Assembly (NCBI GenBank): GCA_903838055.1
Contig: CAILWV010000016.1
Coordinates: forward strand, 91,252 to 155,251
Source: an uncultured Bacteroidota bacterium
Lineage (GTDB): Bacteria; Bacteroidota; Bacteroidia; Flavobacteriales; Flavobacteriaceae
DNA: 64,000 nt
Direction of reading: 5' to 3'
Shown here: positions 1 through 64,000 of the stretch, one piece after another
Layout: every line of letters starts with the position of its first letter
Position numbering within the stretch: position 1 is the first letter of the stretch
Translations under genes and position numbers: made by a program
The notes under the pieces: generated by a model
What the model saw: the letters and a program-made list of their open reading frames with translations, nothing else
Database searches by the model: none
What the model was told of the DNA's origin: nothing

Positions 1-258
1 AACATAGACTATCTTGTTCTAGGATGTAGCCATTATCCGTATTTAATTCCACAAATAAAGAAACTCCTACCTCAAAATATTACAATTATAGATTCTGGTG
101 AAGCAGTAGCAAAACAAACAAAAAAAATATTAGAAGAAACTGTTGGATTAAGAGAAGATTCTAATAAAAGTGAATCGCTATTTTATTCCAATACAAAAAT
201 CAAAGTATTGCAAGAAATTCTTGAAAATAAGTATCCAATACTATTTAAAGACTTCTAA
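1..258 (+). CDS. murI: Glutamate racemase, C-terminal part (5'-truncated by window edge)
   Basis: Frame 1 reads NIDYLVLGCSHYPYLIPQIKKLLPQNITIIDSGEAVAKQ... to TAA at 256-258. This matches the LVLGC(T/S)HYP and IDSG motifs of MurI. Missing from the ORF track. Confidence 0.85.
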   Translation, partial: NIDYLVLGCSHYPYLIPQIKKLLPQNITIIDSGEAVAKQTKKILEETVGLREDSNKSESLFYSNTKIKVLQEILENKYPILFKDF

Positions 259-325
259 AAAGGCTTGCCTCATAATATTAACCATTGTTACCTTCAAAAA
301 GAGTATCTTTGCAAAAATTAAAAGC

Positions 326-1189
326 ATGAATAATTCCAATAAAAAACGACCTGGACCTAGTAAACCTTCAGCAGACAGAAAAAAATCTACTACTGAATCA
401 AAACCAGCTATGGCTAAGCGTTCACAAAACAGAAAGCCTGTCGTTAAAAAAGATTCTCCGAATATACCTAAACCAATCAAATCGGATGAAATAAGATTGA
501 ACAAATACATAGCAAATTCAGGTGCTTGCTCAAGAAGAGATGCCGATATTTATATTCAATCAGGAAATGTAAAAGTAAATGGAATTCCTGTTACCGAAAT
601 GGGTTATAAAATTAAACCAGGTGACATAGTAAACTTTGACGGCGCAACTTTAATGCCTGAAAAGAAAGAATATTTCGTATTAAACAAACCGAAAAATTTT
701 ACAACTTCTAATGAAGAAGTTGAACACCGCAATGTTTTAGAGTTAATAAAAGGAGCTTCCACTTCAAGTTTAGCACCAGTTGGAAGAATGGATAAAAACA
801 CAACTGGATTACTATTATTTACAAACGATACTGATATCATTAGAAAATTTAGTTTACCAAATCAAAAATCTCCAAAAATATATCAAGTAACTCTTGATAA
901 AAATTTAAAGTTTGAAGATCTAGAGAAAATAAATTCGGGGGTAACACTAGATGGACATCGTTTATTTGTAGACGATATTAGTTACATTGAAAATGAACCA
1001 AAAAATGAAATTGGAATTAAATTAAAAACTCCAAATGTAAAAGTTGTTCGTGCTATTTTTGAACATTTCAAATATACCGTTATTAAAGTAGATAGAGTTT
1101 CATTTGCAGGATTAACCAAGAAAAACCTTCCAAGAGGAAATTGGCGCGCTCTTACTGAGCAAGAAATTATTAACCTTAAAAACATATAG
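326..1189 (+). CDS. rRNA pseudouridine synthase, RsuA/RluB family with S4 domain
   Basis: S4 motif IRLNKYIANSGACSRRDAD and catalytic GRMDKNTTGLLLFTND. Start moved to ATG 326 because the track start at 170 overlaps murI. Confidence 0.9.
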   Translation: MNNSNKKRPGPSKPSADRKKSTTESKPAMAKRSQNRKPVVKKDSPNIPKPIKSDEIRLNKYIANSGACSRRDADIYIQSGNVKVNGIPVTEMGYKIKPGDIVNFDGATLMPEKKEYFVLNKPKNFTTSNEEVEHRNVLELIKGASTSSLAPVGRMDKNTTGLLLFTNDTDIIRKFSLPNQKSPKIYQVTLDKNLKFEDLEKINSGVTLDGHRLFVDDISYIENEPKNEIGIKLKTPNVKVVRAIFEHFKYTVIKVDRVSFAGLTKKNLPRGNWRALTEQEIINLKNI

Positions 1190-1213
1190 CCACGCACCTG
1201 CGTGGTTTTTTAT
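1190..1213 (+). terminator. Intrinsic terminator
   Basis: CCACGCA-CC-TGCGTGG followed by a T-run directly after the stop codon. Confidence 0.6.
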
Positions 1214-1218
1214 CTACT

Positions 1219-1581
1219 ATGATTACTCAAAAAAACTTATCAATTGCTCATTCTTGGTTTGAAGCTTTTAATGCGCATAATCTAGAAAAACTTCTATCTC
1301 TATACGATGAAGATGCGGAACATTTTAGCCCGAAATTAAAAATAAGACATCCCGAAACTAAAGGATTAGTTACTGGAAAAGAAGCATTGCGTAATTGGTG
1401 GAGAGATTCTTTTAATAGACTACCAACCCTAAAATATAAAGTTACCTCTTTGACTGCTAATTCCGATCGTGTATTTATGGAATATATTAGATTAGTTGAA
1501 AACGAGGAATCTATGATGGTTGCAGAAGTATTAGAAATTAAAGAGGGAGTTATTGTTTCTTCTCGAGTTTATCATAGTTAA
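1219..1581 (+). CDS. NTF2/SnoaL-like protein
   Basis: 120 aa. Pattern WFEAFNAHNLEKLLSLYDEDA...GKEALRNWW is typical of the SnoaL/NTF2 fold. Confidence 0.75.
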   Translation: MITQKNLSIAHSWFEAFNAHNLEKLLSLYDEDAEHFSPKLKIRHPETKGLVTGKEALRNWWRDSFNRLPTLKYKVTSLTANSDRVFMEYIRLVENEESMMVAEVLEIKEGVIVSSRVYHS

Positions 1582-1640
1582 TATAAAAAAATACTATCTT
1601 TGTAAAAAAATAAATCACACTTAATGTGTGATTTTTTATT

Positions 1641-2465
1641 ATGAGACAACTTCTATATATCAATACAATTCAAAATTATTCAGAAGGATTTATTAAAGTC
1701 CTTTTAGATTATTCGCCTAAATTAATTTCTGCATTAATCTTATTAATTGTAGGGATTTACGGCATTAGATTTATCAATAAAATGGTAAAAAAAATAATGA
1801 TAAAAAGGAACTTAGATCCTACTTTATCAAAATTTTTAGCTGATATTTTAATTTGGGTACTACGCGTTTTACTCTTTGTGAGTTTCATTTCAAAATTAGG
1901 AATAGAAACTTCTTCTTTTGTTGCAATACTTGGAGCTGCAGGTTTAGCCGTTGGGTTATCTCTACAAGGGTCTCTTTCGAACTTTGCAGGTGGAATGTTA
2001 ATTATCTTATTTAAACCGTTTAGAGTTGGAGATAGTATTGAAGCCCAAGGTGTAATTGGAACGGTAACTGAAATTCAAATTTTTATTACTAAACTACTGT
2101 CTGCTAATAATCAAACTATTTTTATTCCAAATGGGATTTTATCTAATGGAATAATAACAAATTTTTCGGTTGCAGGAATTCGAAGAGTTGATTTAGTATT
2201 TTCTCTTTCTTATGAAACAGATATCAAATTGGCAAAAGAAATAGTAATGCAAGTAATGCAAAATCACTCTAAAATTCTTACAACTCCTGAACCGCTAGTT
2301 ACAGTTAAAGATTTATCAGATACTGCAATTCATTTAGCTATTCGCCCTTGGACAAAAAACGAAGATTTCGGAATTGTTTCTTCGGATATATTAGAAAATT
2401 GCAAGACTGCATTTGAAGAACAAGGCATAAAAATACAACCTTTTGTAAGAGGTATATCTAAATAA
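1641..2465 (+). CDS. mscS: Small-conductance mechanosensitive channel
   Basis: GAAGLAVGLSLQGSLSNFAGG and KPFRVGD motifs, three TM segments. Confidence 0.92.
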   Translation: MRQLLYINTIQNYSEGFIKVLLDYSPKLISALILLIVGIYGIRFINKMVKKIMIKRNLDPTLSKFLADILIWVLRVLLFVSFISKLGIETSSFVAILGAAGLAVGLSLQGSLSNFAGGMLIILFKPFRVGDSIEAQGVIGTVTEIQIFITKLLSANNQTIFIPNGILSNGIITNFSVAGIRRVDLVFSLSYETDIKLAKEIVMQVMQNHSKILTTPEPLVTVKDLSDTAIHLAIRPWTKNEDFGIVSSDILENCKTAFEEQGIKIQPFVRGISK

Positions 2466-3125
2466 TTATTTGGCAAACATAAAGTCTTTCAAATAATAAG
2501 GTTCAAAATAAGCAACATCTACAAAATCTTTTTCTATATATTTTTTAAAAGAAATTTCACTCATTTCATTAGCGGAAGGATAAACATGATTATCTAGAAA
2601 AACAAAGTTAGATTTAGTTAAACTCAATTTTACTTTTTCATTGCTATCCCCTATAAAATAAACTTTTTCTGAAATGTCAGCAAAACTATCTTCGTAAATT
2701 ATTTGTGCTTGAACTTCGCGAATTTTTTCTTTATTAGAATTAAAAATAGCGCTATACACTTCCATTCTTCTAGCATCAATCATCGGAATAATCAATCCAT
2801 CTTTTGCAACAACTTGCATCGCTAAGGACTCCAAAGTATCTACAGCAATCAAAGGAATCTGAAGTGCGTAACTCAATCCTTTTGCGGCAGAAACACCTAT
2901 TCTTAATCCGGTATAAGAACCTGGTCCTTGACTAACAGCAATTGCTTTTAAATCGGAAAAGGAAATAGCTGCATCACTAATTACTTCTTCAATAAATAGA
3001 TGTAATTTTTCTGCATGTGAATAGCCTTGTTCAGCAATTTCTTTACAGATAATAGTTACTCCATCACTTGCTATTGCTACAGAACAATTTTTAGTAGCCG
3101 TTTCTATATTAAGAATATAATTCAT
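2466..3125 (-). CDS. tsaB: tRNA t6A37 threonylcarbamoyltransferase complex subunit TsaB
   Basis: ILNIETAT, GPGSYTGLRIG and PMIDARRMEVY motifs. Confidence 0.95.
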   Translation of the reverse strand: MNYILNIETATKNCSVAIASDGVTIICKEIAEQGYSHAEKLHLFIEEVISDAAISFSDLKAIAVSQGPGSYTGLRIGVSAAKGLSYALQIPLIAVDTLESLAMQVVAKDGLIIPMIDARRMEVYSAIFNSNKEKIREVQAQIIYEDSFADISEKVYFIGDSNEKVKLSLTKSNFVFLDNHVYPSANEMSEISFKKYIEKDFVDVAYFEPYYLKDFMFAK

Positions 3126-3145
3126 CTATATCTCTTCTATAAGGA

Positions 3146-4441
3146 TTATTTTTTTGATTTATCTTTATCCTTTAAAGACGTGATTTTAACTTTATCGCCA
3201 GAATTTAAGTCCTTTGAAACTGTTACATAAGGCCCCGTAATTACTTCGTCACCCTTTTTTAATCCAGATATTATTTCAATATTAGTGTCATCTTGAATTC
3301 CTGTTTTTACAATTCTGATTTTAGCCTTATCCCCAACTTTCACAAAAACACATTCTAGTTTTTTATCGCTTTTGGTCTTAACTTGATCATTATTTTCTAA
3401 AACCTGATTTTTTGATACTGCAGTTGTATCCGATTTTATCACAACTGAACTAATTGGTATACCAATTACATTTTCTTTTCGAGTAGTGATAATGTCAACT
3501 GTTGCAGTCATTCCTGGTCGAAATGGAGAATACGTATCTGGTTTTCCTTGAATTAAATCTAAATAAGATTCTTTGAGAATTCTAACTTTTACTTTAAAAT
3601 TAGTTACTTGATCAGCTGTTGTAGTTGAACTTGCCGAATTAGAAATACTAGTTACAATTCCTTTAAATTCTTTTTTCAAATAAGCATCTACTTGAATTTT
3701 AGTTTCGTCTCCAATATTAATTTTAACAATATCATTTTCGTTTACATCTACTTCAACCTCCATGTTGTTCAAGTTGGCTACACGCAACAATTCGGTACCT
3801 GCCATTTGTTGAGTTCCTAAAATTCTTTCCCCTAATTCAACACTAAGTTTTGAAATCGTACCATCGTTAGGTGAATAAATAGTCGTTCTACCTAAGTTGT
3901 CTTTAGCTTCTTTTACAGATGCTGAAGCACTTTGAACATTGTAATAAGCTGTTTGTTTATTTGCCTTTGCAACTTCAAAAGAAGCTATTGCTTTGTCCCA
4001 TTCCGATTTAGAAATGATGCCTTTTTCAAATAAGGTTTTGTTTCTTTGGTAACTTGCTTGCGCTTCTTGGAAAGAAGCTTCTGCTTGGTTTAATCCTGAT
4101 TTAGTTCCCGAATAATTTGAAACCGAACGATTTAATCCAGAAGTATATAAATCGGGATTAATTTTCACTAACAAATCTCCTTTTTTAACCACTTGTCCTT
4201 CTTTAATAGGTAAATCAATAATTTCTCCAGATACCTGAGACGATATCTTCACTTCAATCTCTGGCTGAATTTTACCAGTAGCCGAAACAGTTTCTACTAT
4301 GGTAATTTGATTGGCTTTGGCAGTTTCTACTTCTATTGATTTGTCATTACTACCTAATACTCCTGCTTTAGAAAGTGCAATTAACACGATAATTAACGCA
4401 ATAATAATTCCAATAATAATATAAATTTTCTTTTTTGACAT
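3146..4441 (-). CDS. Efflux periplasmic adaptor (membrane fusion protein)
   Basis: N-terminal TM anchor, SATGKIQPEIEVKISSQVSGEI, coiled-coil hairpin and FRPGMTATVDI. Confidence 0.9.
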   Translation of the reverse strand: MSKKKIYIIIGIIIALIIVLIALSKAGVLGSNDKSIEVETAKANQITIVETVSATGKIQPEIEVKISSQVSGEIIDLPIKEGQVVKKGDLLVKINPDLYTSGLNRSVSNYSGTKSGLNQAEASFQEAQASYQRNKTLFEKGIISKSEWDKAIASFEVAKANKQTAYYNVQSASASVKEAKDNLGRTTIYSPNDGTISKLSVELGERILGTQQMAGTELLRVANLNNMEVEVDVNENDIVKINIGDETKIQVDAYLKKEFKGIVTSISNSASSTTTADQVTNFKVKVRILKESYLDLIQGKPDTYSPFRPGMTATVDIITTRKENVIGIPISSVVIKSDTTAVSKNQVLENNDQVKTKSDKKLECVFVKVGDKAKIRIVKTGIQDDTNIEIISGLKKGDEVITGPYVTVSKDLNSGDKVKITSLKDKDKSKK

Positions 4442-4445
4442 GGTG

Positions 4446-5822
4446 TTATAATTTTTCTGTGATAGGGATTCCGAAATAAAATTCTACTATTTTAACTTTA
4501 AAAATATAATCGTATTTAGTTCTTAAAACTTCCGATTGTGCATTAGTGTATAAAGTTTGCGATTGGGTAAAGTCAAAACTATTCATCATTCCAACAGCAT
4601 ATTTTTCTTTAGCATAATTAAATGCTTCTTTTCTAGCATCTAATGCAACAACTGCTGCCTCATAAGCATTTAGAGCTCCTTTTGCATTTGTAATTGCAGT
4701 ATAAACATTACGTTCCAAATCTAATACAGCTTGTTTTTCACTTATTTTTGCTCTATCTAAAGAAATTCTAAATCGATCTAAATTATTTTTTACAGAAAAC
4801 CCATTTAATATTGGAATATTTAATTGCACTCCAAAATTATGCCCTTTGTTTCTACTAAATTGATCGAAAAAAGGAAGTGGTCCAGAAATAATTGGATTTC
4901 CATATCCATCCACTCCAAGAATTCTGTCCGAATAACTAACTCTAGAGCTAAAACTATAGAAACCAGTTAAACTTGGCTGATAAGCACCTTTCGCAATTAT
5001 TACATCTTTTTCGGCAAGTTCTAAATTTGCTTTTGCTATTTTAAGCTCTACCCTATCTTGTTTCGCTTTTTCTACAATGTTTTCGGGTTTTTCAAGCATG
5101 GTAGCGCTAGAAGAAGCCTGATAATCAACATCTGCAATGTCAAAAGTTTGAAAATCTTCTATTTGAAGCAATTGTGCTAAACTCAAATTAGATAAAAACA
5201 AATTATTTTCAGCGGCGATTACCTTTTGTTTATCCAAGGCAACTGTAGCCTTAACGTCTAGTAAATCTCCTCTAGCAACTACCCCGGCAGCAACTAACTC
5301 TTCACTCTTTTTTTGTTGTTTTTCATCATTAGACAATTGCTCTTTTTGGACTTTCAAATTTTCTTTATTGAATAAAATTTGTAAAAAAGCATTTGCAACA
5401 TTCAACGAAATATCATCTTTCATTTTAGAGACCTGAAATTGCGTGGCTATTATAGATAGGTTAGCTTTTCTTAATCTATTCTGATTTTGCAATCCATTAT
5501 ATATAGTAATATTCGAATTCAATCCTGCAGAAGTAAATTGAGTAGTTTGGTTTTCTAATAAACCAGTAGTAATATTTTGATTTAAACCTATATTCCAAGA
5601 ATGCGATGCATTTGCATTAATACTTGGCAGAAAAGCTGCTAAAGCGGCCTTCTTACTGATAGCCGTTGTTTTAAAATCCAATTCTGATTGCTGTATGGAG
5701 ATGTTATTTTTTATAGCATAATCCACGCACTCTTGGAGTGTCCATTTTTTGTTCTGTGCTGAAGTGGTTAATCCCACAAATAACAAAGAAACCAAAATCA
5801 GTTTAAACATTATTTTTTTCAT
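4446..5822 (-). CDS. TolC family outer membrane channel
   Basis: Signal peptide, WTLQECVDYAIKNN, repeated OEP halves, and an upstream position next to an MFP gene. Confidence 0.9.
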   Translation of the reverse strand: MKKIMFKLILVSLLFVGLTTSAQNKKWTLQECVDYAIKNNISIQQSELDFKTTAISKKAALAAFLPSINANASHSWNIGLNQNITTGLLENQTTQFTSAGLNSNITIYNGLQNQNRLRKANLSIIATQFQVSKMKDDISLNVANAFLQILFNKENLKVQKEQLSNDEKQQKKSEELVAAGVVARGDLLDVKATVALDKQKVIAAENNLFLSNLSLAQLLQIEDFQTFDIADVDYQASSSATMLEKPENIVEKAKQDRVELKIAKANLELAEKDVIIAKGAYQPSLTGFYSFSSRVSYSDRILGVDGYGNPIISGPLPFFDQFSRNKGHNFGVQLNIPILNGFSVKNNLDRFRISLDRAKISEKQAVLDLERNVYTAITNAKGALNAYEAAVVALDARKEAFNYAKEKYAVGMMNSFDFTQSQTLYTNAQSEVLRTKYDYIFKVKIVEFYFGIPITEKL

Positions 5823-5900
5823 AGTCCTTTTTCAAATTGAAAACCAATGCAAATTTAATCGATTTATTATTAAAACAAGCAAATATATACAGCTCTATCA

Positions 5901-5926
5901 GACGTCGATTAGTTAATTTTGTTACA
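5901..5926 (-). promoter_or_regulatory. Candidate ECF-sigma promoter (TGTAAC-N16-CGTC) upstream of tolC
   Basis: The minus strand reads TGTAAC AAAATTAACTAATCGA CGTC, which has the typical ECF -35/-10 architecture. Inference only. Confidence 0.4.
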
Positions 5927-5957
5927 TTCGCATCAAAAATAATTTTGATAAACCAAA

Positions 5958-7349
5958 ATGAAAAAGATTATAACCTTTTTAAATGCAATTATTTTAATTT
6001 TAGTAGTTTCTAGTTGTTCGTCAACCAATAAAATAGCAGCTCTAAAACCGGAACCTTCTCAAAATGTAGCAATGGCCTATAACACCACTACATCCTTTGT
6101 GAGTATGCCAATGGAAATATCTCTTCAAGAAATTGAAAATCAATTAAATAAATCATTGAACGGATTAATTTATGAAGATACTGTTTTAGAAGATGATAAA
6201 ACTGAAATGAAAATTTGGAAAACAGCACCTATAAAATTAATAGAAAAAGAGGGGAAAATTGAATCGATTTTACCTTTAAAAATTTGGGGAAAGTTTAAAT
6301 ATGGCACCGAATTTATGGGTCTTAATGACACCCGAGAAATAGAATTAAACGGAACAATTACGCTATTAAGCGATGTGAAATTATCGAATTGGAAAATGAA
6401 TACCGTTTCTAATATTGAAAATTTCGAATGGAATGAAAGCCCTAGTATATTAGTTGCTGGAAAAAAAGTACCTATAACCTATATTATAAACCCTACTCTA
6501 TCAATTTTTAAATCAAAAATGGCAAAAAAAATTGATGAAGCAATTGAAAAATCTTGTGACTTTAAACCTTATGTTTTAAATGTATTGCAAACTATGAGCA
6601 ACCCTTTGGAAACAAGTCCTCAATATGAAGCATGGTTTAAATTAAATCCGCTAGAAGTATATGTAACAGATGCTTTGGTACAAAAAAGTAAAATTTCAAT
6701 GGACTTAGGATTAAAATGTACTATGCAAACTATGATAGGTCAAAAACCTAGTGCCAGCTTTAATAAAGATGCTATATCTTTTAAATCTGTTTCTAAAGTA
6801 TCCGATAAAACTACAGCAACTATTGCTGCAATTTCAACTTATGAAAGTGCTTCTCGTATTTTAACAAAAAACTTTCAGGGGAAGGAATTTGCCTCAGGAA
6901 ATAGAAAAATAATAGTGCAAAAAGTTGAAGTATGGGCAAAAGATAGTCGAATGATAATTGCACTTGAAATGACCGGAAGCCTTAATGGGACTATTTATTT
7001 AACGGGGATTCCTAACTACAACTCCATTACCAAAGAAATTTATTTTGATCAAATGGATTATGTTTTAAATACTAAAGGACTACTAACCAAAACTGCTAAC
7101 TGGCTTTTGCAAGGAGTGATTTTGAAAAAAATTCAAGAGAGTTGCAGATATTCTATTAAAGAAAATTTGGAGGAAGGAAAGAAAAATCTACTACCTTATT
7201 TAAATAATTTTTCCCCAATGAAAGGTGTTTTTGTTAATGGTACTTTAAATGATTTTGAATTTCAAAAAGTGGAACTTACAAACAATGCAATGATAGCATT
7301 CATAACCACGACCGGAAAAATGAACGTGAAAATTGATGGAATGGAGTAA
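5958..7349 (+). CDS. DUF4403-like lipoprotein
   Basis: Lipobox VVSSC, 463 aa, resembles Bacteroidota DUF4403 proteins. Confidence 0.65.
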   Translation: MKKIITFLNAIILILVVSSCSSTNKIAALKPEPSQNVAMAYNTTTSFVSMPMEISLQEIENQLNKSLNGLIYEDTVLEDDKTEMKIWKTAPIKLIEKEGKIESILPLKIWGKFKYGTEFMGLNDTREIELNGTITLLSDVKLSNWKMNTVSNIENFEWNESPSILVAGKKVPITYIINPTLSIFKSKMAKKIDEAIEKSCDFKPYVLNVLQTMSNPLETSPQYEAWFKLNPLEVYVTDALVQKSKISMDLGLKCTMQTMIGQKPSASFNKDAISFKSVSKVSDKTTATIAAISTYESASRILTKNFQGKEFASGNRKIIVQKVEVWAKDSRMIIALEMTGSLNGTIYLTGIPNYNSITKEIYFDQMDYVLNTKGLLTKTANWLLQGVILKKIQESCRYSIKENLEEGKKNLLPYLNNFSPMKGVFVNGTLNDFEFQKVELTNNAMIAFITTTGKMNVKIDGME

Positions 7350-7366
7350 ATTTCTAAAGGAAATTG

Positions 7367-7954
7367 TTATTTAATAGAATATAATTTAGAAACGTATTTA
7401 CCAATTACATCAAATTCAAGATTTACCTTAGTCCCTATTTTAAAGGCATTAAAATTAGTATGTTCATATGTATACGGAATTATAGCTACACTAAATTCAT
7501 TGCTTTTAGAATTTACAACAGTTAAACTAACACCATTAACAGTTATTGAACCTTTTTCGATAGTGATATTATGTAATGAAAAATCATATTCAAAAGTAAA
7601 TAACCAACTTCCATTTGTATCTTCAATAGATTTGCAAATACCAATTTGATCTACATGCCCTTGAACTAGATGACCATCTAATCTATCACCTAATTTCATA
7701 GCGCGTTCTAAATTCACAATATCATTTATATTCCAATTGCCAATATTAGTTTTATCAATTGTTTCTTGAATTGCTGTAACAGTATAGTAGTTGTCCTCTA
7801 TTGCAACAACTGTAAGACAGATGCCATTATGCGAAACGCTTTGGTCAATTTTAAGTTCATTCAATATAGAGGAACTTACAGAAATATGTAGGTTACCATC
7901 TTGTTTTTTTAAGTCTTTTATAATTCCGAGGGTTTCAATTATTCCTGTAAACAT
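7367..7954 (-). CDS. ribE: Riboflavin synthase (alpha chain)
   Basis: Canonical N-terminus MFTGIIE at 7954, plus GHLVQGHVD and VNLEFD. The track start at 8107 is an overextension. Confidence 0.95.
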   Translation of the reverse strand: MFTGIIETLGIIKDLKKQDGNLHISVSSSILNELKIDQSVSHNGICLTVVAIEDNYYTVTAIQETIDKTNIGNWNINDIVNLERAMKLGDRLDGHLVQGHVDQIGICKSIEDTNGSWLFTFEYDFSLHNITIEKGSITVNGVSLTVVNSKSNEFSVAIIPYTYEHTNFNAFKIGTKVNLEFDVIGKYVSKLYSIK

Positions 7955-8015
7955 TTGTCGTTTTATTTTACTAAATTTGCACTTCAAAATTAGCAATAAA
8001 TAAGAAATAACCTTC

Positions 8016-9059
8016 ATGAAAAAAGCAGAAAATATAATCGTTGGAATTTCAATAGGAGATTTAAATGGTATTGGAAGCGAAGTAATCTTAAAAACCTTTG
8101 AGGACACTCGAATGTTAGAGCTTTGTACGCCGGTAATTTTTGCTAATGTAAAAATACTTTCTTTTATTAAAAAGAATATTAATTCTGAAGCTGCTTTGCA
8201 TGGTATTGATCATATTGACCAATTGGTTAAAGGCAAAATAAATGTTTTAAATGTTTGGAAAGAAGGTGTAGATATTAATTACGGATTGAATGATGAAAAC
8301 GTTGGCAAATATGCCATAAAATCTTTTGTAGCCGCAACAGCTGCTTTAAAAAATGATCTTGTAGACGTATTAGTAACCGCTCCCATAAATAAATATAATA
8401 TTCAATCTGACGATTTTAAATTCCCTGGGCATACTGATTATTTAGATCAAGAACTTGAAGGAAATGCCTTAATGTTTATGGTTCAAGACAAATTAAGAGT
8501 TGGTTTACTAACCGATCATATTCCGGTAACAGATGTAGCAAAACATCTAACCGAAAAATTGATAATTCAAAAAATCGAAACCATTAATAAATCATTAAAA
8601 CAAGATTTTAACATTACAAAACCTAAAATCGCGGTATTAGGATTGAACCCACATGCAGGAGATAATGGCGTAATTGGAAATGAAGAAGAAAAAATTATTA
8701 GACCAACCATAAAAAAATTATTTGAAAAAGGAATATTTGCTTTTGGTCCTTATTCAGCTGATGGTTTTTTTGGAAGTGGTCAATATGAAAAGTTTGATGC
8801 CATTATTGCATCTTATCACGACCAAGGATTAATTCCGTTTAAAACTTTATCTTTTGGCACTGGAGTAAACTATACTGCAGGGTTAAACAAAATAAGAACC
8901 TCTCCAGACCATGGAACTGCATATGAAATTGCAGGAAAAGGAGTAGCTGATTTTAGTTCTTTCAAAGAAGCAGTTTACTTGGCTATAGACATTTATAACT
9001 CTAGAAATGAGTACGAAGAATTAGTAAAAAACCCGTTAAAAACAAAAGATAAACAATAG
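8016..9059 (+). CDS. pdxA: 4-hydroxythreonine-4-phosphate dehydrogenase
   Basis: GDLNGIG, GHTDY, GLNPHAG, YHDQGL and RTSPDHGTA motifs. Confidence 0.93.
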   Translation: MKKAENIIVGISIGDLNGIGSEVILKTFEDTRMLELCTPVIFANVKILSFIKKNINSEAALHGIDHIDQLVKGKINVLNVWKEGVDINYGLNDENVGKYAIKSFVAATAALKNDLVDVLVTAPINKYNIQSDDFKFPGHTDYLDQELEGNALMFMVQDKLRVGLLTDHIPVTDVAKHLTEKLIIQKIETINKSLKQDFNITKPKIAVLGLNPHAGDNGVIGNEEEKIIRPTIKKLFEKGIFAFGPYSADGFFGSGQYEKFDAIIASYHDQGLIPFKTLSFGTGVNYTAGLNKIRTSPDHGTAYEIAGKGVADFSSFKEAVYLAIDIYNSRNEYEELVKNPLKTKDKQ

Positions 9060-9085
9060 CAAACAAAAAAATACTCATTACGCTT

Positions 9086-9113
9086 TTTGTTTTGCAATAA
9101 ATTTATATCTTTG
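9086..9113 (+). promoter_or_regulatory. Bacteroidota sigma70-type promoter for the yceD-rpmF operon
   Basis: TATCTTTG (-7 box) at 9106-9113 with TTTG upstream. Confidence 0.5.
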
Positions 9114-9157
9114 CACTCCCAAACCCGAATCTTCGGATTGGACAAATTGATGAAATC

Positions 9158-9700
9158 ATGAAAGTTACAAATGAATTTTTAATTCCATTTATTGGGTTAA
9201 AGTTAGGAAAACATCCATTTGAATTTCAGATTAATAAATCGTTCTTTGATAGTTTTGAGTATCACGAATATGAAGATTGTGATATTAAAGTAAGTGTAGT
9301 ATTAGAAAAAAAAAGCACGTTATTAGAGCTTTCTTTCAAACACAAAGGCACAGTAACAGTTCCTTGTGATGTAACTAACGAGATTTTTCCCTTAGAAATT
9401 AAAGGCAAAATAAAACTAGTAGTTACATTTGGAGAAGAGTATAATGATGACAACGAAGAATTATTAATATTGCCTCATGGCGAACATCAATTAGATATTG
9501 CTCAATATATTTATGAGATGATAGTTTTATCGGTTCCGCTAAAAAGAGTACATCCAGGAATAAAAAAAGGAACTCTAGAATCTGAAGCTTTAAAAAAATT
9601 ATCAGAACTTACGATTAAAGAACAAAAAAAAGAAATTAAAAAAGAAGAAAATATTGACCCAAGATGGGACAAATTAAAACAACTATTAACGGATAAATAA
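9158..9700 (+). CDS. YceD/DUF177 family protein
   Basis: Conserved position before rpmF and C-terminal IDPRWDKLKQL. Confidence 0.85.
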   Translation: MKVTNEFLIPFIGLKLGKHPFEFQINKSFFDSFEYHEYEDCDIKVSVVLEKKSTLLELSFKHKGTVTVPCDVTNEIFPLEIKGKIKLVVTFGEEYNDDNEELLILPHGEHQLDIAQYIYEMIVLSVPLKRVHPGIKKGTLESEALKKLSELTIKEQKKEIKKEENIDPRWDKLKQLLTDK

Positions 9701-9709
9701 TATAGTAAA

Positions 9710-9904
9710 ATGGCACATCCTAAGAGAAAAATCTCCAAAACAAGAAGAGATAAGAGAAGAACACATTACAAAGCAACTGTAGCAACTATTGCAACTTGTC
9801 CAGTAACTGGAGAAGCACATTTATACCACAGAGCATACTGGCACGAAGGTAAAATGTATTATAGAGGGCAGGTAGTTATTGATAAATCAGTAGCCGTTGC
9901 TTAA
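9710..9904 (+). CDS. rpmF: 50S ribosomal protein L32
   Basis: [20 protein letters not shown]-terminus. Confidence 0.97.
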
Positions 9905-9925
9905 TTTATATTTAAATTTACATTT

Positions 9926-9951
9926 AAACTCTCACTCTGTGAGAGTTTTTT
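9926..9951 (+). terminator. Intrinsic terminator after rpmF
   Basis: AAACTCTCAC-TCT-GTGAGAGTTT plus T-run. Confidence 0.7.
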
Positions 9952-10042
9952 GTTTTTTGTGAATTTTAATTATAACTAAATATTTTTTTGTAAATTCCAC
10001 CTCTTTTAAAACTCTGTTTTAAGAGAAACCTAAAATCGCAAT

Positions 10043-11038
10043 ATGAATACAATTACAGCCGCAATTACCGCTGTCGGTGGTTATGTTCCAGATTACGTTC
10101 TTTCAAATCAAGTATTAGAAACTTTAGTTGATACTAACGATGAATGGATTTCGTCAAGAACTGGAATAAAAGAAAGACGATTATTAAAAGATCCCGGAAA
10201 AGGAACATCTTATTTAGCTATTAAAGCTGCTCAAGATTTACTTGAAAGAGGAAATATTGATCCAAAAGAAATTGATTTAGTAATATTAGCAACTGCTACT
10301 CCAGATATGCCTGTGGCAACAACTGGAGTGTATGTAGCAACTCAAATTGGCGCAGTTAATGCATTTGCCTATGACCTTTCAGCAGCTTGTTCAAGCTTTC
10401 TGTATGGAATGTCAGCAGCAGCAGCATATATCCAATCCGGTAGATATAAAAAGGTGTTAGTTATCGGTGCCGACAAAATGTCGTCAATTATTGATTATAC
10501 AGACAGAGCAACATGTATTATCTTTGGTGATGGTGCTGGTGCAGCATTATTTGAACCAAACTATGAAGGATTAGGATTACAAGATGAGTATCTTCGTTCT
10601 GATGGTATTGGAAGAGAATATTTAAAAATTGATGCAGGTGGGTCTATATTACCAGCATCTAAAGAAACTGTAGAAAATAGCCAACATTTTGTTTTTCAAG
10701 ATGGTAAAACTGTTTATAAATATGCAGTTTCTGGAATGGCAGATGTGAGTGAAAAAATTATGCAACGTAATAACCTTACTAAAGAAGATGTAAATTGGTT
10801 AATTGCACATCAAGCTAATAAAAGAATCATTGATGCAACAGCATCAAGAATGGACTTAGAAGAAGAAAAAGTATTGGTTAATATTCAAAAATATGGCAAC
10901 ACAACATCAGCAACTTTACCGTTGTTGTTAAGTGATTTTGAAAATAAATTTAAAAAAGGAGATACCCTTATTTTCGCTGCGTTTGGTGGAGGATTTACTT
11001 GGGGTTCAATATACCTTAAATGGGCTTATAACAAATAA
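10043..11038 (+). CDS. fabH: Beta-ketoacyl-ACP synthase III
   Basis: AACSSF (catalytic Cys), HQAN (His) and GNTTSA (Asn). Confidence 0.96.
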   Translation: MNTITAAITAVGGYVPDYVLSNQVLETLVDTNDEWISSRTGIKERRLLKDPGKGTSYLAIKAAQDLLERGNIDPKEIDLVILATATPDMPVATTGVYVATQIGAVNAFAYDLSAACSSFLYGMSAAAAYIQSGRYKKVLVIGADKMSSIIDYTDRATCIIFGDGAGAALFEPNYEGLGLQDEYLRSDGIGREYLKIDAGGSILPASKETVENSQHFVFQDGKTVYKYAVSGMADVSEKIMQRNNLTKEDVNWLIAHQANKRIIDATASRMDLEEEKVLVNIQKYGNTTSATLPLLLSDFENKFKKGDTLIFAAFGGGFTWGSIYLKWAYNK

Positions 11039-11064
11039 CAAACTATAACTAAAAAATACTAATT

Positions 11065-11544
11065 ATGGATTTAAAAGAAATTCAAAATCTAATCAAATTT
11101 GTATCTAATTCGGGAGTTGCAGAAGTAAAATTAGAAACAGGGGATGTTAAAATTACTATTAGAACTACTTTAGAAGGAAATGCTCCTGATATTACTTATT
11201 TACAACAAGCACCTGTTCAACAAGTAGTTCCTCAAGCAATTGCTGCTCCGGCTGCACCTGTTCAAGTTGCAGCACCACCTGTTGCAGTTGAAGAAACTTC
11301 TAAATATGTAACCATAAAATCTCCAATGATTGGTACTTTTTACAGAAAGCCAGCACCAGACAAACCTTATTTTGTGGAAGTTGGTTCATCTATTGGAAAA
11401 GGAGATGTGCTATGTGTAGTAGAAGCTATGAAATTATTCAATGAAATTGAAGCTGAAATTTCAGGTAAAATCGTTAAAATTCTTGTAGACGATATGTCTC
11501 CAATTGAATTTGACCAACCATTATTCTTAGTAGATCCTTCTTAA
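11065..11544 (+). CDS. accB: Acetyl-CoA carboxylase biotin carboxyl carrier protein
   Basis: EAMKLFNEI biotinylation motif and Ala/Pro linker. Confidence 0.97.
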   Translation: MDLKEIQNLIKFVSNSGVAEVKLETGDVKITIRTTLEGNAPDITYLQQAPVQQVVPQAIAAPAAPVQVAAPPVAVEETSKYVTIKSPMIGTFYRKPAPDKPYFVEVGSSIGKGDVLCVVEAMKLFNEIEAEISGKIVKILVDDMSPIEFDQPLFLVDPS

Positions 11545-11547
11545 ATC

Positions 11548-11622
11548 AATTAAAAATTAATTTAAAAATTAATCTCTTATCAAAGTATTTAATTTTTAAT
11601 TCTTAATTCTTAATTTTTAATT
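11548..11622. repeat. Inverted heptamer arrays (AATTAAA-like on the left, 5x YTTAATT on the right)
   Basis: Right: TTTAATT TTTAATT CTTAATT CTTAATT TTTAATT at 11588-11622. Left: AATTAAA/AATTAAT units at 11548-11573. Confidence 0.6.
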
Positions 11623-11631
11623 TTAAAAAAG

Positions 11632-12978
11632 ATGTTTAAAAAAATATTAATTGCCAATAGAGGGGAGATTGCTTTAAGAGTAATAAGAACTTGTAAAGAA
11701 ATGGGCATTAAAACCGTTGCAGTATATTCTACTGCAGACGCAGAAAGTCTTCACGTAAAATTTGCAGATGAAGCTGTTTGTATTGGGCCACCACCTAGTA
11801 ATTTATCGTATCTTAAAATGTCGAATATAATTGCAGCTGCCGAAATTACAAATGCCGATGCAATTCATCCTGGATACGGATTCTTGTCAGAAAATGCAAA
11901 ATTTTCTAAAATTTGTCAAGAACACGGAATCAAATTTATTGGAGCAGCTCCAGAAATGATTGATAGAATGGGAGACAAAGCTTCGGCTAAAGCTACCATG
12001 ATTGAAGCTGGTGTACCTTGTGTTCCAGGTTCGGTTGGAATCTTAGAATCCTACGAACAAGCAGAAAAATTAGCAGGTGAATTTGGATATCCAGTTATGC
12101 TAAAAGCAACTGCAGGAGGAGGAGGAAAAGGAATGCGAGCAGTATGGAAACAAGAAGACTTACTAAAAGCTTGGGAAGGTGCGCGCCAGGAATCGGCTGC
12201 TGCTTTTGGAAACGACGGAATGTATCTAGAAAAATTAATTGAAGAACCTCGTCATATTGAAATTCAAGTTGTAGGAGATTCCTATGGAAAAGCTTGTCAC
12301 TTATCTGAAAGAGATTGTTCGGTTCAAAGACGTCACCAAAAATTAACCGAAGAAACTCCTTCGCCGTTCATGACCGATGAATTGCGTAAAAAAATGGGAG
12401 AAGCTGCAGTAAAAGCTGCTGAATATATTAAATATGAAGGCGCAGGAACTGTAGAATTTTTAGTAGATAAACACCGAAATTTCTACTTTATGGAAATGAA
12501 TACTCGTATCCAAGTAGAACACCCAATTACGGAGCAAGTTGTTGATTATGATTTAATTCGCGAACAAATTCTTGTTGCTGCGGGTGTGCCTATTTCAGGT
12601 AAAAATTACTTCCCAAATCTTCACGCTATAGAATGCCGTATTAATGCAGAAGATCCTTACAACGATTTTCGTCCTTCACCAGGAAAAATTACAGTATTAC
12701 ATGCTCCTGGAGGTCATGGAGTACGTTTAGACACTCACGTTTACGCTGGCTATACTATTCCACCAAATTATGACTCAATGATTGCTAAGTTAATAACTAC
12801 TGCGCAAACTAGAGAAGAAGCAATAAATAAAATGAAACGTGCTTTAGATGAATTTTATATTGAAGGAATAAAAACTACAATACCTTTTCATCGTCAGTTA
12901 ATGGAAGAACCTGAATATGTTGCTGGTAATTATACCACTGCTTTCATGGAAACTTTCAAAATGAAAGATGTTGATTAA
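11632..12978 (+). CDS. accC: Acetyl-CoA carboxylase biotin carboxylase subunit
   Basis: [18 protein letters not shown] and [11 protein letters not shown] motifs. Confidence 0.97.
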
Positions 12979-12984
12979 AAATAC

Positions 12985-13018
12985 AAAAACCATTCGTTAA
13001 TTCGGATGGTTTTTTTTT
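12985..13018. terminator. Bidirectional intrinsic terminator
   Basis: AAAACCATTCG-loop-CGGATGGTTTT plus T-run between convergent genes. Confidence 0.65.
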
Positions 13019-13048
13019 AGAATTTGAATATATGATCCAATAAAAAAA

Positions 13049-15529
13049 TTAGAATCCTAAATCTAATAAATACGAGATTTTCAATGCTAAGTTGTCTTCA
13101 AATTTTGGTAATCCATTAGGTCCATATCTAAAGAAAAAAGTAAGTCCAAAACCTTTGTAAATTGAATTAGCTTCAACACCACTTTCTAAAAACCCCTTTT
13201 CTAACGTTTTATATTCAAGTCCAATGTGTTGATTAGGATTGTCGATTGTTCCAATTGCAATTCTACTAACTACCGAAATTAAAGGTTTTATTTTATATGC
13301 TAATTTCACTTTATTAAAAGTATGTTTGGCTTGAAAAGTTATATACTTACTGGAAAAAAACTCATTGAAATACATAGTTTCAAAACTATTTTTACCTGCA
13401 AAAGTTATTCTCTTTAGCATGGAATCCCTATTTAAATTATTCGGAGCAATACTGTAAAGATGTGTTAATGGCACATCGCCCAATGCTAATCCACCTTGCA
13501 AAGTTAACGAGGTTGTTTGTCCAGATAAATAAGGTATTTCATGAATAATGCGGAAATCAATTTTAGTAAAATCAAAATCACTTCCTAAAATGTTAGCTAA
13601 CGCTTTAGTAAACTGAAAGGCTATTTTAGGATGCTTTTTATTAATTTCTAATCTCCCGGTAGAGGTTTGCATATATTCGCTAAACGGATTCCATTGAATA
13701 GCAAATTGAACCGTTGAAGTATTGAAATTTATATATTCGTTATCTTTAGCAAGAAATTTATAATCAAATAATGGATTAATTTCACTTCTTGAAATACCAA
13801 AATAAGTATCTGTTTTTGCTAAAAATTTACTTTCTAAAAAGGCAGAAAACGTTTTGTAATTATAAAATGTTGAAATATTTATTGGTCTTGAATCATATAT
13901 TTTAAAACGTTTGTTTTCGGTTGCAAATTCAATTTGTCCAATTTCTTTTAAATCATTTGTATAAGATGTGCTTACCCAAGTACTGGTTTCTTTATTTAAA
14001 AGATAAGAAGGCGAAACATTATATTTAAGTTTATCATCTTTAAAACCATAAGCTAAATAACCACTAATCTTATATTTTTCAGATAGTTTATTATTGGTTA
14101 CCCCTCCTAATCCCAATCGGAAACCTTCAAAATTATTGTACTTTATAATTGATTTTAAATCGACATCTATACAATTTACTGGGTAATATCCATTAAAGAT
14201 TTTGCGGCCCAAAAATATTTTATGTTCAATTTTTCCTGCTTCTGATAAACTATCCAAACTAACATACGTTGGAATTTTTCGGACATCAAGTGAATCTTTT
14301 TGAAAATTCGTCCAATAGGAATCCGGCTTGGACATACTGTTTTCTGGAACAGAAATTTTAATTGCAGAATTTTTAAAAAGAACTTCTCGATTTATTTTAA
14401 TATCAAACGGGGTAGACTCTAATTTTAAATAACATTGATCAGAAGCATCTGTACTTATTCCATCCAAACCCGAATTGAATTTAATTGTACTTCCTAGGAT
14501 ATTTAAATCTTCTGTATTATTGCCCTTTACCAGAATAATTTTCCTTTTTTCGGGGAACCAAATAGCGTTTTCTTTTAAATAATTAAAAGTATACAAAGCA
14601 TTGATATTTGCAATACCATAAATTCTAAAAAATGCTTTACACAAAGCATTACTTTCTGCATCTACATAAAGTAATCCTCTTAATCTATTAGAATCTAATT
14701 TTTTAGGCTGAAAATAGATCCTGTAAGCAGTTCGCCCTTGAATAGTAACAGTATCTATGATTTTAAAAACATACAATTTTCTACCATAATTAGAAATAGG
14801 GTTGTGTATGGAAACGCCAAGAATGTCTAATTTATTTTCATAAAGCGAATATGTCATTAAATTCAAACCCAAATATTCGTATAACGGCTTCTTAAATCCT
14901 GCCATTCTAGAAGCCAAAACAGTTTCTTTTGTTCCATGACGGTTAAACTGAATTAGGTTTACTTTTTCGGTTTGGTATAGGTGTTGCTTTTCTGAAAATC
15001 GTTTAAATTTAAAATTAGTTGAATCTAACTTGATTTTCTTTCTACCAAAAAAACTTTTTTTGATTACAGTGTCAATTTTTTTTGAAATAGAATCTGGATT
15101 GGCAGAAACCAATAAATGTTCATAATTTTTATATTCAAAAGTGGTTAGTGCTTTTTCTGGCTGGTTTTTAGGTTTGCTCTCTATCACTTTTTTCAGAATA
15201 GAATTCACTTGATTTTCCGAAAAAATCTCTTGCTCTTTTAGAGAATTGTTGGAGACCATTTTAATTAAAAAAAAATTAACACCAACAGTTTGGTAGTAAC
15301 TTTTATCGTAGTATCCTTTATAAGTAAAAAGTATTGGCTTGGAATTTTCTTGAATTTCTATACTAAATTTTCCTTCCCAATTTGAAGTTATGGCTTTGTT
15401 ATTGTAGGTAATATTAGCGAAAGCTATGGGAATAGATGTGTCATAATCAATGACTTGACCTTGCATCGTTTTTTGAGAAAAAACTAACGAACAAAAGGAT
15501 AATGCTAATAAAACCCAAAAAATTTTCAT
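13049..15529 (-). CDS. DUF5686 family outer-membrane protein with N-terminal carboxypeptidase-regulatory-like domain
   Basis: Signal peptide, GQVIDYDTSIPIAFANI (CarboxypepD_reg-like), a beta-barrel-like C-terminus ending in F, 826 aa. Confidence 0.7.
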   Translation of the reverse strand: MKIFWVLLALSFCSLVFSQKTMQGQVIDYDTSIPIAFANITYNNKAITSNWEGKFSIEIQENSKPILFTYKGYYDKSYYQTVGVNFFLIKMVSNNSLKEQEIFSENQVNSILKKVIESKPKNQPEKALTTFEYKNYEHLLVSANPDSISKKIDTVIKKSFFGRKKIKLDSTNFKFKRFSEKQHLYQTEKVNLIQFNRHGTKETVLASRMAGFKKPLYEYLGLNLMTYSLYENKLDILGVSIHNPISNYGRKLYVFKIIDTVTIQGRTAYRIYFQPKKLDSNRLRGLLYVDAESNALCKAFFRIYGIANINALYTFNYLKENAIWFPEKRKIILVKGNNTEDLNILGSTIKFNSGLDGISTDASDQCYLKLESTPFDIKINREVLFKNSAIKISVPENSMSKPDSYWTNFQKDSLDVRKIPTYVSLDSLSEAGKIEHKIFLGRKIFNGYYPVNCIDVDLKSIIKYNNFEGFRLGLGGVTNNKLSEKYKISGYLAYGFKDDKLKYNVSPSYLLNKETSTWVSTSYTNDLKEIGQIEFATENKRFKIYDSRPINISTFYNYKTFSAFLESKFLAKTDTYFGISRSEINPLFDYKFLAKDNEYINFNTSTVQFAIQWNPFSEYMQTSTGRLEINKKHPKIAFQFTKALANILGSDFDFTKIDFRIIHEIPYLSGQTTSLTLQGGLALGDVPLTHLYSIAPNNLNRDSMLKRITFAGKNSFETMYFNEFFSSKYITFQAKHTFNKVKLAYKIKPLISVVSRIAIGTIDNPNQHIGLEYKTLEKGFLESGVEANSIYKGFGLTFFFRYGPNGLPKFEDNLALKISYLLDLGF

Positions 15530-15585
15530 GCAAAGGATTTTGCTTAATAGAACATAATAACTTTAATTGTGACAAATGTAACATT

Positions 15586-15618
15586 AAAAAAATCCGTGCC
15601 ATAAAAGGAACGGATTTT
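15586..15618 (-). terminator. Intrinsic terminator after frr
   Basis: AAAATCCGT...ACGGATTTT stem with an A-run (U-tract on the minus strand). Confidence 0.55.
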
Positions 15619-15636
15619 AATATAGATTTAACGAAG

Positions 15637-16197
15637 TTAGACTTTCATTATTTCGGCCTCTTTATGAACTAAATGTTCCTCAATTTTTTTAATAAATGCG
15701 TCTGTTAATTTTTGAATATCCTCTTCAGCTTTCTTACATAAATCTTCAGAAGTCCCCTCTTTTTCTAATTTTTTAATATCCGAATTAGCATCTTTTCTGT
15801 GATTACGGATTCCAATTTTAGCATCTTCCGCTTCTTGCTTAGCCTGTTTTACCAAGTCTTTACGACGTTCTTCCGTTAATGGCGGAACGCTAATAATTAC
15901 TAAATCACCATTATTCATTGGGTTAAAACCAAGATTTGCAATCATTATTGCTTTTTCAATTGGCTGCAACATACTTTTTTCATATGGCTGAATAGTAATC
16001 GTTCTAGCATCTGGCACATTAACATTAGCTATTTGAGAAAGTGGGGTTTGCGAACCATAATAATCTACAAAAACACTCCCTAACATCTGTGGAGATGCTT
16101 TACCAGCACGAATATTTAAAAATGATTTTTCTAAGTGGTCTACAGAACCGTTCATGGCTTCTTTAGCGCCATCAATTATAAATTCAATTTCTTCCAT
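15637..16197 (-). CDS. frr: Ribosome recycling factor
   Basis: IRAGKASP, NLGFNPMNNG and PPLTEERRK motifs; follows pyrH. Confidence 0.97.
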   Translation of the reverse strand: MEEIEFIIDGAKEAMNGSVDHLEKSFLNIRAGKASPQMLGSVFVDYYGSQTPLSQIANVNVPDARTITIQPYEKSMLQPIEKAIMIANLGFNPMNNGDLVIISVPPLTEERRKDLVKQAKQEAEDAKIGIRNHRKDANSDIKKLEKEGTSEDLCKKAEEDIQKLTDAFIKKIEEHLVHKEAEIMKV

Positions 16198-16204
16198 TTT
16201 TTAT

Positions 16205-16267
16205 TTAGATTTTCAGATTTTTAAACTTTTAGATTTTTAGATAATCTTATATTCTAAAAATCTAAGT
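16205..16267. repeat. Inverted octamer arrays (TTAGATTT x5 versus TCTAA at 8-nt period x3)
   Basis: TTAGATTT TCAGATTT TTAAACTT TTAGATTT TTAGATAA at 16205-16244, then TCTTA/TCTAA/TCTAA starting at 16245, 16253 and 16261. Confidence 0.6.
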
Positions 16268-16281
16268 AGTCAAATAGTCTA

Positions 16282-16989
16282 TTAAATATTTACAACAGTA
16301 CCTACATTTTCTCCTTCACATATTTTCAAAAGATTTCCTTTTTTATTCATGTCAAAAACTATTATAGGTAATTTATTTTCCTGACTTAAGGTAAACGCAG
16401 TGGTATCCATAACATTTAACCCTTTTTTTAACACATCATCAAAAGAAATATAATCAAATTTCACTGCAGCTTTATCTTTTTCTGGGTCTGCTGTATAAAT
16501 TCCGTCTACTCTAGTTCCCTTTAAAATAACATCGGCATGCACTTCTACACCACGCAAAACCGCGGCTGTATCGGTCGTGAAATACGGATTTCCAGTTCCA
16601 GCTCCAAAAATAACTACCCTACCTTTTTCAAGATGGCGAACTGCTCTTCTTTTAATATACGGCTCAGCAATAGCTTCAATTTTCAAGGCAGTTTGTAATC
16701 TTGTCAAAATTCCTTTGTCTTCCAATGCTCCTTGCAAAGCCATACCATTTATTATAGTTGCAAGCATTCCCATATAGTCACCTTGCACTCTATCCATTCC
16801 ATTACTTGCGCCAGCTACTCCTCTAAAAATGTTTCCACCTCCAATAACGATTGCAATTTCTACACCTTTATCGTGAATCTGCTTAATTTCATCTGCATAT
16901 TCAGAAAGAATTTTTGGATCTATTCCATATTGTCTCTCTCCCATTAATGCTTCACCACTTAATTTTAGAAGAATTCTTTTGTATTTCAT
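16282..16989 (-). CDS. pyrH: UMP kinase
   Basis: [20 protein letters not shown] and [11 protein letters not shown] motifs. Confidence 0.97.
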
Positions 16990-17183
16990 TGTTGTTTTTT
17001 GGTGTTTATTAGAGTACCATTATTACAAATACTCCTCCTTTTGATGTCGTATTGTTTTAATTTGTTTTGCAAATATAAACATTTCCTTTTTTTATTTATA
17101 TGTCAATTTTCAAGTTATGTAACATTTCTTACAATATGATTTTTCCAGAATTGTATCTTTGCTCTATAAACAAATAATCTACT

Positions 17184-17777
17184 ATGAATTCTATACTAAA
17201 TAATAGCATTGCCAAAAGCAAAACCTACCAAGAATACAGAAATCTAATTGCTAAATTTGCTCAAGAAGGAAAAACATCTGGAAAGAATTCCTCTCCAGAA
17301 TATATAAATTACACCAAATTAAACGAGTCGCGAATGCACCGATTAGACAAAACCTTGGAAGTAGTTGAAGAAGTAAAATCGTTTTTAGAAAAACTATCTG
17401 TAGATTATTTTTGGCTGGTTCTTGCCGAAAGTTGGTGTGGAGATGCAGCTCAAATTTTACCCGTTATTAATAAAATGTCGGAGGTTTCTGATAAAATAGA
17501 TCTACGAATTGTTTTCCGAGATGAAAATGAAGAATTAATGAATTTATTTTTAACAGATGGTACAAAGTCAATTCCTAAATTGATTATTATTGATAAAAAA
17601 ACAAAAACAATAATTGGAGATTTCGGACCAAGACCAAAACCTGCAAAACAATTAATTGTAGACTATAAAGCTGCTAATGGAGTTGTAGATGAAACTGCAA
17701 AAATAGAATTGCAAAAATGGTATCTTGCCGATAAAGGAATTACTATCCAAAGGGAAATTATAGCATTGTTATCTTAA
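17184..17777 (+). CDS. Thioredoxin-fold protein (single-Cys WCGD type)
   Basis: AESWCGDAAQILP and cis-Pro region SIPKLII. Confidence 0.8.
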   Translation: MNSILNNSIAKSKTYQEYRNLIAKFAQEGKTSGKNSSPEYINYTKLNESRMHRLDKTLEVVEEVKSFLEKLSVDYFWLVLAESWCGDAAQILPVINKMSEVSDKIDLRIVFRDENEELMNLFLTDGTKSIPKLIIIDKKTKTIIGDFGPRPKPAKQLIVDYKAANGVVDETAKIELQKWYLADKGITIQREIIALLS

Positions 17778-17787
17778 ATAATAAGTG

Positions 17788-18171
17788 CTATTTTACAATT
17801 CCGTTTTCTGGAACTGTTTCAACTGGAGTTACTTCCTTTTTTCCAGATAATTTATCATTATCATTGGTAAGACGCTCTTTTACCTCATCATACATCTTTT
17901 TGTATTCTTTAATATCAGACGCATAATATTGGGTACTTTTAGCAAAAGTCAAACTATCTACTTTATATTTATTTTTAATGAATTCCGTTGGTTTTATGAA
18001 ATTCTGAACAGAGGAGTTTTGTGTTCTTGCAGCTTCTAGTATCGCTAAATCATAAATAATTTCTTCCATTTTATCTCTAGGAATAAGATTTTTTGGTTTA
18101 GGAATAATTTCGTCTTTGCAACTTACAAATGCAAAAATGAGCACTATGAATGGTAAAATATTTTTTTTCAT
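17788..18171 (-). CDS. DUF4296-like lipoprotein
   Basis: Lipobox FVSC followed by KDE, and PKPKNLIPRDKMEEIIYD. Confidence 0.75.
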   Translation of the reverse strand: MKKNILPFIVLIFAFVSCKDEIIPKPKNLIPRDKMEEIIYDLAILEAARTQNSSVQNFIKPTEFIKNKYKVDSLTFAKSTQYYASDIKEYKKMYDEVKERLTNDNDKLSGKKEVTPVETVPENGIVK

Positions 18172-18179
18172 ATTATAGA

Positions 18180-19520
18180 TTATCTGTCAAATTGCAATCT
18201 TTGCCCTGCCTTTATTTCTTTAACTTTAGCATTTTCATATACTAATTGACCATTTACAAAAGTATGCGAAATTCTTGATTTAAAATTTGCTCCTTCAAAT
18301 GGAGACCATCCGCATTGGTACAAAATATTGTCTTTGTTAACACTCCAAGGTTTAGATGGGTTTACAATTGCCAAATCGGCATAATATCCTTCTTTTATAA
18401 AACCTCTTTTTTCAATTTTAAAAACAATAGCAGGATTGTGACACATTTTTTGAACAATTTTCTCTACCGATATTTTTCCGTTATGGTATGCTTCAAATAA
18501 TGCAACCACAGCATGTTGTACTAAAGGACCACCGGAAGGAGCGCTAGTATATTTTTGAGATTTCTCTTCTAAAGTATGAGGGGCATGATCGGTAGCGATG
18601 ACATCAATAGTATCATTTAGAAGTGCATTCCATAATGCATCTCTATCGGCAACAGTTTTTACAGCAGGGTTCCATTTGATAAAATTACCCTTAGTAGCAT
18701 AATCTTCATTGGAAAACCAAAGGTGATGAATACAGACTTCTGCAGTAATTTGCTTTTCGGCTAAAGGAATTTTATTTGAAAAAAGTTCCATTTCTTTGGC
18801 GGTAGATAAGTGAAAAACGTGTAATCTTGCTCCTGTTTTTTTTGCTAAAGCAATTGCTTTGGATGAAGAAATATAGCAGGCATCTTCACTTCGAATCAAA
18901 TGGTGCATTGTAACTGGAATATCTTCACCAAATTCGGCTTTATATTTTTCTAAATTTGCTTTTATTGTAGCCTCATCTTCACAATGAACGGCAATTAGCA
19001 TTTTTGTACTTGAAAATATTTTTTCTAATGTAGCTTCATTATCAACCAACATATTTCCTGTTGAAGAACCTAAAAATAATTTTATTCCAGCAACATTTTT
19101 TGGGTTAGTTTTTAAAATTTCATCCAAATTGTCATTGGTACCTCCCATCATAAAAGAATAATTAGCATAGGAAGTTTGAGAAGCAATTTGATATTTTTGC
19201 TCTAATAATTCTTGAGTTACTGCATTTGGCAACGTATTCGGTTGTTCAATGAACGAGGTAATTCCTCCCGCAATAGCTGCCCTACTTTCGGAAGCAATAG
19301 TCCCTTTATGAGTTAATCCTGGTTCGCGAAAATGGACTTGATCATCAATAGCACCCGGAATTAAAAAGTTTCCTTCGGCATCAATAACTTTGCAATTAGA
19401 ACTTTTATGACTAATACTTTGACCTATTTCTTTAATGTATTCTCCTTCAATCAATACATCTCCTTCAAAAATTAATCCTTCATTTACAATCTTCGCATTC
19501 TTAATTAAAACGGTGTTCAT
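18180..19520 (-). CDS. pyrC: Dihydroorotase
   Basis: DDQVHFREPG, HCED, HVFHLST and ATDHAPH metal ligands. Confidence 0.9.
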   Translation of the reverse strand: MNTVLIKNAKIVNEGLIFEGDVLIEGEYIKEIGQSISHKSSNCKVIDAEGNFLIPGAIDDQVHFREPGLTHKGTIASESRAAIAGGITSFIEQPNTLPNAVTQELLEQKYQIASQTSYANYSFMMGGTNDNLDEILKTNPKNVAGIKLFLGSSTGNMLVDNEATLEKIFSSTKMLIAVHCEDEATIKANLEKYKAEFGEDIPVTMHHLIRSEDACYISSSKAIALAKKTGARLHVFHLSTAKEMELFSNKIPLAEKQITAEVCIHHLWFSNEDYATKGNFIKWNPAVKTVADRDALWNALLNDTIDVIATDHAPHTLEEKSQKYTSAPSGGPLVQHAVVALFEAYHNGKISVEKIVQKMCHNPAIVFKIEKRGFIKEGYYADLAIVNPSKPWSVNKDNILYQCGWSPFEGANFKSRISHTFVNGQLVYENAKVKEIKAGQRLQFDR

Positions 19521-19570
19521 GATTTATTCTCCTTATTTTGAAGCTCTATTTATTAGAGCATAAAATTAAT

Positions 19571-20296
19571 TTATAGGTTATTAAACATTTTTTTTATTCG
19601 TAAAGTCAAAACTCCAAAAATGGCCTCCTTAATAATGGAACCACTCATTTTAGACTGCCCTTTAGTTCTATCCGTAAAAATAACTGGGACCTCTTTAATA
19701 TGGAACTTTTTTGAAAATGCACGGTATTTCATTTCAATTTGAAAAGCATAACCAATAAACTTAATTTTATCTAAATTGATAGTTTCTAAAACTTTTCTAC
19801 TGTAACAAATAAAGCCTGCTGTAGCATCCATAATTTTCATTCCTGTAATCATTCTCACATAAACTGAAGCAAAATAGGAAAGCAAAACTCGGCTTAATGG
19901 CCAGTTTACAACATTTACACCAGTCACATATCGAGAACCAATTGCAATATCCGCACCCCCTAAATGACAAGCATCATATAAACGTTCTAAATCTTGAGGA
20001 TTATGTGAAAAATCGGCATCCATTTCAAAAATAAATTCATAATTTCTAGCTAATGCCCATTTAAATCCATGAACATAAGCAGTACCGAGACCTGCTTTCT
20101 TTAGGCGTTGCTCTAAAAACAAATTATCAGAAAATTCTATTTGAAGTTCTTTAACTTTATCCGATGTTTTATCCGGCGAATTGTCATCCACAATTAATAC
20201 ATGGAAGGATTTAGATAATGAAAATACAGCTCTTACTATGCTTTCAATATTTTCAATTTCGTTATAAGTTGGTATAATTACAAGACCACAATTCAT
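19571..20296 (-). CDS. Polyprenol monophosphomannose synthase-like GT2
   Basis: IIPTYNE, VDDNSPD and EMDADFSH motifs. Confidence 0.85.
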   Translation of the reverse strand: MNCGLVIIPTYNEIENIESIVRAVFSLSKSFHVLIVDDNSPDKTSDKVKELQIEFSDNLFLEQRLKKAGLGTAYVHGFKWALARNYEFIFEMDADFSHNPQDLERLYDACHLGGADIAIGSRYVTGVNVVNWPLSRVLLSYFASVYVRMITGMKIMDATAGFICYSRKVLETINLDKIKFIGYAFQIEMKYRAFSKKFHIKEVPVIFTDRTKGQSKMSGSIIKEAIFGVLTLRIKKMFNNL

Positions 20297-20401
20297 AGTT
20301 AAAGTAAAATAGTTTAGGCAAAAATAATCATTTTATACCATCCTAATCTTAATAAAATTATAATAGTACGGAACAAATAAAATTTAGTAATTTTGCGACA
20401 C

Positions 20402-21067
20402 ATGATAGCACTTCAATTACATCATAGATTAATAGAAAATAAAGACTGGGCAACACTTATTATTGTGCTTTCTTTAGTGTTTATTGCTATTGCAAAATCA
20501 GCATTTGAATCTCGATTTAACGATTTCATAAAACTTATTGTATCCAATAAATACAACAAAATTTATAGAGAAAGTTCCCATTTAATGAGTGGTTTCAATG
20601 TGTTGCTTCTAATGGTTAATCTAATATCCTTTTCTTTTTTTATTCAATTAATTTTCTTTCATTTAGGAATTGGAGAAAAAGCAGATTGGATTTTATTTAC
20701 AAGAATATTTACACTTCTCACAGTATTTATTCTTTCTAAATTCTTAATTGAAAAAATAATTGCCACTGTTTTTGGAATTGAAGAAGTCATAGAGCAGTTT
20801 AATTTACAGAAAGTTACCTACAGAACTTACATCGGGCTTTTATTATTGCCATTAACCATAATTCTTTATTATAGCAATAACATTGCAAATGCAATAATTT
20901 ACAGCATTATTATTGTTTTATTAACAATAAATTTACTTACTTATTTTATTTCTTTAAAAATTTATCAAAATTTTATATTTAGTAAGTTCTTTTATTTTAT
21001 TTTGTATCTTTGCGCTCTTGAAATAGCCCCTTATTATTTCATATATTATTTGATTACAAAAAAATAG
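20402..21067 (+). CDS. DUF4271-like membrane protein
   Basis: Multi-TM with C-terminal FYFILYLCALEIAP. ATG at 20402. Confidence 0.75.
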   Translation: MIALQLHHRLIENKDWATLIIVLSLVFIAIAKSAFESRFNDFIKLIVSNKYNKIYRESSHLMSGFNVLLLMVNLISFSFFIQLIFFHLGIGEKADWILFTRIFTLLTVFILSKFLIEKIIATVFGIEEVIEQFNLQKVTYRTYIGLLLLPLTIILYYSNNIANAIIYSIIIVLLTINLLTYFISLKIYQNFIFSKFFYFILYLCALEIAPYYFIYYLITKK

Positions 21068-21075
21068 AGCGCAAT

Positions 21076-21834
21076 ATGTCAAACTTGAAAGTAAGAACGA
21101 TTTTGGTCTCGCAGCCAGAGCCAAAAGTAGATAACTCCCCTTATTTTGATTTAAAACAAAAGCATAAGGTAAAAATAGATTTTCGCTCTTTTATTCATGT
21201 AGAAGGGGTGAGTGCGAAAGATGTAAGGGCACAAAAAATTGATCTTAATAATTTCACTGCTATTATTTTAACTAGTAAAAATGCCGTAGATCACTTCTTC
21301 AAAGTTGCCGAAGAAATGCGTTACAAAGTTCCAGAAGACTTAAGATATTTTTGCCAATCGGAAGCAATTGCCTTTTATTTACAAAAATATGTGGTTTATA
21401 GAAAACGTAAGATTTATGTTGGCCAAAAAGATTTTGCTGATATGGCTCCTCTTTTCAAAAAATACAAAGACGAAAAGTATTTATTACCTGCATCTGACCA
21501 ACTAAATGCAGATGCTCCAACTACTTTAAATAATTTAAAAATTGATTGGACTCCTGCAGTTTTTTATAAAACTGTTATGAGTGATTTGTCAGATTTAGCC
21601 GATGTTTACTACGATGTATTAGCATTTTTTAGTCCAACAGGTATTAAATCTTTGTTTAAGAACTTCCCAGATTTTAAACAAAACGATACCCGAATTGCAG
21701 TTTTTGGCAGCACTACTCAAAAAGAAGCTCTTGAACATGGGTTACGCATTGATATATTAGCCCCTACTCCCGAAACCCCATCTATGACTATGGCATTAGA
21801 ACGTTATGTTGCTGAAGCCAATAAAGGAAAATAA
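21076..21834 (+). CDS. hemD: Uroporphyrinogen-III synthase
   Basis: AIILTSKNAVDHFF and AFFSPTGI, in the Bacteroidota HemD position after DUF4271. Confidence 0.85.
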   Translation: MSNLKVRTILVSQPEPKVDNSPYFDLKQKHKVKIDFRSFIHVEGVSAKDVRAQKIDLNNFTAIILTSKNAVDHFFKVAEEMRYKVPEDLRYFCQSEAIAFYLQKYVVYRKRKIYVGQKDFADMAPLFKKYKDEKYLLPASDQLNADAPTTLNNLKIDWTPAVFYKTVMSDLSDLADVYYDVLAFFSPTGIKSLFKNFPDFKQNDTRIAVFGSTTQKEALEHGLRIDILAPTPETPSMTMALERYVAEANKGK

Positions 21835-21853
21835 AATATTTTATAAAATATTG

Positions 21854-21890
21854 AAACCCCAAATTCTTCTTCAAGAATTTGGGGTTTTTT
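21854..21890. terminator. Bidirectional intrinsic terminator
   Basis: 15-bp perfect stem AAACCCCAAATTCTT / AAGAATTTGGGGTTT plus T-run. Confidence 0.75.
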
Positions 21891-21953
21891 GATATAAAAA
21901 ATTCGGAAATAACGCCGAACTCTTTACTAACAATCTAGGTGAATTTTTATTTA

Positions 21954-23579
21954 TTATAATTTAGGACCTGCCTGAACCAATTTTTCACCTTCAGCATTAT
22001 GGGTATATTGAACAAAATTTTTAATAAATCGACTCGCCAAATCTGTTGCTTTTGTATTCCATTCTGTCACATCAACATAGGTATCTCTAGGGTCTAAAAT
22101 TGCTGGATTTACATCATGTAAAGCAGTTGGAACAACAAAATCAAAAATTGGAATTGTTTTAGTTTCTGCTTTTTCAATAGAACCATCTAATATTGCATCA
22201 ATTATAGCTCGAGTATCTTTAATAGAAATTCGTTTTCCGGTTCCGTTCCAACCCGTGTTTACCATATAGGCAGTTGCATTATGCGCTTCCATTTTATTTA
22301 CTAATTCCTCTGCATATTGGGTGGGATGTAAGGAAAGAAATGCTTTTCCAAAACATGCTGAAAAAGTTGGTTCTGGTTGCGTTACTCCTCTTTCGGTTCC
22401 TGCCAATTTAGCTGTAAATCCTGAAAGGAAATAATATTTAGTTTGCTCTGGGGTTAATTTAGAAACTGGCGGCATAACACCGAAAGCATCTGCAGTTAAA
22501 AATATTACTTTTGAAGCATGACCTGCTTTAGAAACTGGCTTAACTATATTATGAATATGATTTATTGGATATGAAACTCTTGTATTTTGAGTTACCGAAC
22601 CGTCTTTAAAATCTATTTTTCCATTGGCATCCACTGTTACATTTTCTAACAATGCATCTTTAGTAATTGCTCCATAAATATCTGGTTCGTTTTCTTTGCT
22701 TAAATCAATAGTTTTAGCATAACATCCTCCTTCAAAATTAAATACACCATCATTATCCCATCCATGTTCATCGTCTCCAATTAGTTCCCGTTTTGGATCT
22801 GTTGAAAGAGTAGTTTTTCCTGTTCCAGATAATCCAAAGAAAATAGCAACATCTCCATCTGCTCCTTTATTTGCTGAACAATGCATAGAAGCCATTCCTT
22901 GCAGGGGTAAGTAGTAATTCATCATTGAGAACAACCCTTTTTTCATTTCACCACCATACCAAGTACCTCCAATTAATTGCATTTTTTCGGTAAGATTAAA
23001 GGCAACATAAACCTCCGAATTTAATCCATGGCTTTTATAATCTTTAAAACTAGTTTTAGAACCGTTCATGACAATAAAATCTGGCTCACCAAAATTATCA
23101 AGCTCTTCATCAGTAGGACGAATAAACATATTTTTTACAAAATGAGCTTGCCAAGCGACTTCCATAATAAAACGAACTTTTAATCGGCTATTCTCATTTG
23201 CTCCACAGAAAGCATCAACAACAAACAATCGTTTGCCAGAAAGTTGTTCAACGGTAGTTTCTTTTAAAGCATTCCAGGTAGTTTGGGAAATTGGCTTATT
23301 GTCATTAACAGCTTTTTCAGAATTCCACCAAACTGTATCTTCGGTAATACTGTCTTTAACAATATATTTATCTTTTGGAGAGCGACCTGTAAATTCACCA
23401 GTCATAACATTTACCGCTCCAAGTTCAGTAAGTTGACCTCTTTCATATCCTATCAAACCTTGATTTAATTCTTCTTTATATAAAAATTCAAAAGAGGGAT
23501 TGTGAATAATTTCTTTGGCATTTTGGATTCCGTATTGATTTAACGAAATCGATTTCGTAAACGAAGCGTAGTTGTCCAT
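21954..23579 (-). CDS. pckA: Phosphoenolpyruvate carboxykinase (ATP)
   Basis: [12 protein letters not shown]-loop, LIGDDEHGW and NFEGGCYAK. Confidence 0.97.
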
Positions 23580-23658
23580 AAAAAATTCTTGTGTTGCAAT
23601 TAATAATTATTCTGCAAAGATAAAAATTAAAATTACAACGATATAGTTAATAAGTTAA

Positions 23659-24045
23659 TTATATTTTTTTCTTTAAAAAATGAACCATTAACAATCCCCA
23701 TGCAACAATTAAAAGCAACCCTCCAATTGGCGTTATGAAACCTATTGTCTTGAAATTAAAGGAGTTTAAACTATCTGTAGCCAATAAATAAATTGATCCT
23801 GAAAAGAAGACTACGCCAAAAATTGTTAAAACTAAAATGGTTTTCTTAAGTTCTTTGCTAATTTCAGTATTTAAACCTAAAAACAACAAAAACAAAGCAT
23901 GGTACATTTGGTACTTAACTCCAGTTTCAAAAGTGGTCAACTGCTCTATTGTCAAGACTTGTTTCAATGCATGTGCACCAAAAGCACCTAAAACAATAGA
24001 GGTCATTCCAAAAAAAGCAGCAGTAGATAGGATTTTATTATTCAT
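23659..24045 (-). CDS. DUF423 family membrane protein
   Basis: GAFGAHAL, YQMYHAL, FSGSIY and TPIGG motifs. ATG at 24045. Confidence 0.9.
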   Translation of the reverse strand: MNNKILSTAAFFGMTSIVLGAFGAHALKQVLTIEQLTTFETGVKYQMYHALFLLFLGLNTEISKELKKTILVLTIFGVVFFSGSIYLLATDSLNSFNFKTIGFITPIGGLLLIVAWGLLMVHFLKKKI

Positions 24046-24167
24046 TTTAGATAGGGATATAATTTTTAACAAATTTATTAGTTATATATCAATTGCAAAA
24101 GGACTTTTATGTTTTCTTTTAGATAAAACAATTTTAAACTTTTATATTTGCATTTATATTTTTTTTT

Positions 24168-24929
24168 ATGAAAAAAGCGATATTATTACTAGTACTAATT
24201 TTGATTTTTTGTTCTTTTAAATCAGACAATACTTCTGGAATTCCTTCAGGAGAAAATTTGATATTTGTAGGCTCCTACAATATGAGTGGACTAATGACCC
24301 AATTAGCGCAAGTAACACTTTCTACTGAAATGGTAAACACTTCCAAAAATTCTTATTTGCATTTAAACTGCGAATTAGCAACTTATGCAAAATGGGATAA
24401 GTTCTTTAAAATCAGAGACACCTACGAATCTTATGTAGATCCAATAACATTAAAACCTAGTCTTTACAAACGAAGCATTGATGAAGGGGGCTGGACTAAA
24501 AAGGAAAAATATACCTTTAAAGGATCTACAGTAACAAGCACTTCAAAAAGAAAAAATAGTCCCGAAGTAACAAGAACATTTACTGTTGGTGGTACCACTC
24601 AAGATGTAGTTTCATTAATGTACAAATTAAGAACTTTGGATATAGACAAAATGAAAACGGGACAATCACAATCATTTGTTGCTGTTTTTGACGAAAAACA
24701 AATTCCAGTAACCATAAAATTATTAGGAACAGAATCAGTTTCTGCTGGAAATTTAGGTGCAAAAAATTGTTATAAATTATCAATCGGAGCAAAAACTGAC
24801 GTACTAAAAGGGAAAGATAAAAATCTAATTTACCTAACTGCAGATGCTAAAAAAGTACCAGTTTTAATGAAATTTAGCATCCCCGTTGGCACCGGTCAAT
24901 TAGCTTTAACTTCTGCAACTGGAATATAA
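24168..24929 (+). CDS. DUF3108-like protein
   Basis: Signal peptide and beta-rich sequence with GENLIF...Y and DTYESYVD patterns. Confidence 0.65.
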   Translation: MKKAILLLVLILIFCSFKSDNTSGIPSGENLIFVGSYNMSGLMTQLAQVTLSTEMVNTSKNSYLHLNCELATYAKWDKFFKIRDTYESYVDPITLKPSLYKRSIDEGGWTKKEKYTFKGSTVTSTSKRKNSPEVTRTFTVGGTTQDVVSLMYKLRTLDIDKMKTGQSQSFVAVFDEKQIPVTIKLLGTESVSAGNLGAKNCYKLSIGAKTDVLKGKDKNLIYLTADAKKVPVLMKFSIPVGTGQLALTSATGI

Positions 24930-24930
24930 T

Positions 24931-25245
24931 ATGAGAAAAACATTTTTATTTATCGCCATCGCTCTAACCATAGTTAGCATAATTTTTTCGGCACTTCCAT
25001 TAGACACTCTTGCTCTTGCTCCAATAGGATTAGCACTGCTATTTATTTTCTTAGCATTTAAAAAATCGGATGCCGTACAACGAAAATTTATTAAAGTCCT
25101 TTTCAGTGTTACCTACATCTGCGCGTTGGTAGTTTTAGGCAAAACCTTTTTGATAAAAGATAAAGTTGCTGTAGACACCAAATTTGAACAACAAAAAGTA
25201 GAATCAAAAAAAGAAGACATAAAAGATCTAGAAGGTTTAGAATAA
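24931..25245 (+). CDS. Small membrane protein of unknown function
   Basis: Three hydrophobic segments and a charged tail; starts 1 nt after the upstream stop. Confidence 0.6.
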   Translation: MRKTFLFIAIALTIVSIIFSALPLDTLALAPIGLALLFIFLAFKKSDAVQRKFIKVLFSVTYICALVVLGKTFLIKDKVAVDTKFEQQKVESKKEDIKDLEGLE

Positions 25246-25543
25246 TCCTATTATATAAAACCATTTGCGTATAAATTTTATACCACAAAGAAGCAGAGTT
25301 TTAAAAAACATACAAAGGCGCTTCACATTATTTAAGAAATTCATAGTTATATAACCCCAATAATTAGGCTATCCAACATTTTTTTTCTTTGTAACTAGGA
25401 GGTTAAAAACAATTATTATTTTCTAAACATAAAAAACAAATCACAAAGCCCATTCCTTTTTGCGTGCACTTTTTTGTTTTTATCAAAAAAGAGTGTCAAA
25501 TCATTACAAATTCCTAAATTTGTATTCCATTCACAAACAAATT

Positions 25544-26920
25544 ATGAGAAATATCCTAATCATTGGTGCTGGTCGTTCGGCTTCCTCCCTAATACAATAT
25601 CTTTTAAATAAATCTACTCAAGAAAATTTACATCTTACCATTGCCGATATTTCATTAGAATTAGCACAACGAAAAACCAACAGCCATCCTAATGCTACCG
25701 CTATTGCTCTAGATATTAATGATGAATCACAAAGACATTCTGAAATTGCCAAGGCCGACATAGTTATTTCAATGCTTCCGGCACATTTACATATTGAAGT
25801 AGCAAAAGACTGCATCACCTACAAGAAAAATATGGTTACTGCTTCTTACGTTTCCGATGCTATGCAAGAATTAGATGCAGCTGCTAAAGAAAACGGATTA
25901 GTTTTCATGAATGAAATCGGGCTAGATCCCGGAATCGATCACATGAGTGCCATGAAAGTAATTGAAGAAATAAGAGCAAAAGGAGGTAAAATAATACTAT
26001 TTGAATCTTTTTGCGGCGGATTAGTAGCTCCCGAAAGTGACAACAATCTTTGGAATTATAAATTTACTTGGGCGCCGAGAAATGTTGTTCTTGCAGGTCA
26101 AGGGGGTGCAGCAAAATTTATTCAAGAAGGAAAATACAAATATATTCCCTACACTAAATTATTTAGAAGAACCGAATTTTTAGCGGTCGAAGGATACGGT
26201 AAATTCGAAGGCTATGCAAATAGAGATTCCCTAAAATACCGCAGTGTATATGGACTTGACGACGCTCTTACACTCTATCGAGGAACCATTAGAAGAGTTG
26301 GTTTTTCAAAGGCTTGGAACATGTTCGTACAACTCGGCATGACTGACGATACCTATTCTATGGAAAACTCCGAAAACATGAGTTTCCGTGAATTCACCAA
26401 CTCATTTTTACCTTACCACCCTACCGATTCTGTGGAAATCAAAACACGTTTGGCTCTAAATATTGAGCAAGATGACATCATGTGGGACAAACTCCTAGAA
26501 CTTGATTTATTTAATTCTAATAAAAAGATTGGATTAAAAAACGCAACTCCAGCACAAATTCTTGAACGCATACTTAATGATAGTTGGACCTTACAGCCAA
26601 ACGACAAAGATATGATTGTCATGTACCATAAATTTGGCTACGAAATACAAGGGCAACAATACCAAATTGATTCCAAAATGGTGTGTATTGGCGACGACCA
26701 AACCTACACTGCCATGGCTAAAACAGTGGGACTTCCTGTTGCTATCGCCACCCTGCAAATCTTAAACGGTAATATTAAAACCCCAGGTGTCCAACTGCCT
26801 ATTCGCAAAGAAGTGTATGAACCTATATTAAAAGAATTGGAAGAATTTGGCGTGGTGTTCAAAGAAACAGCAATGCCTTATATTGGCTATAATCCAGATA
26901 AATTAGTTACTTCTAATTAA
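25544..26920 (+). CDS. Saccharopine dehydrogenase family protein
   Basis: Rossmann ILIIGAGRS, EIGLDPGIDH, SFCGGL and YKFTWAP. ATG at 25544. Confidence 0.92.
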   Translation: MRNILIIGAGRSASSLIQYLLNKSTQENLHLTIADISLELAQRKTNSHPNATAIALDINDESQRHSEIAKADIVISMLPAHLHIEVAKDCITYKKNMVTASYVSDAMQELDAAAKENGLVFMNEIGLDPGIDHMSAMKVIEEIRAKGGKIILFESFCGGLVAPESDNNLWNYKFTWAPRNVVLAGQGGAAKFIQEGKYKYIPYTKLFRRTEFLAVEGYGKFEGYANRDSLKYRSVYGLDDALTLYRGTIRRVGFSKAWNMFVQLGMTDDTYSMENSENMSFREFTNSFLPYHPTDSVEIKTRLALNIEQDDIMWDKLLELDLFNSNKKIGLKNATPAQILERILNDSWTLQPNDKDMIVMYHKFGYEIQGQQYQIDSKMVCIGDDQTYTAMAKTVGLPVAIATLQILNGNIKTPGVQLPIRKEVYEPILKELEEFGVVFKETAMPYIGYNPDKLVTSN

Positions 26921-26953
26921 AGATTCTCAATTTTTTTTTAGAGCGTAAGTGTG

Positions 26954-27030
26954 GGCATTTTAGTAAACGTTGTTCCCGCTTTTCGCACCGCATGGCGGAT
27001 TGCTTCAATCGGGGCTAGATAGTTTATGCC
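26954..27030 (+). repeat. Structured intergenic element, Flavo-1-like/REP-like family, short copy
   Basis: CCCGCTTTTCG...CCGC-ATG-GCGG...CAATCGGGGCTAG with outer GGCAT/TAAAC pairing to GTTTATGCC. Shares end motifs with 58762-58862. Confidence 0.5.
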
Positions 27031-27111
27031 TTTTGTAAAATTATTAGTACTAATGACTTTTTACTTTACAATTGAAACAATATTCCTATTTTTGCTTTAA
27101 ATATAGCACAA

Positions 27112-27582
27112 ATGAAAATCAACCAACTACAAATAGAAATTGACGGGATCGATAAAGAAATCCTTCGAGACCTTATGGAGGATGCGCGAAAGCCAATTTT
27201 GCAAATAGCAAACAAAATAGGGATTTCGGGAGCAGCCATTCACCAAAGATTAAAAAAACTAGAAGATGCGGGGGTGATTTCGGGCTCTAAATTCATAATA
27301 AACAATAAAGTTTTAGGATATAAAACCATGGCATTTATTGGAGTCTACCTTGAAAAAGCCGCAAACAACTCGGAAGCCGTAAAAGAATTACGTAAAATTC
27401 CCGAGGTGCTAGAATGCCATTACACCACTGGAAATTGGAGTATATTAATAAAAATTATCTGCAAAGACAACGAACATTTAATGCAACTCTTAAATTCTAA
27501 GATACAACCTATTGATGGTGTTTCTAGAACTGAAACCTTTATCTCTTTAGACCAACAAATAGAACGACAAATTCAATTGTAA
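27112..27582 (+). CDS. Lrp/AsnC family transcriptional regulator
   Basis: IDGIDKEILRDL...HTH...RLKKLEDAGVI, with an AsnC C-terminal domain. Confidence 0.93.
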   Translation: MKINQLQIEIDGIDKEILRDLMEDARKPILQIANKIGISGAAIHQRLKKLEDAGVISGSKFIINNKVLGYKTMAFIGVYLEKAANNSEAVKELRKIPEVLECHYTTGNWSILIKIICKDNEHLMQLLNSKIQPIDGVSRTETFISLDQQIERQIQL

Positions 27583-27593
27583 TTACAAAACCC

Positions 27594-27872
27594 ATGAACT
27601 TCAACAAATTCTCAAAAGAAAATATAACCATTGCTTTTTATACTATTTACATATTAATTGCAGGAGTGTTTTATGAACTACTTCCAACCCATGGCAACAC
27701 ACCTAATGGTGGAGTATTATTATTGTATTTATTCGTGCCAATAAGTATCTTTTATTTTATGGTGCATTTAATAAAACAACTATACGGAAATCAAAGTTAT
27801 GCTAAATGCCTTCTAATTCATGGTGTTGTTTGGTTATCGGTTGCAGTAATTTTATCAACATTATCTAAATAA
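27594..27872 (+). CDS. Small hypothetical membrane protein
   Basis: 92 aa, three TM-like segments, 11 nt after the Lrp gene. Confidence 0.55.
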   Translation: MNFNKFSKENITIAFYTIYILIAGVFYELLPTHGNTPNGGVLLLYLFVPISIFYFMVHLIKQLYGNQSYAKCLLIHGVVWLSVAVILSTLSK

Positions 27873-27964
27873 TTTAGCTGTATTAATTTTGTATTTTTTG
27901 TCCTAATAGACTATTTTTTAAATAAATAAATTATTTCTTCTTACATTTAAACAAAAAATTATAC

Positions 27965-29107
27965 ATGCAGTTTTCCGATAAAAGAAATAGAACACGTTGG
28001 GTTATCATATTCGCATCCTTTTTTATTGTGATCCTTATTTTATGGAATACTTATTCTTTTTTTCAAATATTTAAAAATGAAGAACGGGAAAAAATGGAAC
28101 AATGGGCATTGGCTATGAAGACAATGAAAAATGCCGACACTGATACCGATACCGAATTGCCGTTGAAGATAGTTCAAAACGCAAGTATCCCAATCATTGT
28201 TACACAAGAGGGTAAAATCATTAATAATGTAAATATTGAAGAAGATATTGCTAAAGACAAAGATAAACTTGCTGGGTTTTTAGAAAATTTAAAATCAGAA
28301 AATAATGCTATTCCGATAGAATATTCTCCTGGGAAAGTTCAAAAATTATATTACGGTGACTCTTCTTTATTGAATAAACTTAAATATTACCCGATTGCTT
28401 TATTGCTTATTATTTTTCTGTTTGGAGCCTTAGTTTATAATTTTTATAAAAGTACCAAAATAGCAACTCAAAACAAACTTTGGGCTGGAATGGCTAAAGA
28501 AACCGCTCACCAAATAGGAACTCCTTTATCGTCATTAATTGGTTGGCTCGAAATCATGAAAGCTGAAAATGTATCGGAAACTATTCTTGTAGAAATAGAA
28601 AAAGACATCAAAAGATTGCAAACAATAACCGATCGATTTTCTAAAATTGGATCCGAACCAGCTTTACAAAAAAAGGATGTTATTGAAGAAACACATAACT
28701 CTTTTGATTATTTAAAATCAAGATTTTCAAACCAAGTTTCCTTTACTTTTAATGCTCCAAAAGATCCAATTTTCATTTCTTTGAATCCCGAATTACACAG
28801 TTGGACGATAGAAAATTTAATGAAAAATGCAATTGACGCTATGAAAGGCAAAGGGGAATTAGCCCTTAAAATTGAAAAAGACGGACAGTATGTTAGAATT
28901 AACATAACCGACACAGGAAAGGGAATTCCTAAAAAACAATATAATCGGGTATTTGAACCAGGATTTACTACCAAAAAACGTGGTTGGGGCTTGGGCTTAT
29001 CATTAACTAAACGCATTGTTGAAGAATACCACACAGGAAAAATAAAAGTAGCACATTCGGAAATTGGTGTAGGAACTACAATACAGATTTCTTATAAGTT
29101 TAGTTAA
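27965..29107 (+). CDS. Sensor histidine kinase
   Basis: Two TMs, H-box AHQIGTPLS, N-box ENLMKNAIDA, DTGKG and GWGLGL. Confidence 0.93.
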   Translation: MQFSDKRNRTRWVIIFASFFIVILILWNTYSFFQIFKNEEREKMEQWALAMKTMKNADTDTDTELPLKIVQNASIPIIVTQEGKIINNVNIEEDIAKDKDKLAGFLENLKSENNAIPIEYSPGKVQKLYYGDSSLLNKLKYYPIALLLIIFLFGALVYNFYKSTKIATQNKLWAGMAKETAHQIGTPLSSLIGWLEIMKAENVSETILVEIEKDIKRLQTITDRFSKIGSEPALQKKDVIEETHNSFDYLKSRFSNQVSFTFNAPKDPIFISLNPELHSWTIENLMKNAIDAMKGKGELALKIEKDGQYVRINITDTGKGIPKKQYNRVFEPGFTTKKRGWGLGLSLTKRIVEEYHTGKIKVAHSEIGVGTTIQISYKFS

Positions 29108-29147
29108 TATTGATTCTAAATATCTTTCAAACTTAAAAAGAAAACGA

Positions 29148-30290
29148 TCAACGATATTTACTCATCATCAATTTTCTTCCAACTAACCCTTTGCTCAGAT
29201 AAGTATCCAAAAAAGTTTTTTGCTTTTCCGTTTGATCTACAGCTTCTAATATTGATTTTTTAAGCTTCATTAAATTCGAAGTGTTTTCGGCACCAACAGA
29301 TCCAATGTTGTAAACATCTTCTTTACATTTATTCATTTTATCCAATAAATCTTGCATATTTTTTTTAAGTAATTCATCGGATTGTTCGGGTTTAAATTTA
29401 TTAAATCGAAATCGAGAAAAATCATTCAACAAACCAATTGCTTCGTTATAATTAATAACTACGGCATTTAATTTATCGATGTTTGTATTTTGTTTTAAAA
29501 TCGTAAAATTTTTCTTTCTATAGTTATATTCTTCAACTATCAACTTATTTATTAACCCATTTTTTTCTATTCGTTCAGCTGTTTCAAAATCTTTATCCGA
29601 TTCGGATAATCCATCAAAACGATCTATTTGGGCTTGGAAATCACAAATTATTTTAGCCTTTTTAGGATCATTTTTTCCTCCATTAAATTCAATATTAGTA
29701 ACCGGTGTAGGTAGAAATTGCCATATATAATCAAAGGGCATGTGCTCAAAAATGAATTTACTAGGTTCCACTTTAAAATAAGAATTATCAAGTTTTTTTA
29801 CATATTTTTGATTCTCAACATATCCCGAACCCCATGTTGGATCAAATAAAAACCATTTACCATCTAATTGTGAAGCGCACCAAGCATGACCTAGAGTTGC
29901 AATTTTGCCGTATTGTTTAGTATAGCCTTGAACAACATAGGTCCGTACTCCAATTTTATTTGCTAAATCATTAAAAACTGCTGCATAATGCATACATACA
30001 CCTTTTTTAGTTTCTAGAGCGGACTTAATTTTAGTATCCTCGGTTTGTGTTGGATCTTGATTTAGCATGTTTACAACATCATAGCTTATATTGGTGGCAG
30101 TCCAAATAAAAACAGCTCTAATTTTGTCGTTTGGTGTTTTAAAATTACTAGAAATATATTCTGCAATTTTAGTTGTAGAAGTGGTTATACTATCCGGTAT
30201 TTGTGCCATTTTATTATCCACAACTTCATATTGACAATAGCTAAAAGAAGAAAAAAACAAAAAAAGAAACCAATAATTTTTCATAAACAA
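29148..30290 (-). CDS. Transglutaminase-like secreted protein
   Basis: Intact Cys-His-Asp triad (GVCMHYA, HAWC, DPTWG) and a signal peptide. Confidence 0.85.
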   Translation of the reverse strand: MFMKNYWFLFLFFSSFSYCQYEVVDNKMAQIPDSITTSTTKIAEYISSNFKTPNDKIRAVFIWTATNISYDVVNMLNQDPTQTEDTKIKSALETKKGVCMHYAAVFNDLANKIGVRTYVVQGYTKQYGKIATLGHAWCASQLDGKWFLFDPTWGSGYVENQKYVKKLDNSYFKVEPSKFIFEHMPFDYIWQFLPTPVTNIEFNGGKNDPKKAKIICDFQAQIDRFDGLSESDKDFETAERIEKNGLINKLIVEEYNYRKKNFTILKQNTNIDKLNAVVINYNEAIGLLNDFSRFRFNKFKPEQSDELLKKNMQDLLDKMNKCKEDVYNIGSVGAENTSNLMKLKKSILEAVDQTEKQKTFLDTYLSKGLVGRKLMMSKYR

Positions 30291-30362
30291 TTGACTTTAG
30301 GTATAAAAAAGAAATTCCACTAATTTAAAAAAATTAATGGAATTGATACTGTAATTGATGAT

Positions 30363-30752
30363 TTATAAATTGGCTTGAACCAATTTTGCAATGGCTTCAA
30401 ATTCTTCTTTGGTAAGCGTTACTTTATCTTGAAACCGCATCTCATTCATTTCGTTTAAAGGAATTAGGTGCACATGAGCATGAGGAACTTCAAGACCAAT
30501 GACTGACATACCTATTCGTTTGCATGGAATTGTTTTTTCAAGTGCTATCGCAATTTTTTTTGAAAATTGCATTAATCCTAGAAACAAATCGTCTTCGAGA
30601 TCAAAAATTTTATCAATCTCTTGTTTTGGAATACATAAAGTATGCCCTTTAGCATTTGGATTTACATCTAAAAAAGCCAAGAAATTTTCGTCCTCTGCTA
30701 TTTTATAACAAGGAATTTCTCCTTGCACTATTTTAGTAAAAATACTAGACAT
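30363..30752 (-). CDS. HIT family hydrolase
   Basis: Histidine triad HAHVHLIP. Confidence 0.95.
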   Translation of the reverse strand: MSSIFTKIVQGEIPCYKIAEDENFLAFLDVNPNAKGHTLCIPKQEIDKIFDLEDDLFLGLMQFSKKIAIALEKTIPCKRIGMSVIGLEVPHAHVHLIPLNEMNEMRFQDKVTLTKEEFEAIAKLVQANL

Positions 30753-30754
30753 AA

Positions 30755-31231
30755 TTAGTCTCTTGAAATTTCTAAAATTTCAAATTTCAACGTACCGTTA
30801 GGAACCGTAATTTCAGCAATTTCGCCAACAGATTTTCCTAATAAGCCTTTTCCAATTGGAGACGTCACGGATATTTTTCCGGTTTTTAAATCGGCTTCAC
30901 TTTCTGCTACCAAGGTATAGGTAATTTCCATCCCGTTGGTTTGATTTTTAATTTTAACATTAGATAAAACCAAAACTTTAGACGTATCTAAATGACTTTC
31001 ATCAATTAATCTAGCGTTAGAGTACACCTCTTCTAGCTTAGCAATACGCATTTCTAGCATACCTTGTGCTTCTTTTGCCGCGTCGTATTCTGCATTTTCT
31101 GATAAATCTCCTTTATCTCGAGCTTCCGCAATGTCAGCAGATGCTTTAGGTCGCATTACACTTTTTAAGTGATCTAATTCTTCTTTTAATTTTTTAAGTC
31201 CTTCTGCTGTGTAATAAGATACAGTGCTCAT
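30755..31231 (-). CDS. greA: Transcription elongation factor GreA
   Basis: GDLSENAEYDAAK and ISVTSPIGKGLLG motifs. Confidence 0.97.
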   Translation of the reverse strand: MSTVSYYTAEGLKKLKEELDHLKSVMRPKASADIAEARDKGDLSENAEYDAAKEAQGMLEMRIAKLEEVYSNARLIDESHLDTSKVLVLSNVKIKNQTNGMEITYTLVAESEADLKTGKISVTSPIGKGLLGKSVGEIAEITVPNGTLKFEILEISRD

Positions 31232-31337
31232 AATTTCATTTCTTTATTTACTTCGCTTATAGAATAATTTATCTTAACGAAGTTATTATTTTGTAATTCG
31301 TATTATTAACAAATTTTCAAACGTCATCCTAAAATAG

Positions 31338-31361
31338 AAAAAATCCCATCAAGACGGGATT
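31338..31361 (-). terminator. Terminator-like hairpin in the greA leader
   Basis: The minus strand reads AATCCCGTC-TT-GATGGGATT-TTTT, starting 7 nt after a TATCTTTG box (31369-31376). Confidence 0.5.
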
Positions 31362-31473
31362 CTTTTTTCAAAGATAACTAATTTGTATATTAAATTCCTA
31401 CTTTTGTGTTATAATACAATACAAAGTTAATTAAATTAATTTTTTAAACGAATCTTTTGATAAATTTTTTAAA

Positions 31474-31896
31474 ATGAAAAAAATACTTTTTCTCCTATTA
31501 CTTTCTGGAATTATTTTTGGATGCAGCAAAGACAAGTTTAACAACACGAATCCGTTTTTACCTAACTACAGTTTTTCTGTGGATATAAATAAAAATCTAC
31601 CTAGTTACAGCGGGTTAAATTTTGCGGGAAATGCAGTTAAGGCATACCCTGCTAATGGTCCCTCAAGAGGCGTGATTATTTTTAATACCGGAGGAACTTA
31701 TAACGCTTGGGACGGCGCTTGCCCAAACCAGGATTTAACTACCTGCTCTACTTTATTGATAAGCGGCTCCAATGCTAGTTGCCCATGCGGAAGTGAAAAT
31801 TACAATTTATTTACAGGCCTAAGCTCCGGAAAACAGTATCCTTTAAAACAATACCGAGTAGAAGTTAATGGCGATATTATTCGTGTTTATAATTAA
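31474..31896 (+). CDS. Rieske-fold-like lipoprotein lacking His ligands
   Basis: Lipobox IFGC. Rieske-like layout ACPN...SCPCGSENYNLFTG...YPLKQYRV, but no His residue. Confidence 0.6.
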   Translation: MKKILFLLLLSGIIFGCSKDKFNNTNPFLPNYSFSVDINKNLPSYSGLNFAGNAVKAYPANGPSRGVIIFNTGGTYNAWDGACPNQDLTTCSTLLISGSNASCPCGSENYNLFTGLSSGKQYPLKQYRVEVNGDIIRVYN

Positions 31897-31973
31897 TCTA
31901 TTTCGATTGAAAGTGTTAATTTCGGAACAAAATAAACAATCATCCTAGAATATTATAGTTCAATTTTCACCAT

Positions 31974-32005
31974 AAAAAAAACCCTAACTTATGTTAGGGT
32001 TTTTT
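31974..32005. terminator. Bidirectional terminator (tRNA-Gly / lipoprotein gene)
   Basis: A-run-ACCCTAAC-TTAT-GTTAGGGT-T-run. Confidence 0.75.
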
Positions 32006-32009
32006 GCAG

Positions 32010-32082
<73 letters not shown>

Positions 32083-32092
32083 ATTGTGAGTG

Positions 32093-32125
32093 CAAATATA
32101 ATGGATTTGTTTCTTTGGATGCAAA
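32093..32125 (-). promoter_or_regulatory. Bacteroidota sigma70-type promoter of tRNA-Gly
   Basis: TTTG (32122-32125), 21-nt spacer, then TATATTTG (32093-32100) on the minus strand. Confidence 0.7.
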
Positions 32126-32225
32126 TTTTTTTTGAAATTTTTTAGTATCTTTTTTATTTCGTAACTTTCAAGCTCCTAAAAGTTTTATTATTAAATTGTT
32201 ACCGATTTTAAAAATCTATATTATT

Positions 32226-32675
32226 ATGGAAATCATCAAAAATATCAGTGCAAAAGAAACATTTTTGGTTCGCCATCCTGTTTTAAGAACGGGTAAACCA
32301 ATTGAAAGTTGTGCATTTGATGGAGATGACCTGAAAACTACAGTACATTTTGGATATTTTAAAGACGAAAAATTAATTGGAGTAGTTTCTCTTTTTTATA
32401 ATAATAATAATACTACTTTTATAAACCCAAATCAATTTCAGATAAGAGGAATGGCTATTTTACCAGAATTTCAAAATCATGGATTTGGTAAAAAATTAGT
32501 GAACCACTGCGAGAATTATATACAAAATCAAAAAGACTTGTTAATTTGGTTTAACGCACGAGAAAATGCCATTTCTTTTTATGAAAAATTACATTACAAA
32601 AAAACTGGAGATCCTTTTCTTATAGCAGATATTGGACTTCATTATCTAATGAAAAAAGAAATTGATTCACCATGA
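32226..32675 (+). CDS. GNAT family N-acetyltransferase
   Basis: QIRGMAILPEFQNHGFGKKL and WFNARENAISFYEKL. ATG at 32226. Confidence 0.9.
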   Translation: MEIIKNISAKETFLVRHPVLRTGKPIESCAFDGDDLKTTVHFGYFKDEKLIGVVSLFYNNNNTTFINPNQFQIRGMAILPEFQNHGFGKKLVNHCENYIQNQKDLLIWFNARENAISFYEKLHYKKTGDPFLIADIGLHYLMKKEIDSP

Positions 32676-34375
32676 ATAAAATCTACCTAGTATCCTTAAT
32701 AATTATTTTGGCAAGTTGTAATAAAACGAACCATAATAATAATTCTATTTCTAAGTCTTCATTTTTTGATTTTTCGTTTTTTGATAAAAAGGAAATCACA
32801 ATAGATTCTCTAATTTTAATAAATTCAAAAAATGCTACACTATTAGAATTTTACAGAACTCATAAATTCAATACGGTTTGGAATTCACAATCGGATCGAG
32901 AATGGTTCCTAAATGAAATTAGTAATGCCGGAAAAGAAGGCCTAAAACCAGAAGACTATAACTACAAGGAGCTAAATTTATTGGAAGAAAATAGAGCAAA
33001 TTTATCGGATTCTATTATTTCAATATACGATATTCTTCTCACTAAAAGCACCCAACTTTACATAAACCACCTCAGTAAAGGAAAACTAAATCCAAAAAAA
33101 CTCTATTCTAATTGGGATCTAGAAGAGAAAAAAATCCTTGTTAATAAAATATTGAGTGATGGTTTAGATAATAATAATTTAAAAAATGCTATTGAAAACT
33201 GCAAACCAAAACATTTAGTTTATCAAAAATTAAAAGAAAGTTTGAGAATTTTAAAGCAATTCCCAGAAGATAACCTTAAAGAGCTTGTTGATTTAAAAGA
33301 AAAAATAGTTCCAAACAAGAAAAATAAATACCTTCCTTTAATCAAAAAAAGGTTGTTTTATTGGGGGGATATGATTGAAAAAGACACACTTTTAACTACG
33401 CTTTACAACAAGAAAACACAAGAAGCAGTTAAGATTTTTCAAGCTAGACACGGACTTAAACCGGATGCTGTTATTGGAAGAAGCACCATTGACGCGCTTA
33501 ATTTTAGTAGAAATCAAAGAATTGAACAAGTCATTGCAAACTTAGAACGGTGGAGGTGGTTTGCCAATGATTTTGGCGAGCATTATTTGTTAATTAACAT
33601 TCCTGATTATTCTATTGTTGCGGTAAAAAAAAGTGACACGCTTCAGTCACAACGCGTTGTGGTAGGTAAAGAATCTCGGAAAACCCCTGTATTGGATTCT
33701 AAAATATCCAACATAAATCTAAACCCTAATTGGACTGTTCCTCCTACCATATTAAAAGAAGATATTTACCCAGATGCTATTCGTAACTGCGGCATTTTCA
33801 AGAAAAAAGGTTTGATTATTTTAGACGAAAAAAACAACGAAATAAACCCATATTCTTGGAAGATGGAGGATACCTATAAATATAAATACGTTCAAAAACC
33901 TAGTAGAAACAATTCTTTGGGATCAATGAAAATAAATTTTCCAAATCATTATTCAGTTTATTTACATGACACCAACCACAGAAATTTTTTTGCCTATTCT
34001 TATAGATCTTTAAGTTCTGGTTGCGTACGATTAGAAAAACCTTTAGAAATGGCAACTTATATAATAAATGACACTATAAAATGGCCACTTCAAAAAATTA
34101 AAGATACTACCGATATTGTTTATTATCGAAAATTAGCAAGAAAAAAACAACAAGAAATTGACTCTAAAAACGCTAAATTATTAGCTAAAAATCCGAAATT
34201 AATTATTGAAAACAAGCAATTACCAAAGCCCGAATTAAAAACTATTGTCATTAAAGTTAATGAGGATATTCGTCTACATCAACTTTATTGGACCGCTTGG
34301 GAAACCAATGGCATACTTAACTTTAGAGAAGATATTTATTGTTTGGATTCTGATTTATATAATAAATTAAGATAG
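32672..34375 (+). CDS. L,D-transpeptidase lipoprotein, YcbB/LdtD-like, with peptidoglycan-binding domain
   Basis: Lipobox LASC, AVKIFQARHGL, IANLERWRW, NPNWTVP and YLHDT...SSGCVRL. Confidence 0.9.
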   Translation: MNKIYLVSLIIILASCNKTNHNNNSISKSSFFDFSFFDKKEITIDSLILINSKNATLLEFYRTHKFNTVWNSQSDREWFLNEISNAGKEGLKPEDYNYKELNLLEENRANLSDSIISIYDILLTKSTQLYINHLSKGKLNPKKLYSNWDLEEKKILVNKILSDGLDNNNLKNAIENCKPKHLVYQKLKESLRILKQFPEDNLKELVDLKEKIVPNKKNKYLPLIKKRLFYWGDMIEKDTLLTTLYNKKTQEAVKIFQARHGLKPDAVIGRSTIDALNFSRNQRIEQVIANLERWRWFANDFGEHYLLINIPDYSIVAVKKSDTLQSQRVVVGKESRKTPVLDSKISNINLNPNWTVPPTILKEDIYPDAIRNCGIFKKKGLIILDEKNNEINPYSWKMEDTYKYKYVQKPSRNNSLGSMKINFPNHYSVYLHDTNHRNFFAYSYRSLSSGCVRLEKPLEMATYIINDTIKWPLQKIKDTTDIVYYRKLARKKQQEIDSKNAKLLAKNPKLIIENKQLPKPELKTIVIKVNEDIRLHQLYWTAWETNGILNFREDIYCLDSDLYNKLR

Positions 34376-35074
34376 TAATTTAGAACTTATAGTATTGTTT
34401 TTATCGGAGTGATAAATAAAGAGACAGGATTTGTTTTTTATTATTTCAATTATCTTTTTACTCAATTCATTCGGTACAGCAGGACAACCGTGGCTTTTAC
34501 CAAGTCGGTTATGATTTTTAAGGAAATTTTCCGACACATAATCCGCACCATGAATTACAATAGATCTTTCGCGCGCATTATCGTTAATTCCTTTTTCTAA
34601 TCCATCCAATTTTAATGATGTTCCGTGTTTTCCTTGGTACACTTCTCCAGTTGCAAAAAATCCAAGACTACTTTTATTAGACTCGTTAGCATTAGAAAAT
34701 TGATTTGCAAAATCCTCACCTGAATTTTTTCCGTGTGCAACCAAAGAATTCATGACAATTTTATTTTGAGTCATATCAATAATCCATAAACGCTTTACTC
34801 TAGAACTCAAGCTAAAGTCTATTATTGTGAGAAAATCCTTTTTAAAAAATCCTTTTTCTTTATAAGAATAATAACCAATTAAAGCCTCCGAGAAACTCTC
34901 TAAATCTGGAAGTTTGAAATTATTTGATATCAAAGAATTGTATATTGAAACCACTTTCTTAGAATTAGAAATACTATGCATTGCCCATTTTTTGGGATGT
35001 ATGTCTTTCTTAAAAGTCGGAAGCACTAAAAAAAGTCCAGATAGAAATAAGATTAATAAAGTAGGTTGTTTCAT
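34367..35074 (-). CDS. Murein L,D-transpeptidase catalytic domain protein (YkuD_2-like)
   Basis: IIDFSLSS...KRLWIID, VAHGKNSG, SSLGFF and IVIHGADY...SHGCPAV. Confidence 0.88.
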   Translation of the reverse strand: MKQPTLLILFLSGLFLVLPTFKKDIHPKKWAMHSISNSKKVVSIYNSLISNNFKLPDLESFSEALIGYYSYKEKGFFKKDFLTIIDFSLSSRVKRLWIIDMTQNKIVMNSLVAHGKNSGEDFANQFSNANESNKSSLGFFATGEVYQGKHGTSLKLDGLEKGINDNARERSIVIHGADYVSENFLKNHNRLGKSHGCPAVPNELSKKIIEIIKNKSCLFIYHSDKNNTISSKLLS

Positions 35075-35290
35075 AATTTCAATTAGGATTTATTTAATTA
35101 TTCATTAATACAAAGATACTTACGCATTGAAGATTTGTCAAGTTAATTGTATAATATTTAACGATTAAAAGCGTTATTACTCGACAAAACGCAAATATGT
35201 TTTGTCTTTTGTTGATTACAAAAAAGGAAAGATGATTTTGTATGAAAATTCATTCATAATAAAATTTTCTTTAAGAACTATATAAAAAAT

Positions 35291-35316
35291 TGTAACAATT
35301 AACAAATGTTTTAGTC
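35291..35316 (+). promoter_or_regulatory. Candidate ECF-sigma promoter (TGTAAC-N16-AGTC)
   Basis: TGTAAC AATTAACAAATGTTTT AGTC(TA), 46 nt upstream of ATG 35363. Same architecture as 5901-5926. Confidence 0.4.
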
Positions 35317-35362
35317 TATTGTACTCACAGACATTTTAACTTTGCGGATTGAAATAAAAACT

Positions 35363-37792
35363 ATGCAGAAATTACTATCTAATTTTTTCCTTTTTCTAAT
35401 ATTAATAACTAGCATAGGGTATTCACAAACTGCCAAGAAAAGTTTGCACACCAAATTTTGTGATGAAAAAATCATTGTAGACAGCAAACTAAATGAAGAA
35501 ATTTGGAAAAATGCCGAAGTAGCTAAGGACTTCTTAATGATTGATCCCGATAACGGAAAACCAGAGCCAAAAGAAAGAAGAACTGAGGTAAAAGTAGTCT
35601 ACGATAATGATGCTATTTATATTGGCGCAGTTTTATATGACAACGAACCTAGTAAAATTAGAAAAGAACTTACATCTAGAGATAATTGGGCTACCGCCGA
35701 TATGTTTGGTGTATTCGTTAACGGCTATAATGACGGGCAACAAGAATCAAGATTTGCTGTTAGTGCCGCCGGAGTTCAATTAGATTGTATGTATACAAGT
35801 ACTACTGATCAAGATTTTTCTTGGAATGCTATATGGGATAGTCATGTGGAAATTACAAATTATGGCTGGGTGGTTGAAATGAAAATCCCTTATGCTGCAT
35901 TGCGTTTTTCATCGGATAAAAAACAAACTTGGGGTCTGAATTTTTATAGAGATATTAGCAGAGATAGACAAAAATTCACTTGGAATTTAATTGATAATAA
36001 AATCAATAATGAGAGTGTTCAGGCTGGAGTATTAGATGGTATTGAAAACATAGAAACCCCTACCCGATTGTTTTTAATTCCTTATTCTTCTTACTATTTA
36101 AATAGCACAAAAGAGCAAACCACAGGAAAGCTTAAAGGTGGTTTGGACATAAAATACGGCATTAACGATGCCTTTACTTTGGATGCAATCATGGTTCCTG
36201 ATTTTGGCCAAACTGTCTATGACAATGTAGTTTTAAATTTAAGTCCGTTTGAACAACAATTCAGCGAAAATCGTCCTTTCTTTACTGAAGGAACAGATTT
36301 ATTTAACAAAGGTGGGATTTTTTATTCTCGTAGAATTGGTGGTGGTCCTTCAACCTCCGCTAATCTTGGTGCTGATGAAACTTTTACTAAAAATCCTGCA
36401 ACTGTAAACCTACTAAATGCCTTGAAAATTTCGGGCAGAACTAATAGCGGAATGGGAATTGGAATATTAAATGCGGTTACCGATAAAACATTTGCCGAAA
36501 TAAGAAATACAGCCACTGGTGCAGAACGAAAAGAACTAGTAGAACCATTAGCCAATTATAATGTATTAGTATTAAATCAACGATTCCGAAAAAACTCCTC
36601 CGTTTCTCTTGTGAACACAAACGTAACTAGAAATGGAGAATTCCGTGATGCTAATGTGTCGGCTTTGGTTTTCGATTTGAATACTAAGAAAAACACCTTC
36701 AATTTAACAGGGGATGTAAAATACAGTTATGTAAACGATTTTGGTACTTCCGAGAATAAAAAAGGACATGAAATGTCGTTGAATTTTTCTGAAACTAGCG
36801 GAAAATTTCGCTATTCCGTAGGAACCGAATACTATTCGAAAGATTATGATCCAAACGACTTAGGTATTAATTTCCAAACCCATTACCACGATATTTATGC
36901 TAACCAAAGTTATCGTATATTAAATCCAACCAAAAAATTTAATAGTTTTTATATTGGATTAAATGAATATATAGAATTTGATAACCGTACGGATAGAGCA
37001 CAAAATGCAAGTTTTTCTTTAAACCTAAACACAGTCAATAAGAAAAATGATTATTATGGCTATGGTATGAGTTTTAGACCATTAAAAACTTCTGATTTTT
37101 ATGAAGCAAGGTCAGAAAATGAAATGAAATTCTTCTTACAACCTGAGTTTATTAATCCTTGGTTTTATCTTTCTACAAACTACAACCGAAAATTTGCTTT
37201 AGATTTAAATCCTTCCTTTGCAATAGTAAATGGAAAAGACCGCTATAACTTAAATGCTTCCATAACTCCGAGATACCGTTTTAGCGACAAATTCTCATTG
37301 AATTATTCTTTTACTTATAATTACCAAAACAATACTATCGGTTGGGCTGCATTTGACACTAACTCAAATACCATATTCGCAAGAAGAAACAGAACCACCT
37401 ATAGCAATTCTCTAGAAGGTAAATACTCCATAAATAATGTCATGAACTTTAACTTAAGCGTAAGACATTACTGGAGTTATGCACTTTCTAATAAATTTAT
37501 GTCCCTAAAAGAGGATGGAACCCTGGAGGATACTAGTTATTCTACAAACCAGGACCGTTACTATAATTCTTGGAATCTTGATTTGTCATATTCTTGGTGG
37601 TTTGCACCAGGAAGTCAAATTTCTGTCTTGTATAGAAATAGTTCTACTTATTACCCTGATGCTGATTTTAGTCAAAATTACGGGGAAAATTTCAAGAATG
37701 TATTTCGTCCGGAAAATTTAAATAATGTGCTCTCCATTAGCATTCGTTATTTTATTGATTACAATAGGGCAAAACACTGGTTTTCTAACTAA
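35363..37792 (+). CDS. DUF5916 outer-membrane protein with CBM9-like N-terminal domain
   Basis: Signal peptide, WVVEMKIPYAALRF, PDFGQ and ENRPFFTEG motifs. Confidence 0.8.
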   Translation: MQKLLSNFFLFLILITSIGYSQTAKKSLHTKFCDEKIIVDSKLNEEIWKNAEVAKDFLMIDPDNGKPEPKERRTEVKVVYDNDAIYIGAVLYDNEPSKIRKELTSRDNWATADMFGVFVNGYNDGQQESRFAVSAAGVQLDCMYTSTTDQDFSWNAIWDSHVEITNYGWVVEMKIPYAALRFSSDKKQTWGLNFYRDISRDRQKFTWNLIDNKINNESVQAGVLDGIENIETPTRLFLIPYSSYYLNSTKEQTTGKLKGGLDIKYGINDAFTLDAIMVPDFGQTVYDNVVLNLSPFEQQFSENRPFFTEGTDLFNKGGIFYSRRIGGGPSTSANLGADETFTKNPATVNLLNALKISGRTNSGMGIGILNAVTDKTFAEIRNTATGAERKELVEPLANYNVLVLNQRFRKNSSVSLVNTNVTRNGEFRDANVSALVFDLNTKKNTFNLTGDVKYSYVNDFGTSENKKGHEMSLNFSETSGKFRYSVGTEYYSKDYDPNDLGINFQTHYHDIYANQSYRILNPTKKFNSFYIGLNEYIEFDNRTDRAQNASFSLNLNTVNKKNDYYGYGMSFRPLKTSDFYEARSENEMKFFLQPEFINPWFYLSTNYNRKFALDLNPSFAIVNGKDRYNLNASITPRYRFSDKFSLNYSFTYNYQNNTIGWAAFDTNSNTIFARRNRTTYSNSLEGKYSINNVMNFNLSVRHYWSYALSNKFMSLKEDGTLEDTSYSTNQDRYYNSWNLDLSYSWWFAPGSQISVLYRNSSTYYPDADFSQNYGENFKNVFRPENLNNVLSISIRYFIDYNRAKHWFSN

Positions 37793-37909
37793 TACCTCAT
37801 CATTTTTTTTTGTAAATACTAAAACGTTTTCGTTTTTTTTGGTTAAAATTACTGCCTTCTTTCCTATTGCGCTTTTGCAAATGATTACCTTTGTGAAAAT
37901 TTAAATCTC

Positions 37910-39427
37910 ATGAATAAGAAAGTAATTTTAATGATTCTAGATGGTTGGGGTAAATCACCCGATCCAAAAGTATCCGCTATAGATAATGCAACTATTCCTT
38001 TTATAAATAGTTTATATACCAAATACCCTAGCGCCCAACTAAGAACAGACGGATTAAATGTAGGTTTGCCTGAAGGACAAATGGGAAATTCGGAAGTGGG
38101 ACACATGAACTTGGGTGCCGGACGAATTGTGTACCAAGATTTGGCTAAAATAAATTTGGCGGTTCAAAACAAAACCATGAACCAAGAAAAGCCGCTTTTG
38201 GATGCCTTTCAATATGCCAAAGACCACAATAAAAAAGTGCATTTTTTAGGATTAGTTTCTAATGGTGGCGTGCATTCGCATACTTCCCATTTATACGGTT
38301 TATTAGATGCAGCCAAAGACTTTGGATTACAAAAAGTATTTGTGCATGCCTTTACAGATGGACGCGATGTAGATCCTAAATCGGCTGCGACCGATATTGC
38401 CAATTTAGAAAATCATATGAAAGATTCTAATGCTAAAATTGCTACCATAATTGGTCGTTATTATGCAATGGATCGTGATAAACGTTGGGAAAGAGTAAAA
38501 CTTGCATACGATGTATTGGTAGAAAATGAAGGTACTCACTCTACCAATGCCGTAGAAAGTATTCAAAAAAGTTATGCCGAAAATGTAACCGATGAATTCT
38601 TACAACCTCTTGTTATGGTGGATGCAAACGATGTACCACTAGCAAAAATAGAAGAAGATGATGTAGTTATTTTCTTTAATTTCCGAACCGATAGAGGTCG
38701 TGAGTTGACAGAAGTGCTTTCGCAAAAAGACCTGCACGAATTCAATATGCACAAAATGAATTTGTATTATGTCACCATGACCAATTATGACGATACGTTC
38801 CAAAATGTTCATGTAATTTATGATAAAGACAACCTTACCGAAACGCTAGGTGAGATATTAGAAAAAGCGGGGAAAACTCAAATTCGTATTGCTGAAACCG
38901 AAAAATACCCACACGTTACCTTTTTCTTTTCTGGAGGAAGAGAGATTCCGTTTGTGGGAGAAACCCGAATTTTACGCAACTCTCCAAAAGTAGCCACCTA
39001 CGACCTACAACCCGAAATGAGTGCCTTCGAGTTGAAAGATGCTTTAGTTCCTGAACTTAAAAAAGGAGAAGTAGATTTTGTATGTCTTAATTTTGCCAAT
39101 GGCGATATGGTGGGACATACCGGTGTAATGGCTGCTGCAATTAAAGCCTGTGAAGCGGTTGATGCATGTGTAAAAGAAGTTGTAGAAGCAGCTCTTGAAA
39201 ACAATTATACCACCATAATCATTGCCGACCACGGAAATTGTGAAACGATGATTAACCCAGATGGCTCACCAAATACGGCACATACTACCAACCCAGTGCC
39301 AATTATTTTGGTAGATAAAGAATTGAAATCCATTCACGATGGCGTTCTTGGTGATATTGCTCCTACTATTTTAGATTTAATGGGAGTAGCAAAACCAGAA
39401 GCAATGACAAGACATTCGTTGTTGTAA
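37910..39427 (+). CDS. gpmI: 2,3-bisphosphoglycerate-independent phosphoglycerate mutase
   Basis: ILDGWG, QMGNSEVGH, AETEKYPHVT, DMVGHTG and ADHGN. Confidence 0.97.
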   Translation: MNKKVILMILDGWGKSPDPKVSAIDNATIPFINSLYTKYPSAQLRTDGLNVGLPEGQMGNSEVGHMNLGAGRIVYQDLAKINLAVQNKTMNQEKPLLDAFQYAKDHNKKVHFLGLVSNGGVHSHTSHLYGLLDAAKDFGLQKVFVHAFTDGRDVDPKSAATDIANLENHMKDSNAKIATIIGRYYAMDRDKRWERVKLAYDVLVENEGTHSTNAVESIQKSYAENVTDEFLQPLVMVDANDVPLAKIEEDDVVIFFNFRTDRGRELTEVLSQKDLHEFNMHKMNLYYVTMTNYDDTFQNVHVIYDKDNLTETLGEILEKAGKTQIRIAETEKYPHVTFFFSGGREIPFVGETRILRNSPKVATYDLQPEMSAFELKDALVPELKKGEVDFVCLNFANGDMVGHTGVMAAAIKACEAVDACVKEVVEAALENNYTTIIIADHGNCETMINPDGSPNTAHTTNPVPIILVDKELKSIHDGVLGDIAPTILDLMGVAKPEAMTRHSLL

Positions 39428-39459
39428 AATAAATAATCCCAAAAAAATCCATTCTTTCT

Positions 39460-39489
39460 CCCTCTCCTTTGGAGAGGGTTGGGGTGAGG
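39460..39489 (+). repeat. REP-like GC-rich hairpin CCCTCTCC-TTT-GGAGAGGG-TT-GGGGTGAGG
   Basis: Perfect 8-bp stem plus GGGGTGAGG tail; strongly GC-rich in an AT-rich spacer. Confidence 0.6.
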
Positions 39490-39501
39490 TTAAAAATATA
39501 A

Positions 39502-39533
39502 AATGCCTTTCATAAGAAAGGCATTGTTTTTTT
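39502..39533. terminator. Intrinsic terminator between gpmI and the CoA-transferase gene
   Basis: AATGCCTTTC-ATAA-GAAAGGCATT followed by GTTTTTTT. Confidence 0.7.
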
Positions 39534-39594
39534 ATGAAAGAAATAGTTACAAAAAATTATTTATCCTGTAGCAATTTCATTAATTGTATTTGTT

Positions 39595-39639
39595 CTTTTC
39601 AAACCTGACAGGTTTTGTAAACCTGTCAGGTTTGAAAAG
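39595..39639. repeat. Double palindrome (21-bp perfect inverted repeat, 3-nt loop)
   Basis: CTTTTC AAACCTGACAGGTTT TGT AAACCTGTCAGGTTT GAAAAG. Each 15-mer is itself a palindrome around its central base. Confidence 0.85.
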
Positions 39640-39654
39640 TAGGAGAATAATAAC

Positions 39655-40929
39655 CTACAATTTATTGAATAATTCATAGTATTCTCTATCAATACTTTCT
39701 TGGTGGTTGGGATGTGAAATTTTCACTAACTCCGTGGCACGTTGGCGAAGGGTTTTTCCGTATAAATCGGCAATTCCATACTCGGTGATGACGTAATGAA
39801 TGTGGGCTCTTGTGGTAACTACCCCGGCTCCTTGTTTTAAGAAAGGAACGATTCGGCTTACGCCTTTTTTTGTTGTAGATGGTAGCGCAATTATTGCTTT
39901 TCCACCCGGACTTAATGACGCGCCACGAATAAAATCCATTTGGCCTCCAACGCCTGAATACATTTGTGGCCCAATAGAATCGGCACATACTTGACCAGTA
40001 AGATCGACTTCAATAGCCGAATTTATTGCAACCATTTTAGGGTTTTTACGAATTCGTGCTGTGTCGTTTACCATGGAAGATTCTTTCATTTCAATAAACG
40101 GATTGTCGCTTACAAAATCATACAAACGCTTAGATCCCATTAAAAAAGTAGCCAATACTCTGCCTCGTAAAGTGCCTTTATAATTACAATTGATAATGTC
40201 TTTTTCTATTAAATCAATCACCCCATCCGAGAACATTTCGGTATGTAGCCCTAAATCTTTATGGTTGGTTAATTTACTTAATGCAGCGTTTGGTATAGAT
40301 CCAATACCCATTTGGAGGGTACTTTTATCTTCAATTAAGGAAGCTATATAGGTTCCTATTTTTTCTTCTTCGGCAGTAAAAGGTTCCGGATCGTGACCAT
40401 AAATTGGCAGGTTAACATCTACCAATTAATCAATTTCAGAAACGTGCAAAATTCCGTCTCCAAAGGTTCTTGGCATTTGCGGATTTACTTGAGCTACTAC
40501 AATCTTAGCGTTTTCTATTGCTGCAACGGTTGCCTCTACTGAAACTCCAAGGGAGCAATATCCATGGCGATCGGGTGGTGAAACGTGAATGAAAGCAACA
40601 TCAAGAGGCAAAACATTTTTGCGGAATAAATGTGGTAATTCACTCAAAAAAACCGGAGTGTAAGATCCGTTTCCAGCTTTTAAAGTATGGCGAACATTAG
40701 CGCCAATGAAAAAAGAATTTACATGAAAACTTTCTGCTAAAGCAGGGTTTGCATAGCGCGCCTCTCCTTCAACATGGAGGTGGCAAATTTCTACATTACG
40801 CAATTCAGAAGCTCTTTCTGTTAATGCATTTGATAATATTGTTGGCGCGGCAGCGGCAGCTTGGAGGTATACCCTATCTCCTGATTTTACAACTTTTACA
40901 GCATCTGCTGCGGTTACATATTTACTCAT
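39655..40929 (-). pseudogene. Acetyl-CoA hydrolase/CoA-transferase interrupted by an in-frame TAA (40426-40428)
   Basis: The two track ORFs are in the same frame and abut: ...HVSEID*LVDVNLPIY... The N-half has FFIGANVR and the C-half has TLQMGIG, HTEMFSDG and GVGGQMDF. Confidence 0.8.
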
Positions 40930-41107
40930 ACCTAATAAATTTATGCAAAGTTAAAGGTTAAACCTGCTATAAAATATGACAAAACTCATACTTGGATAAA
41001 ATTCCAATAACACTGCTGGAATACAATAACTAGTGTTGTAAATTTTATATAATGGAAGGTCAAATACTGAACACTTTTCACTATTTTTGCGCTCTCAAAT
41101 AAAGATA

Positions 41108-41923
41108 ATGATTATTCCAAAAACAAGAGAAGAAATAGAATTAATGCGCGAAAGTGCACTGATAGTTTCTAAAACCTTAGGAGAAATAGCAAAAGTTATT
41201 AAGCCTGGTGTGACTACTTTATATTTAGATAAATTAGCCGAAGAATGCATTAGAGATCACGGGGCTGTTCCTGGGTTTCTTGGTCTTTATGGCTTCCCGA
41301 ATACCTTATGCGTAAGTCCGAATACTCAGGTGGTTCACGGAATCCCTAATAGCAAGCCTCTAGAAGACGGCGATGTTATTTCGGTAGATTGTGGGGCCTT
41401 AAAAAACGGTTTTTATGGTGATCACGCTTATAGCTTTGAAATTGGAGAAGTAGCGCCTGAGGTGAAAAAGTTACTTCAAGTTACTAAAGAAAGTCTTTAT
41501 GTTGGAATACGGGAATTCCGGATTGGGAATCGTGTTGAAGATGTAGGAAGTGCAATACAAAAATACTGTGAAAGTCATGGTTACGGAGTTGTACGTGAGC
41601 TTGTAGGTCATGGTTTAGGCAGAAAAATGCATGAGGATCCTGAAATGCCAAATTACGGAAAACGTGGGCGTGGCAAAATGTTTATTGAAGGAATGGTGGT
41701 TGCTATTGAGCCAATGATTAACATGGGAACCAAGAATGTAAAACAGCTCAAAGATGGCTGGACAATTCTTACTGCCGATGGCAAACCCAGCGCGCATTTT
41801 GAACATGATGTAGCATTAATAGACGGAAAACCAGAAATTTTATCTACTTTCAAGTATATTTATGATGCTTTAGGTATTGTTAGTAACGAAGAAGATGAAT
41901 TTAGAAAACAACCTATAATTTAG
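41108..41923 (+). CDS. map: Methionine aminopeptidase type I
   Basis: HGIP, DCG, GDHAYS, GHGLG, AIEPM and AHFEHDV. ATG at 41108. Confidence 0.97.
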   Translation: MIIPKTREEIELMRESALIVSKTLGEIAKVIKPGVTTLYLDKLAEECIRDHGAVPGFLGLYGFPNTLCVSPNTQVVHGIPNSKPLEDGDVISVDCGALKNGFYGDHAYSFEIGEVAPEVKKLLQVTKESLYVGIREFRIGNRVEDVGSAIQKYCESHGYGVVRELVGHGLGRKMHEDPEMPNYGKRGRGKMFIEGMVVAIEPMINMGTKNVKQLKDGWTILTADGKPSAHFEHDVALIDGKPEILSTFKYIYDALGIVSNEEDEFRKQPII

Positions 41924-41924
41924 A

Positions 41925-41950
41925 CACGAATTTCACGAATTTTCACGAAG
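41925..41950 (+). repeat. Three CACGAA(T/G) units at 9-10 nt period
   Basis: CACGAAT tt CACGAAT ttt CACGAAG, starting 1 nt after the map stop codon. Confidence 0.7.
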
Positions 41951-42020
41951 AATTTTGTTTTAATAAATGTTTAAATCTGAAATAAAACGACATACTAAAT
42001 TAGAATTAGTTTATTTCTTT

Positions 42021-42639
42021 CACCAAGTTACACTAAGTAGACACAAAGATGCACAAAGGATTTTGTATGAAAGTTAAAAAAAATATTTATTTTTTATGAA
42101 TTGAATCTATTCCGATAGTTTGAATTATGAAATAAAAACCTTATCTTGAAATAGAATTAACACGTTAATAATTTCAAGAAGAATTAAAAAGGTTTATTAT
42201 GAGAGAGGAAAACAAATTATTTGTTGATGAAGAATTAGAAGCAATTACCTATAAAGTTATAGGTTTAGCAATTGAGGTTCACCGTCAGTTGGGGCCAGGA
42301 TTACTAGAATCTGCCTATAAAGAATGTTTGTATTATGAAATAAAGAACAGTGGTTTTAACGTTGAAAAAGAAATAAAATTGCCAATAATTTATAAAGATT
42401 TGAAAATTGACCATGGATACCGAATGGATCTTTTAGTTGAAAACAGATTAGTTTTAGAATTGAAAACCGTTGAAGGATTTAGTGCTGTCCATTTTGCCCA
42501 AATCTTGACATATTTAAAACTAGGAAATTACCCATTAGGATTATTGTTGAATTACAATTCGACAATTTTAAGAAATAATATTAAAAGATTAATTAATACT
42601 CCTTCGTGAGACTTTGTGATCCCTTTGTGAATCTTTGAG
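42021..42639 (+). mobile_element. Putative GxxExxY cassette bounded by inverted heptamer arrays
   Basis: Left: CACCAAG-3-CACTAAG-4-CACAAAG-3-CACAAAG (42021-42058). Right: CTTCGTG-3-CTTTGTG-4-CTTTGTG-3-CTTTGAG (42602-42639). Mobility is inferred. Confidence 0.55.
42199..42609 (+). CDS. GxxExxY protein (PD-(D/E)xK nuclease-like fold)
   Basis: LGPGLLESAYKECL, YRMDLLVE, VLELK, AQILTYLK and GLLLNY. Confidence 0.93.
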   Translation: MREENKLFVDEELEAITYKVIGLAIEVHRQLGPGLLESAYKECLYYEIKNSGFNVEKEIKLPIIYKDLKIDHGYRMDLLVENRLVLELKTVEGFSAVHFAQILTYLKLGNYPLGLLLNYNSTILRNNIKRLINTPS

Positions 42640-42646
42640 AAATTAT

Positions 42647-43417
42647 ATGAAAAAAATATTCAAGTTTATATTAAATACTATCCCGAGGCCGATATTAATT
42701 CGGTTAAGTATTGTAGTGCGCCCAATATTAGCATTTTTATTAAAAGGAAATCGATTTACAGATCCCATTGACGGGAAAAGCTTCAGTATGTTTTTGCCTT
42801 ACGGCTACGGAAACCAGCGCAATAATGTGCTTTCACCAAGTACCCTTTCGCTAGAAAGACACCGTTTATTATGGCTGTATTTGCAAAATGAAACCGATTT
42901 TTTCACCTCAACAGAAAAGAAAAAAGTTTTGCATTTTGCTCCCGAACAAGAATTTTACAAACGTTTCAAAAAACAAACAAATATCCAATACACCACCACC
43001 GATTTACTTTCACCTTTGGCAGATGTGAAGGCAGATATTTGTAATTTACCCTTTGAGGACAATGCCTATGATATTATTTTCTGCAACCATGTTTTAGAAC
43101 ATATTCCAGATGACACTAAAGCGATGCAAGAATTATATCGGGTTTTGAAACCTGGCGGAATGGGAATATTTCAAATTCCACAAGAGTTATCTCGAGCTAC
43201 TACTTTCTCAGATGATTCTATTGTAGACCAAAAAGAACGTGCTAAAATCTTCGGACAATACGATCATGTTCGCGTTTACGGAAGAGACTATTTTGACAAA
43301 TTAAGGAGCATCGGTTTTAAAGTAATTGAAGAAGATTACACATCCAAACTTACACCAGAATTAGTAGAAAAATATTGCTTGGCAAAAGGAGAAATTATAC
43401 CGGTTTGTTTTAAGTAA
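42647..43417 (+). CDS. Class I SAM-dependent methyltransferase
   Basis: SLERHRLLWLYL, LHFAPE, DIIFCNHVLEH and RVLKPGG. ATG at 42647. Confidence 0.88.
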   Translation: MKKIFKFILNTIPRPILIRLSIVVRPILAFLLKGNRFTDPIDGKSFSMFLPYGYGNQRNNVLSPSTLSLERHRLLWLYLQNETDFFTSTEKKKVLHFAPEQEFYKRFKKQTNIQYTTTDLLSPLADVKADICNLPFEDNAYDIIFCNHVLEHIPDDTKAMQELYRVLKPGGMGIFQIPQELSRATTFSDDSIVDQKERAKIFGQYDHVRVYGRDYFDKLRSIGFKVIEEDYTSKLTPELVEKYCLAKGEIIPVCFK

Positions 43418-43484
43418 AAATTAAACCATCACCTAATTGGTGAAACTAAAAATTACTATCTTTACATTTGATAATAGAATTTTT

Positions 43485-44735
43485 ATGTTTAAAAAACTCC
43501 TACTGCTTTCGCTTATTGCTTTTTCAGCTACTACTTTGCTTGCTCAAGAAAAAGAAGTACAACCTCCATTTTCTATCAAAACCATTTCATTCGTTCAAAA
43601 TGGACAAAATGCAGTACCACTGTTTTTATTAGGAGATTCCTTTCAGTTACAATTTGATGATCTTCATGGGTCGGAAGATAATTACTACTATAAAATCACC
43701 CATTGCGACTACGATTGGAAGCAATCACAACTATCGGTTAACGAATATTTAAATGGCTTTAACGAACAAAGAATTCAAGAATATACTAATTCTTTTAATG
43801 CACTTCAAATTTACTCCCATTACAAATTAACGTTTCCAAATAAATTAACCCAATTAAAAGTAAGTGGAAACTATATAATTAGCGTCTTGAATGATAGTAA
43901 AGAAGTTGTTTTTTCAAGAAAGTTTATTATTTATGAAGAATTAGTTTCTGTTCCATTGCAGATAAAAAGAGCAAGAACAAATCCCGATTTACCTTTTAAA
44001 CATAATTTAGATTTCGCCATACGCACAAGCGCCATGACATTCCAAAGTCCGCTTACCAACATAAAAGTGATGTTATTACAAAACGGAAGATTGGACAACG
44101 CCATTACCAATATCAAACCGATGTACACTATTGGTAATGATTTAATATATAAATACGATTCGGAGACTCAATTTTGGGCTGGCAATGAGTACCTATTCTT
44201 TGAAAATAAAAATATTAGAGCGGCCACCAATAGCATTGCCCATGTAGATTCTAGCGGTGGATTGTACAATTGCTATCTCTATTCAAATAATGCTCGGGCA
44301 GCACAACAATACACCTATTGGCCAGATATAAACGGAAATTTTTTAGTAAATAATTTAAATGCCGAAAACAGCGAAATCGAAGCCGATTATGCCTGGATTT
44401 ATTTCTCACTTTCTGCTCCTGCTTTCTACCAAAATAAAAATATTTACATCACCGGAATGTTCAATAACTATAATCTTACCGATGAAAATAAAATGGATTA
44501 TAACGAAAAAAAGGGCATTTACGAAAAAGCAATGATGATAAAACAAGGCTTTACTAATTACTGCTATACAGTTGCTGACAGTAAAGGAAAAATTGATAAT
44601 CAAAATGCTATCGATGGCAACTTTTGGCAAACTGAAAACAATTACCAAGCAATTATTTACTACCGTGAAAATAACGAACGTTATGATAGAGTTATCGGAA
44701 AAGGAATTGCAACCTCAACGGACATAATCAATTAA
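43485..44735 (+). CDS. DUF5103 protein (T9SS SprA translocon plug protein)
   Basis: Signal peptide, FDDL, HCDYDW, SGNY, FWAGNEYLFF and GNFWQTENNY. I recall DUF5103 as the T9SS Plug family. Confidence 0.7.
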   Translation: MFKKLLLLSLIAFSATTLLAQEKEVQPPFSIKTISFVQNGQNAVPLFLLGDSFQLQFDDLHGSEDNYYYKITHCDYDWKQSQLSVNEYLNGFNEQRIQEYTNSFNALQIYSHYKLTFPNKLTQLKVSGNYIISVLNDSKEVVFSRKFIIYEELVSVPLQIKRARTNPDLPFKHNLDFAIRTSAMTFQSPLTNIKVMLLQNGRLDNAITNIKPMYTIGNDLIYKYDSETQFWAGNEYLFFENKNIRAATNSIAHVDSSGGLYNCYLYSNNARAAQQYTYWPDINGNFLVNNLNAENSEIEADYAWIYFSLSAPAFYQNKNIYITGMFNNYNLTDENKMDYNEKKGIYEKAMMIKQGFTNYCYTVADSKGKIDNQNAIDGNFWQTENNYQAIIYYRENNERYDRVIGKGIATSTDIIN

Positions 44736-44802
44736 TATATTATTAACATCAAATAAATATTTGGTGATTTATTAATTTTGTAACTTTACAAAAACTTATT
44801 TT

Positions 44803-45189
44803 ATGGTTACCCAAATAACAAGAGGAATAAAAATATCTGTTAAGACTAGTTTTGAAGGCACTTATTTCAAAAACTACAAGATACATTTTGCCTTTTCTTA
44901 TGAAGTAACTATCGAAAATTCTAGCAAAGATTCCGTTCAATTAATAACGCGCCATTGGGAGATTTTCGATTCCTTAAATGATATTGAAATTGTAGATGGT
45001 GAGGGTGTAATCGGGAAAAAACCAGTTCTTAAACCTGGAGAAACCCATACTTATTCCTCCGGATGTCTACTATCTTCACCACACGGAGCTATGAAAGGGT
45101 ATTTTAGCATGATTAATTTCACCACAACCAAGAATTTTCGCGTCATCGTTCCAGCGTTTCGTTTAAGCGCACCTTATGCTTTAAACTAG
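44803..45189 (+). CDS. apaG: ApaG (Co2+/Mg2+ efflux-associated) protein
   Basis: RHWEI, GEGVIGKKPVLKPG and YSSGC...GAMKG motifs. Confidence 0.95.
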   Translation: MVTQITRGIKISVKTSFEGTYFKNYKIHFAFSYEVTIENSSKDSVQLITRHWEIFDSLNDIEIVDGEGVIGKKPVLKPGETHTYSSGCLLSSPHGAMKGYFSMINFTTTKNFRVIVPAFRLSAPYALN

Positions 45190-45200
45190 AAGCCAATCCA

Positions 45201-45332
45201 GCTATCCATTTCAAGTTTGCTAGTAAAAATACTTTTTTTCTAAGTCTAATAACGTGCTCCTAACGTCGCAGTTATTAGCCCTGAAAAAATAGCTTTTTCC
45301 TTCGCAAAGCTTTCCATTTCTATCTGGGCTAA
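45201..45332. repeat. Degenerate Flavo-1-like/REP-like composite
   Basis: TTTCCATTTCTATCTGGGCTAA (45311-45332) matches 58841-58862 at 16/22 nt. There is an inverted TTAGCCC at 45275 and a weaker copy at 45201-45223. Confidence 0.45.
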
Positions 45333-45489
45333 CCAATTCCAAACAATAGAAAAAACAACAAAGTTTAATCTTAAATGTTGTCAAAAATTCAAAAAAACCT
45401 TTGTACTTTTGTTACCTATTGAATATTTAAAACAATTCAATCTAAAATTCTAACAATTTTATTAGTTAAATAATCTAACGATCTATATT

Positions 45490-47118
45490 ATGTCAAAAGG
45501 ATTCTTTCACGTACCCAAAGCGGTCAACGAACCTGTAAAATCGTACGCTCCAAATTCGCCAGAAAAAGCAGCAGTTTTAGCAGCTTACAAAAAAATGTGG
45601 AGCGAAACAATCGATGTGCCAATGTACATTGGATCCGAACAAGTTCGCACTGGAAACACTAGAACCATGTCGGCACCACATGACCACCAACATATAGTTG
45701 GAACTTATCATGTAGCAGAAAAAAAAAATATAGAAAACGCAATTGCATGCGCATTAGAAGCTAGAAAAACGTGGTCACAAATGCCTTGGGAACACCGCGC
45801 AGCAATTTTCTTAAAAGCAGCCGAATTAATTGCAGGCCCCTACAGAGCGCGTATTAATGCGGCTACGATGATTGCACAATCAAAGACTATTTTTCAAGCA
45901 GAAATTGATGCTTCTTGCGAGTTGATTGACTTCTTACGTTACAACGTTGAATTCATGACACAAATTTATAACGACCAACCAAAATCTGTTTCTGATGTAT
46001 GGAATAAAGTAGAATACCGCCCTTTAGAAGGATTTATCTACGCTATTACACCATTTAATTTCACTGCAATTGCTGCCAATTTACCTGCTAGCGCTGCATT
46101 AATGGGAAACACTGTAGTTTGGAAACCAAGTGATAGTCAAGTTTTCTCTGCTAAAATAATAATCGATATTTTTAAAGAAGCCGGAGTTCCTGACGGTGTT
46201 ATCAACGTAGTTTTTGGAGATCCAGTGATGATCACGGATACCGTATTAGCTAGTCCTGATTTTGTTGGAGTGCACTATACAGGTTCTACATTTGTATTTA
46301 AAGAAATTTGGAAAAAAATCGGAAATAATATCCACACCTATAAAACATATCCTAAAATTGTTGGTGAAACAGGAGGAAAAGATTTTATTGTTGCCCATTC
46401 ATCTGCCAATGTCAAACAAGTAGTTACCGGAATTACTCGTGGCGCTTTTGAATTTCAAGGACAAAAATGTTCTGCAGCATCTAGAGCTTATATACCGCAA
46501 AGCTTATGGCCGGCTGTAAAATCACAATTAATTACTGATGTGAATTCAATGAAAATGGGTTCGCCAGAAGATTTTGGCAATTTCATTACCGCAGTAATTC
46601 ACGAAGGTTCGTTTGATAAACTAGCAGGTTTTATTGACCAAGCAAAAAAAGATGCTGATGCGGAAATTATACTTGGTGGAAATTACGATAAATCAAAAGG
46701 TTACTTTATTGAACCAACTGTTATTGTTACTACAAGCCCTAAATATGCAACTATGGAAACCGAACTTTTTGGTCCGGTTATCACTATTTATGTATATGAA
46801 GATTCAAAATGGCACGAAACATTAAAATTGGTAGATGAAACTTCAGATTATGCATTAACTGGAGCTGTTTTTAGTCAAGACAGATATGCAATTGTAGAAG
46901 CTGCTAATGCGTTACAAAACGCAGCTGGGAATTTCTATATTAATGATAAACCAACAGGAGCCGTAGTAGGAATGCAACCATTTGGTGGAGCTAGAGCTTC
47001 AGGAACCAACGATAAAGCTGGTTCTATGCAAAATTTATTGCGTTGGGTTTCTCCAAGAACTATTAAAGAAACTTTTATAACTCCTGAAGATTATCGCTAT
47101 CCCTTCTTAGGAGAATAA
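45490..47118 (+). CDS. pruA: L-glutamate gamma-semialdehyde (P5C) dehydrogenase
   Basis: PFNFTAIA, ETGGKDF, GQKCSA, ELFGP and YINDKPTGAVVG. Confidence 0.95.
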   Translation: MSKGFFHVPKAVNEPVKSYAPNSPEKAAVLAAYKKMWSETIDVPMYIGSEQVRTGNTRTMSAPHDHQHIVGTYHVAEKKNIENAIACALEARKTWSQMPWEHRAAIFLKAAELIAGPYRARINAATMIAQSKTIFQAEIDASCELIDFLRYNVEFMTQIYNDQPKSVSDVWNKVEYRPLEGFIYAITPFNFTAIAANLPASAALMGNTVVWKPSDSQVFSAKIIIDIFKEAGVPDGVINVVFGDPVMITDTVLASPDFVGVHYTGSTFVFKEIWKKIGNNIHTYKTYPKIVGETGGKDFIVAHSSANVKQVVTGITRGAFEFQGQKCSAASRAYIPQSLWPAVKSQLITDVNSMKMGSPEDFGNFITAVIHEGSFDKLAGFIDQAKKDADAEIILGGNYDKSKGYFIEPTVIVTTSPKYATMETELFGPVITIYVYEDSKWHETLKLVDETSDYALTGAVFSQDRYAIVEAANALQNAAGNFYINDKPTGAVVGMQPFGGARASGTNDKAGSMQNLLRWVSPRTIKETFITPEDYRYPFLGE

Positions 47119-47229
47119 TTTGACAACAAATAACTTTTTATAAAAAGCTCATTCAGAAATGTTTGAGCTTTATTTTTTAGCAATTGATGATTTTTTGTAT
47201 ATTTGAATCCGAAAAATAAATAAAAATTC

Positions 47230-48261
47230 ATGAAAATAAAATTACTTTTTTTAGCAATATTGGCTTCAGTATTTAGCTTTTCCCAAAGCACAATTAATTC
47301 TTTTTATGGGGCCAATAACACAAGTTTTTTAATGCTTACTTCTGGCACTACATTAGATCATAGTCCAGCTGGACCTAATCAAACATGGAATTTTAATCAA
47401 ATGATTTCTCTAGGTAATTCTGTACATACCTATGCAACACCTTCTGTACAAGAATTGGTAACCTATCCGGGAACGACTTCAAACATAATATCTACTAATA
47501 CTCAAGGTACAAATGTAGCTACAGGATATCTTTACACAAAAAACGTTGGCGGAGTGGTATCTATTACTGGATTGAATACTACAGGACTTAATGCAAATTT
47601 CGGAACTAACAATGCTACAATTGGAACATTCCCAATGAATTATGGCTATACTAATACCGATTCAAATGTTTCAGGAAACTACACTTACACAACATATTCA
47701 GGTACTTTTACAGGCACTTTAACAACTACTGTTGATGCTTACGGAACATTAACCTTAAATGATGCAGGCAACGGAGCATATTCAGGAACTGTAACTCGAA
47801 TGAAAAACGTATTAAGTCTTACTTTAAATTATGGATTTATTCCAAATGTTGGAACTGTTGTTCAAACAAGCTATTCCTATTTTGACCCAAATGTATCCAC
47901 TACAGATTATGTTTTTAGAAGTGTATCAACTGCCTCTGTAATTCCGTTAATGTCAATTAACCAAACAGATGTGGTTATTGAAAAAATCCATACAACACCT
48001 TTATCCGTTGATAGTCAAAATTTTGCAAATGCACTTTGGATAAAAAATCCTATTAATAATAGTTTAGAAATTAATTCAAATTATGCTATTGAAAATGCAA
48101 CAATATCAATAACTGATATTTTAGGAAAAACAGTTTTTACTTCAGCTGACCAAAACATCAACGGTAGTATAGAAATTCCGTTAAATTTATCTAATGGAGT
48201 TTATTTAATCACCATTAAAAACGAAAAAGAATCTATTACAAAGAAAATAGTAAAAGGATAA
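47230..48261 (+). CDS. T9SS type A sorting domain-containing secreted protein
   Basis: Signal peptide, T/N/G/S-rich body and C-terminal ...NLSNGVYLITIKNEKESITKKIVKG. Confidence 0.85.
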   Translation: MKIKLLFLAILASVFSFSQSTINSFYGANNTSFLMLTSGTTLDHSPAGPNQTWNFNQMISLGNSVHTYATPSVQELVTYPGTTSNIISTNTQGTNVATGYLYTKNVGGVVSITGLNTTGLNANFGTNNATIGTFPMNYGYTNTDSNVSGNYTYTTYSGTFTGTLTTTVDAYGTLTLNDAGNGAYSGTVTRMKNVLSLTLNYGFIPNVGTVVQTSYSYFDPNVSTTDYVFRSVSTASVIPLMSINQTDVVIEKIHTTPLSVDSQNFANALWIKNPINNSLEINSNYAIENATISITDILGKTVFTSADQNINGSIEIPLNLSNGVYLITIKNEKESITKKIVKG

Positions 48262-48333
48262 TGTAGAACTCATTCCATAAAAAATGCACCAAATAGTACC
48301 TAACTTTTTGGGGCATATTCAATTTAGATATTA

Positions 48334-48960
48334 TTATTTTGTTTTCAGCGGCAAGTACACAACTTTTTTTGTTTCAAAAAATTCTTCCTTGAAAAAATCA
48401 GATAAATTATATTCTTTTGCTTTTGGAAAATCTTTCAATTCCTCGGTTAAATCTCCACCTTTAAGATACAATATTCCGTTTGGTAAATCATTATTATTTG
48501 ATTTTCGAACTTTATCTTTTACCCAAGAAACAAAATCGGGCATGTTTGTAACTGCTCTACTTACAATAAAATCAAACTCTTTTTTTACGTTTTCAGCACG
48601 CATTTGTTCGGCTTTTACATTGGTTAATCCCAATGCAGTAGCAACTTCATTAACAACTTTTATTTTTTTAGCAATAATATCAATTAGGTAAAAATCACAC
48701 TCGGGAAATAATATCGCTAATGGAATTCCTGGAAAACCACCTCCAGTTCCTACATCCATAATTTTAGATCGGTTAGTGAAAGTTATTATTTTAGCAATCC
48801 CTAAAGAATGTAAAACGTGACGGGAATATAACTCATCAATATCCTTTCGCGAAATTACATTTATCTTAGAATTCCAATCTTCATATAAATATTGAAGTTT
48901 TTCAAATTGTTTTATCTGATTTTCAGTAAGATTTGGGAATTGCTTTAAAATTTCTTCCAT
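48334..48960 (-). CDS. rsmG: 16S rRNA m7G527 methyltransferase
   Basis: WNSKINVISR, MDVGTGGGFPGIPLAI, SRAV and YLKG. ATG at 48960. Confidence 0.96.
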   Translation of the reverse strand: MEEILKQFPNLTENQIKQFEKLQYLYEDWNSKINVISRKDIDELYSRHVLHSLGIAKIITFTNRSKIMDVGTGGGFPGIPLAILFPECDFYLIDIIAKKIKVVNEVATALGLTNVKAEQMRAENVKKEFDFIVSRAVTNMPDFVSWVKDKVRKSNNNDLPNGILYLKGGDLTEELKDFPKAKEYNLSDFFKEEFFETKKVVYLPLKTK

Positions 48961-49070
48961 ATTATCGATTTTATGCAAAAATAGTACAATTAGTTAATAA
49001 TTGTGAATTGTTTTAGACTATAAAAAAATTATAATAATTATCTTTGTCTAAACTTTTGAATTTCAAAATT

Positions 49071-50165
49071 ATGAATACCACAACCCCTGTCTTTTCTAAA
49101 AATGACAATCTAAAATTTTTTAGAACCCTAAATAAAAGAGTAAACGACTATTTCAAAGAAAATAACCTAGATAAAACTGGAAACTGGAAATTGCATTTAA
49201 AAACCGCAGTTATGTTTACCATATTTTTAACACCCTATTTCTTCCTTGTTTCAATGGATATGCCTTTTTGGACCTATCTTTTATTGAGCGTAGTAATCGG
49301 GGTTGGAATGGCAGGAGTTGGAATGAATGTTATGCACGATGGAAATCATGGTGCCTATTCAAACAAATCATGGATAAACAAATTTATGGGTGGTAGTATT
49401 TATATTCTTGCTGGAAATGTTTACAATTGGCAAGTACAACATAATGTTTTGCACCATACTTACACCAATATTTTAGGCCATGATGAAGACTTAGAAGCAG
49501 GAAGAGTATTACGTTTTACAAAAGAAGCAAAATGGCATAAACACCATAAATTTCAACAATATTATTCGGTTTTTTTATATGGATTATTGACTTTCAATTG
49601 GGCAATTACTACTGATTTCATTCAAATGAAACGTTATTTGAAAAGAAATTTATCCTATGGAGAATTTAAAAAACCTGTAGTTCATTGGACAACATTGATA
49701 ATTACAAAAATTATTTATTTTTCTATTTGGTTAGTAATTCCAATGGTTATGGGAATTACTTGGTGGAAAGTAGTTTTAGGTTTTTTTGTAATGCACTATA
49801 CTGCTGGTGTGATATTAAGCGTAGTATTTCAATTAGCTCACGTAGTAAATGAAACTGCAAATCCAATTCCGGATGATAATGGAGAAATAGAAAACACTTG
49901 GGCAATACACCAATTGTATACAACTGCTAATTTTGCGCCAAAAAACTGGTTAGTAAATTACTATACAGGGGGATTAAATCACCAAATTGAGCACCACATT
50001 TTTCCAAATATTAGCCACGTTCATTACAACAAAATAGCAGAATTTGTAAAACAAACTGCCAAAGAATGTAATTTACCTTACTACGAATTCCAAACTACAA
50101 GAGCTGCACTATATTCACACTTTACTCATTTAAGAGATTTAGGCAGAAAACCGCAACTTGCATAA
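49071..50165 (+). CDS. Fatty acid (acyl-CoA) desaturase family protein
   Basis: His boxes HDGNH, HNVLHH and QIEHH. ATG at 49071. Confidence 0.92.
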   Translation: MNTTTPVFSKNDNLKFFRTLNKRVNDYFKENNLDKTGNWKLHLKTAVMFTIFLTPYFFLVSMDMPFWTYLLLSVVIGVGMAGVGMNVMHDGNHGAYSNKSWINKFMGGSIYILAGNVYNWQVQHNVLHHTYTNILGHDEDLEAGRVLRFTKEAKWHKHHKFQQYYSVFLYGLLTFNWAITTDFIQMKRYLKRNLSYGEFKKPVVHWTTLIITKIIYFSIWLVIPMVMGITWWKVVLGFFVMHYTAGVILSVVFQLAHVVNETANPIPDDNGEIENTWAIHQLYTTANFAPKNWLVNYYTGGLNHQIEHHIFPNISHVHYNKIAEFVKQTAKECNLPYYEFQTTRAALYSHFTHLRDLGRKPQLA

Positions 50166-50198
50166 AACAATACCTTTATAATCACAACTAACACAACA

Positions 50199-51389
50199 AT
50201 GAACAACAACTCATTATCAGATAGAATTAACAACCTATCTACATCACAAACACTTGCAATGGCAGCATTAGCAAGAGAATTAAAGTCACAAGGAAAAGAC
50301 ATCATCAGTTTAAGTTTAGGCGAACCCGATTTTAATACGCCTGATTTCATCAAAGAAGCTGCAAAAAAAGCAATCGATGAAAATTATAGCACTTATTCTC
50401 CAGTTGATGGTTACCAAGATTTAAAAGAAGCTATTTGCCGAAAATTTAAACGCGATAATAACTTAGATTATAAACCATCAAACATCGTAGTTTCAACAGG
50501 GGCAAAACAATCATTGTACAACATCGCTCAAGTAATGTTAAATGACGGTGACGAAGTTATTTTACCAGCACCATATTGGGTTTCTTATTTTGAAATCGTA
50601 AAAATGGCCGGTGGAATTCCAGTTGAAGTTCCAACATCTGTAGAAACAGATTTCAAAATTACACCAGAACAATTAGAAGCAGCTATAACACCCAAAACTA
50701 AGATGATTTGGTATAGTTCTCCATGTAATCCAAGTGGATCTGTATATAATAGAGAAGAACTTACCGCCTTATCAAGAGTATTAGAAAAATATCCAAATAT
50801 ATTTGTGGTTGCAGACGAAATCTACGAGCACATCAACTTTTCAGGGACATTTTGCAGCATTGCATCTATTCCGGGAATGTTTGACAGAACGATAACTGTT
50901 AATGGAGTTGCCAAAGCATTCGCCATGACTGGATGGAGAATTGGATACATTGGAGCTCCCGAATTTATAGCTAAAGCTTGTACTAAAATGCAAGGTCAAG
51001 TTACTTCTGGCGCAAATTCAATTGCTCAAAGAGCAACAATTACCGCTGTAGATGCTGATCCTAGTGTATTAAATGAAATGGTTTCCGCTTTTAAAAGCAG
51101 AAGGAATTTAGTTGTTGGATTAATAAATGCCATTCCAGGATTGAAATTAAATGTTCCAGAAGGTGCTTTTTATGTTTTTCCTGATGTTTCTTCTTATTTC
51201 GGAAAAACCTTACGTGGAAAACTGATAAACAATGCAGATGATTTTTCAATGTATTTACTTGCCGAAGCTAATGTAGCAACGGTAACAGGAGATGCTTTTG
51301 GAAATCCGAATTGCATTCGTTTTTCATATGCTACAAGCGAAGAATTATTAACTGAAGCTTTAAGAAGAATTAAAGAAGCTTTGGCATAA
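50199..51389 (+). CDS. PLP-dependent aminotransferase class I (aspartate aminotransferase-like)
   Basis: GEPDF, SPCNPSG, DEIY and AKAFAMTGWRIGY. Confidence 0.93.
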   Translation: MNNNSLSDRINNLSTSQTLAMAALARELKSQGKDIISLSLGEPDFNTPDFIKEAAKKAIDENYSTYSPVDGYQDLKEAICRKFKRDNNLDYKPSNIVVSTGAKQSLYNIAQVMLNDGDEVILPAPYWVSYFEIVKMAGGIPVEVPTSVETDFKITPEQLEAAITPKTKMIWYSSPCNPSGSVYNREELTALSRVLEKYPNIFVVADEIYEHINFSGTFCSIASIPGMFDRTITVNGVAKAFAMTGWRIGYIGAPEFIAKACTKMQGQVTSGANSIAQRATITAVDADPSVLNEMVSAFKSRRNLVVGLINAIPGLKLNVPEGAFYVFPDVSSYFGKTLRGKLINNADDFSMYLLAEANVATVTGDAFGNPNCIRFSYATSEELLTEALRRIKEALA

Positions 51390-51415
51390 TATTCCAATAA
51401 AAACAATCTTATATC

Positions 51416-51449
51416 AAACCTCAAAATTCAAAACTTTGAGGTTTTTTTT
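51416..51449. terminator. Bidirectional intrinsic terminator
   Basis: AAACCTCAAA...TTTGAGGTTT plus T-run between convergent genes. Confidence 0.65.
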
Positions 51450-52005
51450 ATTCCTTTAATTCTCGAATAACCCTAGCAGGATTTCCAAATGCCAACGAAT
51501 TATTGGGAATGTCTTTTGTCACTACAGAACCTGCTCCAATTGTGCATCCATTTCCAATTTTCACACCAGGGCAAATTACCGCGTTTCCTCCTATCCAACA
51601 ATCGTCACCAATAGTAACAGGTTTAGAAAATTGTTTAGACTTTCTTTCTGTTGCGTTTAGCGGATGTGTAGCAGTGTAAATGTGAACTCCAGGGCCAATA
51701 AGGACATTAGAACCAATAGTTATTTTAGTTGAATCAAGAACAACACAGTTAACATTGAAATACACATTTTCTCCAGAATGAATATTATAGCCGTAATCAC
51801 AATGAAAAGGTGGCTCAATATAAATTCGTTTATTAGAATTTGGTAATAATTGTTGTAGGATATTTCTTGAATTTCCGTTCATTATGTATTCGGTAACATT
51901 CAATTTATGAAGTAGTTTTTTAGCATTATTTCTTTCGGCTACCAATTCTTTATCGTTGCCAAAATAATTTTCACCACTAAGCATTTTTTCTTTTTCGGTT
52001 TTCAT
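51448..52005 (-). CDS. Sugar O-acetyltransferase (Maa/LacA hexapeptide family)
   Basis: MKTEKEKMLSGE, PPFHCDYGYNI, PVTIGDDCWIGG and GNPARVI. Confidence 0.93.
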   Translation of the reverse strand: MKTEKEKMLSGENYFGNDKELVAERNNAKKLLHKLNVTEYIMNGNSRNILQQLLPNSNKRIYIEPPFHCDYGYNIHSGENVYFNVNCVVLDSTKITIGSNVLIGPGVHIYTATHPLNATERKSKQFSKPVTIGDDCWIGGNAVICPGVKIGNGCTIGAGSVVTKDIPNNSLAFGNPARVIRELKE

Positions 52006-52136
52006 AAGTCACTTTTAAACTCCACAAATATAACTTTTCTGTAATTTGATAATTGAATTTACTACTAGTAATAAAAGAAAAAGAAGTTTGTAAAGAAAAC
52101 CGTTAAGAATTGTAAATTTGTAACAAATTATAAATC

Positions 52137-52853
52137 ATGAAAAATACAGTTTTACACAAAGCCAATTCAAGAGGCCATGCCGACCACGGATGGTTAAATG
52201 CTTACCATAGTTTTAGTTTTGCCAGTTGGTATAATCCTGAGCGTGTTCAATTCGGAATGTTACGCGTTTTAAATGACGATACTGTTGCGGCAGGAATGGG
52301 ATTTGGAACACACCCTCACGACAATATGGAAATTATTACCATTCCGCTAGAGGGAGATTTGGCACATAAAGATAGTATGGGAAATGCAGCCACCATTAAA
52401 ACTGGCGATGTACAGGTTATGAGTGCAGGAACCGGAATTCAACACAGTGAGTTCAACCCAAATGCAGACCAACGCACTAAATTATTTCAAATTTGGGTAT
52501 TCCCAAAATATAGAAATGTAACCCCAAGATACCAACAAATAACTTTAGATATTACAGAACAAAAAAACAATTTTGCTCAGATTCTTTCTCCAAATGCTGA
52601 GGATGCTGGAGTATGGATCTATCAAGATGCATGGTTTTATTTGGCTGATTTTGATACTGGTTTTTCAAAAACCTATTCTATTAACAAAGATGGAAATGGA
52701 ATGTATGTTTTTGTAATTTCAGGAACTATTAACGTAGACGGACAAGAATTAGAAACACGTGATGGCCTTGGAATTTGGGATTTTGACACTATTGAAATTT
52801 CTGCTTCAACCGATGCTAAGTTTTTATTAATGGAAATTCCGATGAACCAATAA
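52137..52853 (+). CDS. Pirin family protein (YhhW-like)
   Basis: RGHADHGWL, HPHDNMEI and GIQHSEFN motifs. Confidence 0.95.
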   Translation: MKNTVLHKANSRGHADHGWLNAYHSFSFASWYNPERVQFGMLRVLNDDTVAAGMGFGTHPHDNMEIITIPLEGDLAHKDSMGNAATIKTGDVQVMSAGTGIQHSEFNPNADQRTKLFQIWVFPKYRNVTPRYQQITLDITEQKNNFAQILSPNAEDAGVWIYQDAWFYLADFDTGFSKTYSINKDGNGMYVFVISGTINVDGQELETRDGLGIWDFDTIEISASTDAKFLLMEIPMNQ

Positions 52854-52912
52854 CAATCAATGTTCAGAGCTAATTTTGAAAACACAAAGAAGCTTTAAAA
52901 TAAAAAGTAAAA

Positions 52913-53326
52913 ATGGTTCAGTATACAACAATTGTAATTGCTTCTTTAGAAAAGGTTTGGGAGCAGTTAATTTATAAAATTGAAAACCCAGAGAATTTTG
53001 TTCCAGGAGTAAGTGAAGTTGAAATAATTGAAAAAAATGAAAAATTTGTTGTCCGAAAAATGAAAATAACTCAAGAAAGTGGGACTTCAATTTTAAAAGA
53101 AAAAATTACATTCGACCCTTTCAAAGTTCGATTTTTATCTTTGGATCATCCAAGCATTGAAGGTTTTGTAGATAATGATATTCGATCGATATCTGAAAAT
53201 GAAACAGAAATGACTTTTAGCATTAATTGGATAGATAGAACAACAAAAACTGAAATTAATAATTTCGAAATGGTCAAAAATGCGGTCTTAAAGACTAAAA
53301 AATTTATTGAAGAAACTAATTGTTGA
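52913..53326 (+). CDS. AtaL/DUF1857-like SRPBCC-fold protein
   Basis: VWEQLIYKIENPENFVPGV...VVRKM pattern of SRPBCC/AtaL-like proteins. Confidence 0.6.
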   Translation: MVQYTTIVIASLEKVWEQLIYKIENPENFVPGVSEVEIIEKNEKFVVRKMKITQESGTSILKEKITFDPFKVRFLSLDHPSIEGFVDNDIRSISENETEMTFSINWIDRTTKTEINNFEMVKNAVLKTKKFIEETNC

Positions 53327-53915
53327 AGAAAGTTTCTGGGTAAATAATAATTTTAGCAATATATATCGGCGCGTCAAAAGTTGTGTTGAGTGCCGATTTT
53401 TTATTTAATAAATTTCGATAACCAATCCCAGCGCCTAATCCAATCCATTTTGTGAATTTATAATTTACTTGCCCTGATATTTCATTCACATATAAATTAA
53501 CATTAACATCACTTACAATGTCGTTATTTATTTCTTTGGTAAAATTAGGTCTTCCAAATCCAATTTGTTCTGTAGCAAAACATTCCCACTTTTTATTCTT
53601 AAAAAGAATCCAATCATTGAATATACTAAAATACCAAAAACTAATTTTGTTTGTCTCTTCCGCTTTGAGTTTCTTATTATAATAATCAATATAAACTGGA
53701 TTTACAATAAAGGAACTCCCAATTCCAATTCGTGTTAGTTTTTTATATTGCAATCCTACCTTTAGTCCAAAAACAGTTACATCCTTTCCTCTAATACTAG
53801 AAAATCTATTATCTAATTGGAATGCAAACTTCCATTTTTTTGGTGCTTCTTGACCATAATATGAAGAGGTTGAAAACAATAATAAACAAATAAGTAGTGC
53901 TTGTAATTTTTTCAT
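53316..53915 (-). CDS. Hypothetical exported beta-stranded (outer-membrane-like) protein
   Basis: Signal peptide starting at MKKLQ (53915); alternating aromatic/Gly beta-strand pattern. Confidence 0.55.
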   Translation of the reverse strand: MKKLQALLICLLLFSTSSYYGQEAPKKWKFAFQLDNRFSSIRGKDVTVFGLKVGLQYKKLTRIGIGSSFIVNPVYIDYYNKKLKAEETNKISFWYFSIFNDWILFKNKKWECFATEQIGFGRPNFTKEINNDIVSDVNVNLYVNEISGQVNYKFTKWIGLGAGIGYRNLLNKKSALNTTFDAPIYIAKIIIYPETFFNN

Positions 53916-54071
53916 TTTTGGAGGAACATTTATATTTGACAAATTTAACTACAAATTGTTTAACGTATAGGTTAATTATTTACTAAAAGTTTAAACAAAA
54001 AAGGCTAAAGATTAATCTATAGATTTTCACTATTTTTGCATCGATTTAAGCATTAATTTTAAAATTAAAAT

Positions 54072-54944
54072 ATGAAAGCATATATATTTCCAGGTCAAGG
54101 AGCACAGTTTACCGGAATGGGTAAAGAATTATATGAAAATTCGGAATTAGCAAAGTCTCTTTTCGAAAAAGCAAATGAAATATTAGGTTTCCGAATTACA
54201 GACATAATGTTTGAGGGTACTGCCGAAGAATTAAAAGAAACTAAAGTAACACAACCTGCTGTTTTCTTGCATTCGGTAATATTAGCAAAAACTTTAGAAG
54301 ATTTTAACCCCGAAATGGTTGCAGGACATTCACTTGGGGAGTTTTCAGCATTGGTTGCAAATGGAGCATTGAGTTTTGAAGACGGATTGAAATTAGTATC
54401 ACAACGTGCCATTGCAATGCAAAAAGCATGCGAAATTAAACCATCTACAATGGCAGCGGTATTAAATTTAGACGATAAAATTGTGGAAGATATTTGTGCA
54501 TCTATTGATGGAGTTGTAGTTGCTGCAAATTATAATTGCCCAGGACAATTAGTGATTTCTGGCGAATATAATGCTGTTGAACTAGCTTGCGAAAAAATGA
54601 AAGAAGCTGGAGCAAAAAGAGCTCTAATATTACCTGTTGGTGGAGCATTTCACTCGCCAATGATGGAACCAGCAAGAGAAGAACTTGCGGCAGCAATTGA
54701 AGCAACAACATTCTCAACTCCTATTTGTCCCGTTTATCAAAATGTAACTGCAAGTGCGGTTTCCGATGCTAATGAGATTAAGAAAAATCTGATTATTCAG
54801 TTGACCGCTCCCGTTAAATGGACACAATCAGTTCAGCAAATGATTAAAGATGGTGCTTCTAGTTTTACAGAAGTTGGCCCAGGAAAAGTATTGTGTGGGT
54901 TGGTAAATAAAATTGATAGAGAAGCAATTACAATAAATGCTTAA
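54072..54944 (+). CDS. fabD: Malonyl CoA-ACP transacylase
   Basis: FPGQGAQ, GHSLGE and GAFHSP motifs. Confidence 0.97.
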   Translation: MKAYIFPGQGAQFTGMGKELYENSELAKSLFEKANEILGFRITDIMFEGTAEELKETKVTQPAVFLHSVILAKTLEDFNPEMVAGHSLGEFSALVANGALSFEDGLKLVSQRAIAMQKACEIKPSTMAAVLNLDDKIVEDICASIDGVVVAANYNCPGQLVISGEYNAVELACEKMKEAGAKRALILPVGGAFHSPMMEPAREELAAAIEATTFSTPICPVYQNVTASAVSDANEIKKNLIIQLTAPVKWTQSVQQMIKDGASSFTEVGPGKVLCGLVNKIDREAITINA

Positions 54945-54999
54945 ATTTTATTTTTGGCATTAATCTTGCATAAGATATAGGGAACTAAAATTTATTCCC

Positions 55000-55257
55000 A
55001 TGAAAAAGATAATTCTATCCTTAGCAATTGCAACTCTATTACTTTCTTGTAAAGAAGAAACGAATGAAAAAGTTAAAGATGCCACTAAAGCAGTTACGGC
55101 AGATGTAAAAAAGTCTTTAGATTCGGTTGAAGAAAAAGCAAAAAAAGCAATTGACTCTTCTAAAATTAAGGAAAAAGCTAAAAGTCTTATTATTAAAGGC
55201 GCCGAAAAGGTAGAAGAAGGGGCAAAAAAAGTAAAAGAAGAAGCTGCTAAGAAATAA
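55000..55257 (+). CDS. Small K/E-rich helical lipoprotein
   Basis: Lipobox LLSC followed by KEE, then an amphipathic KEA-rich sequence. Confidence 0.7.
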   Translation: MKKIILSLAIATLLLSCKEETNEKVKDATKAVTADVKKSLDSVEEKAKKAIDSSKIKEKAKSLIIKGAEKVEEGAKKVKEEAAKK

Positions 55258-55260
55258 AGT

Positions 55261-55298
55261 AAATCCTCACAAGTTAAAAAATTGTGAGGATTTTTTTT
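55261..55298. terminator. Bidirectional terminator
   Basis: AAATCCTCACAA...TTGTGAGGATTT plus T-run, abutting the stop of toxin copy A. Confidence 0.7.
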
Positions 55299-55623
55299 AC
55301 AACTCCTTTGCTTCATTGCAATGATTATTGATAATTCCTGTAATCAAAAAAAGTTGTTCTTTCTTTTCAAAGAAAATATACAAAGTTGTTCTTTGATTGG
55401 ATTTGAAGAAAATGTAGCTGCTCCCTAAATATTGTAAAGATTTTGGAGTTTTTTTGTAGGTACCAGTTCGGATGTTTTTAGATATTGTATCATAAATTTT
55501 TATGACATACACTTCAGCAGTTTCTATAAATCCAAAATATTCTTTTTTGTATAATATAAAAACTAAATCATCTAGGTAACTAATTACGTGTGGAGAAAAA
55601 ATAATTTCTATTTTTTCCACCAT
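55297..55623 (-). CDS. Putative RelE/ParE-fold toxin, copy A
   Basis: 108 aa. beta-alpha-alpha N-terminus, TTLYIFF strand and C-terminal ITGIINNH. Overlaps the upstream small gene by 16 nt. The family call is inference. Confidence 0.55.
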   Translation of the reverse strand: MVEKIEIIFSPHVISYLDDLVFILYKKEYFGFIETAEVYVIKIYDTISKNIRTGTYKKTPKSLQYLGSSYIFFKSNQRTTLYIFFEKKEQLFLITGIINNHCNEAKEL

Positions 55624-55802
55624 TCCCTTATTAATCTAATAGATTCTTCTTTTGCTTCTTCTGGTGTTAAGCCATTATTAAACTCCTTATCAAAATCAAA
55701 ATTCTCTCTATCAATGCCTTTAAAACTTGGCTTTGAAGATGTATAAGCCACGGAAGGTTCTTCCGCTTTATGAACTTTAGGAGTTTGTTTATTTGAATCC
55801 AT
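55608..55802 (-). CDS. Putative antitoxin, copy A
   Basis: 64 aa, with acidic EEPSVAY and DRENFDFDKEF, upstream of and overlapping the toxin-like gene. ATG at 55802. Confidence 0.55.
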   Translation of the reverse strand: MDSNKQTPKVHKAEEPSVAYTSSKPSFKGIDRENFDFDKEFNNGLTPEEAKEESIRLIREWWKK

Positions 55803-55850
55803 AACTAACAGGTTGTCTAACAAATTTACAACTATTTTTTAAATAAATTA

Positions 55851-56168
55851 TTACAACTCCTTTGCTTCATTGCAATGATTATTGATAATTCCTGTTATCA
55901 AAAAAAGTTGTTCTTTTCTTTCAAAGAAAATATACCAAGTTGTTCTTTGATTGGATTTGAAGAAAATGTAGCTGCTCCCTAAATATTGTAAAGATTTTGG
56001 AGTTTTTTTTGGCGGAAAAGTGAAAATTTCAGCTGTAACAAATCCAACAATAGTATCAACATATTTTTTTGCATTCTCTGGAAAACTAAAATATTCCTTT
56101 TTAAAAAGTGTGAAAACCAATTCATCAAAATAATTTAACACTTCTCCATCAAAAATTACTTTTTCCAA
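55851..56168 (-). CDS. Putative RelE/ParE-fold toxin, copy B
   Basis: 105 aa, TTG start inside the antitoxin PWKK codons, TTWYIFF and ITGIINNH. Confidence 0.55.
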   Translation of the reverse strand: MEKVIFDGEVLNYFDELVFTLFKKEYFSFPENAKKYVDTIVGFVTAEIFTFPPKKTPKSLQYLGSSYIFFKSNQRTTWYIFFERKEQLFLITGIINNHCNEAKEL

Positions 56169-56353
56169 GGATAATTATCTATTCGTTTATGGATTGCATC
56201 TTTAAATTCTTCTGGTGTTAAGCCATTTTTAAACTCTTTATCAAAATCAAAATTCTCTCTATCAATGCCTTTAAAAATTGGCTTTGAAGATGTATAAGCC
56301 ACGGAAGGCTCTTCGGCTTTATGAACTTTAGGAGTTTCTTTATTTGAATCCAT
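56156..56353 (-). CDS. Putative antitoxin, copy B
   Basis: 65 aa, near-identical to copy A up to GLTPEE. ATG at 56353. Confidence 0.55.
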   Translation of the reverse strand: MDSNKETPKVHKAEEPSVAYTSSKPIFKGIDRENFDFDKEFKNGLTPEEFKDAIHKRIDNYPWKK

Positions 56354-56397
56354 AACTAACAGGTTGTCTAACAAATTTACAATAAATTCTTCAAAGT

Positions 56398-56431
56398 AAA
56401 AAATCCCAAATTATTATATAACTTGGGATTT
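56398..56431 (-). terminator. Intrinsic terminator after galE
   Basis: AAATCCCAA...TTGGGATTT stem with an A-run (U-tract on the minus strand). Confidence 0.65.
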
Positions 56432-56459
56432 CTTGGAACTAATTTATACAAAATGATAT

Positions 56460-57473
56460 CTATTTTCTAATCTTCTTTTCCCATTTCCAAGCACTCTCTA
56501 AAGCCTCTTCCAAACTCAGTTGCGATTTCCATCCTAACACTGAGTTAGCTTTATCGGTATTGGCGTAAGCCGATGTAATATCGCCTTCTCGTCTGCCTAC
56601 AATTTGATAATTTAATTTTTGTCCTGAAACTTTTTCAAAAGCATGAATCACTTCCAAAACCGAACTTCCGGTTCCTGTTCCAAGATTGAAGGTTTCTACT
56701 TTAGATACGTTTTGCTTGTTGATTAATCGCTTTAACGCAATTACATGTGCTTTTGCCAAATCAACTACGTGAATATAATCTCGAACTGCAGTTCCATCTG
56801 GAGTGGGATAATCGTCTCCGAAAACAGATAATTTTTCTCGCAATCCATAAGCCGTTTGGGTAATAAATGGAACTAAATTTTGAGGAACTCCAAGCGGCAA
56901 TTCTCCAATTTCAGCACTTGAATGAGCCCCGATTGGATTAAAATAACGCAATAAAATAGAATTTAAATTGGTGACTTTAGCAGTATCCGTAATTATTTCC
57001 TCCCCTATTTGTTTAGTATTTCCATAAGGTGACATTGCAGTTTGAATTGAAGCATCTTCGTTAATAGGCATCTTTTCGGCTTGACCGTAAACCGTACATG
57101 ACGAACTAAAAATGAAATTCGCATTTGGCAATTCCTTCAATTCTTGTAAAACATAAACCAATGAGTTTATATTATTTTCATAGTACAATAAAGGATTTTC
57201 AACACTTTCACCAACAGCTTTTGAAGCAGCAAAATGAATTAAACCCGCTATATCTTGGTGTTTTTTAAATAAATTTTGAACCGATGTTTTATCCCTTAAA
57301 TCCATCTTTTCAAAAATAGGTTTCTTGCCAGTAATATTAAAAATACCATCCAAAACACTTTCTGAAGAATTAGAAAGATTATCAATAGCAACTACTTCAA
57401 AACCCTCATTTTGTAATTCCACAACGGTATGGGAACCAATAAAACCTAAACCTCCTGTAACTACTATTTTCAT
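56460..57473 (-). CDS. galE: UDP-glucose 4-epimerase
   Basis: TGGLGFIGSH, KAVGES, YGNTK, LRYFNPIGAH and RDYIHV. Confidence 0.97.
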   Translation of the reverse strand: MKIVVTGGLGFIGSHTVVELQNEGFEVVAIDNLSNSSESVLDGIFNITGKKPIFEKMDLRDKTSVQNLFKKHQDIAGLIHFAASKAVGESVENPLLYYENNINSLVYVLQELKELPNANFIFSSSCTVYGQAEKMPINEDASIQTAMSPYGNTKQIGEEIITDTAKVTNLNSILLRYFNPIGAHSSAEIGELPLGVPQNLVPFITQTAYGLREKLSVFGDDYPTPDGTAVRDYIHVVDLAKAHVIALKRLINKQNVSKVETFNLGTGTGSSVLEVIHAFEKVSGQKLNYQIVGRREGDITSAYANTDKANSVLGWKSQLSLEEALESAWKWEKKIRK

Positions 57474-57552
57474 TTTTTTTGGATTATAGAGAAAAGACCA
57501 ATAGGAATTAGATTTTCCAATCTTAACTATAAGTCTATTATCTTATTGACTT

Positions 57553-58683
57553 TTATCTCAGATATTCTAAAATACTATCTGTAATAAATTTTATTTGATC
57601 GTCTTCTAATTCCGTGTGAATAGGTAAAGCTATAACTTCTTTACATAATTGATTAGTAACTGGGAAATCTTCTTCTTTATATCTTGCATCGGCATATGCC
57701 TTTTGGCTGTGCAAAGGAATTGGATAATAAATCGCACATGGAATTCCTTTTTCTTGCAAATGAGCTAATAAACCATCCCGTTTACCATTAGTAATTCGGA
57801 TTACATATTGGTGAAAAACATGGCAATCACAAGTATCACAAATAAATGGAGCCCAAATATTTGGATTCACACCCAATGCAATTGAATATTTTCTTGCAGC
57901 ATCTTGACGAGCTTTATTATACGTATCTAAATGTGGTAATTTAGCCTTCAAAACGCCCGCCTGAATACTATCCAAACGCGAATTCACTCCAACTACATCG
58001 TGGTGGTAACGCTCATACATTCCGTGATTTACAATTCCTCTTAACTTGTGCGCCAAGGCATCATCATTAGTAAAAATCGCACCACCATCACCATAACAAC
58101 CTAAATTTTTAGATGGAAAAAATGAAGTTGCTCCAACATGACCAATAGTTCCTACTTTAGTTTTAGAACCATCTTTCGAAGTGTAATCGGCACCAATTGC
58201 TTGGGCATTATCTTCAATTACATATAGATTATGTTCGGCAGCAATTTCCATAATCGCATCCATATTAGCAGCGCGGCCAAACAAATGAACAGGAACAATT
58301 GCTTTCGTTTTAGATGTAATTGCTTTTCGTATTCCATCTAATGAAATATTCATATTATTCATATCCACATCAACCAAAACTGGAGTCAATTGCAATAATG
58401 CAATCACTTCCACAGTAGCAGCAAAAGTAAAATCGGCAGTAATCACCTCATCTCCTGGCTTTAAATCCAATCCCATCATAGCAATCTGCAATGCATCGGT
58501 TCCATTAGCACACGGAATTACGTGTTTTACGCCCAAATATTTTTCTAAATCGGCTTGAAATTGGTGAACCAAAGGCCCATTTATATAAGTATTAGTATCT
58601 AAAACTTCCTGAATTGAAGCATTAACTTCGTCTTTTATTTTTTCGTATTGACTTTTCAAGTCAACCATTTGTAGTTTTTTCAT
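57553..58683 (-). CDS. DegT/DnrJ/EryC1/StrS aminotransferase
   Basis: NGTDAL, IEDNAQA, SFFPSKNLGCYGDGG and NSRLD. ATG at 58683. Confidence 0.95.
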   Translation of the reverse strand: MKKLQMVDLKSQYEKIKDEVNASIQEVLDTNTYINGPLVHQFQADLEKYLGVKHVIPCANGTDALQIAMMGLDLKPGDEVITADFTFAATVEVIALLQLTPVLVDVDMNNMNISLDGIRKAITSKTKAIVPVHLFGRAANMDAIMEIAAEHNLYVIEDNAQAIGADYTSKDGSKTKVGTIGHVGATSFFPSKNLGCYGDGGAIFTNDDALAHKLRGIVNHGMYERYHHDVVGVNSRLDSIQAGVLKAKLPHLDTYNKARQDAARKYSIALGVNPNIWAPFICDTCDCHVFHQYVIRITNGKRDGLLAHLQEKGIPCAIYYPIPLHSQKAYADARYKEEDFPVTNQLCKEVIALPIHTELEDDQIKFITDSILEYLR

Positions 58684-58761
58684 GGTATAAAAATTGGAAA
58701 CACAAAAGTATACTATTTCTTTTATTTGTAGCGAATGGTTAGTGCTTTTTTGCAAACCCTT

Positions 58762-58862
58762 TTCCTGTTTTTCGTTACAATCTGCACCTGCGAAGAACTA
58801 TAAAATTTCTAATCAAAACTCTCTTGTCGCAAGTACAGGATTTCCACTGCACTCAGGGCTAG
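58762..58862 (+). repeat. Structured intergenic element, Flavo-1-like/REP-like family, long copy
   Basis: CCTGTTTTTCGTTACAATC...long hairpin...GGATTTCCACTGCACTCAGGGCTAG. Confidence 0.55.
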
Positions 58863-58910
58863 AAAGTAAAGGCCTTTTGTAAAATTAAGTTTTCATAAGA
58901 CTAAAAATTA

Positions 58911-58940
58911 AAATCTACCTAAATCCGTAAAATCTGTATC
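58911..58940 (+). repeat. Three AATCY-containing units at 9-10 nt period
   Basis: AAATCTACCT AAATCCGTAA AATCTGTATC. Confidence 0.4.
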
Positions 58941-58974
58941 AAAAAAACTTAATTTAGCCAAACAAATAAACAAT

Positions 58975-60201
58975 ATGCTTTTTCTATACAATTTAATCCT
59001 CGTTTTTGCATCCCAAGTTGTAAAAATATTGGCAAATTTCAGTCCGAAAATGAAACTTTTTGTAGACGGAAGAAAAGAAGTTTTCACCATTTTACAAAAT
59101 AAAATAGAAGCAAAAGACAAAACTATTTGGTTTCATGCTGCCTCTTTGGGAGAATACGAACAAGGCTTGCCGGTGATTGAAAAAATCAAAATTAAATATC
59201 CAAACCACAAAATTGTAGTTTCTTTTTTTTCCCCTTCGGGTTATGAAGTTCGAAAAAACAACACCGTTGCCGATGCTACAGTTTATCTTCCGCTAGACAC
59301 TAAAACAAATGCTAAAAAATTCATCCAAGCGATACATCCAGAACTTGTTTTCTTTATAAAATATGAATACTGGCCAAATTATTTGAATGAACTCCAAAAA
59401 CTAAATATCAAAACCTATTTAATTTCAGGAATTTTCAGAGAAAGCCAAGCCTTTTTTAAAGGATATGGAGGGTTTTATAGAAATGCCCTTAAGACATTTG
59501 ATTACTTTTTTGTGCAAAATGAAAGTTCTAAAAAACTACTTCAAAGTATAGGATTCAACAATGTAAAAATTTCTGGCGATACCCGTTTTGACAGAGTAGT
59601 TTCTATTTTAGAAAAAGATAATTCGTTAGATTTTATTGAACAATTTAAAGACCATAAAACCACTATTGTTATTGGTAGCTCTTGGCCGAAGGATGAAAAT
59701 TTATTAGTTAATTACATCAACAACGCCTCTGATAATGTGAAATTTATCATTGCACCACACAATATCAAATCGGAACAAATTTTAGAATTAAAAAAATCTA
59801 TAATTAAAAAAACAATTTTATTTTCTGATAGAGAAAATCAAAATTTGAGTGAATACAGTGTTTTCATTATTGACACCATCGGAATATTAACTAAAATTTA
59901 TTCATATGCTGATATTGCCTATGTTGGTGGCGGTTTCGGAAATCCTGGAGTTCATAATATTTTAGAACCAGCAACGTTTGGAGTTCCAATTGTGATTGGT
60001 CCAAATTATTCTCATTTTGCAGAGGCAACTGCTTTAGTTCACCAACAAGGGTGTATTTCGATTTCCAATCTAAATGAATTAAACGATACCCTAGATAATT
60101 TAATTTCCAACGAAGACATCCGTCACGAAAAAGGACATATTTGTGCTACATTTGTTCAAATGAATAAAGGAGCAACTGAAATAATTTTGAAAAACATTTA
60201 A
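58975..60201 (+). CDS. waaA: 3-deoxy-D-manno-octulosonic acid (Kdo) transferase
   Basis: WFHAASLGE, FSPSG, LPLDT, GDTRFD and HNILEPA. Confidence 0.95.
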   Translation: MLFLYNLILVFASQVVKILANFSPKMKLFVDGRKEVFTILQNKIEAKDKTIWFHAASLGEYEQGLPVIEKIKIKYPNHKIVVSFFSPSGYEVRKNNTVADATVYLPLDTKTNAKKFIQAIHPELVFFIKYEYWPNYLNELQKLNIKTYLISGIFRESQAFFKGYGGFYRNALKTFDYFFVQNESSKKLLQSIGFNNVKISGDTRFDRVVSILEKDNSLDFIEQFKDHKTTIVIGSSWPKDENLLVNYINNASDNVKFIIAPHNIKSEQILELKKSIIKKTILFSDRENQNLSEYSVFIIDTIGILTKIYSYADIAYVGGGFGNPGVHNILEPATFGVPIVIGPNYSHFAEATALVHQQGCISISNLNELNDTLDNLISNEDIRHEKGHICATFVQMNKGATEIILKNI

Positions 60202-60225
60202 TTAAACCCTTAATAATCAATTGTT

Positions 60226-61968
60226 ATGAATGAAAAAATAAATATTATTATTGAAAAGATTAAAACAACACTTATTAGCTATCCATTAGTATTGTTACTG
60301 TCTTTAGCTACGGCTATTGTAATCATTTACGGCATTGAAACCCATCCTGATAATGATGCAACTTATTTATTAGTCCGTTTAGGAATCACTTTTTCTTTAG
60401 GGATTTCTTCTCAATTTGCATTAAAAATGCTATCGCAAAGAATAAAAAACGGAATAATTTGGCAACTTACAGGATTACTTTTCTTGGTTGTTTTTTTCTT
60501 TGTATTGCCAAGTGAGGAGAAAAATTTCTCAGAAGTTCAAGGGTTTATTATTGTTCCTTCCTTTATTCTTTCTCATTTATTAGTGGCGTTTATTGCCTTT
60601 ACAAATAGAGAAAATGAAGAACATAACTTTTGGCAATACAATAAAAACCTGTTTATCAATTTATTTCTTACCGCAGTTTTTACAGGGGTATTAACTGGCG
60701 GAGTTCAATTGGCGATATTAGCTGTTCAAGAGTTATTTAACTTTAACTTTGAAGGCGATATTTATTTAGAAACATTTGTCATATTATCTATTTTTGGAAG
60801 TAGTTTTATTTTCTTACTTTTTAATGAAACGGGATTAGAATATCTAGAAAAAGAGGGGTCTTATCCGGTGGTATTAAAATTCTTTACCCAATTTATTTTA
60901 ATTCCACTTTTGATTATTTATGTGGTAATTCTATATTTTTATTGTTTAAAAATTACCATTAATTGGGAGTTGCCAAGGGGTTGGGTTTCTTACCTAGTTC
61001 TAGCCTACTCTATTGTTGGAATTTTTGCGCTTTTATTGGTGCATCCGTTACAAAAAGAAAAAGCAAAGTCTTGGATACTATTATTTAGCAAAATATTTTA
61101 TTATACTTTAATTCCATTAATCGTATTATTATTTATTGCGATTTTCACTAGAGTTTTGCAGTATGGTTATACCGAAGCTAGATATTTTGTATTGCTAATT
61201 TCTATATGGCTTACATCAGTAGTTTTGTATTTTGTATTTAGTAAAAAAGGTACAATTAAGTATATTCCAATTTCATTATTTACATTCGGATTATTTGCAT
61301 TAATTTTTCCTTATTTCAATGCTTTTTCGGTTGCAAAAAGAAGCCAAGAAAAAGAACTTATGCAAGTATTAACAGAAAATAAATTGGTGGTAAACGGCAA
61401 AATCGACTTTAATAAAGCAATTATTGATTCGGTAGAAGAACAGGTGGAAGACAAATTCGAATTCCTAAGTAAACGATTAGACAAAGAATATTTAAAATCT
61501 TTTTTAGATGCTAATACCAAAGTACTAGTGGATAAAGATAAATATTGGTATACTAATATATTTAAAAAAGTAAAATACACTGAAAAAGTAGAAAACACTT
61601 ATGTAAGGATTTATTCAAACAAAAATATATTTGAAACCAAAGACTACCAATATCTCTTAAAAAGTGACTATGCCGGGGAGTTAGAATCAAAAATTAATAA
61701 TGATAAATTAAAAATCACTAATTCAAATGGGGCAGATGGAACTTTTGAAATTAAATTAAACGAGGAGTCCAAGGACATCATGCCACTTATTAAAGAGTTT
61801 TGTGAAAAATATAAAAATTCATCAAAAGATGTATTAGTAGATGATTTGTCTGTTACACTTGAAATTAAAAATTACAAAATAAAAGTTATTTTTGAATCCA
61901 TAAACTGGTATAAAAAAGATAATTCCTACAATTTTAATAATATTATATATTTAGTAAAAGCAAAATAA
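60226..61968 (+). CDS. DUF4153 family multi-TM membrane protein
   Basis: About 10 TMs, LPRGWVS, RVLQYGYTEARY and FSVAKRSQ. Confidence 0.8.
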   Translation: MNEKINIIIEKIKTTLISYPLVLLLSLATAIVIIYGIETHPDNDATYLLVRLGITFSLGISSQFALKMLSQRIKNGIIWQLTGLLFLVVFFFVLPSEEKNFSEVQGFIIVPSFILSHLLVAFIAFTNRENEEHNFWQYNKNLFINLFLTAVFTGVLTGGVQLAILAVQELFNFNFEGDIYLETFVILSIFGSSFIFLLFNETGLEYLEKEGSYPVVLKFFTQFILIPLLIIYVVILYFYCLKITINWELPRGWVSYLVLAYSIVGIFALLLVHPLQKEKAKSWILLFSKIFYYTLIPLIVLLFIAIFTRVLQYGYTEARYFVLLISIWLTSVVLYFVFSKKGTIKYIPISLFTFGLFALIFPYFNAFSVAKRSQEKELMQVLTENKLVVNGKIDFNKAIIDSVEEQVEDKFEFLSKRLDKEYLKSFLDANTKVLVDKDKYWYTNIFKKVKYTEKVENTYVRIYSNKNIFETKDYQYLLKSDYAGELESKINNDKLKITNSNGADGTFEIKLNEESKDIMPLIKEFCEKYKNSSKDVLVDDLSVTLEIKNYKIKVIFESINWYKKDNSYNFNNIIYLVKAK

Positions 61969-61980
61969 AAACAATCAAAA

Positions 61981-64000
61981 ATGAAATTTTTAAAATTAGC
62001 ACTCTTATTATTCGTTATTCAAACCCAAGCGCAGCAAGGAGGCATGTGGATTCCTTCGTTATTGAAAGGGATGAATGAAACCGAAATGAAATCCATGGGG
62101 ATGAAAATCACCGCCAAAGATATTTATGATGCCAATCAATCGAGTTTAAAAGATGCTGTACCGCAATTTGATGGCGGCTGTACTGCCGAAGTAATTTCTG
62201 ATAAAGGGTTGCTTTTAACAAATCACCATTGCGGATTTGGCGCAATTCAAGACCATTCCTCTGTAGAACATGATTATTTACGAGATGGTTTTTGGGCTTA
62301 TAAAATGGAAGATGAATTGACAAATCCAAACATGACTGTAATGTTTGTGGTTCGTATTGAAGATGTTACTACTAAAGTTTTAGAAGGTGTTGCTACACTT
62401 GCATCTGAAGCCGAAAAACAAAAGAAAATTCAGGAAAACATAACTGCTTTAAGCAATTCGTTGCCTAAAGAAGCGTGGCAAGAAAATAAGATAAAAACAT
62501 TTTACGACGGAAATCAATACCTATTATTTGTAACCGAAACCTTTAAAGACATCCGTTTTGTGGGAGCGCCACCAAGTTCTATCGGAAAATTTGGATCGGA
62601 TACGGATAATTGGGTTTGGCCGAGACATACAGGAGATTTTTCTTTGTTTAGAATATATGCTGATAAAAACAACCATCCAGCAGCCTATTCTGCAGATAAC
62701 GTTCCATACAAACCAAAGAAATTCTTTCCTATTTCTATTGCAGGTTTAAAAGAAAACGACTTTACTATGGTATTGGGGTATCCTGGAAGAACTACAGAAT
62801 ATCTACCATCGGTTGCCGTAAATCAAATTGTTGAAACCTTAAATCCTGCTAAAATTGAAGTTCGAGATGCAGCTCTTAAAGTACAAGATCGCTTTATGCG
62901 AAAAGACCAAGCTATAAAAATTCAATATGCTGCTAAATATGCATCCGTTGCCAACTATTGGAAAAAATGGATGGGAGAAACCAAAGGATTGAAAAAGGCA
63001 AATGCAGTTGCAGCTAAGCTAAAATTTGAAAAAGAATTTCAAGAAAAAGTAATTAAAGCAGGCAAACAAGCCGAATATGGAAATTTACTTTCTGAATTTG
63101 AAAAAAATTACACTGAAATTAAAGAGTATGCTTTGGCTAGAGATTACTTTACTGAAGTTGCACTTCGCAACACCGAAATACTATCCGTTGGTTACAAATT
63201 ATACCAACTAGAACAAATATTAAATACTAAAGGCGAACAATCTTTTACCGATAGAAAAAATACACTTTCTAAAGGAATTGATGAATTTTATAAAGATTAT
63301 AATGCCGAAGTGGATAAAAATGTATTCGAGCAATTAATCAATTTATATGTTACGAAATCTCCTAAACAATTCTTGCCGGAAACATTACTAAATAGTGATG
63401 CTACGAAACTAACTTCAGATATTTTTAATAATTCAAAATTAACGTCTTTAACAAGTTTTAGAGAATTATTAGAAGGAGATACTAAGACAATTATTGAAAA
63501 AATAAATTCCGACAAAGGCTACCAACTAATTAAATCTATGGCAGATGCCTATTCAACAAAGGTTGCTCCAACATATGACGTTCTTAATTTAAAAAATACT
63601 GCAACGCAACGCACCTATATGAAAGCTATTTTGGAATTATTTCCAAACAAAAGAATTTTTCCAGATGCTAACAGTACGTTAAGAATTACCTATGGAAAAG
63701 TAAAAGGTTACCAACCAAACGATGCCGTATATTATGAACCATTTACAACATTAGATGGGGTAATTGAGAAATATATTCCTGGAGATTACGAGTTTGATTT
63801 ACCACAAAAACTAATAGATTTATACAACAAAAAAGAGTATGGAAACTATGGCGTTAAAGGCAAAATGCCTGTTTGTTTCATAGCAACCAACCATACAACA
63901 GGAGGAAATTCGGGAAGTCCGGCTTTAGATGCAAACGGAAACTTAATTGGCCTGAATTTTGATAGAGTATGGGAAGGAACAATGAGTGATATTTTCTATT
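61981..64000 (+). CDS. S46 family dipeptidyl peptidase (DPP11-like), 3'-truncated by window edge
   Basis: ATG at 61981, GGMW, GGCT, LTNHHC, WPRHTGDF, TTGGNSGSP and NFDRVWEG, still in frame at 63961. Missing from the ORF track because it has no stop. Confidence 0.93.
   Translation, partial: MKFLKLALLLFVIQTQAQQGGMWIPSLLKGMNETEMKSMGMKITAKDIYDANQSSLKDAVPQFDGGCTAEVISDKGLLLTNHHCGFGAIQDHSSVEHDYLRDGFWAYKMEDELTNPNMTVMFVVRIEDVTTKVLEGVATLASEAEKQKKIQENITALSNSLPKEAWQENKIKTFYDGNQYLLFVTETFKDIRFVGAPPSSIGKFGSDTDNWVWPRHTGDFSLFRIYADKNNHPAAYSADNVPYKPKKFFPISIAGLKENDFTMVLGYPGRTTEYLPSVAVNQIVETLNPAKIEVRDAALKVQDRFMRKDQAIKIQYAAKYASVANYWKKWMGETKGLKKANAVAAKLKFEKEFQEKVIKAGKQAEYGNLLSEFEKNYTEIKEYALARDYFTEVALRNTEILSVGYKLYQLEQILNTKGEQSFTDRKNTLSKGIDEFYKDYNAEVDKNVFEQLINLYVTKSPKQFLPETLLNSDATKLTSDIFNNSKLTSLTSFRELLEGDTKTIIEKINSDKGYQLIKSMADAYSTKVAPTYDVLNLKNTATQRTYMKAILELFPNKRIFPDANSTLRITYGKVKGYQPNDAVYYEPFTTLDGVIEKYIPGDYEFDLPQKLIDLYNKKEYGNYGVKGKMPVCFIATNHTTGGNSGSPALDANGNLIGLNFDRVWEGTMSDIFY

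Follow-up and report, generated by a model that had tools for sequence, protein, structure and literature searches.

A GxxExxY nuclease-fold gene bracketed by inverted phased repeat arrays: a possible compact mobile cassette

A gene of the GxxExxY family (PF13366/TIGR04256), which encodes a small protein with a predicted PD-(D/E)xK nuclease fold, lies between two inverted arrays of short repeat units, and comparison of many loci suggests that such flanking inverted phased arrays are a family-wide hallmark. We read gene and arrays together, at a probability of roughly 0.45, as a compact mobile or selfish cassette, the phased-repeat ends of which would be cis sites for its own PD-(D/E)xK nuclease, and to which gene-less hairpins would be non-autonomous relatives. 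A broader and more doubtful proposal, put forward tentatively, is that GxxExxY cassettes form a previously unrecognised class of prokaryotic mobile elements, with a ~125-aa PD-(D/E)xK nuclease as the sole protein, phased inverted arrays as ends, stop/start operon junctions as sites in several phyla and phages, and many unannotated gene-less hairpins as offspring.

The window, i.e. the whole 64-kb stretch of DNA that was analysed, is AT-rich (32% GC), and its nearest relatives belong to Flavobacterium. The cassette and its surroundings in the window comprise the following features.

41108..41923, plus strand: map, type I methionyl aminopeptidase, the upstream host gene (TIGR00500, E 4.6e-86; PF00557)
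41925..41950, plus strand: outer left array CACGAAtttCACGAAttttCACGAAG, three CACGAA units with a 9/10-nt period, 1 base past the map stop
41951..42020, plus strand: spacer 1, lineage-specific (blastn matches only the window and loci L081/L082)
42021..42058, plus strand: inner left array, four CACNAAG units with 3-4-3 spacing, the left terminal inverted repeat of the type-A cassette
42059..42198, plus strand: spacer 2, lineage-specific by blastn, holding a hairpin (42144-42179) just 5' of the ATG
42199..42609, plus strand: GxxExxY / PDDEXK_3 gene, 136 aa, a minimal PD-(D/E)xK nuclease as predicted by profile and model
42602..42639, minus strand: right array, four inverted units (CTTNGNG on the plus strand) with 3-4-3 spacing
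42647..43417, plus strand: class I SAM-dependent methyltransferase, the downstream host gene (PF08241 and related families)
41950..42646, no strand: 697-nt block missing from the alternative allele (contig of DNA run X3)

The inner left array consists of CACCAAG (42021-27), CACTAAG (42031-37), CACAAAG (42042-48) and CACAAAG (42052-58), separated by tta, taga and atg; the right array consists of CTTCGTG (42602-08), CTTTGTG (42612-18), CTTTGTG (42623-29) and CTTTGAG (42633-39), separated by aga, atcc and aat, and ends 7 nt before the methyltransferase ATG. Within the 64 kb, the 38-nt array pattern matches only these two sites (0 and 1 mismatch), and it matched none of 100 dinucleotide-preserving shuffles. 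Coordinates and shuffles together confirm the four plus four heptamers with identical 3-4-3 spacing that had been described from the letters alone in an earlier, sequence-only reading of this DNA. The same reading had placed the stop codon of the gene within the first right unit, where indeed TGA at 42607-42609 overlaps CTTCGTG, and had noted a hairpin in the left spacer, the two strands of which (TCTTGAAAT at 42144-42152 and ATTTCAAGA at 42171-42179) are present and pair in the RNA fold. It had also named the family of the gene, the two neighbours and the lack of a transposase correctly: the protein matches PF13366 (E 2e-39) and TIGR04256 (E 2.5e-41), the flanking genes encode a type I methionyl aminopeptidase and a class I methyltransferase, and no transposase gene lies inside or adjoining the cassette. 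The third array, at 41925-41950 beside the map stop, had been overlooked. Other type-A cassettes have 3-75 nt at the position of spacer 2, and no other open reading frame was found between the arms in the window, at the Flavobacterium slot loci described below or at array-found metagenome loci.

AT-rich intergenic DNA is prone to short repeats, and functionless repeats arising by chance or low complexity would be one way to account for such arrays. Given that no shuffle matched, that the arrays are conserved between species well above the identity of synonymous sites, and that they recur around homologous genes at very different GC contents, this explanation is hardly credible, and we rejected a chance match to AT-rich DNA.

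PF13366 is the sole Pfam match of the window protein (135 bits against a cut-off of 22), and TIGR04256 is matched at 140.7 bits (cut-off 35). Gly34, Glu37, Tyr40, Asp77, Glu87 and Lys89 are invariant in 46 aligned sequences. The AlphaFold2 model (pLDDT 91) displays a minimal PD-(D/E)xK core. Its nearest solved folds, with Cas4 SSO0001 and lambda exonuclease at the top and tRNA-splicing endonucleases also among them, are generic PD-(D/E)xK neighbours, none of which reaches a TM-score of 0.5; a sequence search of the PDB with the protein gave no match. The family is large, with 30,329 clusters at 50% identity matching PF13366/TIGR04256 at E up to 0.001, and an alignment of 47 diverse representatives is too divergent for a locus scan. 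GxxExxY genes are distributed sporadically and in multiple copies. In the literature searched, the repeat strings occur in no paper found, GxxExxY or PF13366 is mentioned only in passing with almost nothing on the family, and no description of the gene-plus-arrays architecture was found.

The map/methyltransferase junction was surveyed with the methyltransferase as query in one genome per species, giving 80 loci (the genome collection holds 561 methyltransferase relatives). In 29 of the 80 species the map stop overlaps the methyltransferase ATG (intergenic distance -1; TAATG or TGATN), an arrangement that represents the ancestral, translationally coupled state of the junction. The window junction therefore carries an insertion, as the sequence-only reading had proposed, and comparison of empty and filled alleles revealed that presence and absence vary between close relatives. 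In the remaining species, the insertions are placed exactly from stop to start codon. Two deep lineages of GxxExxY genes occupy this slot: lineage A, with proteins 70-100% identical to that of the window, and lineage B, with proteins of 124-126 aa that are 31-39% identical to it. Both are bracketed by inverted arrays, the lineage B arm reading CACNRAtttCACNRAttnnCACNRA with its mirror image on the other side (a perfect 32-nt inverted repeat at L020). Besides intact genes, the slot holds pseudogenes (L019, L078 and L080), remnants keeping the 3' end of the gene and the right array (L001, the closest relative, and L055), hairpins made of arrays only (L046, L016, L009 and L048), and other cargo, namely a DUF3667 zinc-ribbon membrane protein or a 435-aa AAA_15/AAA_21 ATPase with a partner of 160-174 aa. 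Three close homologues from lineage A and as many from lineage B were looked up, and every one of them is located at this same junction; Flavobacterium arrays are almost confined to it, with one extra array in ~726 kb and none in shuffles. The junction thus appears to be a long-standing slot with turnover, in which the two lineages, their remnants and other genes replace one another.

On a neighbour-joining host tree of map and methyltransferase, lineage A requires 11 changes for 13 taxa (random mean 12.3) and lineage B 17 changes (random mean 20.4), so that A, B and empty states are scattered near-randomly. Within the lineages, cassette distance follows host distance (r 0.74 and 0.69, Mantel p ~0.001), and the cassette evolves at ~2 times the rate of the flanking genes. 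The slot thus turns over by loss and replacement, each lineage being largely inherited, or co-transferred with its flanks. The single slot and the divergence tracking the flanking genes point to an old, largely inherited resident of Flavobacterium rather than an element that hopped recently; of the selfish inserted cassette proposed before, insertion and turnover hold, and recent hopping in Flavobacterium does not, given one slot per lineage and divergence that tracks the flanks (r ~0.7). Furthermore, the dN/dS ratio is 0.03-0.13 overall (0.07-0.13 for the window-type gene), and the right array is 65-91% identical between species while fourfold-degenerate sites there are 21-59% identical; for the window against L002 and L003 the values are 89-91% and 53-59%, respectively. 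Purifying selection therefore acts on the gene and on the arrays alike.

These patterns would also be expected of a host or defence module that has been domesticated, the nuclease having a cellular role in defence or repair, the arrays being operator or loading sites and the junction a permissive accessory slot. Strong purifying selection and long residence fit such a role, and the ATPase pair found in the same slot matches the candidate defence families HEC-02A and PD-T4-4; RAYTs, as far as the abstract of PMC8266576 describes them, are a precedent for domesticated nucleases flanked by their own repeats. We nevertheless consider a domesticated module distinctly unlikely: the window protein matches no PADLOC defence profile and lineage B only marginally (E 0.005), pseudogenes and losses are frequent, and the occurrence in phages, like the almost identical copies found across MAGs with names from different phyla, suggests a selfish element.

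Natural alleles and transcripts bear on how the cassette behaves in its operon. In a DNA contig from a river metagenome (run X3), position 41949 is joined straight to 42647, leaving the outer array followed by the methyltransferase ATG; the filled form is present on another contig of the same run, so that the river sample contains both alleles. In related strains, metatranscriptome contigs part from the window at 41942-41949. Taken with the DNA joint, this makes the inner edge of the outer array look like a recurrent breakpoint. The cassette is co-transcribed with its neighbours. Excision at the RNA level, as suggested earlier, finds no support: contigs of four metatranscriptomes cross both junctions and none skips the cassette, although evidence of continuity drawn from assembled contigs, here of low depth, is weak. 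No terminator was found in the cassette, and sigma-70-like promoter sites occur at chance level in a scan that does not model Bacteroidota promoters.

Alternatively, the arrays may act in the mRNA. The AU-rich arms would then be linkers or a long-range stem, by means of which the promoterless cassette, devoid of a Shine-Dalgarno sequence, is translated and downstream coupling or processing is restored, and the nuclease might cut RNA. Several of the above observations agree with this reading, namely the translationally coupled ancestral junction, the RNA contigs spanning both junctions, and the promoterless, terminator-free cassette, which is always co-oriented with its neighbours and the arms of which directly adjoin the stop and start codons whatever the operon, as in GTGtctATG (L311) and TGAgaCAC (L236 and L303); tRNA-splicing endonucleases and Rai1 are also among the structural neighbours of the protein. 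Arms are 25-45 nt long, and the two arms of one element resemble each other more closely than they do the arms of other elements: their identity at variable positions is 0.79, as compared with 0.62 when partners are shuffled, and 0 of 1000 shuffles attained the observed value. RNA folding of the window cassette predicts that the outer left array (41925-41950), rather than 42021-42058, pairs with the right array. Between the inner left and right arrays, which the sequence-only reading had envisaged as a possible long stem enclosing the gene, the heptamers are complementary and the spacers are not. In the orthologous cassettes L077 and L159/L160, the entire ~44-nt arms are near-perfect inverted repeats.

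Against an action in the mRNA, the fold is scarcely more stable than shuffles (z -1.9), 40% of the variable unit positions are mismatched between arms, and no RNA joint skips the cassette. A stem would need neither tandem phased units nor a CAC core, yet the CAC..A core is fixed across widely differing GC contents (30-68%), and solo arrays, in both orientations, are found upstream of genes. The dinucleotide just outside the first CAC covaries between the two arms (0.9-1.0 against 0.44-0.74 when shuffled). No covariation was found at the spacer positions immediately preceding the second and third CAC, and this absence speaks against selection for a simple stem. No Rfam family matched 41700-42900 at E up to 1, nor any of eight array-bearing loci at the gathering score. 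Covariation of the outer dinucleotide without that of the inner spacers suggests defined termini with repeated protein-binding units, and we read the arms as such element termini and putative binding units rather than as a duplex maintained by selection. The arms may help, at the RNA level, to couple translation over the inserted cassette; the mRNA as the main site of action is unlikely.

The mobile-cassette reading gains from loci outside the Flavobacterium slot. For each gene, the upstream flank was aligned to the reverse-complemented downstream flank. Over 44 distinct GxxExxY loci the median score is 43 with a shuffle maximum of 22, and 35 of the 44 score at least 30 and thus carry flanking inverted repeats above all shuffles; L302 was missed by the automated score owing to its start-codon call. 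Among gene-ascertained loci outside Flavobacterium, arrays were seen at all nine that were inspected (6/6 viral and 3/3 Verrucomicrobia-type). The viral loci have inverted 3-unit arrays with the unit sequences CGCAGAA, GATGAACC, AATGAAAC, CACGAA and CGCNAAAG, and CACGGA/CACGAA arms accompany the Verrucomicrobia-type protein in all three of its contexts. GxxExxY genes without such arrays, which would have spoken against the earlier proposal, are thus not the rule; arrays are conserved family-wide, while the 3-4-3 spacing is only one flavour and a 9/10-nt period is commoner.

Proteins 78-92% identical to one another, with matching arms, are found at no fewer than five different operon junctions. 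One separates cysH from cysD, another follows nuoH within a nuo operon, and a third separates an ABC ATPase from its permease; the fourth precedes a gene that we take from its N-terminus to be valS, and the fifth follows a gene the C-terminus of which presumably belongs to a sigma factor. The cassettes at these junctions are always co-oriented with the neighbouring genes, and their arms abut stop and start codons. The source names are Verrucomicrobiota, Acidobacteriota and Chloroflexota MAGs, among which binning errors are possible. No integrase is encoded within the 4-kb flanks, where the neighbours are housekeeping operon genes, and no consistent direct repeat indicating a target-site duplication was seen at the inspected junctions (Flavobacterium slot, array-found and gene-found loci), a check of limited power owing to the AT-rich flanks. 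In phages, cassettes with 70-82% identical proteins carry completely different unit sequences (CGCAGAA, GATGAACC, AATGAAAC and CACGAA). Strict co-evolution of protein and units is contradicted by these alleles and was discarded.

Part of this picture could be produced by a free-standing gene resembling those for homing endonucleases, the product of which would cut an unoccupied or differently occupied junction, whereupon repair would copy the cassette with its flanks, the arrays providing self-regulation or self-protection. The gene is intergenic between conserved genes, its intact, degenerate and absent states are patchy on the host tree, two lineages compete for one Flavobacterium slot, and several alleles share one slot in related phages; co-conversion would make cassette and flanks diverge in step, as is observed, and the gene stays under purifying selection despite being dispensable. 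Terminal inverted repeats, however, are not known from free-standing homing endonuclease genes, one and the same type of cassette occupies five or more unrelated junctions that share no target sequence, abundant gene-less hairpins are left unexplained, and I-Ssp6803I is absent from the 50 best structural matches listed. We therefore regard a homing-type gene as unlikely.

Searching with the lineage B array pattern matched 71 stretches of viral contigs and at least 120 metagenome stretches with GC contents of 30-68%. According to a rough ORF call, the arrays are mostly intergenic. Where neighbouring arrays lie at most 120 nt apart, the convergent arrangement (CAC..>/<..GTG) outnumbers the reverse by 64 to 4. 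Loop lengths are bimodal, most being up to 60 nt and few 110-250 nt, with a second class of ~380-570 nt that matches the size of the gene. Of the 120 metagenome loci listed, 13 encode GxxExxY, and in nearly all of these the gene is flanked by arrays or immediately adjoins one; some lie on contigs with 55-58% GC and one on a contig from the gut. Hairpins with the same arms but no gene abound at GC contents of 30-68%, and arrays are dense in some high-GC and phage-like contigs. One phage-like contig has solo arrays, in one orientation, before nearly every gene, and these look regulatory. No GxxExxY gene was found near the array in any of 75 array-bearing viral stretches. Two interpretations were set aside. 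The hairpin loops are hardly recent deletion derivatives, as 0 of 19 loops (45-330 nt) retain a significant GxxExxY remnant, although the slot loci L001 and L055 do keep such remnants. For the high-GC arrays, CsrA-like GGA sites and sigma-54-like motifs were considered and dropped, since low-GC arrays lack GGA.

These observations enable us to propose a putative model of the mobile cassette. A promoterless GxxExxY gene would be bounded by imperfect terminal inverted repeats of 3-4 units per arm, the units recurring about once per turn of the DNA helix, and the whole would occupy the few bases from the stop of one operon gene to the start of the next, co-oriented and transcribed with both. An oligomer of the nuclease would bind the phased units of both arms and cut at or near the covarying outer ends. 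The cassette might then spread by excising and reinserting itself; alternatively, break-induced copying might carry it into related junctions or into hairpin copies that lack the gene, these hairpins being non-autonomous relatives in the manner of MITEs or REPINs. Several observations weigh against mobility. There is no target-site duplication at any junction inspected and no strand-transfer enzyme in the cassette, and we know of no 125-aa PD-(D/E)xK protein that transposes DNA alone. Both Flavobacterium lineages were found at one slot only, with divergence tracking the host, and arrays are rare elsewhere in that genus; a role that benefits the host, or a domesticated one, would also account for prolonged purifying selection at a fixed locus. 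The phage cassettes with similar proteins and different units are hard to fit to simple sequence-specific recognition, and the viral stretches include arrays with no GxxExxY gene nearby as well as the regulatory-looking solo arrays of one contig. For these reasons, i.e. the missing duplication and strand-transfer activity, the single Flavobacterium slot, the unrelated phage units and the solo arrays, our confidence in the mobile cassette is restrained.

The conserved cis-architecture provides a first testable hypothesis, protein plus arms, for PF13366/TIGR04256. It would explain the sporadic, multi-copy distribution of the family, the odd positions of its members in nuo, cys and ABC operons, which may underlie misannotations as 'NADH:ubiquinone oxidoreductase', and the AT-rich hairpin repeats that lack annotation in GC-rich genomes and in phage-like contigs.

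Among known systems, integron cassettes differ in that no attC-like site and no neighbouring integrase are present here, the arms being phased direct repeats rather than an attC-like imperfect palindrome. The intervening sequences of 23S rRNA, which are excised by RNase III, likewise enclose a small open reading frame within a host transcript by inverted repeats, and the IVS-protein families resemble GxxExxY in their sporadic, multi-copy distributions. The cassette, in contrast, sits in mRNA operons rather than rRNA, RNA contigs are continuous across both of its junctions, and its arms are phased repeats with a conserved core, not a mere stem. Free-standing homing endonuclease genes, including that of the PD-(D/E)xK enzyme I-Ssp6803I, share with it a small nuclease gene between conserved genes, a patchy distribution of intact and decayed copies, and alternative occupants of one slot in related phages; the cassettes differ from them by inverted repeat arms, by their occurrence at unrelated junctions and by the lack of detectable similarity to characterised homing enzymes.

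The closest known systems appear to be the MITE/transposon and REPIN/RAYT pairs. Like MITEs and their transposons, and like Tn7 and Mu, the cassette has terminal inverted repeats with covarying outermost bases and several sub-sites per end; as with MITEs, gene-less short forms outnumber gene-bearing ones and near-identical cassettes lie at different loci. It differs from these by having no DDE, serine, tyrosine or HUH transposase, no detected target-site duplication, a single ~125-aa protein as cargo and units of 6-7 nt. As far as the abstracts of PMC3733652 and PMC8266576 describe REP/REPIN sequences and their RAYT (TnpA_REP, or 'REPtron'), the likeness extends to a single nuclease gene flanked by inverted copies of a short repeat, to the same repeats occurring as gene-less intergenic hairpin doublets (here in the 64 convergent and 4 divergent close pairs), to a gene that is largely vertical and under purifying selection, and to different gene lineages carrying different repeats. 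The RAYT, in turn, is an HUH/Y1 transposase rather than a PD-(D/E)xK nuclease, and a REP is one GTAG- or CGTC-tagged palindrome present in hundreds of copies per genome, whereas the arm here is a phased array of 3-4 units, the Flavobacterium repeats are rare, and the cassettes sit exactly between stop and start codons in operons. If the GxxExxY nuclease really mobilises its ends, DNA would be able to move by an enzymatic route that is new, and the REPIN/RAYT relationship would gain a new analogue.

In the window, the inner edge of the outer left array looks like a recurrent breakpoint. One river-metagenome contig (DNA run X3) carries the joint 41949|42647, in which the outer array is fused to the methyltransferase ATG with 697 nt missing. 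Furthermore, several transcript contigs of related strains (RNA runs X25-X27) part from the window directly after the outer array, at 41942-41949. In some species, the methyltransferase gene starts with (A/G)TGAAATCTGTG... (L022, L038 and L067, locus 3989-4012; L036 and L069, methyltransferase start), and its first codons there resemble a right-array unit. The coding start of the methyltransferase appears to have taken up the array in these cases, with MKSVF replacing MKK(I/L)F. Only one array of the Flavobacterium type was found outside the map junction, that of L079 (1935-1959), a gene-less, hairpin-like element located right after the stop codon of a phosphoglycerate mutase gene.

Nesting or duplication of arrays is frequent (L301, L298, L300, L002 and the window at 41925-42058). 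Both L002 and the window carry two left arrays each; in L301, a relic of CGCAGAA-type arms is nested inside outer CACGAA arms 5' of the gene, and in L298 and L300 a full hairpin lies upstream and a right arm downstream. Dense clusters occur in L212 (1787-2658), L277 (85-512), L286 (12-808) and L231 (64-317), where 5-11 arrays are packed into less than 1 kb and grouped by orientation, first one block and then the opposite one. In the mosaic repeat region of L157 (3950-5410), arrays resembling types A and B alternate with a second family of hairpin repeats, tgtcattctgagcgaagtgcaacggag...gaatct.... A divergent, or reverse, type-A arrangement is seen in L156 (14119-14220), in which four TTCGTG units are followed at once by four CACGAAG units, as would be expected where two elements meet or where ends are joined.

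Arrays, solo or paired, also occupy many intergenic gaps of phage-like contigs of 45-63% GC (L147 at 2534-10705, L095 at 5316-7817, L145 and L150), and no GxxExxY gene was found in the array-bearing stretches of these four contigs. In L147, arrays of a single orientation lie 5' of nearly every gene, immediately ahead of the Shine-Dalgarno sequence; in L095, the array is present as four identical copies. Among the genes next to the arrays in these contigs are those for a Tad2-like anti-defence protein and for a Dam-type methylase.

Two GxxExxY domains are present in many of the 250-295-aa proteins in the database (P0241-P0256 and others), which may represent tandem cassettes that are read through or fused. 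The public record of the lineage-B protein P0121 names it 'NADH:ubiquinone oxidoreductase'. A related cassette resides within a nuo operon after nuoH (L303, 1501-1875), and such an insertion may be the source of these misannotations.

The map-methyltransferase slot itself has other occupants. In L026, L027, L034 and L037 it is taken by a zinc-ribbon/DUF3667 membrane protein of 255-261 aa, which in L037 shares the slot with a lineage-B GxxExxY gene. Inserts of about 1.8-1.9 kb are carried at the junction by L008, L036, L051, L064 and L069; in L069, the left edge still shows part of a CACGAA unit. These inserts encode a 435-aa AAA_15/AAA_21 ATPase and a partner of 160-174 aa; in PADLOC, the ATPase matches the candidate defence families HEC-02A and PD-T4-4_A.
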